In this document: positions 1 through 64,000 of the stretch, piece after piece
Numbering within the stretch: the stretch's first letter is position 1
How the letters are laid out: each line of letters begins with the position of its first letter
NCBI GenBank assembly: GCA_963711565.1
Contig: CAVQEQ010000002.1
Coordinates: 128,001 to 192,000, forward strand
Direction: 5' to 3'
DNA from: an uncultured delta proteobacterium
GTDB taxonomy: Bacteria; Desulfobacterota; Binatia; Binatales; Binataceae
Length of the DNA: 64,000 nt
Made by a program: the position numbers and the translations under genes
Notes under the pieces: model-generated
Told to the model about the DNA's origin: nothing
What the model saw: the letters and a program-made list of their open reading frames with translations, nothing else
Databases searched by the model: none

Positions 1-1144
1 GAATCTCGCTCATGCCCGCCAGGCCGTATCCGGCCACCGCGGGTATCATCGGGCTCAGATCGGCAAGGTTGAAGCTGTTCGAATCGATTTGCGCGCTCAG
101 CGGGTGCGCGCCGCCGCGCGTAAACTTGCTCGCCGTCAAGTCGAGATCGGACAGCTTCAGGTTGACACTCGCCAGCTGGAGCTGGTCGCCCCAGACGCCG
201 TTCGCACTCACCGTCATCGCGGTCCCGGCCGGTTTGCTGAACACGGTGCCGTACGCGACCCGGTTGGCAGTCAGGTCAGTGCTGAGCGCAATTGCGAGCT
301 GGCCGAACGGACCGCGCGCCGTACCGGTCACCGACGCGGCGTCGGGAATCGAGAGCCCTGCCGGAATATTCGATCCGATGTCAGCCAGCGGCCGGAGACT
401 GTCGAGCACGATCGAATCGACCTTCAGATTCAGATCGACGCGGATTGCTGAAGCATCCAGCACGCCCCGATTGAGCAGCGGTCCGACCTTGCCCGACGCC
501 TCGACGTTCTGTGCATCGCCCACAAAGGCGAACTTGGTCTGGACGTCGAACGCGGACGCGGCGTTGAAGCCGGTCACGTCGAAATCCAGGTGATGGACAT
601 GAATCGGCGACGCCTTCTGGCCGAGATCGTTGAAATAGATCGAGCCATCCGCGATGCTGAGCGCCTTAATCGACAAATCAGCCAGCGACGATCGCTGCGC
701 GCGCCCGTGCTCGGGGTTTGCGTTATGCGGCCCGGCGTTCGACCCGATCGTGCTCAGATTCAGGTCGCCCTTCGCGTTCATCACGATCCGGATGTCGGGT
801 TTGCTCAGGTCGAGTTTTGTGACTCTCGCCACGCCGCGCAGCAGCGGGAAAAACTTGACCTCGATCGACACGTCGTCGGCAGCGAGAAACGGCTTGGTCG
901 AAAAGGCCGGATCGTCGGCAATCGTCAGCCCGCTGACCTCGACCGACACGCCCCATCCCATCTGCGCCTGCATCTTCCCGACTGCGACCTGGCGGCCAAG
1001 CTCATGGCTCACGCGCGCGATGATTCGCCCCTCATTGCGCACAACGATCGAACTCAAATTGAAGTACGCGTAAGCGGTCAGCCCGCCCGCGATCAGCCCG
1101 ACCGCCCCAACTGCGATACCAGAGATGAGTAGTATCCTGCGCAA
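1..1144 (-). CDS. AsmA-family protein (N-terminal part; runs off the window edge)
   Basis: Not in the ORF track because it has no stop in the window. Manual translation from TTG at 1144 gives MRRILLISGIAVGAVGLIAGGLTAYAYFNL...LGRQVAVGKMQAQMGWGVSVEVSGLTIADDPAFSTKPFLAADDVSIEVKFFPLLRG...LSKPDIRIV, the typical AsmA N-terminus. Confidence 0.8.
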   Translation of the reverse strand, partial: MRRILLISGIAVGAVGLIAGGLTAYAYFNLSSIVVRNEGRIIARVSHELGRQVAVGKMQAQMGWGVSVEVSGLTIADDPAFSTKPFLAADDVSIEVKFFPLLRGVARVTKLDLSKPDIRIVMNAKGDLNLSTIGSNAGPHNANPEHGRAQRSSLADLSIKALSIADGSIYFNDLGQKASPIHVHHLDFDVTGFNAASAFDVQTKFAFVGDAQNVEASGKVGPLLNRGVLDASAIRVDLNLKVDSIVLDSLRPLADIGSNIPAGLSIPDAASVTGTARGPFGQLAIALSTDLTANRVAYGTVFSKPAGTAMTVSANGVWGDQLQLASVNLKLSDLDLTASKFTRGGAHPLSAQIDSNSFNLADLSPMIPAVAGYGLAGMSEI

Positions 1145-1162
1145 CGATTCCTCCGGCGCGAG

Positions 1163-2590
1163 TCAACTAGCTATCCAAGAAGTACTCCGCGTGAAGTGAT
1201 CGGCGATCACGTTCGCCACGCAGCAGGTCACCTTCTTTGCCGTCGGGATGTGCAGGAACTCGTTGGGGCCGTGCGCGTTGGTGTGAGGTCCCAGCACTCC
1301 CGTGATCAGAAATTGCGACTGCGGGAACCGCTCGCCCAACATCCCCATGAAAGGAATCGTGCCGCCCTCGCCCATGTAAGCAGTTGGCCTGCCGAAGTAG
1401 TCATTCGAGGCCGCGTCGAGGCTGCGCTCGAGCCACGGCGACAGGTCAGGCGCATTCCATCCGCCGGCGCCCCAGTTCGCCTGGAAAGTCACCTTGCATC
1501 CGTACGGCGGATCGTTCTCCAAAATGCTTTTCAGCTTTCGCGACGCTACTTTCGGATCGACCGTCGGCGGCAGCCTGAGCGACAAACTCACCGCCGTGCC
1601 CGGGCGCAGCACGTTGCCCGCGTTGCCGGTGCTCGGCAGGCCGTCAGCGCCGATGATCGAGAGCGCGGGACGCCACGCGCGGTTGAGGATTAGCTCCGTC
1701 GTATCTTTGCTGATCGGACGCGTGTGATCGATGAACGGGAACTTCGCGTAGATGTCGTCGCCGAGCACCTCTGCCGTTGCGGCTGCCTGCTTGAGGCGCG
1801 CGTCGGGAATCGTCGCGTAAAATTCCGGCGCGAGCACTTTGCCTGTGGCCTCGTCCTCGACGCGGCTGATCAACTGGCGCACGATGCGGAAGCTGTCGGG
1901 CACGACTCCGCCGGCGTCGCCCGAATGCACTCCCTCGGTGAGCACCTCGACCTGGAGCCGTCCGCCAACGAGGCCGCGCAGCGATGTTGTCAACCAAAGC
2001 TGGTCGTAATTTCCGCATCCCGAGTCCAGTGCGATGCACAAGCTCGGCTGCCCGATGCGGGGCGCCAGATGCTCTATATAATGAGGCAGATCGAAGCTGC
2101 CGCTTTCCTCGCACGCCTCGATGACGACGACGCATCGCGCATGCTTGATCGAGGTCGCCTGCAGCGCGCCGATCGCGCCGAGGCAGGAGAACATCGCGTA
2201 GCCGTCGTCGGCACTGCCGCGGCCGTATAAACGATCGCCCTCAATCACCGGCTGCCACGGCCCCAGCCCTTCGCGCCATCCCGACATCTCGGGCTGCTTG
2301 TCCAGGTGCCCGTAAAGCAGCACGCAATCTTTCGAGTCGCCGGGGATTTCCATGAACAGCAGCGGCGTGCGGCCTTCGAGGCGCACGACTTCCAGCTTCA
2401 TGCCGAGTATCGGCTGACGGCGCGCCCAATCCTCGAAGCGCGCGACGACGCGGTCCATGTGGCCGTGCGTTTTCCAATCGCGATCGAAGGCGACTGACTT
2501 GTTGGGGATGCGAATATACTCGACCAACTCGGCGACGATGGATTCGTCCCAAAGCCGCTCGACGTGAGTTCGGATCGCTGACGTGTCCAT
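1163..2590 (-). CDS. M20-family metallopeptidase/dipeptidase
   Basis: YGHLDKQP, GRGSADD, EACEESGS, GVHSG and NAHGPNE metal-binding motifs. Confidence 0.9.
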   Translation of the reverse strand: MDTSAIRTHVERLWDESIVAELVEYIRIPNKSVAFDRDWKTHGHMDRVVARFEDWARRQPILGMKLEVVRLEGRTPLLFMEIPGDSKDCVLLYGHLDKQPEMSGWREGLGPWQPVIEGDRLYGRGSADDGYAMFSCLGAIGALQATSIKHARCVVVIEACEESGSFDLPHYIEHLAPRIGQPSLCIALDSGCGNYDQLWLTTSLRGLVGGRLQVEVLTEGVHSGDAGGVVPDSFRIVRQLISRVEDEATGKVLAPEFYATIPDARLKQAAATAEVLGDDIYAKFPFIDHTRPISKDTTELILNRAWRPALSIIGADGLPSTGNAGNVLRPGTAVSLSLRLPPTVDPKVASRKLKSILENDPPYGCKVTFQANWGAGGWNAPDLSPWLERSLDAASNDYFGRPTAYMGEGGTIPFMGMLGERFPQSQFLITGVLGPHTNAHGPNEFLHIPTAKKVTCCVANVIADHFTRSTSWIAS

Positions 2591-2674
2591 GATCCGAGCC
2601 TACGCGAGATGAGTGGCGATTGGCAAAATGTCGATTCGGCTACGCCGTTCCAATACAAACGGGGAGGCCAACCG

Positions 2675-3916
2675 ATGGATGACTCGCCCGCGACCGCAAA
2701 TTCAAGCGCCCTCTCGCATCGCGACTTTCGCCGCTATCTGGGCGCGGCCTTCCTCGCGATTCTCGCCACGCAGATTCAGTCGGTCGCCGTGGGCTGGCAG
2801 GTTTACAGCATCGCGCGGACCCCGCTCGCGCTCGGCTACGTCGGGCTGTTCCAATTTTTGCCGATGATGGCGTGCACGATTCCCGCCGGGCACATGGCGG
2901 ATCGCTTCGACCGGCGGCTAATCCTCGTGATCAGCAATTTCTGCTCCGCGATTGCGGCCGGCTGTTTTCTGACGCTCGCGCTGACGAGGACTACCGTCAT
3001 CTGGCCGTTTTACGCGGTGCTCGTGATATTCGGGGCATCGCGCGCCTTTGCGGGACCGGCCTCGCAGTCTCTCGTGCCGTTGCTGGTCCCGCAGGATCAA
3101 TTTCCTCAAGCCGTCGCGTGGGCCTCTTCGACTTCGCAGGTGGCCGTGATCGCGGGGCCGGCGATCGGCGGAGCGATCTACATTCTCGGTCCGGCGGTGG
3201 ACTACGGCGTCTGCCTGATCCTGTTCGCGACTGTCGCAATCGTAATGATGGGGATCCGGAGCCGCGGCATGCGCTACGAGGCGGAGGCCGACACGACAGC
3301 GTTCGAGCGCATCACGGCGGGGATTGCGTACGTGTGGCGCAAGCCGCTCATCCTCGGCGCGTTCTCGCTGGATTTATTCGCGGTGCTGCTCGGCGGAGCG
3401 ACTGCATTGCTGCCGGTATATGCGCGCGACATTTTGCACGTCGGACCGCTCGGGCTGGGTGTATTGCGCAGCGCGCCGGCACTTGGAGCTGCGATGCTTG
3501 GGTTGGCGCTCGGACAGCAGGCGCTGCAGCGCCGCGCGGGACTCGCGATGTTCGCGTGCGTCGCGATTTTCGGCGTTGCGACGATCGTCTTCGGCTTGTC
3601 GGAGAACTTTGCGCTATCGATTGGCGCGCTGTTCGTGATGGGCGCGTCGGACATGGTGAGCGTTTACGTGCGCACCACACTCACACAGCTTGCGACGCCC
3701 GATGCGATGCGCGGGCGCGTGAGCGCGGTGAACCGGCTGTTCGTCGGCGCGTCGAACGAGCTGGGCGAGTTCGAATCGGGCGTCACCGCGACATGGTTCG
3801 GCACGGTGCCTGCGGTGGTGATCGGCGGCGTCGGCACGCTGGTCATCGTCGCTGTTTGGTATCGGCTGTTTCCGAGCCTGCGCGAAGTGGATCGGCTGTC
3901 AGAAGTGACGCCGTGA
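2675..3916 (+). CDS. MFS transporter (EntS/DHA3-like)
   Basis: About 12 hydrophobic segments, GHMADRFDRR motif A and TPDAMRGRV; start placed at MDDSP. Confidence 0.88.
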   Translation: MDDSPATANSSALSHRDFRRYLGAAFLAILATQIQSVAVGWQVYSIARTPLALGYVGLFQFLPMMACTIPAGHMADRFDRRLILVISNFCSAIAAGCFLTLALTRTTVIWPFYAVLVIFGASRAFAGPASQSLVPLLVPQDQFPQAVAWASSTSQVAVIAGPAIGGAIYILGPAVDYGVCLILFATVAIVMMGIRSRGMRYEAEADTTAFERITAGIAYVWRKPLILGAFSLDLFAVLLGGATALLPVYARDILHVGPLGLGVLRSAPALGAAMLGLALGQQALQRRAGLAMFACVAIFGVATIVFGLSENFALSIGALFVMGASDMVSVYVRTTLTQLATPDAMRGRVSAVNRLFVGASNELGEFESGVTATWFGTVPAVVIGGVGTLVIVAVWYRLFPSLREVDRLSEVTP

Positions 3917-3917
3917 A

Positions 3918-4397
3918 TCAGCTCATGCACTCGATCAGCAGATTTAATGCCGCTGCGGAGAATGTGCGCATGTTGGCGACGCGGTCGGAGCTGCCGGTCT
4001 CGCAGGTCGTCGAGCGCTCGACGGGGCCGGCGACTGCGATGCAACTGTGGCCGGCCGCGTCGCCGTAGCGATTGCCGGTGGGGCCGCTTGCGCCTATCTC
4101 CGCGATGCTCCAGGTGACTGCGAAGCGCGTGCGCGCCGCGCGCGCGAGAATCATTGCGCCTTCTTCGGTGACCGATTTGATTCCCGCGAATGCGGAATCG
4201 GGTACGTCGAGCATCGCGCGCCGCGCTTTGAGCGTGTAAACGACGGCGCCGCCGATGAAGTACGCCGACGCGCCGGGGACGCTCAGCAGCGCGGCCGATA
4301 TAAGACCTCCCGTACTCGACTCGGCGACCGCGACGTTCTCGCGCCGCTGTTTGAGCATCACGGCGATTTTTTCGGCGAGCGGAATCAGATCATGCAT
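3918..4397 (-). CDS. CinA C-terminal/PncC-like NMN deamidase
   Basis: VAVAESSTGGLISAALLSVPGASAYFIGGAVVY signature. Confidence 0.85.
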   Translation of the reverse strand: MHDLIPLAEKIAVMLKQRRENVAVAESSTGGLISAALLSVPGASAYFIGGAVVYTLKARRAMLDVPDSAFAGIKSVTEEGAMILARAARTRFAVTWSIAEIGASGPTGNRYGDAAGHSCIAVAGPVERSTTCETGSSDRVANMRTFSAAALNLLIECMS

Positions 4398-4431
4398 GTG
4401 CGCCTCTTCGAGATCCGAAATCGACGCAATG

Positions 4432-5061
4432 TTATCGCGCACCGCATCCGTCGAGAAAGATCGACGTGATAAAATCGGCAGCGCGGTCGGGCGTCGTGTA
4501 CTCGCGCCCGTAGCGATTGATGCCGCGCACCATGCCGAGCAGCGATTCGGCGGCGATGCGCGTGTCGAGGCCGGGCCTCATCGTGCCACGCTTGATGGCG
4601 TCGTCGAGCACTCCGCTGATCAATCGCGACAAGTCATTGCGCTGCGCCCGATACTGGCGTTCCTGCGATGGCGGCAGCGCCTTGGGATCGCGCAGCAGGG
4701 CGAAGAACTGGCGGCGGGTCCAGAAGAATGCGACCGTGTGGCGCGCGATGGCGGCGACTTGCGCGCGAATCGAGCTGCATCCCGGCAGCGCCGCGCGAAT
4801 TTCGCGCTGCAGTTCCGCGAACCCATCGATTACCGCGGCCGCGTAGAGCTCCTCTTTCGATTTGAATTGACGGTAAACGCTGCCCTTGCCGACGCCGGCG
4901 TGCGCGGCGACCTCGTCGATCAACACCAGATCGAATTCCCTTTCGGCGAAGAGTTCGGTGGCGCTTCGGAGTATCCTTTCACGCAGGAACGGCGTGGACG
5001 GCCTGCCGCGGCCGTCTTTGCGGCGAATCGGCGGTGAAATAAACTGTCTCCTGACGCTCAA
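4432..5061 (-). CDS. TetR/AcrR-family regulator, divergent from mdtABC
   Basis: HTH IDEVAAHAGVGKGSVYRQFKSKEEL. Confidence 0.9.
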   Translation of the reverse strand: MSVRRQFISPPIRRKDGRGRPSTPFLRERILRSATELFAEREFDLVLIDEVAAHAGVGKGSVYRQFKSKEELYAAAVIDGFAELQREIRAALPGCSSIRAQVAAIARHTVAFFWTRRQFFALLRDPKALPPSQERQYRAQRNDLSRLISGVLDDAIKRGTMRPGLDTRIAAESLLGMVRGINRYGREYTTPDRAADFITSIFLDGCGAR

Positions 5062-5141
5062 AATCGGTAACCCGGATTCATCTGATTCGTAGATTCGTAG
5101 TCAGCCTGGTTTATCGGCCGCCGCAGCCAGCATATCCGAAA

Positions 5142-5161
5142 TATGGACTGGCGGGTCCATA
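5142..5161. promoter_or_regulatory. Candidate TetR operator TATGGAC-N6-GTCCATA
   Basis: Perfect 7-bp inverted repeat in the tetR/mdtA divergent gap, overlapping a CATAAT -10-like hexamer at 5158-5163. Confidence 0.55.
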
Positions 5162-5221
5162 ATTGCAACAATAGACGCCGAACCGGCTTGGGCTGGTTTG
5201 GAGATAGGTGCTACGGAGAAC

Positions 5222-6466
5222 ATGATGGATTCAGACGCCCCGACGACCGGAAAACCCAACGCCTCTCGATTTGTGCAGGATGCCGAAGTGCCCAGTCTGC
5301 TCGACAAGGTTATGCAACGATGGCGTATGTGGCTGGTCGTGCTGGCCGTCGCGATAATTGGAATTTACTATTTGACCGGACGCAGCAGCACCGATTCCGC
5401 CGCGATGGCTCCGGCGGTGCATCCGATCATCCCGGTCGCGGCGGCGCCGGCGAAGCGCGGCGATTTGGAACAGTACATCTCCGCGATCGGAACGGTGACG
5501 GCGTACAACACGGTCACGGTCAAAAGCCGGGTCGATGGACAGCTCGACAAGGTGAATTTTACCGAGGGGCAAATCGTAAAGGCCGGCGATCTGCTGGCTG
5601 AGATCGATCCGCGTCCGTACCAGGTCGAGCTCACGCAGGCCGAGGGCACGCTTGCGAAAGATCTGTCGAATCTCGAGAACAACAAGATACTGCTCGCGCG
5701 CGACAAAGAACTATACGAGCAGAAGATCATCGCGCGTCAGGATCTCGACAACCAGCAAGCGCTGGTCGGACAGTACGCCGGCTCGATCGAAAGCGACAAG
5801 GGCGCGGTGGATAACGCCAAGTTGCAGCTCGTTTACAGCCGCATCACTTCGCCGATCACGGGCAGGGTCGGGCTGCGCTTGGTGGACCCCGGCAATATCA
5901 TTCATGCGACGGATGCGACGGGTCTCGTGGTGATCACGCAGTTGCAGCCGATCGCGGTTGATTTCAGCATCCCCGAGGACGATCTGCCGAGCCTCGAGAC
6001 CGCGATGAAGGCCACTCCCCAATTGCCTGTCACCGCTTACGACCGCGACTTCAAGCATCAACTCGCCGAGGGAGTGCTGCTCACGACCGACAATCAGATC
6101 GATCAGTCCACCGGCACGATCAAGCTGAAGGCGTCGTTTCCCAACCTCGACAATTCGCTGTTTCCGAATCAGTTCGTCAACGCGAAGCTGCTGATCAACA
6201 CGATTCCGAACGCGACCCTGATCCCGGCGGCTGGACTCCAGCGCAGCCAGCAAGGCGCGTTCGTCTATGTCATCAAGCCTGATTTTACCGTCGAGATGCG
6301 CCCGGTGACGGTGCAGGCGACGCAGGGCGAAGTGATCGCGATAAGCAAGGGTCTTCAGGTCGGCGACCTGGTCGTCACCGACGGGGTGGACAAGCTGCAG
6401 CAAGGATCGCGCGTCAGCGTGCAGAACGCCGCTACTCCGTCCACGAGCGCGAGCAACGGACCGTGA
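5222..6466 (+). CDS. mdtA: RND efflux membrane fusion protein, MdtA/MuxA family
   Basis: N-terminal TM segment, [27 protein letters not shown] and [15 protein letters not shown]; start could be 5198-5225. Confidence 0.9.
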
Positions 6467-9400
6467 ATCTTTCGCGCCCCTTCATACTGCGGCCGGTCGC
6501 GACTTCTCTGCTGATGGTCGGGCTGTTGCTGGCGGGACTGGTCGCCTATGGGCAACTGCCGGTGTCGGCGTTGCCGCAGGTGGACTATCCGACGATCCAG
6601 GTGATGACGTTCTATCCCGGCGGCAGTCCGGACGTGATGGCGTCATCGGTAACGGCGCCGCTCGAACGGCAATTCGGCGAAGTCCCGGGGCTTACGCAGA
6701 TGACCTCGAACAGCTCGTTCGGCAGTTCGGTCATCACGCTGCAGTTCGATCTCAACTTGAGCATCGACGTGGCCGAGCAGGAAGTGCAGGCGGCGATCAA
6801 CGCAGCCGCGACTTACCTGCCGACCGATCTTCCGAATCCGCCCGTTTACAGCAAGACCAACCCGGCCGACACGCCGATCCTGACGCTGGCGCTCACCTCC
6901 AGGGAACTGCCGCTGGACCAGGTCGAAGATCTGGCCGATACGCGGCTGGCGGAGAAGATCTCGCAGCTGCCCGGCGTAGGCCTGGTGAGCATCGGCGGCG
7001 GCCAGAAACCTTCGGTTCGCGTGCAGGCTAATCCGACCTCGCTGGCGTCGTACGGAATGACGCTCGAGGACCTGCGCACCGCGATCGCAAACGCCAACGT
7101 CGATGAGGCCAAGGGCAACTTCGACGGCAGGCAACAGGCGTACACGATAGGCGCGAACGATCAGCTTTTGACAGCGAAGGACTACATGCCACTGATCGTC
7201 TCGTATCACAACGGCGCGCCGGTCAAGCTTTCCGACGTCGCGGTCGCGATCGACGACGCCGAAAACGTCAAGGCGGCGGCGTGGATGAATCTGACGCCGG
7301 CCGTGATCGTCAACGTTCAGCGCCAGCCCGGCGCCAACATCATCGCCGTCGTGGACCGCATCAAGAAGCTGATGCCGCGCCTGCAGGCCTCGCTGCCCTC
7401 GTCGGTGAAGGTCGAGATCCTCACCGATCGCACCACCACGATTCGCGCATCGGTGCAGGATGTCGAGTTCGAGCTGATGCTGACAGTGGCGCTGGTCGTG
7501 ATGGTTATCTTTCTGTTTCTGCGCAGCCTGTCGGCGACGATTATCCCCAGCATCGCGGTCCCGCTCTCGCTGATCGGGACGTTCGGCGTGATGTACCTGC
7601 TCGGCTACAGCCTGGACAACCTGTCGCTGATGGCGCTCACGATTTCGACCGGCTTCGTGGTTGACGACGCGATCGTGATGATCGAAAACATCTCGCGCTT
7701 CATCGAGGAAGGCGACAAGCCGCTGGACGCCGCGCTCAAGGGGGCAGAACAGATCGGATTCACAATTTTGTCGCTGACCGTCTCGCTGATCGCGGTGCTG
7801 ATCCCGCTGCTGTTCATGGGCGACATCGTCGGCCGCTTGTTCCGCGAGTTCGCGGTCACGCTGGCGGTGACGATCCTGATGTCGGCGGTCGTCTCGCTGA
7901 CGCTGACGCCGATGATGAGCGCGAAGCTGCTGAAGCATACGCCCGAGAATCAGCAGACCTGGTTCTATCGCAAGTCGGAAAAGGTGTTCGAAGACACGAT
8001 CGCGTTTTACGGCCGCACGCTCGAATGGGTGCTCGAACACGAATGGGAAACGCTGATGGTCGCGATCGCCACGCTGGTGTTGACCATAGTGCTCTACATC
8101 GTCGTGCCCAAGGGCTTCTTTCCGGTGCAGGACACCGGCGTTATCCAGGGCGTTTCCGAAGCGCCGCAGAACGTGTCGTTTGCCTCGATGGTGCGCGGCC
8201 AGCAGGAGCTGGCGCGGATCATTTTGCAGGACCCGGCGGTCGAGAGCCTCTCGTCGTTCGTCGGCATCGACGGCACCAACATCACCGTCAACAGCGGCCG
8301 CATCCTGATCAATCTGAAGCCGCTCGATGTGCGCAAGGTGGATATCACCACCGTGATCAACCGCCTCGCGCCGAAGCTGGCGGCGGTTAACGGGATTACG
8401 CTGTACATGCAGCCGGTGCAGGATCTCACGGTCGAAGATCGCGTGAGCCGGACGCAGTATCAGTACAGCCTCGAAGATCCGAGCGGCGACGAATTGAATC
8501 TGTGGACGAAGAGACTGGTCGATAAACTCAAGACGCTGCCCGCCTTGCGCAACGTCGCGACCGACCAGCAGAACGAGGGCTGGGAGGAGCATATCGTCAT
8601 CGATCGGCTGACGGCGTCGCGACTCGGGATCACGCCGAATCTGATCGACCAGACCTTGTACGACGCCTTCGGCCAGCGGCAGGTCTCGACGATTTTCACC
8701 CAGCTGAACCAGTATCACGTGGTGCTCGAAGTAGCGCCGCAGTTCCAGCGTAATCCGCACGCGCTCGACGACATCTATATCCGCTCGAACACCGGCGGCG
8801 AGGTGCCGCTGAGCGCCTTCACTCACTTCGAGCCGGGCGCGACGCCGCTGGCCGTCAACCACGAGGGCCAATTTCCCGCCGTCACTATCTCGTTCGATCT
8901 CGCGCCGGGCTACTCGCTGGGCGACGCGGTCACCGCGATCGATCAGGCGCGCGAGCAAATCGGGATGCCGGCCAGCATCGCGGCTTCATTCCAGGGCACC
9001 GCCGCCGCCTTCCGCGCGTCGTTGAAGAACGAGCCGCTGCTGATTCTTGCGGCGCTGGTCACTGTGTATATCGTGCTCGGAGTTCTCTATGAGAGTTACA
9101 TCCATCCGGTCACGATTCTCTCGACCCTGCCGTCGGCGGGCGTCGGCGCAATCCTGGCGCTGATGATCTGCGGTCAGGATCTGAACGTGATCGCCCTCAT
9201 CGGCATCATCCTGCTGATAGGTATCGTCAAGAAAAACGCAATCATGATGATCGACTTCGCGCTTGAAGCGCAGCGCAAGGACGGCAAACCGCCGCACGAG
9301 GCGATCTTCCAGGCCTGCCTGCTCCGCTTCCGGCCGATCATGATGACCACGATGGCGGCATTGCTCGGCGGCTTGCCGCTCGCGCTCGGAACGGGAGTCG

Positions 9401-9579
9401 GCTCCGAGTTGCGTCGTCCGCTCGGTATCGCAATCGTCGGCGGCTTGCTGGTGAGCCAGGTGCTCACGCTGTACACGACGCCGGTAATTTTCCTCACCTT
9501 CGATCGCATGGCGACGCGAGTTGCGCGGTGGCGCGCGGGCGATGCGATTCGGGAGACCATTCCAGCCCAGGCGTCATGA
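6463..9579 (+). CDS. mdtB: RND efflux permease MdtB/MuxB
   Basis: [32 protein letters not shown] and [15 protein letters not shown]; GTGA overlap with mdtA. Confidence 0.92.
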
Positions 9580-12500
9580 TTTCCGAAGTCTTCATAAGGA
9601 AGCCGGTCGCCACCACGCTGCTGACTATCGCACTCGCGCTCGCCGGCATTATCGCGTTCCGGCTGCTGCCGGTTGCGCCGTTGCCGCAGGTCGAGTTCCC
9701 GACTATCCAGGTCCAGGCCCAGTTGCCCGGCGCGAGTCCGGAGACGATGGCTTCTTCCGTCGCGACCCCGCTCGAGCGCCAGTTTGGCCGTATCGCGGGC
9801 CTGACGGAACTGACCTCAACCAGCTATCTCGGCGCCACCAGCATCGTTTTGCAATTCGACTTGAACCGCGATATCGACGCGGCCGCGCGCGACACGCAGG
9901 CCGCCATCAACGCCGCGGCCGGGCAACTGCCGACAACTCTGCCGAGCAAGCCGACCTATCGAAAGGTCAATCCCGCCGATGCGCCGATCATGATTCTCGG
10001 CCTGACCTCTGACGCCGTGCGTCCCGGACTGATGTACGACGCGGCTGATTCAATCCTCGAGCAGAAGCTTTCGCAAATCGATGGCGTCGGCCAGGTACTT
10101 GTCGGTGGCAGCGCGCTGCCCGGTGTCCGCGTCGAGCTGAATCCTACCCAGATGAGTAACCTCGGCGTAGGTCTCGAGGACGTGCGAACCGTCCTCGCCA
10201 ACGCCAATGCGAACCGGCCCAAGGGCGAAGTTGCGAACGATAACCAGACGTGGGGGCTGAGCACCACCGATCAGCTGCTCAAGGCCGAGGACTACCAGCC
10301 GCTGATCGTTCACTATCACAATGGCGCCGCGGTTCAGCTCTCCGATATCGGATTGGTAAGGGATTCAGTCGAGAACGTCCGCGCCGCGGGAATGGTCGAC
10401 GGCAAGATCGCCGTCCTGGTCATCATCTTCCGCCAGCCCGGCGCGAACATCATCGATACGGTCGATCGAATCTACGCCGCGTTGCCCCAGTTGAAGGCCT
10501 CGATCCCCGCCGCGATCGACCTTACCGTGGTCCTGGACCGCACCACCACCATCCGGGCCTCGGTGCACGACGTCGAATTCACGATGCTGGTCTCGATCGC
10601 ACTCGTGATCATGGTGGTGTTCCTGTTCCTGCGAAACCTGCGCGCCACGATGATTCCGGGTGTCGTCGTTCCGCTCTCGCTGATCGGAACCTTCGGCATC
10701 ATGTACCTGCTCGGGTACAGCCTCGACAACCTCTCGCTGATGGCGCTGACGATCTGCACCGGCTTCGTGGTTGACGACGCGATCGTCGTCATTGAAAACA
10801 TTTCCCGCTACCGCGAACAGGGAATGCCGCCGCTCGAAGCCGCGATCAAGGGTGCCGCGGGCATCGGCTTCACGGTGATTTCGATCAGCGTCTCACTGGT
10901 CGCGGTCTTCATTCCGATTTTGTTGATGGCCGGAATCGTCGGCCGCCTGTTCCGCGAGTTCGCGGTCACGTTGTCGGCTGCCGTCCTGGTTTCATTGGTC
11001 ATCTCGCTCACCACCACGCCGATGATGGCCGCGCACCTGCTCAAGCCGCACGACCAGGAGAAACATAATCGCTGGTACGTGGCGAGCGAGAGCTTTTTCA
11101 AGTGGCTGCTCGACCATTACGAAAGCAGCCTGTTGTGGGTTCTCGATCATCAGCCGTTCACCCTGATGGTCTTCCTGGTGACGCTCGGGCTGAGCATTTA
11201 TCTCTTCAAGGTCGTGCCCAAAGGATTCTTCCCGCAGCAGGATACCGGCCGCCTGATGGGCGCGGTGCAGGCCGATCAGGACACTTCATTCCAGGCGATG
11301 AAGGAGCGGCTTAGCGAACTGGTCGCCGCCATTGACAAGGACCCGGCCGTCGAGAACGTCATCGCATTCACCGGCGGCAATGGCGCAACCAATACCGCGA
11401 ACATGTACATCAGCTTGACGCCCCTGAGCCAGCGCAAGATCAGCGCCGACCTGGTCATCGGGCGCATCCGCAAGGAGGTCGCCCACGTCCCCGGCGTCAA
11501 TTTGTATATGCAGGCGGTTCAGGATCTGCGGATCGGCGGCAGATCGAGCAACGCGCAGTATCAGTTCACCCTGCAGAGCGACGACCTAAATGAGCTCAAC
11601 CAATGGGCGCCGAAGGTGCTCAAGAAATTGCGCACCGTCCACATTCTCACCAACGTCAGCAGCGACCAGCAGAATAGCGGGCTTGAATCCAACGTCGTCG
11701 TCGATCGCGATACCGCGTCGCGGCTCGGACTCTCGCAGCAGGCGATCGACGATACGCTTTATGACGCGTTCGGCCAGCGGCAGGTCTCCACGATGTACAC
11801 GCCGCTGAATCAGTACCATGTTGTGATGGAAGTCGCGCCGCAGTTCTGGCAGAACCCCGAGTCGCTCGACCAGATCCACGTGATGTCCAGCGCCGGGCAG
11901 CTGGTCAAGCTCAGCGCCTTCACTCACTTCGCGAACGATACGACCGCGCTCGCCGTCAATCACACAGGTCAATTCCCGAGTGTGACGATCTCGTTCAACC
12001 TGGCACCGGGAATTGCGCTTGGCGATGCGGTTGACGCGATCTCGCAGGCCGAGGCGGAGATTCACCTGCCCGCCGGCATCCGCGGCACCTTCCAGGGCAC
12101 TGCGCAGGCGTTCCAGGACTCGCTCAGCAACGAAGGTTTCCTGGTAGCCTTCGCACTCTTCGCGGTGTACATCGTGCTCGGCATTCTCTACGAAAGTTAC
12201 ATCCATCCGATCACGATTCTCTCGACACTGCCGTCGGCTGGCGTCGGCGCAATTCTCGCACTGCTGCTATTCCATATCGATCTGAGCGTGATTGCGCTGA
12301 TCGGAATCATCCTGCTGATAGGCATCGTCAAGAAAAACGCGATCATGATGATCGACTTCGCGCTCGAAGCTCAGCGCGGCGAGGGCAAGTCGCCGCACGA
12401 CGCGATCTACGAGGCGTGCGTGCTGCGCTTTCGCCCGATCATGATGACCACGATGGCCGCGATGCTCGGCGGCCTGCCGCTCGCGCTGGGCAACGGCGTG

Positions 12501-12695
12501 GGGTCCGAGATGCGGCGCCCGCTCGGTATCGCAATCGTCGGCGGCCTGATGGTGAGCCAGGTCCTGACGCTCTATACGACCCCGGTTATCTACCTGTACA
12601 TGGACCGGCTGAGCGCAGGATGGTCGAAACTGTGGCGTCGCGCTCGAGGCCGCCGTCCAGCAACGGCGCCCGCCGAGTCGCACGTTGCCGACTGA
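9576..12695 (+). CDS. mdtC: RND efflux permease MdtC/MuxC
   Basis: [11 protein letters not shown] and [13 protein letters not shown]; paralogue of mdtB; ATGA overlap at 9576. Confidence 0.9.
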
Positions 12696-12710
12696 GCTCC
12701 GTTACCTGCA

Positions 12711-13691
12711 CTACGGTTTCAACGTGCGGGTTACTCGGTTGATTACGAATACTCCGCTCGCGTTCTTCCAGTGGTAGTAGAGCGAAAGGTTGTCCGGCGA
12801 GATCGAAGGTCCCTCGGCATACCCGGTGATCGCTTCAATTTTCTTCGGCTTGTCGAACGGCTTCGAAGTTGACGAGCGAGTCGCCATATAGATGCCGAAC
12901 TCCGGCGTCGGGGGCTTTGGGATGGTTCGCGTGAAGAAAAACTCGAGCTCGTCCGCGGACGTGTCCGGCGCGTAGTTGAGATGCTCGTCATTGATCATCT
13001 TCATGATTTTCGCGCTGTGCGGGTCAATGACGAAGGTGCCGCCCTGATTGGTCGCGACCATCATCTCGGTGCTCGACGGCGGGGCGCCGGGGGCAAGGTT
13101 GCTGTAATTGCCCCGCGTGAAATAGAGAGTGTTGCCGTCAGCGCTGATTTCCGAATCGAAATTGACCAGTCCAATCTTCGGCGCCGCGACGCCCGCAACC
13201 GGATTTACTGGCGTAACGCTCGCGACATCGCTGACATCAGCGAACAGGCCTGAATAGATCGTTGACAGATCGACGGCATAACTTCGGTTGGTAATGAAGT
13301 AAAAGTTGCCATTCATGTCCATCGACGGGACCGCGTCGAGCGGACCGCTGCTGTTGACCTCGCCTCCGATCTCGCCCTGGTACTGGAAGGTCACGTCATC
13401 GATGCGAGTTGCCCAGAACAAACTGGTGGTGGGTGCCGAATTCGAGTTGTTGAAGAAGAGGTAGTTCCCGTCGCGGCTGATGAACGGCTCCATCGCGTCG
13501 TTGCTGTTGCCCTCGTTGTCGTTGTAGCCGAGTATCTGCACCATCTCCGGATTGCTGAATTCCGTGTAGCCAGGCTGCTTCACCTTTTTGTCAGGAGCAG
13601 GGCCAGCCTGCGTAATGCCCACACTCATCAAAACCTGGACGGCAATCGTCGCGGCAATCGTGACGAACATGGGATTCACCCGGGGATTCAT
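12711..13691 (-). CDS. Secreted WD40-like (PD40/TolB-type) beta-propeller protein
   Basis: Signal peptide; repeated blades EPFISRDGNYLFF, SEISADGNTLYF, APDTSADELEFFF and GPSISPDNLSLYY. Confidence 0.7.
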   Translation of the reverse strand: MNPRVNPMFVTIAATIAVQVLMSVGITQAGPAPDKKVKQPGYTEFSNPEMVQILGYNDNEGNSNDAMEPFISRDGNYLFFNNSNSAPTTSLFWATRIDDVTFQYQGEIGGEVNSSGPLDAVPSMDMNGNFYFITNRSYAVDLSTIYSGLFADVSDVASVTPVNPVAGVAAPKIGLVNFDSEISADGNTLYFTRGNYSNLAPGAPPSSTEMMVATNQGGTFVIDPHSAKIMKMINDEHLNYAPDTSADELEFFFTRTIPKPPTPEFGIYMATRSSTSKPFDKPKKIEAITGYAEGPSISPDNLSLYYHWKNASGVFVINRVTRTLKP

Positions 13692-13710
13692 ATCGCGATT
13701 CTCAGACTCA

Positions 13711-15150
13711 CTAGCCTAGCAAGGAGGGCGTTCGCCTTCTAACCCAGTTAGTCGCCTGATCGTATGCATGCGCAAGTTGCATGCAGGCCATCTCGGCCTG
13801 ATTCGGACCTACGATCTGGATGCCCATTGGCAGGCCGCGTTGGTTGAAGCCGGCCGGTACGCTCAGCGCCGGGCAGCCGGACATCGAGATCGGAATCATC
13901 ACTTGCATCCAGCGATGGTAGGTGTCCATCGACGCGCCGCCAACTTCTTTGGGCCAATGAATTGTCGCGTCGAACGGAAATACCTGGCTCGCGGGCGCGA
14001 TCATGAAATCGTACTTCTCGAAAAATTTGCGCACCGCCTGGTACCACGCCGTGCGCACGACGTTCGCGTGCACGATTTCCAACGCGCCGGTCTTGAGGCC
14101 GTTCTCGATCTCCCACTGCAGTTCGGGTTTCATCTGCCCGCGCTGGGCGGGGTCGGCATAGTGATGGTGAAGCAGCGCGCCAAACTGCCACGCTCGAATC
14201 TTGCACCAGCTATCCCACACCGGCTCAAGAGGGTAGTCGGGCATCGCGGTCTCCACGACGCATCCCAACTCCTCGAACACCTTGAGCGCGCCTTCGCATA
14301 GTTCGAGCACGCCCGCATCGAACGGGATGTGTCCGCCGGAATCGCCGACCCATCCGATGCGTGTTCCCTTGAAGTCGCGCTCGAGCGGTCGCGCAAACTC
14401 AGCCGGATCCTCGCGAATCGAAAGCGGCGTGCGCGCGTCGTAACCGGCAACCACCGACAGCAGCATCGCGAGATCAGGAACCGTCCGCGCCATCGGGCCG
14501 TGTACCATAATCGACGGGATGAAGACCTCGTTGAACAGCGACGGCACCCGGCCGAACGAGGTCCGCAGTCCGAACACATTGTTCCACGCGGCGGGATTTC
14601 GCAGCGAGCCGCCGTTGTCGCTGCCGTCCGCGACCGGGATCATCCTGAGCGCCAGCGCCACAGCCGCGCCGCCGCTGCTGCCGCCGCAGGTCTTCGATTG
14701 GTCGTAGGCGTTGAGCGTCGTGCCAAAGACTGGATTGTAGGTTTGCGATCCCAGCCCAAACTCCGGCACGTTTGTTTTGCCGATAATGATTCCGCCCGCG
14801 CGCCGGATTCGCTCGACCATAATCGAGTCCTCGCGCGGCACAGAATTCTTGAACAGCAACGAGCCCATCGTGGTGCGGATGCCTTTGGTCGGCTCAAGAT
14901 CTTTTACCGCATGCGGAAAACCGTGCATCCAGCCGAGGTGCTCGCCGCGCGCAATTTGCGCGTCGCGATTCTTCGCCTGCTCGATTAAATCCTCGCGCGG
15001 TTGGAGCGACACGATCGCGTTGACGCGCGGGTTCAGGCGCTCGATTCGATCAAGATACGCGCTCATCACCTCGACGCACGAGACCTGCTTCGACTTGATC
15101 GCGCGCGAAAGCGTGACCGCATCGAGATTTACAATTTCCGAGTTGTTCAC
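13711..15150 (-). CDS. Amidase (amidase signature family)
   Basis: HGFPHAVKD, GKTNVPEFG, GGSSGG and GSDNGGSLRNPA; true start is GTG at 15150, overlapping the upstream TGA. Confidence 0.92.
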   Translation of the reverse strand: MNNSEIVNLDAVTLSRAIKSKQVSCVEVMSAYLDRIERLNPRVNAIVSLQPREDLIEQAKNRDAQIARGEHLGWMHGFPHAVKDLEPTKGIRTTMGSLLFKNSVPREDSIMVERIRRAGGIIIGKTNVPEFGLGSQTYNPVFGTTLNAYDQSKTCGGSSGGAAVALALRMIPVADGSDNGGSLRNPAAWNNVFGLRTSFGRVPSLFNEVFIPSIMVHGPMARTVPDLAMLLSVVAGYDARTPLSIREDPAEFARPLERDFKGTRIGWVGDSGGHIPFDAGVLELCEGALKVFEELGCVVETAMPDYPLEPVWDSWCKIRAWQFGALLHHHYADPAQRGQMKPELQWEIENGLKTGALEIVHANVVRTAWYQAVRKFFEKYDFMIAPASQVFPFDATIHWPKEVGGASMDTYHRWMQVMIPISMSGCPALSVPAGFNQRGLPMGIQIVGPNQAEMACMQLAHAYDQATNWVRRRTPSLLG

Positions 15151-16220
15151 GATCTGGTTTTCGCGCTCTCGCACTTCTGCGCGATGGCCCAACCAATCTC
15201 CGCTGTCTGTCTCGCCTTCGCGCCGCGCAGCGCCGCATCGGGACCGCTTGCGTTGCCCAGCTTCGCGCGCATTGCAATTCCCTGCGAGATCGCTGCGCCA
15301 CGAAAAAACGAGAACACCACAAAGAACATCAAGTCGGGAACGCCGGCCCGGCCGACGCGCCTGCAATATGCGGCGACGAATTCCTCTTCGCTCGGAATCC
15401 CCGTCGCGCACAGATCGATTCCTTGAAAGCTCGACACGCCGTCGATTCCGGGCGGGCAATGGTAAGCGCGGCAGGCCCAGGCCAGGTCGCCAAGCGGATG
15501 CCCGAGCGTCGACAGCTCCCAATCGAGCACCGCGACCACGCGCGGCTCGACCGGATGGAAGATGATGTTCTCGATACGGTAGTCGCCGTGCGCAATCGTC
15601 GTCTCATCGTCGGCCCGGATATTGCGTCCGAGCCATTCGATCAGGCGATCCATCTCCGGAATCTCGTCGATCTTCGAGGCCTCGTACTGTCTCGACCATC
15701 GCGCCAGCTGGCGCTGGACATAAGCCTGCGGCCGGCCGTAGTCGCCGAGTCCGACCGCGCGAAAATCGACCCTGTGCAGCCGAGCGAGCACGTCGTTCAT
15801 CGAGTCGTAGCAAGCCGCGCGCTCGCGCGGAGTCGAGTCGGGCATCATCGGGTCGCGCATGATGCGTCCCTCGACAAAGTCCATCACGAAGAATGGGGTG
15901 CCGATGACGCCGGCGTCCTCGCACAGGAGGTGCACGCGGGGTACGGGCACGTCGGTCGCCGCGAGCGCTTTGATAATTCGATATTCGCGCTCGACCTGAT
16001 GCGCCGACGGGAGCAGCGTGCCGGGCGGCTTCTTGCGCATGACGAAGCGCGCGTCAGGAGTCTCCAGTAGAAAGGTGGGATTCGATTGCCCGCCGACGAA
16101 CTGTCGAACAATCAGAGGACCGCGAAAATCCGGCATCCGCTCGCGCAGATAATGTTCGAGCGAGGCTTCATCGAAGCGATGATTCTCGCGGACGGGTGTT
16201 ACCTCACCCTCAACCGGCAT
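15147..16220 (-). CDS. APH-like phosphotransferase (ACAD10/11 N-terminal type)
   Basis: GGQSNPT, KKPPGTLLPSAH, HGDYRIEN and VLDWELSTLGHP. Confidence 0.9.
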   Translation of the reverse strand: MPVEGEVTPVRENHRFDEASLEHYLRERMPDFRGPLIVRQFVGGQSNPTFLLETPDARFVMRKKPPGTLLPSAHQVEREYRIIKALAATDVPVPRVHLLCEDAGVIGTPFFVMDFVEGRIMRDPMMPDSTPRERAACYDSMNDVLARLHRVDFRAVGLGDYGRPQAYVQRQLARWSRQYEASKIDEIPEMDRLIEWLGRNIRADDETTIAHGDYRIENIIFHPVEPRVVAVLDWELSTLGHPLGDLAWACRAYHCPPGIDGVSSFQGIDLCATGIPSEEEFVAAYCRRVGRAGVPDLMFFVVFSFFRGAAISQGIAMRAKLGNASGPDAALRGAKARQTAEIGWAIAQKCESAKTRS

Positions 16221-16684
16221 TAGTTCGCGCTCCGAATTTCAGGTTCCTGCTTGCAACAGCTCTGAATCTCGGTCTGCGCCAGATCGGTGTCAACGGGGTT
16301 GAGATGCGGTTCGGAGTTCGTCTGTATTTTGATGCCGGCAATCAGACGCCCCCAGCCGAGTTCTTCTCTGACGTAGTAGGAGCGGCGTTCGGTCTGGAAT
16401 TCCACTTCGTCCTCGCCGCCGTCGTTCTGAACGCTGCATACAACCTTCTGTCCAACCGGAACCACGAACGCGTGATAACCGCCCGGACCGATCCGCGCCG
16501 TATCCTCGCCACAGGTAACGTCGGGGCGGAGCGCAACGCCGAAGTAATTGTAAGGCCGGTACACGTAGATCACGGCGTTACCGGGAGGCGACTCGATTTT
16601 TTCGAACGGTTTGCCCTCGACGGCGCATCCGATCGCGAGAGCGACGACGACGCCAAGCAACAATGCCAGAAGTCCTCGATTCAT
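16220..16684 (-). CDS. Lipoprotein, DUF2846-like
   Basis: Lipobox LAIGC followed by AVIYVYRP. Confidence 0.65.
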   Translation of the reverse strand: MNRGLLALLLGVVVALAIGCAVEGKPFEKIESPPGNAVIYVYRPYNYFGVALRPDVTCGEDTARIGPGGYHAFVVPVGQKVVCSVQNDGGEDEVEFQTERRSYYVREELGWGRLIAGIKIQTNSEPHLNPVDTDLAQTEIQSCCKQEPEIRSAN

Positions 16685-17304
16685 TGGCCGACGGATGCAG
16701 TTGGAGATTTGCGCGCGCTGGCGGCGGCCTGCGCCAACCTGGCCTCGTCGGCATAGATCTTCTGATCGAGCCGTTGCCGGACTGCGGCACGGGCGGCGGC
16801 GTCAACCTCTTTGTGGCTGGCCTGCGTGTACAGGCTGTACGACTCCGAGACGTGTTCCTTGGCAGTGTAGTCGCCGATGACGGTGTCGCCCGCACTGATC
16901 GACAAAGAGGCAAACGCCGTCACCCCAATATCGCCGGTCGGATTGCCAAGCCAGCTCCCCGGATCGACCGCGCTGAGAAGCAGTGGGATATGATAGTCGT
17001 CGTGCGTCAATTCTTCGCGATAGGTAAAGGTCAGCGGCGAAGAATCAGACAGCGACATCGCGACCGCGGGCGGAAGTTCGGCCCGGTCACCGGAAAGCAA
17101 CTTGCCTTTGAAGGGTAGCGGATGCGCGGGCACGTCCGCGACTTTGGGCGCGATGACGAGTTGCGAATCCGCCACGGGGGACGCTCCGGCAAACTGCGAT
17201 TGCGACTGCAGCGATTGCGACTGCAATTGATCGGGCTGCTGGGTGGCGCATCCGCCTGCGCCTATCGCAGCACAAAATGCCGCGAGAATGAGTATTTGCC
17301 TCAT
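16681..17304 (-). CDS. Hypothetical lipoprotein
   Basis: Signal peptide with lipobox-like AGGC; ATGA-coupled to the next gene. Confidence 0.65.
   Translation of the reverse strand: MRQILILAAFCAAIGAGGCATQQPDQLQSQSLQSQSQFAGASPVADSQLVIAPKVADVPAHPLPFKGKLLSGDRAELPPAVAMSLSDSSPLTFTYREELTHDDYHIPLLLSAVDPGSWLGNPTGDIGVTAFASLSISAGDTVIGDYTAKEHVSESYSLYTQASHKEVDAAARAAVRQRLDQKIYADEARLAQAAASARKSPTASVGQ
17196..17225. repeat. Perfect 15-bp tandem duplication GCGATTGCGACTGCA x2
   Basis: Seen directly; encodes the LQSQS-LQSQS linker. Confidence 0.85.
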
Positions 17305-17382
17305 GCCTTATAGACGTTGCGCCAATATTCAGGATGCGGAGCGTGCCAACGCCATAAGAAAATTGTACCAGAAATGGGCGCT

Positions 17383-18057
17383 TTACTTGACGACGCCGCC
17401 GGCCACGTAGACGGTGCCGCCGAGCATCTGTTCGACTTCGAGCTGCGACAGCAGTCGCTCGAGATGGCTCCACGGGCGCGCGAGACCCTCGAGCGTGCTC
17501 GTCGAGCGCAGCGCGGCGTTCCACACCAGGATATTCAGCGGCATCGTACGGGCAGGCGCCCACTTGAGTCCGGCCGCTACTATCCGCGCGCCGGGCCTCA
17601 GATGGCTGACGACGTTCGCGAGCGCACCCGGCGTGCGCATTATGTCGTGCGTGAAATGAAACAGCGCCGCGTCCGCCGCGAACGGTATCGCGGCTTCCTC
17701 GACCGAAGCCGCGACGAGCGCGACGTTGTTCCAGCTGTTTTCAGCCGCCCGCGCGCGCGCCCGTTCGAGCATCTCGGGGCTCTGCTCGATCCCGGCGATC
17801 GAGCCTTCAGTTCCGACCAGGCCTTCGAGCGCCGAGAAGCTCAGCCCGGTACCACAGCCAACGTCCAGAACCCGATCGCCCTTTTTCAGACGCAGCTGAT
17901 CGATCGCGCGCTGACGCACAGGTTCGAACAACAAGAGTTCGAGATCGTAGATGCGCGCTCGCGATCGATATTGACGCAGCGCGGTCGAGCGGTTCGGCGT
18001 CAGCCAGCGCGCGAGCCTTTGAAACGGCGGCGAGCGGTCGTCGGAAGGAGGGTCCAC
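17383..18057 (-). CDS. Class I SAM-dependent methyltransferase
   Basis: VLDVGCGTG motif I. Confidence 0.85.
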   Translation of the reverse strand: MDPPSDDRSPPFQRLARWLTPNRSTALRQYRSRARIYDLELLLFEPVRQRAIDQLRLKKGDRVLDVGCGTGLSFSALEGLVGTEGSIAGIEQSPEMLERARARAAENSWNNVALVAASVEEAAIPFAADAALFHFTHDIMRTPGALANVVSHLRPGARIVAAGLKWAPARTMPLNILVWNAALRSTSTLEGLARPWSHLERLLSQLEVEQMLGGTVYVAGGVVK

Positions 18058-18101
18058 CTTCGATGCCTCGCCCTACGGAGTATCAGGGATCGAAGTTAGA
18101 G

Positions 18102-18494
18102 TTACAGCGCTCTGGCTACGATCCAGATGATGCTGCCCAGCACGAGGATTGCGTTGATTGCGGCGCTGGCCAATGCGCCGGGTCCGCGCTTGGCTGCGGC
18201 GCTCAGGTAACCTTGGGCGTAGAGGATCCGAGCGATAACGAACAGCAGCCCTAGTGCGACGCCGAAGTGATAGTTCACCACCATCGAGAAAATCCAGACC
18301 GCGGGGATGAAGACGATCAGGCTCTCGAGCGTGTTTACATGCACCCGGAAGTAGCGCTCGAAGTCGGGATTGCCGGTGGTGGCCGGCGCCTCGACGCCGT
18401 ACCTCTGTCGCGCGCGTCCAACCATCACGCCGAGAATCGAGTATTCGAGCAACGCCAGCAGCGTCACCAGTTCGAGTTCGTGATATCCCGCCAT
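18102..18494 (-). CDS. MAPEG-family membrane protein (microsomal GST-like)
   Basis: VGRARQRYGVEAPATTGNPDFERYFRVHVNTLE; start at MAGYH after GGAGG. Confidence 0.88.
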   Translation of the reverse strand: MAGYHELELVTLLALLEYSILGVMVGRARQRYGVEAPATTGNPDFERYFRVHVNTLESLIVFIPAVWIFSMVVNYHFGVALGLLFVIARILYAQGYLSAAAKRGPGALASAAINAILVLGSIIWIVARAL

Positions 18495-18564
18495 GTACGT
18501 CGTACCTCCCGTTCGCATGAAGGTACTCGCGCGGGTTGAAGAGTGCGAGATATGAGGTGCTGAA

Positions 18565-19413
18565 CTAGCCGCGGCGGAATTTTGCCTGGCGCTCGGCTTC
18601 CAGTTTATCGGCGGCGTCGCGCGATGGCCGCGCGGGCATCCATCCTCTGGTGTAGTCGATGTCTTCCCACGAGCGATCGTTGGCGTCCCATACATAGGGC
18701 AGCTCGACGATCGTCGCAGGAGCGGAGATGGTGTCGAACGCTCGCATCGCGTCGATGACGATCCGGCGCTGCAATTCGGGTTGATCCGGCGGGCCGGTCT
18801 GGTGGCCCAGCGGAAAATTCACGAACACCGCGCGCGGCGGCTTCACCGACTGGGTGATGTCGAGTGCGGAAGTCATGGAGAGCGTGGGGATTCCCGCTTC
18901 TTCGACTGCACGCGCGATCAGTCCAACGGACTGATGGCAGACGGGTCATGCCGGGACGAGGAAGAAAGCATCGGCGTGGGCGCGCTTGAGCTCGTCAACA
19001 ATTTGCGGAGCGAGTTCGTCGCGGACTTTGCGCGCCGAATAAATTCCGCCCATGAAACTGAACGCGGGATCGACCAGCGCGCCGATGACGCCGGCCGTTT
19101 CAAGCTCGCGCATCCGATCCAGCGGGAACACGCAGTTGACGTCGCGCTCGGCGTCGCCGGTGGGATAGCCGAAATGCCAGACGCTCAGTTCGTCGCGGCG
19201 CGCATCAACCGGGATGCGACGGTACGACGCGTCCTCGCGATGAAAGCGCGGCTGATCGCGATACATGATTCCGCCAGAGCTGATCATCGCGACCCTGCAT
19301 TGCGCGATTGGCCGGGTCAGCGGAGTGAATGGCGCCGAGTCGTTTTCGACCCATCGATAAGGAGTGAAGTCGTTGTAGAGATCGCGCGTGCGAGGGATGT
19401 ATGCGACCGGCAT
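18565..19413 (-). CDS. Selenoprotein of the GrdB/PrdB (glycine/proline reductase B) family, 282 aa, with Sec at the UGA at 18946-18948
   Basis: ORFs 18946..19413 and 18565..18876 are in the same frame. Read-through gives FFLVPA-U-PVCHQSVGLIARAVEEAGIPT...PPRAVFVNFPLG (UxxC). Family motifs VAMISSGG and DVNCVFPLDRMREL are present, and a SECIS-like hairpin follows. Confidence 0.9.
18917..18935 (-). promoter_or_regulatory. Bacterial SECIS-like hairpin AUCAGUCC-GUU-GGACUGAU
   Basis: Perfect 8-bp stem whose loop begins with G, 18 nt after the UGA. Confidence 0.75.
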
Positions 19414-19783
19414 GAAGACACTTTACGTGCGACGCGGGCAATTCGGCAAACGCGGCGCGAAGGCGTTAGCGGTGGCTAGACGCTGCTGATCAGAGAATAT
19501 TCATTCTGAAAGGGGTGAATGGAACGTGCGGCTCTCTGGCGGCGAACAGGAATAACGCACTCTCCCAACGGGTGTCTAAGCTACAGGAGAGTAACGAAGA
19601 TGCGGGATATCGACGGGTAGGTCTAGGAGGCGTTTATCGAGATGATTGACTCTGCCTATGGTTTTCTGAGATGAATGTTTGCGCAAAGAGTCCCGGGGGG
19701 GACCGCTACAGGATTTGGGTTCCCGATTTGGGCGAGGCAGGCCAGATGCCGTTTCTGGCGCGAGTTTCTAGGGAGGGTCTGTA

Positions 19784-20713
19784 ATGCACGTATCATTCAG
19801 GCATGCGCGACGCGTGGTGCTGGGCGTCGCGGTGGGGGCGCTGTTACTCGCTGCTGCACCGGATTCCGGTCACGCGGAGATTCTTTCCATCTGCGTATCG
19901 CCGCATGGACAGAAGATACTTCTGCCGCTCGGCGGGACTTGCAATGCGCCGGACCGGCAGCTCACGTGGGATAGCGGCGGCGTCACCGGCCCAACCGGGC
20001 CGCAGGGTCCCGCCGGTATGCAAGGACCAGCAGGACCGACCGGCCCTTACGGTGAAGCTGGGCCGCAGGGTGCTGTGGGACCGGCCGGCGTGATCGGGCC
20101 GGTTGGAGACGTTGGAGCGACTGGTCCGGTCGGACCGGCCGGAGAAGTGGGTCAGCAAGGGCCGCAAGGGCCGACTGGACCGACGGGCGCTACAGGCCCG
20201 ACGGGACCGACGGGATACCACGGAGTTAACGGCATCAACGGGGCCCAGTACTACACGCTGGGCGGCGGCAACCTGGGCAGTAACGCCTCGCTGCTCTTCG
20301 GCTACAAGAATACTCTCGCGGGCACGAGTTCCACGGTCGGGACCAACCCGATTTTCTACGGTCCGGGCAATGGCGCCGACACGCAACTCGAGAGTGAAGC
20401 GGTGCCAATCGACGCTTCGGTCGCGACCCAACTCTGGGTGCAGACCACGAATGCGCCCGGTGCGGGACAGACCTATTCGTTTACTCTGTACGATAATACC
20501 AATAGCACCTATGTTTCGTGCACGATTGGTAATCCGAGCAGCAGTTTCCCAACCCTGACCGAGTGCAACGATTTGGATGACAGCGCCAGCTTCAGCGCCG
20601 GCGACACGATCGCTCTGAAGGCTACGGCAACCGACGGAGCGGCGCCGACAGAAGTGAAGTGGCTGGTGGTGATGCACCAGACTGGCGGCACTGGCGCGCC
20701 GCTTTTGCCATGA
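19784..20713 (+). CDS. Secreted collagen-like protein A (30 Gly-X-Y triplets)
   Basis: GGGAGG RBS, signal peptide ending GHA, two-Cys N-domain, collagen tract 19979-20248 and a beta-rich C-domain. Confidence 0.9.
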   Translation: MHVSFRHARRVVLGVAVGALLLAAAPDSGHAEILSICVSPHGQKILLPLGGTCNAPDRQLTWDSGGVTGPTGPQGPAGMQGPAGPTGPYGEAGPQGAVGPAGVIGPVGDVGATGPVGPAGEVGQQGPQGPTGPTGATGPTGPTGYHGVNGINGAQYYTLGGGNLGSNASLLFGYKNTLAGTSSTVGTNPIFYGPGNGADTQLESEAVPIDASVATQLWVQTTNAPGAGQTYSFTLYDNTNSTYVSCTIGNPSSSFPTLTECNDLDDSASFSAGDTIALKATATDGAAPTEVKWLVVMHQTGGTGAPLLP

Positions 20714-20783
20714 GTCGCCGATATAGGGGTGCGGAAAAATGCTGACGAGTACGCGAATGGTAACAGTCAGGGAGGGGACGAGA

Positions 20784-21848
20784 ATGCCTCAATCTTTTAA
20801 GAACGCGTGGCGCTGGCTCGTCGGAGCATCGGCGGCTGCGATGCTGATAGCGAGTATCTCGCCGGCGGCGAATGCGCAGACGCCGGATACCGGGGTCATC
20901 AGTCTGTGCGTGGCCCGGAGCGGCAAAATCATCGGGATAAATATTCACTGCAAGCCCCATAACTTCCAATTGACGTGGAATATCCCGGGGCCTGCGGGTC
21001 CAGCCGGGCCGCAGGGCTATACCGGACCCGCTGGCGCGCCGGGCGCGCCGGGGTTGACGGGATCGGAAGGCCCCGTGGGTGCAGTGGGACCTACCGGACC
21101 AATGGGAGCCTTGGGTCTGACCGGTCCTGAGGGTTCGCAAGGCGTGACGGGTCCGACAGGTCCGACGGGTAATACTGGGTTCCCCGGACCAACCGGGCCG
21201 GTCGGCGCTATCGGATTGACGGGAGCTTCCGGCGTGCCGACCTTTCCCGTGGGCTGCACTACCGCAGGCTGCAATGACCAAGTCGAGATCCTGAGCGGCG
21301 GGACGCTCGGTGGAACTATCGGCGATCAAGCGGCAATCCAGCTGACCGTAAACTCCGGCTCTGGCGGAATCCCGACCACCCCGCTCTACATGGGACCGGG
21401 CAACGGCGCGTCGGGACAAGGCATTACCTCAATTCCTCCTGCCCCGGTGGCAGGGCCGCAAACCAGCGTCGAAGTGCCAATGCCGGGCGGCACAGCGTTC
21501 AATATGATTGTTTCGATCACACCGACCGGTGCGGGTCCCGTCGGCAGCGCATACGAATTCGTCGTCTGTAATGGCACGCTCTCCGGCACGGGCGAACCGG
21601 GGGACTGCGACTTTGCGACCAATCCTTTCCCATTCGACACGGCCCCGGGCTGCTTCATCGCGCACTCCATCCCGACCCCGAATCCGCAGGTGTGCACGTC
21701 TAATACTTCGGGAGGCCCGCTGACCTTGACGTTCAATCCGGGCGACCCTCTTTCGATTATGGCTTACAGCTCTGAAGCCAGCACGACCGACACCGTCAAC
21801 GTAAGCTGGTCGATGGACTTCGCGATCAACACGGCGGACGCCTTCTGA
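20784..21848 (+). CDS. Secreted collagen-like protein B (28 Gly-X-Y triplets)
   Basis: GGAGG RBS, signal peptide ending ANA, collagen tract 20988-21239 and a C-domain paralogous to A and C. Confidence 0.9.
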
Positions 21849-21936
21849 TTTGCGGTACGCGAGGAGGAAAAAACACATGAAATCGCGATCGGAAGTCAGC
21901 ACGGCTGGAGGGGAACAGAAAATGGAGGGCGTGAAC

Positions 21937-22881
21937 ATGCCTGCTTCGTTTAAATCGGCGTGGCGTTGGCTGGTCGCTGCGACCGCCGCTACGATACTCT
22001 GCCTGGCGGCGCTTCCAGGTGTAGGCCGGGCCGAGAATATTGAGATCTGCATCAATAATAACAACGGCAAAATCAAAGGCATCAACCTCGGCGTCGGCGG
22101 ATGCACCGGGAATCGAACCGAACTCGACTGGGTGACGACTGGACCGGCCGGACCCACAGGCCTTCAGGGCGTAGTCGGCAATCCCGGACTTGCCGGTACG
22201 CAGGGACCCCCGGGATCGCCGGGTGCCGCGGGACCTGCGGGAGCGCAGGGAGCAGCAGGACCGGACGGCCCCCAAGGCGTCGCTGGCCCGACCGGACCGA
22301 CTGGCCCAGCGGGAACAATGGGTGAAGACGGAATCCGCGGAGTGCCCGGAATTGCTGGTGCGACCGGAGTGACCGGACCGTCCGGAACTCCAGGCATCCA
22401 GCAGCCGAATATATCGGTCTTCACCGGTGGCTCGATGGGCACTTTCGGGAGCCCCTCGGGAGGCCCCTACAACGTCGGATTGTCCGGGAACAACAGCGTC
22501 ATGGCCAACATCCTGGTACTCGGACCCGGCAACGGTTCGGATACGTCCCAGGCGACCGAAGTGCCGATGTCTGAAGGGGGGACTGCGGAACGCTTGTTCG
22601 TCGCCGTAGATAACGATCCCGGAACCCAGATGAATAACGGGATCCCGAGCACGTTCTTCTTCTTCCTGTGCGACAACAACTCCTTCCCTGCGGACTGCAA
22701 CGTTGCCTGCTTCATGTCGGGACCCGACACGACTTGCAGTGACCTGACGGATACACAGGTGTTCGCTGCGGGCGACTCTATGAGTCTATGGGCGTTTGCC
22801 AGCTACCCCGGGGCGAATCAAGCAGACGTGAAGTGGTCAGTGACTTACGACCACGGCGCACCTATCGCACCTCCAATCTGA
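21937..22881 (+). CDS. Secreted collagen-like protein C (29 Gly-X-Y triplets)
   Basis: GGAGG RBS, signal peptide ending GRA, collagen tract 22141-22401 and a paralogous C-domain. Confidence 0.9.
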
Positions 22882-22907
22882 GCTATGAGTGCTGAATGTT
22901 GAGACCG

Positions 22908-22941
22908 AAAACCCCCGGATTAAACTCCGGGGGTTTTTTTT
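22908..22941 (+). terminator. Rho-independent terminator closing the collagen operon
   Basis: AAAACCCCCGGA-TTAAAC-TCCGGGGGTTTT hairpin with a T8 run. Confidence 0.9.
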
Positions 22942-23109
22942 AAGGAGTTAACGAGTATTAGAGCCCCTGTACGCATTGTTTTAGTCTGTATCTGAGGTTA
23001 TTGTTCACGCGCGGGGGGAGAGCTTCTACGTGATCGACGGGGAGCGACGATCACATTGTACTGCGACATATGTGGACTCGCAGGCTTGTCGGAAAAGGAG
23101 GATTTTCCG

Positions 23110-25311
23110 GTGAAAGTGCAGCCCAGCTTGACTTTCCGTCACCAACGAATCGCCCAGGAAAACACCTGGGGACCAACCCTTGCAATCTTTGCCTCCGCGT
23201 TGCTGGCACTTGCGATGACTGGCTCGCAGAGCGCGTGGGCTTTCAACGTCAAGAACGCAAGGCTCGTCGATAAAGGATTCAAGGTTTTCACCAAAGAGAC
23301 CTTCAACGGTAACGGCCGTACCTGCTCAACCTGCCACATACCCAAGGACGACTACACAATAAGCCCTGCGGATCTTCCGACGCTGAGCGCGCATGACAGG
23401 AATCTTGTGTTTGCGACACACAATTCGCAGCTCGAAAACCAGACCCTGGTAAATCAGTTCGCTATGTTCAACATCACTAACGACACCCCTGGTGCTAGCG
23501 GAACCGGTACGACACCTACCGGTCCGTTCCGCGCCTCGATGCAGCTTAGCGGCTTGGCACTGACCACGCTGAACGACTGCCCCAACGCGACCGTGATTGC
23601 GTCGGCCACCGATACCGGCCCCACCGCCCAGATTACAACCGCTACGCCTCCCACCTTTCCGTTTGCGCTAAACGAGGAGGTGAGAGTCGAGGGGGTCAGC
23701 GTCGCCGGCTACAATGGAAGTACGTTCGAGATCTCGAGCGTGATCAGTCCCACGACATTCCAGTACACGACGTTGACTGGCGCCGCGATCACCGGACTCC
23801 CCTCAGTAGGGCCCGGCGGCGGCGTCAGCGGGCTGCCCACTCCACCAATTACTACGACGGGGTCGGGAGCGTGTTCGACTGCACCTAATTTCGTCACGAC
23901 GCCGACCACCACGGGCACCCGGTTCATAGAGCTCGGCTGGGCGGGAGATGGCGCACCCCTGGATCCCACGCTCTTCGAAGTAGGCAAGCCTCGCGATTAC
24001 GCGGATTGCGTCGCCGCCGTCAATAACGCTGACGCCAACCAGAACGTTCTCAGCCCGGTGTTGAATGCGTTCTCGACCGGCGCCGTCAGACACCATTTTG
24101 CGCGCACCAATGCTCGCGTGCCCGGAAAGGATTTCCGTTGCCCAACTCCCGCTGAGCAGAATGCGCTCACCGCGTTTCAGGAGTACCTCGGGCGCCAATT
24201 CCCCTCTGGCACACCTCTCGAACTCGCCCTGGAAGCAGGGACAACGTTCCCCGGGACACAAGTCAGCTCTGTGCAACCCGTGGTCACTTTCAATGACTCC
24301 ACGGCGGAGACGGGCAAGGCCATCTTCCTGAATCCGAGCGCGTCCTGCAATTTCTGCCACTTCAATGCGGGCGCAAGCATGAGTACAACCCAGGTAAAAA
24401 CGGAGCCGTTGGGAGATCCACCGCTGCCGTTCCCCGGCCGCAACGAGAACAACTCGCAACTCGTGAACATCCTGACCAACACCAGCTTTATTATTCCGTC
24501 AAGCGGACAGACGGTTACCGGCGGACTTGATGGCTTGACGCCGGTGACAGTCGGCACGGACCCCGGCGACGGAAATCCCTTCAGCGACAAGCACGGTGGG
24601 TTCATCCCGGTATTCAACGTCCAATCAATCATAGAAGCGCCGCGAAAAAAGAGCTTTTTCCACAACGGCGCTTTCAATACCAGCGTGGAGGACGCGGCGT
24701 CGTTCTACTTTGGCAACCCCACGGTTCAAACTTCGGGTAGCACGCTCATCACGCCCGGTTTCGACCTCGCCAACGGCAACTTCGCGATTGGCACTAACCA
24801 GGATGGCTCGCCGGTGACCCTCGCGCCCGGATTGCCGAATCCCCTGCCAAGAGCATCGGGACAACAAACCGGCACTCAGGCTCTTGTGGCTCTTGCGGGC
24901 ACCTACTTTCCTGGCGATTCGGTGTCAGGCAACGTGCTGACTTCGCCGGGCGGGCAGGACGTGCTCAACACGCTTGGCTTCTTCCTGAGGGCGCTAAACG
25001 TGGTTTACAGCATCGCCGATTGCGAGCGGCTGGTGGACGATACGGTCAGCCGTCTCGATGCGGGTTTGCCGACTGAGGTGCCGATCCTCAACTGTACCAC
25101 GGACTTGGGCGATGTAGACCGTGTAATTGCGGGCGCGCGCGTGACCGTGCCGGACAACTACGTCACCGTCCAGATGCAGGCTCAGAGCCTTCAGGGCGAG
25201 TTGAAGAAGTACGCGAACCAGCACAATCGCGCGAAGCTCATAGGAGTTATTAATCAGCTACAAGCCATGAGAAGCTCGATTGCATCGATCTCACCCGACC
25301 TGTCGGAGTGA
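23110..25311 (+). CDS. Secreted dihaem cytochrome c, bCcP/MauG superfamily
   Basis: AGGAGG RBS then GTG; signal peptide ending AWA; GNGRTCSTCH (CxxCH at 23323-23337), LGWAGDG, GKAIF...CNFCH (24346-24360) and FFHNG...FY. Confidence 0.8.
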   Translation: MKVQPSLTFRHQRIAQENTWGPTLAIFASALLALAMTGSQSAWAFNVKNARLVDKGFKVFTKETFNGNGRTCSTCHIPKDDYTISPADLPTLSAHDRNLVFATHNSQLENQTLVNQFAMFNITNDTPGASGTGTTPTGPFRASMQLSGLALTTLNDCPNATVIASATDTGPTAQITTATPPTFPFALNEEVRVEGVSVAGYNGSTFEISSVISPTTFQYTTLTGAAITGLPSVGPGGGVSGLPTPPITTTGSGACSTAPNFVTTPTTTGTRFIELGWAGDGAPLDPTLFEVGKPRDYADCVAAVNNADANQNVLSPVLNAFSTGAVRHHFARTNARVPGKDFRCPTPAEQNALTAFQEYLGRQFPSGTPLELALEAGTTFPGTQVSSVQPVVTFNDSTAETGKAIFLNPSASCNFCHFNAGASMSTTQVKTEPLGDPPLPFPGRNENNSQLVNILTNTSFIIPSSGQTVTGGLDGLTPVTVGTDPGDGNPFSDKHGGFIPVFNVQSIIEAPRKKSFFHNGAFNTSVEDAASFYFGNPTVQTSGSTLITPGFDLANGNFAIGTNQDGSPVTLAPGLPNPLPRASGQQTGTQALVALAGTYFPGDSVSGNVLTSPGGQDVLNTLGFFLRALNVVYSIADCERLVDDTVSRLDAGLPTEVPILNCTTDLGDVDRVIAGARVTVPDNYVTVQMQAQSLQGELKKYANQHNRAKLIGVINQLQAMRSSIASISPDLSE

Positions 25312-25328
25312 CGCGGACCTGTGTGGCT

Positions 25329-25362
25329 GGAACCCCCCGGTAGCTCCGGGGGGTTCCTTTTT
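25329..25362. terminator. Rho-independent terminator between convergent genes
   Basis: Perfect 12-bp stem GGAACCCCCCGG-TAGCT-CCGGGGGGTTCC followed by T5. Confidence 0.88.
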
Positions 25363-25373
25363 CCGGCGCGAAG

Positions 25374-26382
25374 CTACTTCAGACGCGGCAGCACTTCGGC
25401 GCCAAATCGGTCCAACGAACGCCGCGCCTTGGCGGGATCGAGACCCGGCAATTGCGTGACTACGATCAGCTCGGTCATCGGAGTTGATTCCAGTATCTCT
25501 TCGAGGCGTGCGGCGACGTCGGAGGCCGTGCCCAGCACGCTGGTGCGTCGCAAGCGCTCGGGGTCGGGACGAATCAGCACCTTGCTCTGATCGGTCGTGC
25601 CGGCTGCGGCCGAGAGCCATTTACCGTACAGCTCGGCCTGGTACATGAGCGCGTCGCGCGTGTCGCGCCACGCATCCTCCTCGCTGTCGGCGACGTAAAC
25701 CACGCGGCTATTGACGATGCTGTATCGCGCGGCGTCCTTGCCTGCCGCCTTCAACGCATCGAGATAGATTCCGATTTCCCGGCGTCCCCCGACGCATGCG
25801 AATCCCATATCGAGCTGGGCGGCGCGCCGAATCGATTTCGCGGCGCCGGCGCCACAGCAATTCGGGATGCGGCCGGCTCATCGGGCGCGGCAGTACGCGC
25901 ACGTCGCGGAACTTGAAATACTTGCCGTCGAAGCTGAACCGTTCGCCGGTCCACGCCAGCTTGAGAATCTCGATAGTCTCGAGCGTGCGGCCGAGTCGCT
26001 GTGGGCGCGGCACGCCGAAGCCTTCGAACTCCTCGGCACGATAGCCCAGCCCAATCCCGAGCCGCAGCCTGCCGCCCGAGACCACATCGACGAACGCGGC
26101 GTCCTCGGCCAGCTTCAGCGGATGAAAGAACGGCGCCAGTAGGACGTAGGTGCCGATAGTGACGCGCGTCGTGCGCGCCGCGATAGCAGCAGCCGCGGGC
26201 ATCAGCGCGGGCAGGTAGCCGTCGTCGGTGAAATGATGCTCGGTGAGCCAGATGGAATCGAAGCCAAGCCGCTCAGCCGCCTCAACCTGCGCGAGCGATT
26301 CGCGATAGAGCTCTTGAAACGAAATCTTCGAGCCGGGCGGATTTCGGAAATCGAGCTGATAACCGACCTTGACCTTGCGCAC
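25374..26382 (-). pseudogene. LLM-class flavin-dependent oxidoreductase, frameshifted near 25852 (pseudogene or sequencing error)
   Basis: GFDSIWLTEHHF, HPLKLAEDAAFVDVVSGGRLRLGIGLGYR; the sequence continues in another frame as GAGAAKSIRRAAQLDMGF...FGAEVLPRLK. Confidence 0.8.
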
Positions 26383-26399
26383 GACTCACCTCGCAGGTA

Positions 26400-27179
26400 T
26401 CAGCGCGCGGCGAGGCCGCCGTCGACGATCAATTCGGTGCCGGTGATGTAGGACGCATGGTCGGACAGCAGGAAGACGATCGCGTTTGCGATTTCCCACG
26501 GCGTGCCTTGCCGGCGCATCGGGATTCGGGGGGCGACGGTGCTCTCGCGGTCGCCGACGAGTCGCCGCACCATCGAGGAGTCGATCAACCCCGGCAGAAT
26601 CGTGTTGACGCGGATATTGTCGCGCGCGTGCGAGACCGCGGCCGAGCGCGAGAGCCCCAGCAGCGCGGCCTTGGTCGCCTCGTACGAGATCTGCGAGTTG
26701 CTGCGGAGCGCGGCCAGCGACGAGACATTGACGATCGCGCCACCGCCGGCTTTCGCGATCTCCGGCACCGCGTAGCGCATCATCAGGAAATGGCTGCGGA
26801 GGTTCACAGCGAGCATCTTGTCGAACTGTTCGGTGGTGGTCTTCAACAAATTGCCGCCGATGGCGATGCCGACGTTGTTCACGAGCAGATGGAGCGCGGA
26901 GAACGTGCGCGTGGTGGCTTCAACCGCCCCTCGGCATTGATCTTCGACGCTCACGTCCGCGCCGACCGCGTCGGCGCGGCCGCCTTCGTCGCGAATCGCG
27001 GCGGCGGTCTGCTGCGCGAACTCAAGCGAGCGATCGGCGACCATCACGGATGCGCCTTCGCGCGCGCACATTATCGCGGTCGCGCGGCCGTTGCCAATCG
27101 AGAGCTTGTCGCCGGCTTTCGCCGGTCCGTCCGCGCCGCCGCCGACGATCAACGCAACTTTGTCCGTCAGCCGAGCCAT
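26400..27179 (-). CDS. Classical SDR oxidoreductase
   Basis: LVNNVG, YEATK catalytic motif and ITGTELIVDGG. Confidence 0.9.
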   Translation of the reverse strand: MARLTDKVALIVGGGADGPAKAGDKLSIGNGRATAIMCAREGASVMVADRSLEFAQQTAAAIRDEGGRADAVGADVSVEDQCRGAVEATTRTFSALHLLVNNVGIAIGGNLLKTTTEQFDKMLAVNLRSHFLMMRYAVPEIAKAGGGAIVNVSSLAALRSNSQISYEATKAALLGLSRSAAVSHARDNIRVNTILPGLIDSSMVRRLVGDRESTVAPRIPMRRQGTPWEIANAIVFLLSDHASYITGTELIVDGGLAAR

Positions 27180-27197
27180 GATTATCCCTCCTCTGCT

Positions 27198-28184
27198 TTA
27201 GTCCGCGGCGGGTCGCGCGGTTGGAAACCGCCGCACGTATTGCAGGAAACGCGCGAGCGCGCGGTCGGCGTCTATCAGCAGGCCGTCGTGAAAGCGGATG
27301 GTCTTCATGATGGGCTCGTCTTCCTCGATCAAGCGGCGGAAGAATGCCTCGCCTATTTGAAGGCGCTGCTCACGCTCGGCGTCGCTGCCCTCGGACTTCG
27401 GCGTCGCCGTGACGGACCATCCGTGCGTGCGGCCGTCGGGCGTCGGCGTCCCGGTCGCCATCGAGAGAATCGCCATCCCGTTGAGCCGTCCCGCGAGCGC
27501 GATCGTGTTGGTGCCGGTCACTCGGATGCGCTGATCGAAGACGCCGAGGTTGGGATCCTCGAAGCGCACGTCGTACTGGATGCGGTAGTCGCCGACCTCG
27601 ATGGCGTCGGGATCGCATTCGATCTTGAGACCGTGCAGAACGCGCAGGTGCTGGAAGTCCATCGAGTTGGTGAACGGCACCCACGGCTCGACCGGCAGAT
27701 CGAAAGCCTCGGCGGTGCGAACGTCGAGGTCGGACTCGGCGTAGTCAACGAATTCGGGCACGTCGAACAGTGGCGCGGTTCCGTTGAATGCCCAGATCAA
27801 TCCCCACTTTTCGACAGTGGGGTATTTGAACACTCTTGCCGCCTTCGGAATTTTTTCGGACGCGGGAATTTTGGTGCATCCGCCGTCGGGCCCGTATTGC
27901 CAATGATGGAACGCGCAGCGGATGTCGTTGCCGACGACTTTGCCCATTCCGAGGTCGGCGCCGAGATGGCGGCAGTACGCGTTCATCACGACGGCCTCGC
28001 CGTTCTCGCCGCGATACGCGATCGCGCGACCGTCCAGAAAGTCGCGGCCGATCACCTGGCCGACGCCGACTTCGTCGGAGCGCGCAATCGCGTACCAAGA
28101 CTGATGGAATCCGGCGGGCTTCTTGGCGCGAGTCTTCGAGGCGCGGGCGCCGTGTGCGCGGGGAATTGCCGTCGTCGATGCCAT
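27198..28184 (-). CDS. Rieske non-haem iron oxygenase (KshA/VanA/Neverland-like alpha subunit)
   Basis: CRHLG...CAFHHW Rieske ligands and the NSMDFQHLRVLH mononuclear iron motif. Confidence 0.88.
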   Translation of the reverse strand: MASTTAIPRAHGARASKTRAKKPAGFHQSWYAIARSDEVGVGQVIGRDFLDGRAIAYRGENGEAVVMNAYCRHLGADLGMGKVVGNDIRCAFHHWQYGPDGGCTKIPASEKIPKAARVFKYPTVEKWGLIWAFNGTAPLFDVPEFVDYAESDLDVRTAEAFDLPVEPWVPFTNSMDFQHLRVLHGLKIECDPDAIEVGDYRIQYDVRFEDPNLGVFDQRIRVTGTNTIALAGRLNGMAILSMATGTPTPDGRTHGWSVTATPKSEGSDAEREQRLQIGEAFFRRLIEEDEPIMKTIRFHDGLLIDADRALARFLQYVRRFPTARPAAD

Positions 28185-28186
28185 CG

Positions 28187-29062
28187 TTATTCCTCAGGCG
28201 GCCGCGGCCGCGGATTTGTGTCGAACTTGGGTAGCTGGACAAAGAACAGCAGGCAGTCTTCCATGACCTCCAGCTCGCGGCCCGTGTCGGCGGGATCGAC
28301 GCGGAAGGCCGAGTGAGTGTCGAGCACCTCGCCGGAGGTGACGTCGCGGATTGCGCCGCTCTCGACAAACAGGAGCTCGGGCGCGCGATGCCGATCGACT
28401 TTGTGGCGCGAGCCGCGCGCGGCGCGAATCTCGCCGATGTTCAGAGCGCGCTCGCCGAACGTCGCCATGTGCTTCAACTCGAAGCCGGGGTCGCGCGTCG
28501 CCAGCCATCCGAAGCCGTCGGGATATATGATGATGGGTTCCTCGTAACGCGGCGGCGGATACTCGACGGCGCGCCCGTTGACGTGCTCCCATATCGCCTC
28601 GTAGCCGTCCTTGCGAGTGACGCGGCCGTCGGGAGTCGAGCGCGTGAAGACTCCGGCGTCAAATTTCCCGAGGTCGGACAATTTTTCGTAGCCGCGGTTC
28701 AACTGCTGATAGCTCATGAAGCCGTAGCCGGCCGAGCCGCCCATCTGGAGCAGCAGCACGATCGATTTGCTGGTGTCGGACTGCGGGCCGTAGAAGGTGC
28801 CCTCGGGAAAATAGCCAACCGTGCCGGCCTTCAGATCCTTGCCGGGTGCGTAGTTCATCGCGCCTTCGAGGCATAGCCGGACCTGGTCGAAGTTGTGGCG
28901 ATGGCGCGGCGTGAAATAGTCGCCGGCCGTTCGCACAATACTCAGTTCGAAATTGTCGGGTGAGCCGGGCGCACCTTGCAGCAGGCGCTTGAAGTCGATC
29001 CCGCCCGAGCGATGCCCCGAAACTTCGCCCCATTCAACGTCGGCAGCGTGTACCGTTTGCAT
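28187..29062 (-). CDS. Cupin-like protein
   Basis: TPRHRHNFDQVR and YFPEGTFYGPQ cupin-like motifs. Confidence 0.6.
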   Translation of the reverse strand: MQTVHAADVEWGEVSGHRSGGIDFKRLLQGAPGSPDNFELSIVRTAGDYFTPRHRHNFDQVRLCLEGAMNYAPGKDLKAGTVGYFPEGTFYGPQSDTSKSIVLLLQMGGSAGYGFMSYQQLNRGYEKLSDLGKFDAGVFTRSTPDGRVTRKDGYEAIWEHVNGRAVEYPPPRYEEPIIIYPDGFGWLATRDPGFELKHMATFGERALNIGEIRAARGSRHKVDRHRAPELLFVESGAIRDVTSGEVLDTHSAFRVDPADTGRELEVMEDCLLFFVQLPKFDTNPRPRPPEE

Positions 29063-29113
29063 AGCTGTGGGGTAGCGCGGGCGTGTGCGCGCGTCAAGGA
29101 TTCACGATGCGCC

Positions 29114-29689
29114 CTATGCGGGGTGGTGCTCCCTCAGAATAGCACCGCAGGCTGAGATAGCCTCGAGCACGCCGTCGGCAACGCGTCCTGCTTTCACAGT
29201 AGCCAGGAACCTGTTAACGATTTTGTTCCACGCTCCGTCCGGCGCGAGGGCGTGAGTCTGGTGATCGGCGATGATCTCCACGTAGCGCTCGCCGAGCGAC
29301 ACGAACAGGAGGATCCGATGCGGCTGATTTGGGTTTGCGAGCGCATGCGCGTTGAATTCGCGATGCGCGAGTTGTTGAGAGCGAGCGTGCTGGACCTGCT
29401 TCGGAACGAGCCAGAGCCGGATTGGAAGCCAGTCGAAGAAGAGAGTCAGCACAATCAAGGACCACAGTTGGACAGCGATCACGGTGCGGCTCGAGAGATC
29501 GGGCCGCAGCAGACTTACGAGCGCGCCTAGCAGAATCGCGACGATAGCAGCGCATGCGATTGGATACAGCGCATAGCGATCGCTGACGCGCGTCACAACG
29601 ACGCAAAGGTCGGCAGAGGTATCGCGCTCGATCGCGGCCATCGCGGCGTCGATGCGCTCGTGCTCTTCGGGTGTGAATGGATCTACCAT
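29114..29689 (-). CDS. TPM-domain membrane protein (LemA operon)
   Basis: ERDTSADLCVVV, two TM segments and ILLFVSLGERYVEIIAD. Confidence 0.85.
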   Translation of the reverse strand: MVDPFTPEEHERIDAAMAAIERDTSADLCVVVTRVSDRYALYPIACAAIVAILLGALVSLLRPDLSSRTVIAVQLWSLIVLTLFFDWLPIRLWLVPKQVQHARSQQLAHREFNAHALANPNQPHRILLFVSLGERYVEIIADHQTHALAPDGAWNKIVNRFLATVKAGRVADGVLEAISACGAILREHHPA

Positions 29690-29691
29690 AG

Positions 29692-30522
29692 TCACCAACT
29701 TCCGGATGCGCCGCCGCCGCCGAAGGATCCGCCTCCGCCGGAGAAGCCGCCGCCACCGCCACCGCCACCATAGAATCCGCCGCCACCCCAGCCTCCCGGG
29801 CCTTGGCCCGATACTCCGGGTCCCCAATAAGCGCCGTCGTAGTCTGGTGAATATGCGGCTCGAGGTGGACGCGGGACACTCGACTGAGCTACCGCGATGA
29901 TTATCTGAATCAGAAGCATAACCAGGAAGGGGAGGAACACCACCAGACTGCTCGTATGCGCCCTCACGTTCGCGGGAGCTGGTTCGCCGCCCAACACCGC
30001 GAGTATCGATCGGGTGCCGGCTATGACGCCGGCGTTGAAGTCTCCGCGCTTGAAGCTGGGCAGAATATAGTTCTGGATTATCGTGCTGCAGATGGCGTCG
30101 GTAAGCGTTCCTTCGAGGCCGTAGCCTACCTCGATACGAACTTTGTGCTCGCTGGGCGCAACGATAAGTATCGCGCCGGTGTTCTTGCCTTTCTGCCCGA
30201 TGCCCCAGTAGCGGCCGAGCTGATAGCCGTAGTCCTCGATCGTATATCCTTGCAGCGACGGCAAGGTCACTACGACGACTTGCTCGCCAGTTGCGCGCTC
30301 GTGCGCCGCCAGCATGTCGGTGAGCCGGCTTTGGGTCGAAGCATTCAGAATGCCGGCGTCGTCAACGACGCGGCCGGTGAGCGGCGGAAAGTTCGGCTCC
30401 GCGGCGAGTGTCGGCGATGCGAAAATCAGCAGAAGGAAAACCAGCGCGGCGAATCCAGCTCGAAATTTGTAGCGCGATTGCGTCGCGCGGCGCGCCTCTG
30501 GAATTTCGGAGATTTGGTTCAT
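29692..30522 (-). CDS. TPM-domain (YgcG/DUF477) protein with Gly-rich tail
   Basis: FPPLTGRVVDDAG, WGIGQKG, RIEVGYGLEG and GGGGSFGGGGASGSW; start uncertain. Confidence 0.88.
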   Translation of the reverse strand: MNQISEIPEARRATQSRYKFRAGFAALVFLLLIFASPTLAAEPNFPPLTGRVVDDAGILNASTQSRLTDMLAAHERATGEQVVVVTLPSLQGYTIEDYGYQLGRYWGIGQKGKNTGAILIVAPSEHKVRIEVGYGLEGTLTDAICSTIIQNYILPSFKRGDFNAGVIAGTRSILAVLGGEPAPANVRAHTSSLVVFLPFLVMLLIQIIIAVAQSSVPRPPRAAYSPDYDGAYWGPGVSGQGPGGWGGGGFYGGGGGGGGFSGGGGSFGGGGASGSW

Positions 30523-30630
30523 CACCCGCCGCTGGAAGCGGCGACCGCTCCCCTCGTGGGGACAAGGGAAGATGAACTCACGGGTGGATGGGATTTTTGC
30601 AGTCACCAGCTTCCTGATGCGCTTCCGTCT

Positions 30631-30791
30631 TTAGCAGTCTGTTGAAAAAGTAATTTTCGACGCCTGCTCCCCCTCTCTTGTCTCCCCCAAAGGGGGAGAA
30701 GTTGTAGGTAAGAAGACAGCTTCTATGCAGAGTGTTGAAGCGCTTGAAATCAAATCCACGAGTTGCATCTAGTTCTTCAACACCCTGCTAA
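30631..30791. mobile_element. MITE-like element with terminal inverted repeats
   Basis: Left end TAGCAGTCTGTTGAAAAA (30632-30649) versus reverse complement of right end TAGCAGGGTGTTGAAGAA (30773-30790), 15/18 match; no ORF inside. Confidence 0.65.
30670..30700. repeat. REP-like palindrome CCCCCTCTCTTGTCTCCCCCAAAGGGGGAGA
   Basis: TCTCCCCC-AAA-GGGGGAGA hairpin preceded by a pyrimidine tract; same pattern as the repeat at 32539. Confidence 0.6.
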
Positions 30792-30829
30792 GGGCTTCGC
30801 CCCAAGCCCTACAAAATCAAATAGACAAA

Positions 30830-31657
30830 TCATCGAATGTCCGACTTCACAGAGCCGCAACGCACTGCGCGTGCGTAGTCGTGGTCGGTCTTACCGGCGC
30901 TGAGCACGTCGCCATCGCCGAAGAGCACGCCCCACGCGAGCATCGAACCGGGGGGCGGAACGATCGGACTGGGGGCGTAGGTCGAACCCGACCAGTAATA
31001 GCCTTTCGATGGGCCGGCAGACTCCGTGCAACTGCACTCCCTGGTATGCTTGGCGCCATCCACAGTACAGCCTGATGTGCAGTAATTGTTAAACGCCGCA
31101 TCTACCGGCGGAAGGTAGGTCTCGTAGTCCACGATGCTCTGCAGCTCCTTGACGTTTGGTATGCGCCAGTCGCAGTAGCGGGCGAAGCAGGGCGAGGTGT
31201 TGAGCTGAGCAACCCACTGGAAGATCGTCATTCCGCCGCCTGAGACGTTGCACGTCCCGTCGCCCGAGCAATCCGCGTCGGTGCCGCACACCGTGGTGGA
31301 GCTGTTCGAGCACGTCCCCTGCCAGGGGTAGGTGTTATCCCAGTTGTGGAGACCACCGCCGGCCTGGTCCTTCTTCTCCCACATGAGGTTGGTATTTTCG
31401 TCCGTGACAGTGCCATCGCCGTTGTCGCGGTATCTGAGCGGTGCGCCGGCCCTGATGTCACCGTCATCGCCGGCCACATAGGAAGTGGTCTGCCCCGTGG
31501 CAGGGAACTTCTGGGGTTCGAGAGAGGACGGGCAACCCTCGGCAGGTAGGGGAAATACTGCCGTCGCCTCCCCTTGGTCAGATTGGGTGTATCCAGCGCG
31601 CGCCCACAGTAGCGTGATACACACCGCAATAAGCGTCAGACTTGATTTTCCCATCAT
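30830..31657 (-). CDS. Secreted DUF1566 (Lcl C-terminal-like) domain protein
   Basis: Signal peptide, DNGDGTVTDENTNLMW, DWRIPNVKEL, YYWSGS, AWGVLF and RAVR. Confidence 0.88.
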   Translation of the reverse strand: MMGKSSLTLIAVCITLLWARAGYTQSDQGEATAVFPLPAEGCPSSLEPQKFPATGQTTSYVAGDDGDIRAGAPLRYRDNGDGTVTDENTNLMWEKKDQAGGGLHNWDNTYPWQGTCSNSSTTVCGTDADCSGDGTCNVSGGGMTIFQWVAQLNTSPCFARYCDWRIPNVKELQSIVDYETYLPPVDAAFNNYCTSGCTVDGAKHTRECSCTESAGPSKGYYWSGSTYAPSPIVPPPGSMLAWGVLFGDGDVLSAGKTDHDYARAVRCGSVKSDIR

Positions 31658-31858
31658 ACTTGTCCCCTCTGGAATGGAAGTTCTCTTCTGTGCGCCAACT
31701 CTGTCAAGCGGCGCTCGTTGTGCCAAGCACAGTAAAGGCGGCGGATACCTCAGTAGCGGCCGAGTTGCCGGCCGAAATCCTCGACGTGAGAATCAGTAGC
31801 AGGATGAGCGCGGTACTCGCCGCTCGACCGACCTCGTTCGGCCGTGCGCGAGGCAGCA

Positions 31859-32491
31859 TCAGAATTTGACCTGGGGTACCTGTTGGGCTTGGTCGGAGAT
31901 CGTGAAGGTCTCGCGGACTTTCATCTCAGGGTAGAGGATCGCGGCTATCCAGCGCTGCGGGATAGTCCTGAGCGCGGTGTTGTACTCCTGCACAGCGAGA
32001 ATGTAATCGCGGCGCGCCACCGTAATGCGATTCTCGGTGCCCTCGAGCTGCGACTGAAGCGCAAGAAAATTCTGATTCGACTTAAGGTCGGGGTAAGCCT
32101 CGGCTACCGCGAGCAGGCGGCCCAGTGCGCCGCCGATGGCGGCCTGGTTCTGCTCGAACTCATGAAAGGCCTGCGGGTTTGACAGGATGTCTGCCGGAAG
32201 CTGCATCTGGGTTGCATGCGCGCGCGCTTCGGTCACCTGGGTCAGCACCTGCTGCTCCTGATGAGCATAACCCTTGACCGTCTCGACAAGGTTCGGGATA
32301 AGGTCGGCGCGGCGCTGATATTGATTCAGCACCTCGCTCCAGGCGGCCTTCACTTGCTCGTCGAGTGTCGGAATCTTGTTGACGCCGCATCCAGACAGGG
32401 ATGGCAGCATCAATCCAAAGACTACGATGAGAGTTAGCTCGCGGAAGTGCTTCACTCGAAACAAGGTGACACCTGTGTGAAGGTGCGACAT
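31859..32491 (-). CDS. lemA: LemA-family protein
   Basis: QYQRRADLIPNLVETVKGY, EAYPDLKSNQNF and LEGTENRITVARRDY; lipobox LSGC. Confidence 0.93.
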   Translation of the reverse strand: MSHLHTGVTLFRVKHFRELTLIVVFGLMLPSLSGCGVNKIPTLDEQVKAAWSEVLNQYQRRADLIPNLVETVKGYAHQEQQVLTQVTEARAHATQMQLPADILSNPQAFHEFEQNQAAIGGALGRLLAVAEAYPDLKSNQNFLALQSQLEGTENRITVARRDYILAVQEYNTALRTIPQRWIAAILYPEMKVRETFTISDQAQQVPQVKF

Positions 32492-32538
32492 TAACCGCTC
32501 CGCGTCAAGAGAACTCGAAGCGGACGGGATGCGGGCAA

Positions 32539-32577
32539 CCTAACCCCTAACCCCTTCCCATGTGGGAAGGGGAACAA
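32539..32577. repeat. REP-like palindrome CCTAACCCCTAACCCCTTCCCATGTGGGAAGGGGAAC
   Basis: CCCCTTCCCA-TG-TGGGAAGGGG inverted repeat in the intergenic gap. Confidence 0.65.
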
Positions 32578-32592
32578 TCGCGGGAAAAATGA

Positions 32593-33120
32593 TCAGGCGC
32601 CTTCGCGGCTCTTGAAGCGGTGCTGATTCGGCTCGGGCGGCATAGTCAGTAGCTCGCGCGAATAGATCTCGCCAAGATACTCGATCAGATTTCGCATCGA
32701 GACTACCGCGGTCGGGCGGCCGTCGTCGTCGACCAGCGGAATGTGACGGAATCCCTCGAGCACCATCTTGCTCAGCGCGAACGCAACGTTGGCGTCGGAG
32801 GGGAGCGTGAACGGATCGGCAGTCATCGACGCGGACACGGGGGTGTGCATGAGGTCGAGCGGCTGGCCGGCGACCTTCATCAGAATGTCGCGCTCGGTGA
32901 AGATGCCGGCGAGGCGGTCGTCTTCCATTACGAGGACGCATGCGCGCCGCTCCTGCTGCATCAGGTGAATCGTGTCGGCGAGAGTGGAGGTCGAGGAGAC
33001 CATCAGCGCCGGCTGCGAGACCACCTCGCTGAGCGCAGTGTTCGCGAGCGCGGACTCGAGAACCTGGGGGCCGGGATGTTCGTCGTCGAATAGCTCGCGG
33101 TCATCGTCGTCGATCGCCAT
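32593..33120 (-). CDS. CBS-domain-pair protein
   Basis: LAGIFTERDIL and FRHIPLVD. Confidence 0.88.
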   Translation of the reverse strand: MAIDDDDRELFDDEHPGPQVLESALANTALSEVVSQPALMVSSTSTLADTIHLMQQERRACVLVMEDDRLAGIFTERDILMKVAGQPLDLMHTPVSASMTADPFTLPSDANVAFALSKMVLEGFRHIPLVDDDGRPTAVVSMRNLIEYLGEIYSRELLTMPPEPNQHRFKSREGA

Positions 33121-33212
33121 GGTCATCCCTCCGATGCCGATACGCATAGCCTAGGCCGTTGCCAAGTTTAGGGCAAAGGGCGCGAGCGACCTGCGTGAAG
33201 GTTAGGAGACGA

Positions 33213-33818
33213 CTAGCCGGACGCCACGATCATTTCCTCGACGTCACGCAGCCGATCCTTGCCGAAGAAGATCTCGTTGCCGACGTAAAACGTCGGTGAG
33301 CCGAAGGTGCCGCGCTCAACTGAGCGATTGGTGTTCTCGATTAGTTCGTCCTTCACCGGCCTGGTTTCGATTAGCTCGAGGATTTTTGGAGTGGGCAGCC
33401 CCGCTTCGTCGAGCGCCACGCGAAAAATATTGGGGTCGTCCATCTTTTTGGGGGCAGCCCACATGTTGCGGTACATCTCGTCCACGTAGCGCTCGAACAC
33501 ACCGAGCGACCGCGCGGCGATAGCTCCCCGCATCATCATCAGAGTGTTTACAGGAAAGAAGGGGTTGCTCTGAAAACGCGTAATCCCATGGCGTTTGATG
33601 AAGCGGGCCATTTCAAGCCGCTCGTACTCCGGCTTGTTCCTGATCCCCACCAGGCTTTGCGCGGGCGACCGATTATTGGTCATCTTGAACACACCGCCGA
33701 GCAACACGGGCACGTATTCGAACTTCGCTCCCGTGCGCTTTTCGATTTCCGGAATCACGAGATGGCTCAGGTATGCGTTAGGACTGCCGAAGTCGAAGTG
33801 AAATTCTACTTTGACCAT
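33213..33818 (-). CDS. 2-hydroxychromene-2-carboxylate isomerase/kappa-class GST (DsbA-like)
   Basis: FHFDFGSPNAYL and GTFGSPTFYVGNEIFFGKDRL. Confidence 0.9.
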   Translation of the reverse strand: MVKVEFHFDFGSPNAYLSHLVIPEIEKRTGAKFEYVPVLLGGVFKMTNNRSPAQSLVGIRNKPEYERLEMARFIKRHGITRFQSNPFFPVNTLMMMRGAIAARSLGVFERYVDEMYRNMWAAPKKMDDPNIFRVALDEAGLPTPKILELIETRPVKDELIENTNRSVERGTFGSPTFYVGNEIFFGKDRLRDVEEMIVASG

Positions 33819-33823
33819 AGGGC

Positions 33824-34567
33824 TCACCATTTTTCTCCGAAGGGACGGATCTCCTGCTCGAAGGTCCACGCGTCGCGCGGCTGCTGGTAGAGCTGCCAAT
33901 AGGTTTCAGCTACGGCGGCGGGTCTCATGAGGCGCCCCGGGTCAAGGTTCTTCATCGCCTCGTCACCTTCTCGCTCCCTGATTCGATCGCGTACCCATGC
34001 GGTATCGACGCCCGCGTCGATTATGAGATGAGCGACGTGGATATTCTTCGGGCCGAGCTCGCGCGCGGCGCTTTGCGCAACCGCGCGCAGGCCGAATTTC
34101 GCGGCCGCGAATGCGGCGTAACCGGCGCCGCCGCGCAGGCTGGCGGTGGCGCCGGTGAAGAATATCGCTCCGCGACCGCGCGGGATCATCAGGCGCGCGG
34201 CCTCACGCCCAGCGACGAAACCGGAGTAGCAGGCCATCTCCCAGACCTTGCGGAACACGCGGTCGGTGGTCTCGAGCAGCGAGAAATTGACGTTGGCGCC
34301 AATATTGAAGATGCACACTTCGAGCGGCGCCTGCTTGTCGGCGTCGTGCAGGAATGCGGTGAGGTCATCTTCCTTGCGCGCGTCGAGCGATCGCGCGGAG
34401 ATTCTGCCCCCGCCTGCCTCGACCTCGGCAACCAATGGCGCGAGCTTGTCGCCTTGCCGGCGGCCCGCGAAAACAGTGAAACCTTCGGCCGCGAATTTTT
34501 TGGCGATTGCGCCGCCGATATAATCGCCGGCGCCGATCACTGCCGCCGTTGCATTTCTGTGCTCCAA
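33824..34567 (-). CDS. Atypical SDR (FxxxK instead of YxxxK)
   Basis: GAGDYIG, FAAAKFGLR, HVAHLIIDAGVD and AWTFEQEIRP; AGGAGG RBS then TTG. Confidence 0.88.
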   Translation of the reverse strand: MEHRNATAAVIGAGDYIGGAIAKKFAAEGFTVFAGRRQGDKLAPLVAEVEAGGGRISARSLDARKEDDLTAFLHDADKQAPLEVCIFNIGANVNFSLLETTDRVFRKVWEMACYSGFVAGREAARLMIPRGRGAIFFTGATASLRGGAGYAAFAAAKFGLRAVAQSAARELGPKNIHVAHLIIDAGVDTAWVRDRIREREGDEAMKNLDPGRLMRPAAVAETYWQLYQQPRDAWTFEQEIRPFGEKW

Positions 34568-34586
34568 AGGGAAATCCTCCTTGCGT

Positions 34587-35186
34587 CTAACGGCGGCCGG
34601 TCGCGCGGACCTTGCCATGCTTAATCACTCGCTTGGCGGTACTCTTCAATATCAACTCTGAAAGGTCTTCGTCACTCACCGCACGCGCGAGAATCAGCGC
34701 GCCGGCCATGGAAGCGAACGCGACGATCGCGTCCTCGTAGCGGTGTCCTTTCCGATCATCGGGCATCAACCGGGATAGAAATTCGAGATCGTCTTTTATC
34801 TCCCGGGTGAAGGCCTTACGAACGCGGCGCGGTTGCCGGGCGATGTCGGTGCCGAGGGCGGCGACCACGCAGCCGGTGCCGGGCGCGTCGCGATGAGCAC
34901 GCGACAGGTAACTGTCCACGATCGCCGGCAGCGCACGCTTGCCCGGGTTGCGCTCGAGCGCTCGCTGCCAGACGCGCTTGCCGCGCGCCAGCGCGAAGCG
35001 AATCGCTTCCGCCGCGATAGCCTCCTTGGAGCCGAACTGGCTGTAGAGCCCGCCGTGAGTAAGGCCGGCATCTTCGGTAATCGAGTCAACGCCGGTCGCG
35101 GCGATACCCTGCTCGCGGAACAGACGCGCGGCAGAAGTCAGGATTCGTTGGCGGTTATGCGCAGCCTTTTCTTTGGAAACCCGCAT
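34587..35186 (-). CDS. TetR-family regulator
   Basis: AGLTHGGLYSQFGSK HTH and HRDAPGTGC. Confidence 0.9.
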   Translation of the reverse strand: MRVSKEKAAHNRQRILTSAARLFREQGIAATGVDSITEDAGLTHGGLYSQFGSKEAIAAEAIRFALARGKRVWQRALERNPGKRALPAIVDSYLSRAHRDAPGTGCVVAALGTDIARQPRRVRKAFTREIKDDLEFLSRLMPDDRKGHRYEDAIVAFASMAGALILARAVSDEDLSELILKSTAKRVIKHGKVRATGRR

Positions 35187-35215
35187 CCACCTCTCCAACT
35201 GTTTGCGATCTGTAC

Positions 35216-35273
35216 TTGACACATATGATTACGAGCGTCATTAATATGCCAAACATGACGAGCGCCATCAATA
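35216..35273. promoter_or_regulatory. Divergent promoter region with TTGACA and two near-palindromic operators ATGACG-AG-CGTCAT
   Basis: TTGACA at 35216; ATTACGAGCGTCAT (35228-35241) and ATGACGAGCGCCAT (35255-35268) are each one mismatch from a perfect inverted repeat. Confidence 0.65.
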
Positions 35274-35291
35274 GGGCGGGTGGGAGTGATC

Positions 35292-36023
35292 ATGAGCGAA
35301 TCCAGCTCGGGAAAATCAGGCAAAGTTTGCGTTGTGGTCGGCGTCGGCGAAGGCCTTGGCATGGCGCTCGCGCTGCGCTTCGCCGCGGGTTACAAGGTGG
35401 CGCTGATCGCCCGCAGCGCCGAGGTTATCGGCAAGACCGCCAGCGAGATCAAGTCGGCAGGTGGCGTCGGGCTTCCAATCCAGAGTGACGCGACTATCGA
35501 ATCGGATATAGCAACCGCGCACGAACGAATTGAGCGCGAACTCGGGCCAGTCGAAATCCTCATCTACAATGGCGGCCGTCGTCCAATGGGCCGCCTGATG
35601 GACACCACTCCCAAGGTGTTCGAGGAGACCTGGCGAGTGCATACGTTCGGCGCATTTCTGTGGGCGCGGCAAGTCGTGCCTGAGATGCTCTCACGTGGCA
35701 GCGGCGCGATTCTTATCACTGGCGCGACCGCGGGCATCAGGCCGTGGCCGACTTCGGCAGGGTTCGCGCCCGCGAAGTTTGCAGTGCGCGGTCTCGCCGA
35801 AGTGATGTCCCGCGATCTTCATCCACAGGGCATTCACGTGGCATACGTTAACGTCAACGGCGGCATCGACATGCCGCTGCTCAGGAAGTTCCGTCCCGAT
35901 TCAAAGGACGAAGACTTGCTCAAGCCGTCGGCGATTGCCGACGCGTTCTGGTACCTTGCGCATCAGGATCGGAGCGCATGGAGCCATGAGCTCGATGTCA
36001 GACCCTTCAAAGAAAAGTTCTAG
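35292..36023 (+). CDS. Atypical SDR (FxxxK)
   Basis: GVGEGLG, FAPAKFAVR and QDRSAWSHELDVRP. Confidence 0.88.
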   Translation: MSESSSGKSGKVCVVVGVGEGLGMALALRFAAGYKVALIARSAEVIGKTASEIKSAGGVGLPIQSDATIESDIATAHERIERELGPVEILIYNGGRRPMGRLMDTTPKVFEETWRVHTFGAFLWARQVVPEMLSRGSGAILITGATAGIRPWPTSAGFAPAKFAVRGLAEVMSRDLHPQGIHVAYVNVNGGIDMPLLRKFRPDSKDEDLLKPSAIADAFWYLAHQDRSAWSHELDVRPFKEKF

Positions 36024-36045
36024 GGCGGATGCCGCTGCTGCTGCC

Positions 36046-36686
36046 ATGACGAATGATCTAACTCTATGGGGAGTCGGAACGAGCCGCACGATGCGGCCTC
36101 ATTGGATGCTGCTGGAACTGGGCTTGGAGTACAAGTTTCACGCGATAGGTTCGCGCACTGGAGAGACCAAGACCGATGAGTTCATGCGGATCAATCCGCG
36201 GCATAAGATTCCAGTCCTTCGCCATGGGTCTTTCATCTTAACCGAGAGCGCGGCAATCATTCAGTACTTGAGTGAGACCTTTAGCAGTCCCGAATTGATA
36301 GCAGTCCCCCGCGATGCTGAGAGTAGGGCCGCTTTGAACGAATGGTGTTATTTCATCGCGACGGAGCTGGACGCCGGTTCGCTCTACGTGATGAGACGCC
36401 ATGTAGGCCTCGAGCACGTCTATGGCGCTGCGCCAAAGGCGGTAGAAGCCGCCAGGAACTACTTCATGGAGAACGCCGAAGCGATGGCCCCCAGGATCGC
36501 GAAGTCGGGCCGATATCTAATGGGCGATCGGATCAGCGTGGCCGATATCCTTCTGATGACTTGCCTTGATTGGGCAGTTACCGACCGAATTCCATTATCC
36601 GACACCTTGCATGAGTATCGCTCACGTGTAGCTAGCCTGCGGCGTACCAGAAGGCTCTTGAGAGGAATTTTCCGGCGAGGGGTTAG
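36046..36686 (+). CDS. Glutathione S-transferase (apparent 1-bp frameshift near 36637)
   Basis: INPRHKIPVL, LTESAAIIQYL and ISVADIL; the natural-looking C-terminus AYQKALERNFPARG* lies in another frame. Confidence 0.8.
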
Positions 36687-36723
36687 TCCTCGCCAAACTG
36701 ATCGGCAACGAGGAGTAAGGAAA

Positions 36724-37935
36724 ATGCCGGGTGCTATGGAAGGAGTGCGAGTACTCGACCTGACGACGATGGTTGCAGGGCCGGTCGCGACTATGATGCT
36801 CGCCGACCAGGGCGCCGAAGTTATCAAGGTCGAGTCGCCGCATGGCGATCTTATGCGGCATTTCAGCCGTGGACGCAACGGCATGAACGCAGCCTTCCTT
36901 AGCTGCAACCGGAACAAGCGCTCGCTGGCTGTAGATCTTAAGTCAGCAGATGGTCTTGAGATTCTCAAACGGTTGATAGCCACTGCGCAAGTGTTCGTTC
37001 ACAACTTCCGCCCCGGAATTGCGGAGCGGATGGGTCTCGGCGAAGAGATAGTAAGAGCTATTCGGCGCGACATAGTTTACGTATCGATCACCGGATATGG
37101 AACGAAAGGCCCCTATGCCAACCAACGCGCCTACGATCCGGTGATCCAGGCTATGTCTGGCCTCGCGGACATCCAGCGTGACAGAGATACCGGACGTCCC
37201 AGGATGGTGCGAACTATCATCGCGGACTATACGACCGCCTTGACCGCGGCGCAGGCGATAACCGCGGCGCTTTTCGCGCGCGAACGGACCGGCGGAGGGC
37301 AGCACGTCCGGATCTCGATGCTCGACGCAATGATCTCCTATCTGTGGCCCGAAGCTATGCCCAGCCTGACCTTCGTAGGTGACGAGACCGATCCCTCTGA
37401 CGGCGAGGTCGGTCCCGATCTCGTATTCGCCACGCAGGACCGTTATATAACCGCGGCTGCGCTGTCAGATGACGAATGGGCCGGCATGTGCCGGGCGCTG
37501 AATCGGCAGGAACTCATCGACGATCTCCGCTTCAAGACTGCACGCGATCGATCGGTAAATGCGGTCGAACGGCGCACGATAACCTCGGCGGAACTGGAGA
37601 AATGGCGCGCGGACGAAATCCTGCCGCGGCTACTCGCCAACGACGTTCCATCCGCACCGGTGGTGAGCCGTTTCGAGCTGCTGCATGACAAACAGGTCAG
37701 CGAGAATCATATCCTCGAGGAGTTTGACAGCGAACAATTCGGCAAGGTGCGGATGCCACGGCCGGCTGCGCTATTCGATCGCACGCCGGCAAAGATCCGC
37801 GCGCTCGCGCCCCGACTAGGCGCGGACAACGCCGCTATCCTCGCAGAGCTTGGCTACGACGCAGACGACATCACGCGCCTTGAGAGCAACAAGGTCGTGC
37901 ACAACTCAGTGAAGAAGGAATCCGCTGGTGGATAA
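36724..37935 (+). CDS. CaiB/BaiF family III CoA-transferase
   Basis: Own AGGAG RBS, GVRVLDLT, GAEVIKVESP, NRNKRSLAVDLK and YDPVIQAMSG. Confidence 0.92.
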   Translation: MPGAMEGVRVLDLTTMVAGPVATMMLADQGAEVIKVESPHGDLMRHFSRGRNGMNAAFLSCNRNKRSLAVDLKSADGLEILKRLIATAQVFVHNFRPGIAERMGLGEEIVRAIRRDIVYVSITGYGTKGPYANQRAYDPVIQAMSGLADIQRDRDTGRPRMVRTIIADYTTALTAAQAITAALFARERTGGGQHVRISMLDAMISYLWPEAMPSLTFVGDETDPSDGEVGPDLVFATQDRYITAAALSDDEWAGMCRALNRQELIDDLRFKTARDRSVNAVERRTITSAELEKWRADEILPRLLANDVPSAPVVSRFELLHDKQVSENHILEEFDSEQFGKVRMPRPAALFDRTPAKIRALAPRLGADNAAILAELGYDADDITRLESNKVVHNSVKKESAGG

Positions 37936-38635
37936 AAAGAATCCTATCGCAGTTGTTACCGGGGTAGGACCTGGCACTGGCGCTGCAATTGCGCGACGCT
38001 TAGCGAGCGGCGGCTACGCGGTTGCGATGCTCGCACGGAATCGCGATCGCCTCGCCGCGCTCGAGCGGGAGATCCCCAACTCGCATGCCTATCAATGCGA
38101 TGTAACCGATGAAGCGCAGCTTGATGTTACTCTTGATGCGATACGCGCGACGCTCGGCGCGCCCAGGGTGTTGATTCACAATGCGGTTGGTGGCGCGTTC
38201 GGGAACTTCATGGAAATCGATCCCAAAGTGCTTAATCAGAATTTCCAGGTGAATACGATGGCGCTGCTGTATCTCGCTCGGCGTCTCGCGCCTGCGATGA
38301 TCGCCGCGGGCGAAGGCGCGATCATCGCCAGCGGCAATACGTCCGCACTTCGCGGCAAGGCCAGCTTTGCCGGGTTCGCACCGACCAAGGCGGCGCAGCG
38401 GATTCTCGCGGAGTCGATGGCGCGCGAGCTAGGACCCAAAGGTGTGCACGTCGCCTACGTGCTGATCGATGCGGTCATCGACCTGGAGTGGACGCGCAAG
38501 CGTTTTCGCGATGCCCCCGACGAGTTCTTCATCAAACCTGCCGCCATAGCCGACGAGGTCTGGCACGTCGCGCATCAGGATCGCTCCGCGTGGTCATTCA
38601 ACGTCGAGGTCAGGCCGTATCGCGAAACCTGGTGA
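37928..38635 (+). CDS. Atypical SDR (FxxxK)
   Basis: TGVGPGTG, FAPTKAAQR, HVAYVLIDAVID and QDRSAWSFNVEVRP. Confidence 0.88.
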   Translation: MDKKNPIAVVTGVGPGTGAAIARRLASGGYAVAMLARNRDRLAALEREIPNSHAYQCDVTDEAQLDVTLDAIRATLGAPRVLIHNAVGGAFGNFMEIDPKVLNQNFQVNTMALLYLARRLAPAMIAAGEGAIIASGNTSALRGKASFAGFAPTKAAQRILAESMARELGPKGVHVAYVLIDAVIDLEWTRKRFRDAPDEFFIKPAAIADEVWHVAHQDRSAWSFNVEVRPYRETW

Positions 38636-38664
38636 GCGACAGGTCTTACCTGGAGGAAGGACTG

Positions 38665-39465
38665 ATGAGCGACTTGCGGATATTTTCCTATCTGCCTAAC
38701 CCGCGCATTTGGAAAGCTACTATCGCGGCGCGTCTTTGTGGTGTCGACGTTGAGGTAAGAGGAACCTCGCCCAAGGAGCTTCAATCATGGCTATGGGACT
38801 TCGACGCGCGACCGCTCTCGAGCAGCGAGCTGGCTAGGTCTACTGACAATACGAAAGGCAAGGTCGGCTTCACCGGAACTTTACATAAGACTGCGGCGTT
38901 CATGGACGCGCATCCGTTTGGCACTGTTCCAGCCGCTTTCAGTCCTGACGGTAAGACCGGCATTTTCGAATCTAACAGTATCATGCGAGCCGTAGCCCGC
39001 CTCGGCGAAAAGCGATTACCGCTGTATGGCCGCGATGCCTATGAAGCGGCACGGGTGGACAGTTTCCTCGACGCGAGTCTCGTGTTCGCGCGCGACTCAC
39101 AGATTTATTTGCTTTCTTTGATCAGTGGAACGTTGTCGCCTGAGATTCATTCGAGAATGCGCGATAGCTTCGCGGTCTATCTGGCAGGAATCAACCAGGC
39201 GCTTTTGCCCAACCGCGAATTTCTGGTTGGTGAAAATATTTCCATCGCGGACATCTGCTTCGCTGCCGAGTTGGCTTTGTTCTTCAACGAGAAGGCGCGT
39301 ACCGGCGAGCTTGAGAAGAAAGGGCTCGAACCGATTCTGCATCACGGCACTGATGCGGAATTTTCGCGTGTCTTTGCCCACTTCTCCCGACTGCGCAAGC
39401 ACGCGGCGTTCGCGCCTGACATGGAGCCTTACCTGAAAAAATTCGAATCCTCGAAACCAATTTGA
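38665..39465 (+). CDS. GST-family protein with EF1B-gamma-like N-terminus
   Basis: GGAGG RBS, SYLPNPRIWKATIAA, PFGTVPA, IFESNSIMRAVAR and ISIADIC. Confidence 0.8.
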   Translation: MSDLRIFSYLPNPRIWKATIAARLCGVDVEVRGTSPKELQSWLWDFDARPLSSSELARSTDNTKGKVGFTGTLHKTAAFMDAHPFGTVPAAFSPDGKTGIFESNSIMRAVARLGEKRLPLYGRDAYEAARVDSFLDASLVFARDSQIYLLSLISGTLSPEIHSRMRDSFAVYLAGINQALLPNREFLVGENISIADICFAAELALFFNEKARTGELEKKGLEPILHHGTDAEFSRVFAHFSRLRKHAAFAPDMEPYLKKFESSKPI

Positions 39466-39507
39466 TTCACGCGATGAGGCTGCACGTTGAGAATACTATC
39501 TGTCGAA

Positions 39508-40752
39508 TCAGGAGCCGGCGTCGGCTGCCCATTTCGGGGCGCGCACCTCGACTCCGGGCCGCGAACCCTCGACCCGAATCTGATGCGGCCGGGCGCCGCC
39601 GGCTGACGCGTAGCGCACAGTGTATTGCTCGCGCAGCTCAGCCGAAATGCTTTGGAAGTGAGCATCGAGCGCGGACATATCGGTCACGCGGGGATTCATT
39701 ACAAAGGTTGTTGCCCCGGTTTCATCGCTCAAGCTTTGCAACGTGGCCGCATCCACCCGCTCGTCCTCGCCGCCACTCGTTTGATGCCTGCGACCGAACC
39801 GCATCCCACCGCCACCGAACATCGGCGTAATCGTCATTGGACTCGTTCCCATCGACGACCCACCGGTCGTGCCGAGACCTACGGTATAGATCAGAACTCC
39901 AGCTCGGCGCGCAGCTTGAATGGCGTCGTTGAGTGAGTTCGAGCTCTTGTTGTCCATCCCGTCGGTCATCACCAGCAGCGCCTTCTTGGGCCATCGACCT
40001 TGTTCGACCTTCTGGAGCCCCTGCACCACCGCATCATACAGCGCGGTTTCGCCATTGGCATGGAGGATCCCGATCGCGCGGTCCAGAGCCGCGGGATCGT
40101 CGGTGAAGTCCTGCAGCAGGAAAGTGCGGTCGGAAAACGCTATTAGAAAGGCCTGGTCGCTCGGATTCAGGGTCCGAACGAAGTGCTGAAGGGCGGCTTC
40201 GGCGGCCGCCAGCTTCCACGACATGCTGCCACTGGTGTCAACCACGATACCGATACTTACAGGCATGTCGATATCGCGCTGAAGACCGAGAACCGGTCGC
40301 TGGATTCCATCTTCATAGACGGTGAGGTCCTGCTTGCGGAGGTCCTGAATCCATCGCCCGGTGTCGTCGGTGGCCGTGACCTGAATTCTGCCCACGGTGG
40401 TTTGCGGCTGGCGCTCAGAAGTCGGCACTTCGAGCGTGCCTTCCTGACCCTGTGGCCGGGGCAATTCCTCGGCTGGCGGCGGTGACGATTGCGGAGCGGC
40501 TTGCGGTAAGGTGAGAGTCTGATCGGGCGCTCCCTGAGTTGGCGCCTGCGGAACATACCGAGGCGGGAGATTTTGCAATTGCGACGCCTGCGCAGTCTCG
40601 ATTGCCGGAGCAGCGATTTGTTGCGGCGCCGGATAATCGATCATCGGAATTGGGTTGGAAGCAGCCGCTTTCGTGACCAAAGCAGGCAACATTGCCAATG
40701 CGATCACGACGGCCGCGATCGCAACTGACCGAACATAGATTTCTCGATTCAT
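39508..40752 (-). CDS. Secreted VWA-domain protein
   Basis: Signal peptide, Pro/Gln linker, MIDAS motif DTSGS, GETALYDA, MTDGMD and ELREQY. Confidence 0.88.
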   Translation of the reverse strand: MNREIYVRSVAIAAVVIALAMLPALVTKAAASNPIPMIDYPAPQQIAAPAIETAQASQLQNLPPRYVPQAPTQGAPDQTLTLPQAAPQSSPPPAEELPRPQGQEGTLEVPTSERQPQTTVGRIQVTATDDTGRWIQDLRKQDLTVYEDGIQRPVLGLQRDIDMPVSIGIVVDTSGSMSWKLAAAEAALQHFVRTLNPSDQAFLIAFSDRTFLLQDFTDDPAALDRAIGILHANGETALYDAVVQGLQKVEQGRWPKKALLVMTDGMDNKSSNSLNDAIQAARRAGVLIYTVGLGTTGGSSMGTSPMTITPMFGGGGMRFGRRHQTSGGEDERVDAATLQSLSDETGATTFVMNPRVTDMSALDAHFQSISAELREQYTVRYASAGGARPHQIRVEGSRPGVEVRAPKWAADAGS

Positions 40753-41014
40753 CTTCTTCTGCCCCGGAAAACCATGGAGCAGCAGCTACCGTCTTCTAAG
40801 ACGTAGTGACCCGGACTTTGGTTTCCGGAAAAGGCGAAGATCAGGCGGTAGTTTGGCCAAGAGGTGAAGACCGTCCAATGAGTGCCGAGGGTTGTAACCA
40901 GCCCCTCCTCACTCGACGTAACCGGAATTCAGCGTCGCCGTACTTGTGATGAATCAATGCATCCGGCCCTGAGTTTTCACCTGGCGAGCGCCTGTGTATC
41001 GAGGAAAAACTAAA

Positions 41015-41515
41015 ATGCGCCTGGCTCCAGTCGCCGCTATATTGCTCGCGGCGATGATCTTTGCCGCAGGATGTGGTCTCCCCTACCAGGCGGCTTCTGC
41101 ATATCGAGCAAACGAAATGGCGAGAGAGCTGAAGCCGGGAGACACGATAGCGCAAGTTCAGCAAAAGTTCGGCGAACCTGACATCGAAGACAGACCCAAC
41201 GACCGGACCGAAATCTGGAGTTACGCGAAGCATGCAAATAGCGACGATGTCGCCGCCGAAATCCTTTACACATCGGCAAAAGCCGGCGACAAAGGAACTT
41301 TTGAAGATTTGAAATTCGCCGATGGACGCCTGGTCTCGTGGGACGAGGCTCAGCACACCATGCCGTACAAGGAACGCTCGGGGTTGACGACGACGCTGAG
41401 TTACGGAAGTCACGGTGGTCGCAGCGAAACTGGGCAGGGTGGCAACGCGTCTTCTGAACCGTCAGGTTCCTCGACTCCGACCGGTCCGACGACCCCGTTT
41501 TCAGTTACCTTTTAG
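41015..41515 (+). CDS. Lipoprotein with SmpA/BamE-like domain
   Basis: Lipobox FAAGC and LKPGDTIAQVQQKFGEP...EIWSY. Confidence 0.65.
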   Translation: MRLAPVAAILLAAMIFAAGCGLPYQAASAYRANEMARELKPGDTIAQVQQKFGEPDIEDRPNDRTEIWSYAKHANSDDVAAEILYTSAKAGDKGTFEDLKFADGRLVSWDEAQHTMPYKERSGLTTTLSYGSHGGRSETGQGGNASSEPSGSSTPTGPTTPFSVTF

Positions 41516-41549
41516 ATATATCCGGGAACCGCAAAGTACTTGATTTTAC

Positions 41550-41626
41550 TGGTGGAGCTGACGCGGATCGAACGCGCGACCTCCTGAATGCCATTCAGGC
41601 GCTCTCCCAAACTGAGCTACAGCCCC
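41550..41626 (-). tRNA. tRNA-Ala (GGC)
   Basis: GGGGCTGTAGCTCAGTTTGGGAGAGCG-CCTGA-ATGGCAT-TCAGG-AGGTCGCGCGTTCGATCCGCGTCAGCTCCACCA: cloverleaf, G3:U70 pair and encoded CCA. Confidence 0.97.
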
Positions 41627-41697
41627 ACCGCAGGCGAGATTTTTCAGCTAACCGGATACTGCCCATGGAGTCAACCGACCAGCGGAACGCGGTGACC

Positions 41698-42243
41698 TCA
41701 CTTCAGCTTCTTCCGCCATTCGGTCCAATTGACCTCCCTCGACTCGATGACCTCCAGGTCGGCGAGCGCGATCTGATCGGTGAACAGGATCAGGTTGTTG
41801 CACGACCAGCGAGCGTTCGGGGCGATAATGCTGTCGAACCCGAGGAAATAAGCTGCATCGCCGATTGCCTGAGTCGGTTCGTAAAGGATCTCGCGGTATC
41901 GGACGGGATCGACACCGAGCGGAACCATCGCTTCCAAGTCCGGAAGCCTGAGAGTCTTTACCGTCTTGACCCTGATGCGATGCAATCCGTGTCTGATCCT
42001 CGAGGGAAAGACCGGTTGGCGTGACAGGTGAAAGTGAACCTCTGCTACGGCTCCGTCCGCGGCCAGGGAAGTGTACAGTACGTCGAACAAAGTGGGATCC
42101 CATCGTCCACCAGAAGAACTTCCCTGCAAAGGATCCCGGCCGTCGCGTACAACCCGCCACGTCTCCCCGGCGTATGGCACTCTAGCGAAGACATCGAGCG
42201 CGTCCAGCAGTGCGGGATCGCGCGGCTTCCGTGCCCCCGGCAT
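41698..42243 (-). CDS. RES-domain toxin
   Basis: WRVV, GGRWD, VLYTSL...AEV and TQAIGDAAYFLGFDSIIAP. Confidence 0.88.
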   Translation of the reverse strand: MPGARKPRDPALLDALDVFARVPYAGETWRVVRDGRDPLQGSSSGGRWDPTLFDVLYTSLAADGAVAEVHFHLSRQPVFPSRIRHGLHRIRVKTVKTLRLPDLEAMVPLGVDPVRYREILYEPTQAIGDAAYFLGFDSIIAPNARWSCNNLILFTDQIALADLEVIESREVNWTEWRKKLK

Positions 42244-42263
42244 CGCGGTTCAAGCCCGAGCAA

Positions 42264-42602
42264 TCATAGGTAGGCGCCGGCGTCGAGTCGTTCGATAACG
42301 GCGAGAACCTCCTGTGTTCGTTCGGCGATGATGAGGTCGATCGCGCGCTCATTGTTAAGCAGCGGATGTTTCGCATGAAGCCATAGCCGAGTTTCGTCTG
42401 GCGTATAGAAGTCAGACAGCCGATCGACGACATAGCGCAGGTTGGCGATGATGGTCTGGGTCGCCAGCGGCGGCGAGGCCTTACCGCTCTTCCATCGCGA
42501 CACACTCGGTCGCGACGCATTGACTATGTTTGCAACGTCGGAGCCCTTGAGTCCCCCCCGCTGCTCAAGGTCGCTAAGGATTCGGGCTACCGCGCTCTTC
42601 AT
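42264..42602 (-). CDS. Xre/MbcA/ParS-type antitoxin
   Basis: HTH VANIVNASRPSVSRWKSG plus WLHAKHPLLNNERAIDLI, directly upstream of the RES gene. Confidence 0.88.
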   Translation of the reverse strand: MKSAVARILSDLEQRGGLKGSDVANIVNASRPSVSRWKSGKASPPLATQTIIANLRYVVDRLSDFYTPDETRLWLHAKHPLLNNERAIDLIIAERTQEVLAVIERLDAGAYL

Positions 42603-42782
42603 GAGACAACTAGCCTTTTGCTTCGGCCGTTTGGCCGCCGATCGGCTCGGGCTTGGGCGCTAAATAGCTAATTTCGGCGCTCATATTCAGATATATTTAC
42701 ATGTTGCATTAATGTTTCGCAAGAGGTGCTACGTGAAACAGAATTGCATCCACCTTGGTGGGCGCGCTCGCATCACAAACAC

Positions 42783-43883
42783 TCAATCAAAGCCGTAAAG
42801 CGCGGCGACGTTGTCCGACGTCATGAGGCGGCGCTCGTCGTCGGGGACACCTTCAAAGTCGCGCGCTATTACCTCGAGCGAATTCGGCCAGGTCGAGTCC
42901 GAATGCGGGAAGTCCGACCCCCACATCAGGCTTTTTATACCGATGAAATGCCGCGTCACGACGCCGACGCGATCGTCCTGAAAAGTTGCCGCGACCTGCC
43001 GCCGAAAATAGTAGCTCGGCGGATTCGTAATCGTCTCCTTTTCGAGGTAGCGATACTTCTCAAACGAGTGGTCGAGGCGCTGGAGAAAATGCGGAATCCA
43101 TCCGATATCATTTTCGACCGATACCAATCTGAGGTTGGGGAAGCGTTCGAGCACGCCGGCAAAAATGATCTCAGTCAGCGATCGCTCGACTGAATGATGC
43201 AATGCCGGGTAGCCTTTCATCACGCTCAGAAAATCGCTGCCGCCACGCCGCTCGGTCAGGATGTGCAGGCTGATCGGCGTTCCGAGATCGTGCGCCGCCG
43301 CCCAAAATGGATCGTATGACGGGTCGCTGTAAGGGCGCTCTGCCGGCGCCGCACCCCATATCATCGCGCCGCGTAGACCCTTGTTCGCCGCGCGCCGCAG
43401 CTCCTCGACTCCTTGGCGCGGATCGTCGAGCGAGACCATCGCGACTCCCGCCAGGCGCCGCGGGCTGTGCGCGCAATAGTCGGCCAGCCAATCGTTGTAC
43501 GCGCGAAAGCAGGCAGCGCGCAGCTCGCCGTCTTCCATTTGAAAAAGGCGCATCCCGAGACTGGGATACAGCACCTCGCCTGAGACGCCGTCGCGCTCCT
43601 GGTCTTTGATTCGCAGTTCGGGATCCCACGCGCTCGGTCGGACGCCCGGGTAGCCGCCCGCCATCTTCTCGGCAAAGTCCTTCGGATCGACACCGGCGAC
43701 GGCGAACCCGGCGACCGGGAATGGGCGTAGTCCCTCGCCGACGAAGAAATCGCCTTCGCGGCTACCGGCGTGCTTGATGACGCGCGGCGCGCGGTCGAGA
43801 AAGCGCTTGTCGATTCGCGAGGTCCAAACGTCGGCCGGTTCGATCACGTGTGAATCCGCCGACAAGATTTTGTGCGCATCCAT
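42783..43883 (-). CDS. Amidohydrolase_2-family metallohydrolase
   Basis: SADSHVIEP, EVLYPS, YNDWLAD and MWGSDFPHSD. Confidence 0.9.
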   Translation of the reverse strand: MDAHKILSADSHVIEPADVWTSRIDKRFLDRAPRVIKHAGSREGDFFVGEGLRPFPVAGFAVAGVDPKDFAEKMAGGYPGVRPSAWDPELRIKDQERDGVSGEVLYPSLGMRLFQMEDGELRAACFRAYNDWLADYCAHSPRRLAGVAMVSLDDPRQGVEELRRAANKGLRGAMIWGAAPAERPYSDPSYDPFWAAAHDLGTPISLHILTERRGGSDFLSVMKGYPALHHSVERSLTEIIFAGVLERFPNLRLVSVENDIGWIPHFLQRLDHSFEKYRYLEKETITNPPSYYFRRQVAATFQDDRVGVVTRHFIGIKSLMWGSDFPHSDSTWPNSLEVIARDFEGVPDDERRLMTSDNVAALYGFD

Positions 43884-43961
43884 CTCCGAGGGCCCTCCTC
43901 TCACTAGAGCGCAAGCCTGATCGCCGTTTAGCGCCGTTGGCGAATCGGCGTCAAGCGCTCG

Positions 43962-45658
43962 CTATTCGCGGGCGCGATCGAGCAGTTCGCGCGCGGCGCG
44001 GCGGAATTTTTCGGACACTTCGCCGCCAAGCATCCGCGCGATCTCCTCGGTACGATCGCCGGGTTCCAAAACCGCAACGCGGCTCCGGGTCGAACCGCGC
44101 CGCTCCTCTTTTTCGACGGTGAGATGACGATCAGCGTACACCGCGATTTGCGCTAGGTGCGTAACGCACAGTATCTGGTGAAAGCGCGAGAGCTGTTTGA
44201 GCTTGCGACCAACCACCTGGGCGACTGCGCCGCCGATGCCGGCGTCCACTTCGTCGAAAATCATCGTCGCGACGCCGCGGCGCTGCGCCTCGAGGCGCTT
44301 GAGCGCGAGCATCACGCGCGAGAGCTCGCCGCCTGACGCGATTCTCAGCAACGGCATCGCAGGCTGGCCGACGTTCGGCGACAGGTGAAACTCGACGGTA
44401 TCGATTCCGAAGGGACCGAGCGTGGCCTCACTGTGCACGAAGCCGGCTTCGTCCGGGCCGAGCGCGCCGAGCCGCGGCTCGAAACCCGGCGAGCGCATTC
44501 CGAGCGACTTCAATTCGGCTTCCATCTTGCGGCCCAGATCGGCGGCAGCGCGCCGGCGAATCGAGGACAGTTTATTGGCATGCGCGGCGAGTTCGTCGAG
44601 CGCCGCCGTCATCGCGGCTTCGACCTGGGCCTTCGACTCGCCGATTCCCTCGAGCTCGCTAATCTCGGCCCGCGATCGCTCCAACGTCTCAATCGCAGTG
44701 TCGATTGAGCCGCCGTACTTGCGCTTGAGCCGCGTCAGCTCCTGGAGGCGGTTGTCGATTTCCTCGAGACGAGCGGGATCCGCCTCGATTTTCGATGCGT
44801 ACGCGCCGAGCGTGCGCGCCGCTTCCTCGAGGTTCGCGCGGGCGGACTTGATCATGTCGAGTGCGTCGCCGAGTTTCGGATCGAGCGCTGCCGCTTCGAC
44901 CAGGCGCGCCTCGGCTCGCGAAACCGTATCGGTCGCCGCGCCGTCATCGCCGTAGAGCGCCTGCTCGGTCTCGAGTGCGGCACTGGCGAGCTTGCTGGCG
45001 TTGGAAAGCACGGTTCGCTCGCGCGATAACGCTTCATCCTCGCCGGCGATGAGGCCGGCGCGCTCGAGTTCGGTCGCGCGGAACCTTGCGAGCTCGAGCA
45101 AATTCGCTCGTTCACGCTCGCGCTGATTCAGATCCTGTAGGCGGAATTGGATTTCTTCCGCGCTCGCGTACCGTTCTCGATAGGACGCGAGTTCGTCGTC
45201 AAGGTTTGCGTAACGATCGAGGATCTCGCGATGGCTCTCGGCGCGCAGCAGCGAATGCTGCTCGTGCTGTCCATAGACCTGGACCAGCGACGCGCCAATC
45301 TTGCCGAGGATTTGCACGGTCGCGAGTTCGCCGTCGATCGTCACGCGTGAGCGTCCACCGCCCTCCGCGATCACTCTGCGGACCAACAACTCGCGGCGGC
45401 CGCCCTCGCCTTTGCGCGCGGCCAGCTCAGGCATCGCGGCCTCTCCCTCGAGCTCGAACAGCCCCTCGACGACCGCGTCCTTCTCGCCCGCGCGAATCAT
45501 ATCGGGCGACGCGCGCGAGCCGAGCAGCAACCCGAGCGCGTTCAGGATAATCGTTTTGCCCGCGCCGGTCTCGCCTGAGAGCACGTTGAGGCCGCGCCGA
45601 ATTCGAGACGAGCTTCCTCGATGATCGCGAAGTTGCGTATGTTCAATTCAAGGAGCAT
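43962..45658 (-). CDS. recN: DNA repair protein RecN (apparent 1-bp frameshift near 45594)
   Basis: MLLELNIRNFAIIE from 45658 shifts frame into GLNVLSGETGAGKT; also ASGGELSR, FDEVDAGIGG and VTHLAQIA. Confidence 0.9.
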
Positions 45659-45673
45659 CGGGAAAGCGCGCGG

Positions 45674-46540
45674 CTATCCCCAGTGGAGCTTGTCGCGCCA
45701 GATTTCGAAATACGGATGGGCGGAGCGGATCAGGGAGACGACATGGCGGGCGCGATGAATCCTGATGATGTCGGCCGGTCCCAGTTGCGCCGACTCCTGG
45801 CCGTCAACGGTGAAAGTCGTGTCATGATCCGGCGCCTTGACGTGAATCTCAATATGATAGGTGTCCGGCAGCACCACGGGACGGTTGCTCAGAGTATGCG
45901 GGCAAATCGGCGCGAGCACGATTGCGTTGAGCGTGGGATAAACGATTGGCCCGCCGGCTGCGAGCGCGTATGCGGTCGAGCCGGTGGGAGTCGCGACGAT
46001 CAATCCGTCGGCGCGGTAGGAACAGAAGGGCGTGTGGTTGGCGAACACGTCGAGCTCGAGCATCCTGCCCAGTGGCCCTTTGCCGACCACCACGTCGTTG
46101 AATGCCTGAAACGTCTGCGCGATTTCTTCGGACGAGCGTTCGATGATTGCTTGGAGCATGATGCGCCGATCGACCTCGTAGTCGCCGTCGAGCACGCGTT
46201 CCAGCGCGGCTCGCGCCTCCTTGATGGTCACTTCGGTCAGGAAGCCGAGGCCGCCAAGATTTACCCCGATGATTGGAATTCCCTTCGAGGCGACCAGCCG
46301 CGCGACGCCGAGCAGCGTGCCGTCGCCGCCGAGCACCACGATCAGGTCAGCGCGGTCAGCGAGGTGATGTCGTTCGACCTCTTCGGCGCCGATCTTTTTC
46401 GCGGTTTCCGAGTCCGCGAGCGGAATCTTATGCTTGCTCCGCAGGAAGCGGGTCAGGATTCGCGCAATTTTGATAGCCTCAGGCCGCTCGCGCTTGACGA
46501 CCAGCCCGACTGTCTTTATGGACCGCTTCGCCGACGCCAT
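45674..46540 (-). CDS. nadK: NAD kinase
   Basis: GGDGT, GVNLGGLGFL and DGLIVATPTGSTAY; adjacent to recN. Confidence 0.95.
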   Translation of the reverse strand: MASAKRSIKTVGLVVKRERPEAIKIARILTRFLRSKHKIPLADSETAKKIGAEEVERHHLADRADLIVVLGGDGTLLGVARLVASKGIPIIGVNLGGLGFLTEVTIKEARAALERVLDGDYEVDRRIMLQAIIERSSEEIAQTFQAFNDVVVGKGPLGRMLELDVFANHTPFCSYRADGLIVATPTGSTAYALAAGGPIVYPTLNAIVLAPICPHTLSNRPVVLPDTYHIEIHVKAPDHDTTFTVDGQESAQLGPADIIRIHRARHVVSLIRSAHPYFEIWRDKLHWG

Positions 46541-46603
46541 CAGATGCTCATCATGCGCCGAAATCCGGGGTGACGCGAAAGCAATGAAGGCGCATGCTCA
46601 GTC

Positions 46604-47011
46604 TCACTGAGGGATCCTGGGAATCGTGTACTTGGTGACACCCGCGGGCGGATTTTCCTTACCGTATATGATGGCGACCGAATCGATGTAGTAGCCGGTG
46701 GCGTCTTCGGTAGTCTGCGCCCGGCTGGTGAGTACGATGATCGCATCCGCGCCGGTTTCGCAGGCCTTGCGCTGCACGGCGGGCAGCACGTCGGCCTCAC
46801 TCGCATAACGGTTTCCCATTGCCTCGACGATCGCGACCTTGCGAAAGTCTCTCAGCGGCTCGTGCCGCAACACCGGCATGTTGCAATCAGGCGGCTTGGC
46901 GGCGCGGCCGGAAGGCTCCACTTCGGAAAGCGTGACCTGCGGCGGCAGCGCAACGTGAGCGCATCCGGCAGCGGCAATCGTCGCCACTAATATGATGATC
47001 GCGATTCGCAC
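46604..47011 (-). CDS. Hypothetical lipoprotein
   Basis: Lipobox AAAGC and ACETGADAIIV. Confidence 0.65.
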   Translation of the reverse strand: MRIAIIILVATIAAAGCAHVALPPQVTLSEVEPSGRAAKPPDCNMPVLRHEPLRDFRKVAIVEAMGNRYASEADVLPAVQRKACETGADAIIVLTSRAQTTEDATGYYIDSVAIIYGKENPPAGVTKYTIPRIPQ

Positions 47012-47362
47012 GAATAATGAAGTATCCGCCGAAGGGCATCGCGGGCAAGAGCGGCTGCGCGAATGGTACTGGCCGAAATTAAGACATCAATGAACGTGCG
47101 CTTTGAGAACGTCGAAAATGAGCGACCAAGCTTTGTCGATTACGCAGCCTCGCACCGAGCATATACGCCGTACGTCTCTAGGATGGCCTCTATCGAGACA
47201 CTCGCTGCCGCCGAGCGAAGGGGCTTCGGCTCCGCGCCAGATACAGAGGGTGGAAGGCCCGACGCTGTTCCGGCCTTTTGCTTTCTGGTAGATCACGTTC
47301 AATGAAGCCCTAAGACGCAGCCGCCCTCGCGCTCGTGGGCTGGAATAGCAACGAGGGTTCGT

Positions 47363-47809
47363 ATGTCTACCGACGCTCCCCGCGCTTACGAGTCAGCGCT
47401 CAATCGCGATGAGTGGCGGGCATTGCGGCGTATCCGCAACCTGCAACTTGTGGCCCTGTGCGCTAGCGTCTGCGCGTTTGCTGGTATTCTAGTCTGCATT
47501 GGCGCTCAGCTTCTCGACTTCAAGACGATGGCGCTGACCGGAAGAGCGTACTTATTTTCGAGTTCGGACCTCATCTCGTGGATTGGACTCGCAGTCTTCA
47601 TTCTTGGCAATGCCGGATTCGTAATCGCGGTCGGCGCGCTCGACCGCTCGTTGTGCCCGCGATGCCATCGCAAATTCTTCGGCCGACCGGAGGGCCCGAA
47701 ATCTGCGCAAACGGCACGCCGTCAGATGAAAAGACTCACCGGCTATTGGTCACAGCGCTGCGCCAACTGTGATCTAAGCTTGGGGCTTGTGATGCTCCCT
47801 GCACCTTAA
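47363..47809 (+). CDS. Hypothetical two-TM protein with zinc ribbon
   Basis: Two hydrophobic segments, CPRC...CANC and a GAGG RBS. Confidence 0.55.
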   Translation: MSTDAPRAYESALNRDEWRALRRIRNLQLVALCASVCAFAGILVCIGAQLLDFKTMALTGRAYLFSSSDLISWIGLAVFILGNAGFVIAVGALDRSLCPRCHRKFFGRPEGPKSAQTARRQMKRLTGYWSQRCANCDLSLGLVMLPAP

Positions 47810-47966
47810 GGGAAACTAAGACACTGCCAATTTCAAATTCAGCCACTCAGCCCCGGAGCTAAGACCACACCGCGCGAATTTCGCCGCTCGCTTTGGGCGT
47901 TCTTTCATATAAGATCGCGATGCGCTGGCGTGCACAAAACTCGGCGCGTAAAGGCGGCATCTCACG

Positions 47967-48842
47967 ATGGCAAATACCGGCAAACCCAGTCGTCCAATGC
48001 TCGGTGCGCATATGTCGATCGCCGGAGAAGTCGGCGAGGCGCTGATTCGGGGCAAGCAGGTCGGCTGCGAGTGTATCCAGATTTTCACCAAGTCGTCGCG
48101 ACAGTGGGCCTCCAAGCCGTATACGAAAGAGGAAATCGAACACTTCAAACGAAATCAAATTGAAACCGGCATCGGCAACGTAATCGCGCACGATTCGTAC
48201 CTCGTGAATCTCGGCGCGCCCGATGACGCGATGCGGCTCAAGTCGGTAAAGGGATTTATCGACGAGCTGCATCGATGCGAGGCCCTGGGCGTGCCGATTC
48301 TCGTCACGCATCCGGGCGCTCATGTCGGCTCGGGCATCGAGAATGGCATCAAGATGATCGCGAAATCGATCGACGAGGCGCACGCCGCATCCAAAGGCTT
48401 CAAGGTCAAGATCGCGCTGGAAATAACGGCGGGTCAGGGGAGCAATCTCGGCCATACGTTCGAGCAGATGTCGCAGATTTTTGACGCCGTGGTCGAGAAT
48501 GAACGTCTGCGGCTATGCTTCGACACTGAGCACGCGTTCGCCGCCGGCTACGACATTCGCACTCCTGAAGGATATGAAAATACATTCGGCGAGCTCGATA
48601 AATTCGTAGGCCTCAAGAAACTTGCCGCCTTCCACCTGAACGATTCGATCAAGGATTTCAACTCGCACGTCGATCGCCATCAGCATATCGGTAAAGGATT
48701 CATCGGACTCGATGCGTTTCGCCGGCTGCTGAACGACGAACGATTCTTCGGACTGCCGATGTGTCTCGAGACGCCCAAGGGACCTGAAATGAACGAAGAT
48801 ATCGAGAACCTCGCAACATTACGTAGTCTATTCAAAAACTGA
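47967..48842 (+). CDS. nfo: Endonuclease IV
   Basis: [36 protein letters not shown] and DRHQHIG. Confidence 0.95.
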
Positions 48843-48852
48843 CTATTTACTG

Positions 48853-49851
48853 ATGATAAAAAGAATACTCACTGGAGACCGGCCGACTTCAGCGTTGCAT
48901 CTGGGTCACTATGTAGGATCGCTGCAGAATCGAGTACGCCTTCAGGAAGAATACGATACCTACTTACTAATCGCCGATATTCAGGCGCTGACCGACAACT
49001 TCGAGCATCCCGAGAAACTCGAAGCGAACATCTTCGAGGTCGCGCTCGACTGGCTGGCGGTCGGCATCGATCCGAACAAGGCGAAATTCGTCGTGCAATC
49101 GATGGTGCCGGAACTGACCGAGCTGACGATTTATTTCATGAACCTGGTCACGACGGCCACGCTCGAACGCAATCCGACCCTCAAGGAAGAAATAAAGCAG
49201 AAGAATTTCAGCAAGGGCCTGCCGGTAGGTTTCTACACGTATCCGATTTCACAGGCTTCGGACATCACGATCTTCAAGGCGCATCTCGTGCCGGTCGGCG
49301 AAGACCAGCTACCGATGATCGAGCAGGCGCGCGAGATCGTGCGGCGCTTCAATCGCATGTACGACAAGGTTCTCATCGAACCAAAGGCGCTCGTCGGCGA
49401 AGTGGCGCGGCTGCCGGGAACGGATGGCGGCGCGAAGATGGGCAAGTCGCTCGGCAATTGCATCTACCTGGGCGACCCGCCCGACGCCGTGCGCAAGCGC
49501 GTCATGTCGATGTACACCGATCCGACGCGGCTGCATCCGACGGATCCCGGCCACGTCGAGGGCAATCCTGTTTTCACGTACCTCGACGTGTTCGATCCGA
49601 ATAAGGCGGAAGTCGACGACCTGAAGGAACGCTATCGCAAGGGCACGGTCGGCAACGTCGAGGTCAAGGAGAAGCTGTTCAAGGAGTTGAACGCTTTCCT
49701 AGAACCGATTCGCGAGCGGCGCGAACAGTTCGCATCGAAGCCGGCGCACGTCCGCGAAATAATCGTCGAGGGCACGCGCAAAGGACGCGCCGTCGCGCAG
49801 GAGACGATGGCGGAAGTGCGTAGCGCAATGAAGATCAGCTACAAGTTCTGA
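48853..49851 (+). CDS. trpS: Tryptophan--tRNA ligase
   Basis: TGDRPT, HLGH, PVGEDQ and KMGKS. Confidence 0.95.
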
Positions 49852-49869
49852 TTTCTCGGATGCACCTTC

Positions 49870-51342
49870 TCAGTACGACTTCGCGAAGTATGCGCGCTCG
49901 GTTGCTGATTCGCCGCACACGAGGCACTTACCGGTAACGCCGTCATTCGTGAGTGGGATCACTCGGCACGTCGCCTTGGTCTCTTCGCGAATCCGCGTCT
50001 CGCACACGGGATTTCCGCACCAATAGATGTCGGCGAATCCGCCGCCACCCTCGCCCTCCATGTGTTTGCGAAATACCGCGTAGTCGTCGAACTTTCGCGT
50101 GTTCGCGACCATCGCGGCCTTCGCCTGCGCGAAGAGATTTTTCTGAATCTCGCCGAGCAGCGCCGTGACTGTTTCCGCGATGGTTGCGAGCGACGCCTTG
50201 CTCTTCGACTCCGGACCCGACTTGTCGCGCCGCGCGAGCACCGCTTCGCCCGATGCAACGTCGCGCGGTCCGATCTCGATTCTCACTGGTACGCCGCGCA
50301 TCTCCCAATCATTGAACTTGAACCCCGGCGTCATCCCTTCGCGCTCGTCGATTCGAGCGCGGATGTTCGCCTGCGTGAGCGCTTCCAGCGCAGTGCGCCC
50401 CGCTGCGAGCACAGCCGCGCCCTCCTCGGGTTTGCGGAAGATCGGCACGATGACCGCTTGCGTCGATGCGACCGTCGGCGGCAGCCGCAGTCCCTGGTCG
50501 TCGCCATGCGCCATCACGATCGCGCCCAGCAGCCGCGTCGAGACTCCCCAACTCGTCTGCCACACGAACTGCATCTGATTCTGATCGTCGAGATAGCGGA
50601 TCTCGAACGGCTTCGCGAAATTCTGTCCGAGAAAATGCGAGGTGCCGCATTGCAACGCCCGTCCGTCGCCCATCAAGCCCTCGATCGAATACGTCTCGAC
50701 CGCGCCGGGGAATCGCTCGGCCGCGCTCTTGCGTCCAACGATCAGCGGAATCGCGAGGAAGTCTTCGACGAATTGGCGATACACCTCGAGCATCCCGAGC
50801 GTCTCGCTTTGGGCTTCTTCCGCGGTCGCGTGCGCCGTGTGCCCCTCCTGCCAGAGGAACTCCGCAGTGCGCAGGAACAATCGCGTGCGCATTTCCCATC
50901 GCACGACGTTGCACCATTGATTGACCATCATCGGCAGGTCGCGATGCGATCTGATCCACTGCGCGAACATGTGGTTGATGATGGTTTCGGACGTGGGGCG
51001 CACGATTAGCGGCTCTTCGAGCTCCTTGCCGCCGCCATGCGTGACGACCGCCAGCTCGGGCGCAAAGCCCTCGACGTGTTGCGCCTCCTTTTGCAGGAAG
51101 CTCTGCGGTATGAATAGCGGGAAGTACGCGTTGCGCGCGCCAGTCTTCTTGATGCGGCGGTCGAGCTCGTCGCGGAGCGCCTCCCAAATCGCAAAACCAT
51201 CGGGCCGAAACACGATGCATCCTCGCACCGGCGAGTAGTCCGCCAGCTCCGCGCGCAGGCAGATGTCGTTGTACCACGCGGCAAAATCCTCGCTGCGCGG
51301 CGTCACCTTCTTGTCATTTTGCTTGTTTTGTTTTTCAACCAT
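49870..51342 (-). CDS. proS: Proline--tRNA ligase, archaeal/eukaryotic-like type
   Basis: HVEGFAPE, RPTSET, NQWCNVVRWE, FLWQEGHT, C-terminal FAKSY; no editing insertion. Confidence 0.95.
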   Translation of the reverse strand: MVEKQNKQNDKKVTPRSEDFAAWYNDICLRAELADYSPVRGCIVFRPDGFAIWEALRDELDRRIKKTGARNAYFPLFIPQSFLQKEAQHVEGFAPELAVVTHGGGKELEEPLIVRPTSETIINHMFAQWIRSHRDLPMMVNQWCNVVRWEMRTRLFLRTAEFLWQEGHTAHATAEEAQSETLGMLEVYRQFVEDFLAIPLIVGRKSAAERFPGAVETYSIEGLMGDGRALQCGTSHFLGQNFAKPFEIRYLDDQNQMQFVWQTSWGVSTRLLGAIVMAHGDDQGLRLPPTVASTQAVIVPIFRKPEEGAAVLAAGRTALEALTQANIRARIDEREGMTPGFKFNDWEMRGVPVRIEIGPRDVASGEAVLARRDKSGPESKSKASLATIAETVTALLGEIQKNLFAQAKAAMVANTRKFDDYAVFRKHMEGEGGGGFADIYWCGNPVCETRIREETKATCRVIPLTNDGVTGKCLVCGESATERAYFAKSY

Positions 51343-51441
51343 CCGTCTTGCGTGACGACTTTGATTATCGTCAATTGGTACAGTCTCCGGATAAAATCGC
51401 CTCGAATCAACTTAGTCCGGAGCGAGCCCGAGGTGAAAGTC

Positions 51442-52167
51442 ATGAAGCTGACATTCCGAGCAGCCGCCATTGGCCTTGCGCTAATCACTATCGTGTCGAT
51501 GTTCGCGTCGGCGGCATCGGCGCAAAGCGGTGAGAATATTTTCGCCAAGCGGACTATCGAAGTTGACGGCAGCGGCGAGACGCGCACGTCTCCCGATACC
51601 GCGGATTTAGATCTCGCGATCGATACTCAAGCAAGGACCGCAGAGGAAGCGGCCAGCAGCAACGCCGCGCTGGCAACGAAGGTGATCGACGCGCTCAAGG
51701 CCAAACTCGGGGACCGGGGCAAGGTTACCACCGGCGGCTATTCGCTGGATCCCCAGTACGACAATCGTCCGAGCGAGAGGCCGAGGATCATCGGCTACAA
51801 CGCTCAGAACACGGTCACGGTGCATACCGGCGCGTTGGACCTCGTCGGCGCGCTAATCGATTCCGCGATAGCGGCCGGCGCAAATCGCGTCAACTCGCTA
51901 AGCTTCAGCGTCAAGGACGACACCAAGGCGCGTACCGAAGCGATCGCAATCGCGACCCGCGACGCGCGCGCACAGGCCGAAGCGCTCGCGTCGGCGCTCG
52001 ACGTGAAGCTGGGCAAGGTCCTCAAGGCGACTACGATATCGGAAGCGCGGCCCATTCCAATTAGGATGGGGCGCGCGATGGCGATGTCGGCGAGCGTCGC
52101 GACGCCGGTCGAGCCCGGCGAGCTCACGGTGCCGGCGACGGTTTCTCTTACGTTCGAGATTGAGTAG
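51442..52167 (+). CDS. SIMPL/DUF541 periplasmic protein
   Basis: Signal peptide, TIEVDGSGE, AGANRVNSLSF and PVEPGELTV. Confidence 0.88.
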   Translation: MKLTFRAAAIGLALITIVSMFASAASAQSGENIFAKRTIEVDGSGETRTSPDTADLDLAIDTQARTAEEAASSNAALATKVIDALKAKLGDRGKVTTGGYSLDPQYDNRPSERPRIIGYNAQNTVTVHTGALDLVGALIDSAIAAGANRVNSLSFSVKDDTKARTEAIAIATRDARAQAEALASALDVKLGKVLKATTISEARPIPIRMGRAMAMSASVATPVEPGELTVPATVSLTFEIE

Positions 52168-52184
52168 GTTTTCGTTTACCGAAG

Positions 52185-52712
52185 ATGCTGAAGCCCGGCG
52201 ATCCCGCTCCGCCATTCGATCTCGAGTGCGCCCTTGACGGACGTATCGCACGCTGCAGTCTCGCGAAAATTTCGTCCGAGCTGGTTCTGATCTTTTTCTA
52301 TCCGCGCGACTTTTCGTTCATCTGTCCGACCGAAGTCACGGGCTTCAACAAGGCGCTGAAGGATTTTAACGCCAAGGACACGACCATCGTGGCCGTCAGC
52401 ATCGACAACGTGGACAGCCATCTTCGATGGGCGCGCGAGCTTGGCGGAGTCGGTTACGCGATGCTCGCCGACCCAGGCGGCAGTCTCGCGCGCGCTTACG
52501 GCGTTTTCGACGACACTGAGAAGGTCGCGTTGCGCGCGACGTTCATCCTCGATCGCAAACGCAAGGTCGTGTACGCCGTGTCATGCCCGCTGAACGTTGG
52601 ACGCAGCGTGGTTGAGACGCTTCGCATCGTTCGTGCGCTGCGAACCGGCCAACTCTGTCCCGCCGATTGGACGCCGGGCGTCGAGTTCGGTCCAACCGAT
52701 CGCGACTTCTAG
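52185..52712 (+). CDS. 2-Cys peroxiredoxin (AhpC/TSA family)
   Basis: FFYPRDFSFICPTE and CPADW. Confidence 0.9.
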   Translation: MLKPGDPAPPFDLECALDGRIARCSLAKISSELVLIFFYPRDFSFICPTEVTGFNKALKDFNAKDTTIVAVSIDNVDSHLRWARELGGVGYAMLADPGGSLARAYGVFDDTEKVALRATFILDRKRKVVYAVSCPLNVGRSVVETLRIVRALRTGQLCPADWTPGVEFGPTDRDF

Positions 52713-52719
52713 AACGCGC

Positions 52720-53445
52720 TTGGCCACAGTCGCTCCCGCGGAAAAAAGGCAGCTCTTCGAGCGGCTCTCCAGCATCCGCGAAATTGTTTTCGGCGTGCAA
52801 GACGGCGTCCTGACGACCGCCGGCGTTCTATGCGGACTGAGCGGCGCGGTTTCGCAGCACTCGCAAGTCGCGCTCGCGGCGCTGGCCTCCACCGCGGCCG
52901 GCGCCCTCTCGATGGCCGCAGGAGCCTATCTCGGAGCGCGCGCGGAAACCGAGGTGCTGCGCGCCGAGCTCGAACTCGTGCGTGCCGACGCTGCTGCGAA
53001 GCCTTACACCGTCCAGGAAGGACTGCTCGACGAGTTGTGCAAGGAAGGCCTCAGTCGCGAGGCCGGTTATCGAATCGTCCGCCTGCTCAGCACTTCGCCC
53101 AGGGCTCTTGAATCGACCGCCGAGGCCAAGATGTTCGGGTTCAGCGGCCCGACGCTCGGCAAGCCGGCGTTGGATGGAATCGTGATGGGAGTCGCATTCC
53201 TCGTCGGCGCGCTCGTCCCGCTATTGCCGTACATGTTGATTAGGGTTCCGCGCTACGACCTTGGCGGCGCGCTCGCTGCGACCGCGCTCACCTTGTTCGG
53301 CGTAGGATATTTCGAAGGATGGCTCGCTCATCGGGTCGATCGTTGGCGGTCGGGCATGCGCTTTCTTGCGATCGCGATGAGCGCGGCGGCCGCCGGTTAC
53401 GTCATCGGACTGGCGATCTCGCCACTCGGTGCAACCGCAGGCTAA
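52720..53445 (+). CDS. VIT1/CCC1 iron/manganese transporter
   Basis: VFGVQDG, AGALSMAAGAYL and GALVPLLPY; TTG start inferred. Confidence 0.88.
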   Translation: MATVAPAEKRQLFERLSSIREIVFGVQDGVLTTAGVLCGLSGAVSQHSQVALAALASTAAGALSMAAGAYLGARAETEVLRAELELVRADAAAKPYTVQEGLLDELCKEGLSREAGYRIVRLLSTSPRALESTAEAKMFGFSGPTLGKPALDGIVMGVAFLVGALVPLLPYMLIRVPRYDLGGALAATALTLFGVGYFEGWLAHRVDRWRSGMRFLAIAMSAAAAGYVIGLAISPLGATAG

Positions 53446-53455
53446 CCTTGTTCGC

Positions 53456-53707
53456 GTGAAAATCCCCGCGTACTCATCGCTCGCCGCATTTCTGGCGCAC
53501 TATCGCGCACTGAAATCTGACGCCTCTCGCAGCGCTGACGACGCGCAGCTGTTCGCCGAAATGTCAGAGGCGATCGCGACGCTCGCAGCCGAGCTTCGCG
53601 CCGCACTCGATTCCACCGACGACACCGCCGGCGCTCGACGCCATCGCGCGCGCGCCGAACTCCAACTCCGCCGCGCGCTGGCCGCGCGCGGGATCGTCGC
53701 GGACTGA
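53456..53707 (+). CDS. Small hypothetical protein
   Basis: Fills the operon gap, has host-like codon usage and ends 3 bp before the permease. Confidence 0.5.
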   Translation: MKIPAYSSLAAFLAHYRALKSDASRSADDAQLFAEMSEAIATLAAELRAALDSTDDTAGARRHRARAELQLRRALAARGIVAD

Positions 53708-53710
53708 TCG

Positions 53711-54640
53711 ATGCTTGCTTATCTCATTCGGCGAATCGTTTTCGGCGCAGCCGTCATGATTGGAACGTCGATCATCACGTTCGCGATCGCGTTCGTCGTT
53801 CCCTCCGATCCCGCGGTCGCGATGGCCGGCGCGAAAGCCGACCCGCAAACTCTCGCTTCGATCCGGACTGAGCTGGGTCTCGACCAGCCGCTCTACATCC
53901 AGTACGCGCGCTACCTCGATCGCGCGATTCACGGCGACCTCGGCCGCTCTTACATCCGCCGTGAGAATGTGACGACGTTGATCGCCGATCGTTTTCCCGC
54001 CACTGCCTTACTCGCAGCCGCCGCGATGGCGCTGTCGCTGATTCTCGGGATTGCGATGGGCGCGATCGCTGCCGCGTATCGCGGCCGCGCCACCGACAAC
54101 GTGCTCCTCGTGATATCGCTGGCGCTCGTCTCGATCCCCGTATTCTGGCTCGGCACGATGTTGTTGATCGCGGTCGCCGCCACCATTCGCTCGTTTCCGC
54201 TTGGCGGTTACAGCGGCGCCACGAGCCTGATTCTTCCGACTCTGACCCTCGCGCTCGGCTCGGCCGGCTACTATTCACGCGTGCTTCATACCAGCCTGTG
54301 CGACGCGTTCGACCAGGACTATGTACGTACCGCGCGCGGCAAGGGTCTCTCGCGCACCCGCGTGATGCTCAAGCACGCGATGGCAAATGCGCTGCTGCCG
54401 CTCGTCACGCTCGCCGGGCTCGACTTGGCTGGTCTGCTGTCGGGCGTCGTTTTGACCGAAACAGTTTTCAATTGGCCGGGGATCGGACGGCTCGCAGCCG
54501 ACGCCGTCTTCAATCTCGACATCCCGCTGATCATGGGCACTGTTCTCTTCTCCGCGTTCCTCATCGTCGTCGTCAACCTGCTCGTTGACCTGCTTTACGC
54601 GTGGCTCGACCCGCGCATCCGGCTGGCGGAGATCGGATGA
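53711..54640 (+). CDS. Peptide/nickel ABC permease (DppB-like)
   Basis: LGLDQPLYIQY, DYVRTARGKGL and DPRIR. Confidence 0.92.
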   Translation: MLAYLIRRIVFGAAVMIGTSIITFAIAFVVPSDPAVAMAGAKADPQTLASIRTELGLDQPLYIQYARYLDRAIHGDLGRSYIRRENVTTLIADRFPATALLAAAAMALSLILGIAMGAIAAAYRGRATDNVLLVISLALVSIPVFWLGTMLLIAVAATIRSFPLGGYSGATSLILPTLTLALGSAGYYSRVLHTSLCDAFDQDYVRTARGKGLSRTRVMLKHAMANALLPLVTLAGLDLAGLLSGVVLTETVFNWPGIGRLAADAVFNLDIPLIMGTVLFSAFLIVVVNLLVDLLYAWLDPRIRLAEIG

Positions 54641-55449
54641 ACATCCGCCGCTTCGTCACACTCGAAACCGTCGGCGCTGCGATGGTCACCCTGCTCGTGA
54701 TCGTCGCGGTTTTCGCACCGGTTCTCGCCCCGCACGATCCCACAATCGTCGTCGCGCCGACCTTCGGCGATCCCGGCGCGCCGTCGCTCAAATTTCTCAT
54801 GGGCACCGACGAACTGGGCCGCGACGTGCTCTCGCGGATCATCTTCGGCGCTCGAATTTCGCTCACCGTCGGCGTCGCCGCGATGGCCGTCACGATGACC
54901 ATCGGCATCGCCATCGGACTGTGCTCGGGATTCTTCGGCGGCGCAGTCGATTTTATTCTGATGCGCTTCACCGACCTGATGCTGTCTCTGCCGCCGCTGC
55001 TGCTCGCGATGGCTCTGGTAGCGGTTCTGGGGCCGAGCCTGCGCACGATCTTCATCGTTATCGGATTTGTTTCATGGACCTCGATTGCGCGCGTGGTGCG
55101 AGCGGAAACCCTGTCGATGTCCAGGCGTGATTTCGTCGTCGGAGCCCAAGCGCTGGGCGCGCCGTCACGCCGATTGATCGCGCTGCACATCCTGCCCAAC
55201 GTCTTGCCGATCATCGTCGTGATGGCCGCGCTCAGAACTTCCGACATTTTGCTGCTCGACGCTGCCCTCAGTTTTCTCGGCCTCGGCGTACCGCCGCCGA
55301 CGCCCAGTTGGGGCCGCATGATCGAAGAAGCGACGATTTACTTCCGCACCGCACCGTGGCTCGCGACCTTTCCCGGCCTCGCGATTTTTTACGCCGTCCT
55401 CGGCTTCAATCTTCTCGGCTACGGATTTCTTCGCAGGCGCTCGCAATGA
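54637..55449 (+). CDS. Peptide/nickel ABC permease (DppC-like)
   Basis: GTDELGRDVLSR, HILPN and LSFLGLGVPPPTPSWG. Confidence 0.92.
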   Translation: MNIRRFVTLETVGAAMVTLLVIVAVFAPVLAPHDPTIVVAPTFGDPGAPSLKFLMGTDELGRDVLSRIIFGARISLTVGVAAMAVTMTIGIAIGLCSGFFGGAVDFILMRFTDLMLSLPPLLLAMALVAVLGPSLRTIFIVIGFVSWTSIARVVRAETLSMSRRDFVVGAQALGAPSRRLIALHILPNVLPIIVVMAALRTSDILLLDAALSFLGLGVPPPTPSWGRMIEEATIYFRTAPWLATFPGLAIFYAVLGFNLLGYGFLRRRSQ

Positions 55450-57041
55450 TTCGTCGAAGAATCATGCCGGCCGCCATTGCGATCGCACTTGCCGCGGGAT
55501 GCGGTGGTGGACCGCCTGCGCTCAAGCTGCCGCCGAACGCGATGGTCCTTCGCCTTGCCAACGTCGACAACGTCCCGACGCTCGATCCAGCCGCCGGATA
55601 CGATACCGTTTCGTGGACTTTTGAGCAGGCAATTTTCGACACGCTCGTGCGCTACGGCGACGGCAACATCGAACTCGAACCCGATATCGCAACCACTTGG
55701 GAAAGCTCCCCCGATGCCACGACTTTCACCTTTCATCTTCGCGCCGATGCCCGCTTTTCCGACGGCCGATCCGTAACCAGTAATGACTTCCGCTATGGAA
55801 TCGAACGTGTGCTGAACCCCGCGACGCGCTCGCGCGGCATGGAGTACTACCGCGGTATCGTGGGCGCCGCCGACTTCGCGGCCCATCGCACGGCGCACGT
55901 CAGCGGAGTCGAGACGCCCGACAAGACGACAATCATTTTCCATTTGAGCGCGCCCGACCCCATCTTCGGACACAAACTCGCGATGCCGTTTGCGTCGGCC
56001 ATACCGCGCAACGTCGCGGAGAAGTGGGGCGACGATTTCTCGCGCCACGTCGTCGGCAGCGGCGCCTTCATGCTGCGCGATTGGATCAGCGGCCAGCGCC
56101 TCGTGCTGGTGAGGAACCCCTACTACTTCGCCAAACCACTGCCCCATCTCGACGCCATCGTCGAGTCGGTCGGCGTCAACCAGGAACTGCAATGGCTGCG
56201 CTTCGACGCGGGCCAAATCGACGCAGTAGTCGATATTCCGCCGGCTGAATTTCCCTACGTCATGAAGACTCCCGCGCTGCGCGCGTTGACCCTGGCTAAA
56301 ACCACGGTCACGACTCGCTACCTCGGCATGAATTGCCAGATGTGGCCGTTTACCGACGTTCGCGTGCGCCGCGCTCTCAGTTACGCGATCGACCGGCACA
56401 AGCTGATCGCGATATTGAACGGACGGGGCGTCGTCGCGCGCGGCGTAATGCCGCCAAACCTGCCCGGCTACGATCCCGATCTCGAGGGCTACGACTACGA
56501 TCCGGCGAAGGCGCGCGCGCTGCTCGAGGAAGCGCATCTCGCGCACGGCTTCGATTTTGAAATCTGGATGCGCGCCGACCAGACGCTCCTGATGCTCGCG
56601 CAATCGATACAACAGGATCTCGCGCCGCTCGGTATCCACGCGAAGTTGAAGCCGGTCGCGTGGGGACCTTTTCTCGAAGCGATTCGACAGCCGCGCACAG
56701 TGCAAGCGTTCATGCAGGGTTGGGAGGCTGACTTCCCCGATCCTGAAAATTTTCTTGGCGCGCTGCTCTCACGCGCGCAGTGGGGTTCCAACAACGACAG
56801 CTTCTATTCCAGTCCCGAGGTCGAACAGCTTCTGGCTGAAGCCGAGCCGATCGCCGACATGAAAAAGCGCTACGCACTCTACGATCAAGCCGAGAAAATC
56901 GTCGTAGCCGATGCGCCCTGGGTCTTCCTCTACTACCCGGTGACTTACATAATCCGCCAGCCGTGGGTGCACGACTATGTAATCAACCCGATGCGCCCGA
57001 CGCGCTTCGAGCGGGTCTGGCTCTCGCCACATCCCCAGTAG
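55446..57041 (+). CDS. Family 5 ABC substrate-binding lipoprotein
   Basis: Lipobox LAAGC, TLDPA, FHLRADARFSDG and GWEADFPDP. Confidence 0.92.
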   Translation: MIRRRIMPAAIAIALAAGCGGGPPALKLPPNAMVLRLANVDNVPTLDPAAGYDTVSWTFEQAIFDTLVRYGDGNIELEPDIATTWESSPDATTFTFHLRADARFSDGRSVTSNDFRYGIERVLNPATRSRGMEYYRGIVGAADFAAHRTAHVSGVETPDKTTIIFHLSAPDPIFGHKLAMPFASAIPRNVAEKWGDDFSRHVVGSGAFMLRDWISGQRLVLVRNPYYFAKPLPHLDAIVESVGVNQELQWLRFDAGQIDAVVDIPPAEFPYVMKTPALRALTLAKTTVTTRYLGMNCQMWPFTDVRVRRALSYAIDRHKLIAILNGRGVVARGVMPPNLPGYDPDLEGYDYDPAKARALLEEAHLAHGFDFEIWMRADQTLLMLAQSIQQDLAPLGIHAKLKPVAWGPFLEAIRQPRTVQAFMQGWEADFPDPENFLGALLSRAQWGSNNDSFYSSPEVEQLLAEAEPIADMKKRYALYDQAEKIVVADAPWVFLYYPVTYIIRQPWVHDYVINPMRPTRFERVWLSPHPQ

Positions 57042-57114
57042 TGTGAGAGACAACCGTGCGCCGGTTCGACTATGATCGAAATATGAGGCGCGATTCCGAG
57101 GAGGAGAGAAAACG

Positions 57115-58212
57115 ATGATCACGCAGGGCGACGATTATCCGATTCATCAGACGCCGGAGCCGGTTCAGCAGGTCTTCACCAGCGACCGCAACTTTTACGA
57201 TCGGTTTTTCTTTAACGGATACTTCCGAGAGGGCGAGCCGTACTTTGCCGTCGCGATGGGGATTTATCCGAACGTCGGCATCATCGATTGTGCATTCAGC
57301 GTCGTCGCCGGCGGCGTACAGCATTGCGTGCGTGCGTCGCGCGTGCTCGGCGCCGAGCGGATGGACACGCGAGTCGGCCCGATCTCAATCGAGATCGTGC
57401 GCCCAATGCGCTCGATGCGGCTGCGCGTCGATCATGAAGCCGTAAAGGCCGACCTGATGTTCGAGGCGCGCGCCGACGCGATCGAGGAGCCGCGCTTTTC
57501 GCGACGCGCCGGTCCGCGGCTCATCATGGACCTGACACGGTTCACGCAGCATGGTGGCTACAGCGGCAGTCTGACGGTAGCCGGCAAGACCTACGATGCC
57601 AAACCGTCGCGAGTTTGGGGTTCGCGCGATCGTTCGTGGGGCGTACGCGGAATCGGCCCGCAGGATCCCGCCGGCGTGCCGTCGCCGACTCCCGTGATGG
57701 GCCAATTTTACTGGCTGTGGTCGCCGACCAATTTCGAGGATGTCTGTACGCATTGCGACTGCAACGAAAATGCCGACGGCTCCCGCTGGCACCAGTTCGG
57801 CGCCGTCACGCGCACGGAGCTTGGCGCTCCGCTCGATCTCGCAACGGGCGTCGATTTCAACATCGACTACGCGTCGGGGACGCGACACGCGAAGAGCGCC
57901 GAGATAATTTTGCGCAGCCCGCGCGCCGGCGAGAGCCGCATCGAGCTAAAGACGCTCTACAACTTCTACATGCAGGGCATCGGCTACTTTCATCCGAAGT
58001 GGGGACACGGAATGTACGTCGGTCCCGACGCGTCAACCTACGAGTCGTTCAAAACCGCCAACGTCAACGAGCGCGATCTGATGCATCAGCACATCCAGGC
58101 GGTGTGCCAGGCGAAAATGGGTTCGCGCGAAGGGATGGGAATTCTCGAGATGGCGATCTTTGGGCCGCACGAACGCAGCGGCTTCAAGGAATTCCTCGAC
58201 ATGCATCCGTAG
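57115..58212 (+). CDS. Conserved hypothetical beta-rich protein
   Basis: GGAGGAG RBS, DDYPIHQ, FYDRFFFN and RDRSWGVR; function not assignable. Confidence 0.75.
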   Translation: MITQGDDYPIHQTPEPVQQVFTSDRNFYDRFFFNGYFREGEPYFAVAMGIYPNVGIIDCAFSVVAGGVQHCVRASRVLGAERMDTRVGPISIEIVRPMRSMRLRVDHEAVKADLMFEARADAIEEPRFSRRAGPRLIMDLTRFTQHGGYSGSLTVAGKTYDAKPSRVWGSRDRSWGVRGIGPQDPAGVPSPTPVMGQFYWLWSPTNFEDVCTHCDCNENADGSRWHQFGAVTRTELGAPLDLATGVDFNIDYASGTRHAKSAEIILRSPRAGESRIELKTLYNFYMQGIGYFHPKWGHGMYVGPDASTYESFKTANVNERDLMHQHIQAVCQAKMGSREGMGILEMAIFGPHERSGFKEFLDMHP

Positions 58213-58223
58213 CGGATCGAAGC

Positions 58224-58526
58224 TCAGTGCTTCAGCTTTCCGAGCATGCGTCCGACGAAGCCTTCCGATTTCTTCTCCTCAACCGGCGCGGGCTCGCGGC
58301 CTTCTTTGAGCGCCGCGAAGATTTCCTCGACTTCGCCGTCAACCGGGAATCGTCCGGTGCTCGATTTCGAGAACACCAGCCGTCCGTTCACAATCACGTC
58401 GAACTGGCCCGATTTGCCGGCGGTGATTTCCGCCTTTTCGCCGAACGTGGAGCCTAATGAAGCGGCCAGACTGGCCGCGCGTGGCTTATAGCCTCAAGCA
58501 GAGCAATAGAGAATTTCTGTAGCCAT
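58224..58526 (-). CDS. Rdx/SelW-like selenoprotein, 100 aa, CxxU motif, Sec at the UGA at 58494-58496
   Basis: Absent from the ORF track. Translation MATEILYCSA-U-GYKPRAASLAASL...GKSGQFDVIVNGRLVFSKSSTGRFP shows the Rdx motifs YCxxU, GxFDV and FSK...RFP. Confidence 0.92.
58462..58478 (-). promoter_or_regulatory. Bacterial SECIS-like hairpin GCGGCCA-GUC-UGGCCGC
   Basis: Perfect 7-bp stem whose loop begins with G, 22 nt after the UGA. Confidence 0.72.
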
Positions 58527-58562
58527 GATCGGATGGTACTCGCCGGTCTGGCGCCTTACAAA

Positions 58563-59126
58563 CTATTTGCCGTTGGGGATATCGACGAATACCGCGGCGG
58601 CGACCACCGACGACCACAGCCCGTCGCGATCGCCGATCGCAGACTGCGTGACGTTGCGCGTCGTCACGATCTTGTCCGACATGCGCCACAGATCCTTGCG
58701 CTCGTCGTAGCTGAGATTCGGATCGAAATCGACGCCGAGAATTGTCGCCAGCATCATCGCCGCCAGATCCTCGGCATAGTCGCCCGCCTTCTGATCGGTT
58801 TCGCCGGTGCTGTGATGCTCCGACAGGTATCCGTATTGGGCAGGATTGCTGGGCAGCGCCACGCCCACCGACGACGCGATCAGGCGATGCGGTTCGTTGG
58901 TCGCATTGTCGCTCATCACCGCAAAAACGATCTGCCCCGGCGTCAGGTACTTGAGGCCTTCCTGCTGGCTGAGCAGTTTGCAGTTGGGCGGAAAAATCGA
59001 CTTCACCCGCACGAGGTTGAACTCGGCGATTCCCGCGGAACGCAGTGCCAGCTCGAAAGAAGTCAGCTTCTCGCGATGCCGCCCCACGCCCTTGGTAAGA
59101 AATGTCCCCTTCGGGATCGGCCCCAT
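58563..59126 (-). CDS. pdaD: Pyruvoyl-dependent arginine decarboxylase family protein
   Basis: SFELALRSAGIAEFNLVRVKSIFPP, YGYLSEHH and AEDLAAMMLAT. Confidence 0.85.
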   Translation of the reverse strand: MGPIPKGTFLTKGVGRHREKLTSFELALRSAGIAEFNLVRVKSIFPPNCKLLSQQEGLKYLTPGQIVFAVMSDNATNEPHRLIASSVGVALPSNPAQYGYLSEHHSTGETDQKAGDYAEDLAAMMLATILGVDFDPNLSYDERKDLWRMSDKIVTTRNVTQSAIGDRDGLWSSVVAAAVFVDIPNGK

Positions 59127-59182
59127 TTACTTTCTCTCCTCTCCGATTCCGCTTTCTTTTATACGAATCCGCCAGTCCAACG

Positions 59183-60856
59183 CTACACGGTATTCACTGG
59201 CGAGTACTCGCCGAAGACCTTGCGCATCGCGTCCGAAATTTCCCCAAGCGTGCACCACCCGCGCACCGCATCGACGATCGGCGGCATCAGATTATCCCCG
59301 TCACGCGCCGCGCCCTCTACTCGCGCGAGCGCTCTCTTTGCGATCTCCGCGTTGCGTTCCGCCCGCACGCGCGCAACGCCCGCCTTCTGTTTCTGCTCGA
59401 GCTCCGGCTTGACCCGCAGAATTTCGCCCGGCGGTTCGCCGCCTCCGGTAAATTGATTGACCCCTACGATAATTCGCTGCTTCGTTTCAATCTCGCGCTG
59501 GTAAATAAATGCGGCGTTCTGAATTTCACGCTGCATGTAGCCGCGCTCGATCGCGGCGACCGCACCGCCGAAGTCGTCGATCTTCGACAGGTACTCGACC
59601 GCCTTTTCCTCCAGCTCGGTCGTGAGCCGCTCGACGTAGTACGAACCGCCGAGCGGATCGATTGTGTCCGCCACGTCCGACTCGTGCGCGATAAGCTGCT
59701 GCGTGCGCAGCGCCAGCAACACCGACGACTCAGTGGGTAGCGCGAGCGCCTCGTCCTTGGAGTTCGTATGCAGCGATTGCGCGCCGCCCAGCACTGCGGC
59801 CAGCGCCTGCATCGTCACGCGCACGACGTTGTTGTCCACCTGCTGCGCGGTCAGCGTCGAGCCCGCGGTCTGCGCATGGAATCGCATCATCATCGAGCGT
59901 TCGTCCTTCGCTCCGAAGCGCTCCTTCATAATTTTCGCCCACAGCCGGCGCGCCGCCCGGAACTTCGCGACTTCCTCGAAGAAATTGTTGTGCACGTTGA
60001 AAAAGAACGACAGCCGGCTCGCAAACGCGTCGATTTGCAGCCCCGCTTTCAGCGCCGCATCGACGTATGCAATCCCGTCGGCAATCGTGAACGCGAGTTC
60101 CTGCGCAGCCGTCGAGCCGGCCTCGCGGATGTGGTAGCCGGAAATCGAAATGGTGTTCCAGTTCGGAACTTCCTTCGTCGCAAAACTGAAAATATCGGTG
60201 ATGATCCGCATCGAGCCACGCGGCGGATAGATATACGTGCCGCGCGCGACGTACTCCTTCAGGACGTCGTTCTGGATAGTGCCGTTGACCTTGCTCCAGC
60301 TGACGCCGCGGCGCTCCGCAACGACCAGGTACAGCGCCAACAGGATCGACGCGGTCGCGTTGATCGTCATCGAGGTCGAAATTTTGTCGAGCGGCAACTC
60401 GGCGAGCAGCACGTCCATGTCGGCGAGCGAGCAAATCGGAACGCCGACGCGTCCGACCTCGCCTTCGGCCAGCGGATGATCGGAATCGCGGCCCATCTGG
60501 GTCGGCAAGTCGAACGCGACGGAGAGCCCAGTCTGCCCCTGCTCGAAGAGATAACGGTAGCGACGGTTCGATTCCTCCGCGCTGCCGAAGCCCGCGTACT
60601 GCCGCATCGTCCACAGCCGTCCGCGATACATCGTCGGCTGAACGCCGCGCGTAAACGGATATTCGCCGGGAAAGCCGAGGTCGTTCACGAAATCGAAGTC
60701 GTTCAGGTCTTCGGGATCGTACTCGCGCTTGACATCGATACCCGAGCTGGTGACGAACTTCTCTTTGCGTTCGGGGCCGCGCTTCAGCGAAGGATTGAGT
60801 TTGCGTTCCTCCCATTTTTTGCGGGCGCTTGCGATTTTGCGGTCGTCTTCAGCCAT
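59183..60856 (-). CDS. Methylmalonyl-CoA mutase, substrate-binding (N-terminal) subunit
   Basis: [30 protein letters not shown] and [11 protein letters not shown]; no B12-binding domain (split type). Confidence 0.93.
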
Positions 60857-60860
60857 TGTC

Positions 60861-61364
60861 CTACTCGATAACGATCATCAGCTGGCCCTTCTCGACTGCC
60901 TGCCCCGCGACCACCTTCACTTCCACGACCTTGCCGGCTTTGGGCGCTTTGACTTCGTTTTCCATCTTCATCGCCTCGACGACGACGATTCCCTGCTCCG
61001 CTTTGACTTCGTCGCCAATTGCGACCAGCACGTTGACGATCCGGCCCGGCATCGCGGCTTTTATCTCGACGCGGCCGCTGACCTCGCGCCGTTTGCCGCC
61101 CGCATGCGCCGTCCGCCGGGCCGCATCGGCGACCGTCAGCCGCGTCGATCCGCTCCGCGACGCGACTACGGTTTCCTCGCCGTCGCGTGCCACGTCGAAA
61201 TCGAACGAACGATTGTTGACGATCACTGAAAAGGAGACCGGCCCGACCCTGCGCAAATCGGCTTCGAAACGATTCTCACCGAAACGAATCGCGAACGAGT
61301 CCGCAGTGAGCTCTTCAATCTCGATTTCGTGTTCGTCGCCGTCAAGAATCGCGAGGTAGCGCAT
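60861..61364 (-). CDS. Biotin carboxyl carrier protein
   Basis: EAMKMENE biotinylation motif. Confidence 0.93.
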
Positions 61365-61380
61365 CGTTTAAGAGTCCGGG

Positions 61381-62895
61381 CTATCTCCGCAGCATGTCGA
61401 GCCGGCCGAGCATCCGCCATGCGGACGCATTCGGCGCGGCTACCGGCTGCGCGCCGGCGCCGTTGCCGTGATTGGCGTTCTTCTGCGCCGCGATAGCCGC
61501 GAGAAAAATCGCCGCCAGCTCCGCGCCGCAGGGGGCCCCGCCGTTTTGATTCGGATGGTACTCCTGGCTGATAAAATTAGTATCGAAATCGCCTTTCAGA
61601 AACCTGGGATGCGTGATGATCCAGCGATGGAAGTCGAGGTTGGTGCGCAGCTCTCCTGAAATAACAAATTCGCCGAGCGCGCGACGCATCCGGTCAATAG
61701 CCTGATCGCGATCCGCGCCCCAGACTGCCAGCTTGGAGATCATCGGATCGTAAAATACGGGCACTTCGGCGCCCGCGTAAACACCGGCGTCGTTGCGCAC
61801 GCCGGGACCGTCGGGAAATCTGAGCGTCTCGATCCTGCCCGGCGCCGGCACGAAGCCGGCCGCGGGATCTTCGGCATAGACGCGGCACTCGATCGCCCAT
61901 CCGCGTTGCGCGAGATCCTTTTGCTTGAACGGCAGCTTTGCGCCCGCCGCGATTTCAATCTGCGCTCGCACCAGATCGATGCCCGTCACCAGCTCGGTGA
62001 CGGGATGCTCGACCTGGATACGGGTGTTCATCTCGAGGAAATAAAAGTTGCGATCCGCGTCGGCCAGGAACTCGATCGTTCCCGCGCTGACGTAGTTCAC
62101 CGCCTTGGCTGCGCGCACCGCGACCTCGCCCATCTCGGCCCGCATCTTCGGCGTGATAAACGGCGACGGCGATTCCTCGACGACCTTCTGATGCCGCCGC
62201 TGAATCGAGCATTCGCGCTCGAAGAGGTGGACGGTGTTGCCGTGCGCGTCGGCCAGCACCTGCACTTCGATATGGCGCGGCTGCTTGAGAAATTTCTCGA
62301 CGTAGAAACGTCCGTCGCCGAATGACGACTTGGCCTCGCTTGCCACCGTGCGCACGATCGACGCGAGGTCCTTGCCGTTCTCGACGAAGCGCAAGCCCTT
62401 GCCGCCGCCGCCCGCCGCGGCCTTCACCATGATCGGAAACCCGATCTTTTTCGCGATCGCCGCGACTTCGGCTTCGGTCTCCAACGTGCCCGGCGATCCC
62501 GGCACTACTGGAACGCCGGCCTTCGACATCAGCTTGCGCGCTTCGACTTTGTCGCCCATCCGCTCGATCGCATCGGGCGGCGGGCCGATCCAGGTGAGGC
62601 CGGCTTTCTGCACCGCGCGTGCAAAGGCGGCCCGCTCGGAGAAAAATCCGTAACCCGGATGAACCGCGTCGGCCTTGAGCCGTTTCGCGGCTTCCAGAAT
62701 TTTTGCGGTATTGAGATAGCTCTCGGCCGCGGGCGGCGGGCCGACCGGGTACGCGTGGTCGGCTTCGCGCACGTGCAGTGCGGCGCGATCGGCGTCCGAG
62801 TACACTGCGATCGACTCGGTTCCCAACTCGCGGCACGCGCGGATGATCCGCACTGCGATCTCGCCGCGGTTGGCGATTAGAATCCGCTTGAACAT
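61381..62895 (-). CDS. accC: Biotin carboxylase subunit of an acyl-CoA carboxylase
   Basis: ILIANRGEIA, HPGYGF, ERECSIQRRHQK and EMNTRIQVEH. Confidence 0.93.
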   Translation of the reverse strand: MFKRILIANRGEIAVRIIRACRELGTESIAVYSDADRAALHVREADHAYPVGPPPAAESYLNTAKILEAAKRLKADAVHPGYGFFSERAAFARAVQKAGLTWIGPPPDAIERMGDKVEARKLMSKAGVPVVPGSPGTLETEAEVAAIAKKIGFPIMVKAAAGGGGKGLRFVENGKDLASIVRTVASEAKSSFGDGRFYVEKFLKQPRHIEVQVLADAHGNTVHLFERECSIQRRHQKVVEESPSPFITPKMRAEMGEVAVRAAKAVNYVSAGTIEFLADADRNFYFLEMNTRIQVEHPVTELVTGIDLVRAQIEIAAGAKLPFKQKDLAQRGWAIECRVYAEDPAAGFVPAPGRIETLRFPDGPGVRNDAGVYAGAEVPVFYDPMISKLAVWGADRDQAIDRMRRALGEFVISGELRTNLDFHRWIITHPRFLKGDFDTNFISQEYHPNQNGGAPCGAELAAIFLAAIAAQKNANHGNGAGAQPVAAPNASAWRMLGRLDMLRR

Positions 62896-62977
62896 CCGTC
62901 TTCCCTGGCCATCAAATTCTATACTGAATCCCGCCCACGCGAGCTAACCGCGCTGACCGGCGGGGCGACGATCTTTT

Positions 62978-64000
62978 TCAAAGTGGGATATTGCCGTGCT
63001 TGCGCGGCGGATTTTTTTCGCGCTTGTTCGCGAGCACCTTCAGCGCACTGATCACCTTGGGACGCGTGTCGCGCGGCATGATCACTTCATCTATATAGCC
63101 GAGCTCGGCCGCCTTGAACGGATTCGCAAAAGTCTTGCGATAGTCCTCGGTCAGCCGCGCGCGCTCGACCACCGCGTCTTTGGCCTTGGCGAGCTCGTTG
63201 CGAAAAACAATGTTGATCGCCTGCTCGGGTCCCATCACCGCAATCTCGGCGCTCGGGTACGCGAAGTTGAAGTCGCCGCGAATATGCTTCGACGACATGA
63301 CGTTGTACGCGCCGCCGTAAGCCTTGCGCGTGATCACCGTCACCTTCGGCACGGTCGCCTCGCAGAACGCGTAGAGCAGTTTCGCTCCGTGCCTGATTAT
63401 GCCCGCGAACTCCTGCTGGGTGCCGGGCAGAAATCCGGGCACATCGACGAACGTGACGAGTGGGATATTGAATGCGTCGCAGAAGCGCACGAAGCGCGCG
63501 GCCTTTACCGACGCGTCGATATCGAGCGCTCCCGCCAGGAACGACGGCTGATTCGCGACGATACCAACCGAATAACCGCCCATACGCGCAAACCCAATCA
63601 ACACGTTCTGCGCATAGTCCTTCTGCACTTCGAGGAAATGGCCGTCATCGACGACGCGCTGGATGATGTCCGCCATGCTGTAAGGCCTGTTCGGATTTTC
63701 GGGCACGATCGAATCGAGCGCGGGGTCCGTACGCGCAGCATCGTCATTGCTCGCGACGAACGGCGGATCTTCGACGTTGTTCGAGGGCATGTACGAGATC
63801 AGTTCGCGGATCATCGCGAGCGCGCCGGCGTCGTCGTCGGCCTCGAGATGACATACGCCCGACCTCTGGCTATGCGTGTCGGCGCCGCCCAGCTCCTGCA
63901 TCGTGACTTCCTCATGCGTGGTCGCGCGAATCACGTCGGGACCGGTGAGGAACATGTACGAGGTATCGCGCACCATCACGATGAAGTCCGTAATCGCCGG
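62978..64000 (-). CDS. pccB: Acyl-CoA (propionyl-CoA) carboxylase carboxyltransferase subunit, 5-prime truncated by the window
   Basis: DVPGFLPG, RKAYGGAY and KHGNIPL C-terminus. Confidence 0.9.
   Translation of the reverse strand, partial: PAITDFIVMVRDTSYMFLTGPDVIRATTHEEVTMQELGGADTHSQRSGVCHLEADDDAGALAMIRELISYMPSNNVEDPPFVASNDDAARTDPALDSIVPENPNRPYSMADIIQRVVDDGHFLEVQKDYAQNVLIGFARMGGYSVGIVANQPSFLAGALDIDASVKAARFVRFCDAFNIPLVTFVDVPGFLPGTQQEFAGIIRHGAKLLYAFCEATVPKVTVITRKAYGGAYNVMSSKHIRGDFNFAYPSAEIAVMGPEQAINIVFRNELAKAKDAVVERARLTEDYRKTFANPFKAAELGYIDEVIMPRDTRPKVISALKVLANKREKNPPRKHGNIPL

Follow-up and report, generated by a model that had tools for sequence, protein, structure and literature searches.

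Three tandem genes of an uncultured delta proteobacterium of soil (Binataceae) encode predicted secreted collagen-like chains A, B and C, which on the evidence of sequence very probably assemble 1:1:1 in one collagen triple helix. The genes lie in a stretch of 64,000 nucleotides, the window. Co-assembly was proposed in an initial annotation made from the letters of the window, and three observations now argue for it: the tract lengths co-vary, the genes form fixed trios, and Lys pairs with Asp or Glu across the chains in the order A-C-B. A wider reading, held with good but lesser confidence, is that of a natural, obligate ABC-heterotrimeric bacterial collagen independent of animals. Its register would reside in inter-chain salt bridges, and chain choice would be made by a new trio of jelly-roll heads that could bring any three collagen sequences into a set register in a bacterial host.

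The architecture described in the initial annotation was recovered in all parts (Table 1). Each chain comprises a predicted signal peptide, a two-Cys N-domain and an uninterrupted Gly-X-Y tract, which begins four residues past the Trp of an L-x-W motif. The distance from tract start to the GGxxG motif is 95 residues in A and C and 103 residues in B, and the head motifs common to the three chains were seen in an alignment. A single N-terminal hydrophobic stretch is present per chain and no second, in agreement with the proposed lack of a transmembrane anchor. Lipobox and LPxTG are absent from A, B and C according to a motif scan, which also yielded no VPEP motif. The collagen repeat (PF01391) matches the tracts at 50.8-56.2 bits (cut-off 27.2) and was the only family found in a Pfam scan of the three proteins. 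The C-TTAG-C loop is present in the B linker of the window, but was not seen in those B linkers of relatives that were compared. The terminator closing the gene series was missed by a program terminator scan and found by folding.

Table 1. Features of the collagen trio; positions are those of the window, or residues of the protein (aa)
Feature	Position	Strand	Description
Gene A (P0001)	19784-20713	+	309 aa; predicted leading chain, register carried over from orthologues
Gene A, predicted signal peptide	aa 1-31
Gene A, two-Cys domain	aa 32-65
A collagen tract	19979..20248	+	30 Gly-X-Y triplets; Pfam Collagen 50.8 bits
A head	20249..20710	+	predicted beta jelly roll, two Cys; AlphaFold2 pLDDT 89.7 and fold searches
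Gene B (P0002)	20784-21848	+	354 aa; predicted trailing chain, register carried over from orthologues
B collagen tract	20988..21239	+	28 triplets, then longer linker with C-TTAG-C
B linker and head	21240..21845	+	head profile
Gene C (P0003)	21937-22881	+	314 aa; predicted middle chain, register carried over from orthologues
C collagen tract	22141..22401	+	29 triplets
C head	22402..22878	+	head profile
Intrinsic-terminator-like hairpin and T run after C	22907..22941	+	22907-22938 folds at -22.5 kcal/mol, into eight T

The genes A, B and C likely form one operon. In four RNA runs, drawn from three studies, contigs match parts of A, B and C; many of them are identical or nearly so, and one contig bridges B to C. 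Contig ends near the hairpin (X1 at 22882, X2 at 22917 and X4 at 22901) are a weak hint of termination; the runs X3-X7 had small word shares. The RNA contigs are compatible with an expressed operon. In-frame ATGs are located upstream of the starts of B (20739) and C (21877). In the window's clade they are usually preceded by a purine-rich site of their own, and some 35 bases before B are nearly invariant (gaps 20714-20783 and 21849-21936). These upstream ATGs could serve as dual starts or in translational tuning.

Apart from those of A, B and C, a six-frame scan of the whole genome found collagen tracts at one place only: contig C3 carries another trio, with the same layout and 23/23/22 triplets. 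The length-matched layout is therefore more than chance. A gene with polymorphic-membrane-protein repeats (L001:9183-11117) lies directly upstream of this second trio on the same strand. A profile built from 48 heads was searched in genus, family, class and phylum-wide genome sets. It matched 35 of the 47 genomes of the genus: three matches occurred in 26 genomes, six in the window's own genome (two trios), four in three genomes, two in two and one in three. The genomes with four matches comprise two cases of split heads and one duplicated C; those with two comprise one contig edge and one middle gene missed by the profile. Heads were present in 46 of 165 genomes of the family (6 of 30 genera), in 52 of 401 of the class and in 2 of 401 of a phylum-wide draw. 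Matches outside the family were weaker and scattered and, by their coordinates, formed no adjacent trios; few of these loci were fetched.

Homologous loci are mostly trios in a fixed gene order with co-varying tract lengths, and the heads are predicted jelly rolls; on these points, the refuting conditions named in the initial annotation were checked and did not refute co-assembly. Loci of other copy number exist as well. The same head also occurs in lone homologues (G006, G024, G015 and other families), so this fold is probably able to form homotrimers. Duplicated C genes are present in G168 and G005, and probably in L185; the copies belong to class C and keep the C length (43/43). A B or C without partners was always explained by a contig end, a frameshift or a partner missed by the profile. 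In six genome loci, one chain is broken by a single-base frameshift, probably a sequencing error. The trio likely arose within the family via triplication of a lone, presumably homotrimeric gene. Locus L039 of G006 holds three further, loosely spaced collagen genes, two with distantly related heads, whose interrupted tracts are unmatched (30+62, 30+51+11 and 74+43+40), in natural contrast to those of the trios. Another type of trio (L046:3927-7914) shares the two-Cys N-domain and has 21/21/21 triplets with beta-propeller-like heads of 43-58% identity; it is possibly an independent three-chain collagen.

The trio usually occupies one chromosomal slot. A divergent GrdB-like gene is located upstream in 26 of the 47 loci examined, and monooxygenase-region DNA downstream, also in 26 of 47. 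A dihaem gene at 23056-25311 of the window, whose product is predicted to be secreted and has two CxxCH motifs but no Pfam match, was rejected as fixed partner; it follows the trio in only 6 of 47 loci. A luciferase-like monooxygenase at 25374-26382 is split into two overlapping reading frames, probably by a frameshift. No exporter, anchor or hydroxylase gene is prominent among the recurrent neighbours, with Pfam applied to the neighbours in the window.

Tract lengths are tightly coupled within loci. Tracts of 35 genome loci range from 22 to 86 triplets, while the spread within a locus is 0-3; trios include 23/23/22, 27/24/25, 29/27/28, 30/28/29, 36/36/35, 44/44/43, 54/54/53, 60/60/60 and 86/86/85. 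Independent contrasts on a tree from concatenated heads gave r of 0.996-0.999 for these loci, and of the 16-17 non-zero contrasts 15-16 agreed in sign. The underlying table was entered by hand. It gives interrupted tracts as totals, reads A of G014 and G050 through a one-base frameshift, and does not count a 32-residue loop carried by B of G018. Omitted from the table were loci split over contigs (G005 and G010) or lying at a contig edge (G043 and G170), G057 with a frameshift in B (46/46/45 if read across), G061 with its B head missed (37/36/35) and one trio of G166, the first, in which A has a Gly substitution and B and C have 18 and 19 triplets. From 80 metagenome loci, 27 distinct trios with all three tracts were obtained. 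The tracts differ by at most two triplets in 26 of them, the exception being L170 with 24/29/28.

The spacing from tract start to GGxxG is often residue-identical across the chains (74/74/74, 92/92/92, 95/95/95 and 137/137/137), with B up to about 20 residues longer via its linker. Equal spacing is reached from different triplet counts: A combines 30 triplets with 5 residues, C 29 triplets with 8. Changes affected all three chains together in the 29/27/28 lineage, with a one-triplet loss at the C-terminal end of each, and in G051 (L076), where the two-Cys N-domain was lost from all three genes. In the G009-type clade the breaks do not coincide: A is interrupted 8 triplets from the end and C 12, and B is unbroken. 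A role of the tract as periplasm-spanning ruler was rejected, because tract lengths vary about fourfold.

Seven triplets correspond to about one superhelical turn. Trio lengths show steps of 30-46-54-86 (multiples of 8) as well as 23-30-44 and 29-36 (multiples of 7). In expanded trios of two separate clades (L075, L080, L041, L049 and L084), A, B and C alike mostly have 8 triplets as their best internal period, against 6, 11 or 2 in lone homologues.

The three genes represent separate lineages. Heads within a locus are 23-40% identical and cluster by gene position, requiring 6 label changes against 64 for shuffled labels in a quick tree (129 heads) and 3 against 30 in a careful tree (62 heads). 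Within the window's clade, each of A, B and C is recovered as monophyletic (99-100) and their subtrees match; deep branches have weak support. Tract similarity amounts to 0.064 within a locus and 0.067 between different chains of different loci, and tract expansions are made of gene-specific repeat units.

A length match fits one mixed helix or three equal homotrimers, and inter-chain charge pairs were tested for this reason. According to PMC11923368, a Lys at position i of a triple helix bridges to an Asp or Glu of the following chain at i+2, whereas a Lys of the trailing chain reaches an acid of the leading chain at i+5. Y-position Lys were scored against Asp and Glu under this i+2/i+2/i+5 rule, and 27 chain compositions were compared. 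The order A-C-B (A leading, C middle, B trailing) was chosen post hoc on the genome loci and then fixed for held-out metagenome trios that were fetched later. Under this order, 19 of the 26 Y-Lys in the 34 genome loci have a partner, as do 31 of 36 in the 27 held-out metagenome trios. The held-out trios share lineages with the genome set, and much of the pair count comes from a few inherited sites, mainly A4K-C5D. A-C-B ranked first of the 27 compositions in both sets, with a runner-up of 19 in the metagenome set. The homotrimers AAA, BBB and CCC pair 1, 4 and 1 Lys in the genome set and 1, 3 and 4 in the metagenome set. After reduction to one locus per Lys pattern, 19 of 24 Lys were paired against a null expectation of 2.5, and none of 100,000 shuffles scored as high. 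A same-chain Lys-Gly-Asp/Glu, the i+2 bridge of a homotrimer, was found at only 5 of 61 Lys.

All five Lys of L174 are paired in this order, across A-C, C-B and B-A junctions (p 2e-5). G019 contains five pairs (shuffle p 0.003), the best of six orders. C5D is present in 12 of 12 genome loci with A4K and in 2 of 8 without it, and both A9K and C10D are found in G007 only. A pair A39K-C40D occurs in another genus (G071). G051, aligned by hand from its head, retains the A-Lys/C-Asp pair at an unchanged distance from the heads despite the loss of the N-domain. Shifting C by one triplet reduces the pair sum from 18 to 7 or less. Each set leaves five Lys positions without a partner, among them A12 in three loci of a distant clade, and 10 of 14 further loci are devoid of Y-Lys in the first tract. 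The trio of the window has no Y-Lys, and its register was therefore carried over from orthologues.

Three other explanations were weighed. The length match might stem from recent triplication or gene conversion without any physical coupling. Tandem paralogues can homogenise in general, but the heads belong to old, position-specific lineages, the expansions use gene-specific repeats, and tracts within a locus are no closer than those of unrelated chains, which led to the rejection of gene conversion as the cause. This explanation appears largely refuted by head lineages, contrasts and tract comparison, and is close to untenable. Three homotrimers, whose rods would match in length because they stand side by side in a bundle or a uniformly high coat, are very unlikely. 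They would accord with the description of prokaryotic collagens as homotrimers in PMC8968730, with the lone homologues and with the breaks misaligned between chains in one clade. Separate rods, however, predict neither the residue-exact spacing from differing triplet numbers nor cross-chain Lys-acid pairs at intra-helix distance on all three junctions, where same-chain bridges are rare.

In the remaining alternative, A-C-B is one of several trimers, formed besides A2C, AC2 and homotrimers by non-obligate mixing, and combinatorial tips result. Compositions with A followed by C score 16-17 in the genome loci against 19 for ACB, and the duplications of C would suit such mixing. In the held-out trios, ACB reached 31 against 19 for the next composition, though, and the duplicates retain class and length of C; the partnerless B and C genes are accounted for by contig ends, frameshifts and profile misses. 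Such non-obligate mixing is considered improbable. The A-C-B heterotrimer is preferred.

Head A is predicted as a beta jelly roll (Table 1). TNF and C1q domains are its best Foldseek matches among solved structures, at weak scores (4-1BBL, E 4e-4, TM 0.40). VIA scored the TNF/C1q match of head A at Z 7.6 with an rmsd of 3.3 Å over 114 residues, tied with unrelated jelly rolls of up to Z 8.4. Stronger structural matches were obtained with phage and Klosneuvirus collagen-associated domains (TM 0.6-0.7). The gC1q family (PF00386) had no match in A, B or C at E <= 0.1, PHROGs and NCBIfam contained no family for the heads, and no Pfam family scored above cut-off across the head repeats of the 33 multi-head chains scanned.

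A sequence search with the heads yielded 4,863 matches. Among the best 150 of these, 120 are multi-head chains, comprising 108 with three, six with six, four with two, one with four and one with seven copies; the ranking favours multi-copy chains, though not the number three. One three-head chain folds with pTM 0.92. Since multi-head chains are mostly three-copy and one folds in this way, three divergent heads probably form one unit. In Foldseek, this three-head model has C1q/TNF trimers of the single-chain type as its first five matches (E 1e-9 to 2e-6), but at TM of about 0.24 and an rmsd of about 22 Å. VIA aligned 5hkj to one domain of the model over 111 residues and gave no whole-trimer superposition on any solved chain (best Z 5.1-5.2). 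No one-to-one correspondence was seen between the heads of A, B and C and the successive repeats (1, 2 and 3) of single-chain proteins; an origin of the trio by simple fission of a single-chain three-head gene is accordingly not supported. P0008-P0157 represent a large unnamed family of proteins of about 400 aa with three tandem jelly-roll copies, whose look-alikes in the Atlas are mostly from phages. P0083 combines a collagen tract with two heads.

A pathway of assembly can be proposed. The chains would be exported by Sec with cleavage of the signal peptides, and disulfides would form within both end domains. The two Cys of each N-domain are more simply read as an intrachain pair. The heads would then pick one A, one C and one B; chain selection is placed in the heads because one lineage (G051) lost the N-domain from all three genes. 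From there the helix would zipper toward the N-domains in the A-C-B stagger. With the collagen rise of 0.29 nm per residue, the product would be a rod some 25 nm long. Three different jelly-roll heads would make up its asymmetric end and would most likely act jointly as a binding tip. Four secretin genes are present in the genome, so a route for folded export may exist; none is linked to the trio locus. A binding function is suggested by the variable loops of the heads and by their relatedness to viral fibre domains. Provided that the trimer is real, a role as unanchored adhesin or extracellular matrix fibril, with an asymmetric, loop-variable tip for a surface ligand, is somewhat favoured.

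If the heterotrimer is confirmed, chain selection and stagger evolved also outside animals. Dozens of natural variants of about 19 to 86 triplets would be at hand, with a chain order readable from sequence. They would offer a short, likely hydroxyproline-free system and new chain-selecting domains for heterotrimers made in bacteria. The salt-bridge test is transferable to other candidate trios. A literature search, with most subscription papers outside its reach, found no report of the trio family or of a natural prokaryotic heterotrimeric collagen. For Pasteuria, a heterotrimeric collagen is raised only as a possibility in PMC7743900.

C1q of vertebrates is composed of A, B and C chains encoded by tandem genes, and its stalk has a kink. 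The trio resembles it in a likely three-chain composition and in layout, with a short Cys-containing segment at the N-terminus, a stalk of collagen and a predicted jelly-roll head at the C-terminus. Evidence at the sequence level indicates that the trio consists of three distinct co-encoded chains sharing one register. The name C1q-like, used in the initial annotation, is therefore justified for layout and chain logic; it does not extend to the heads, which have no PF00386 match and a TM of only 0.34-0.44 to C1q domains. The tracts in the window are uninterrupted and kink-free, and breaks occur in a distant clade. In C1q, only the three-peptide mixture of the stem folds, and the molecule has A-B and C-C interchain disulfides and an 18-chain bouquet, according to PMC11869133. 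Trio and C1q are almost certainly of independent origin.

BclA-type proteins (Bacillus BclA and F-BclA, C. difficile BclA1-3) share with the trio an N-domain, a Gly-X-Y stalk rich in Gly-Pro-Thr-type triplets and a C-terminal jelly roll; the F-BclA CTD aligns with head A at Z 7.0 and an rmsd of 3.2 Å over 107 residues. They are spore proteins, whereas the trio carries predicted Sec-type signal peptides and consists of three co-evolving genes. For BclA1-3, AlphaFold3 supported homotrimers and not heterotrimers in a 2026 test on C. difficile (PMC13188886). The best structural match of the trio head is the collagen-associated jelly roll of phages and giant viruses, many of whose sequence matches are three tandem copies. 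There the copies share one collagen-free chain or belong to a lone collagen gene, while the trio distributes them over three collagen genes.

Streptococcal Scl1 and Scl2 and Legionella Lcl are homotrimers encoded by single genes. Like the trio they are exported bacterial collagen-like proteins, but their NCBIfam models match over the tract only, with scores of 31-58 bits against cut-offs of 325-500, and the LPXTG anchor of Scl is absent from the trio. The review PMC8968730 ascribes a homotrimeric helix to prokaryotic collagen-like proteins. By sequence, the trio departs from this description, with 1-4 pairs for homotrimers against 19 and 31 for A-C-B. It is a prokaryotic collagen-like protein and not a member of the C1q family.
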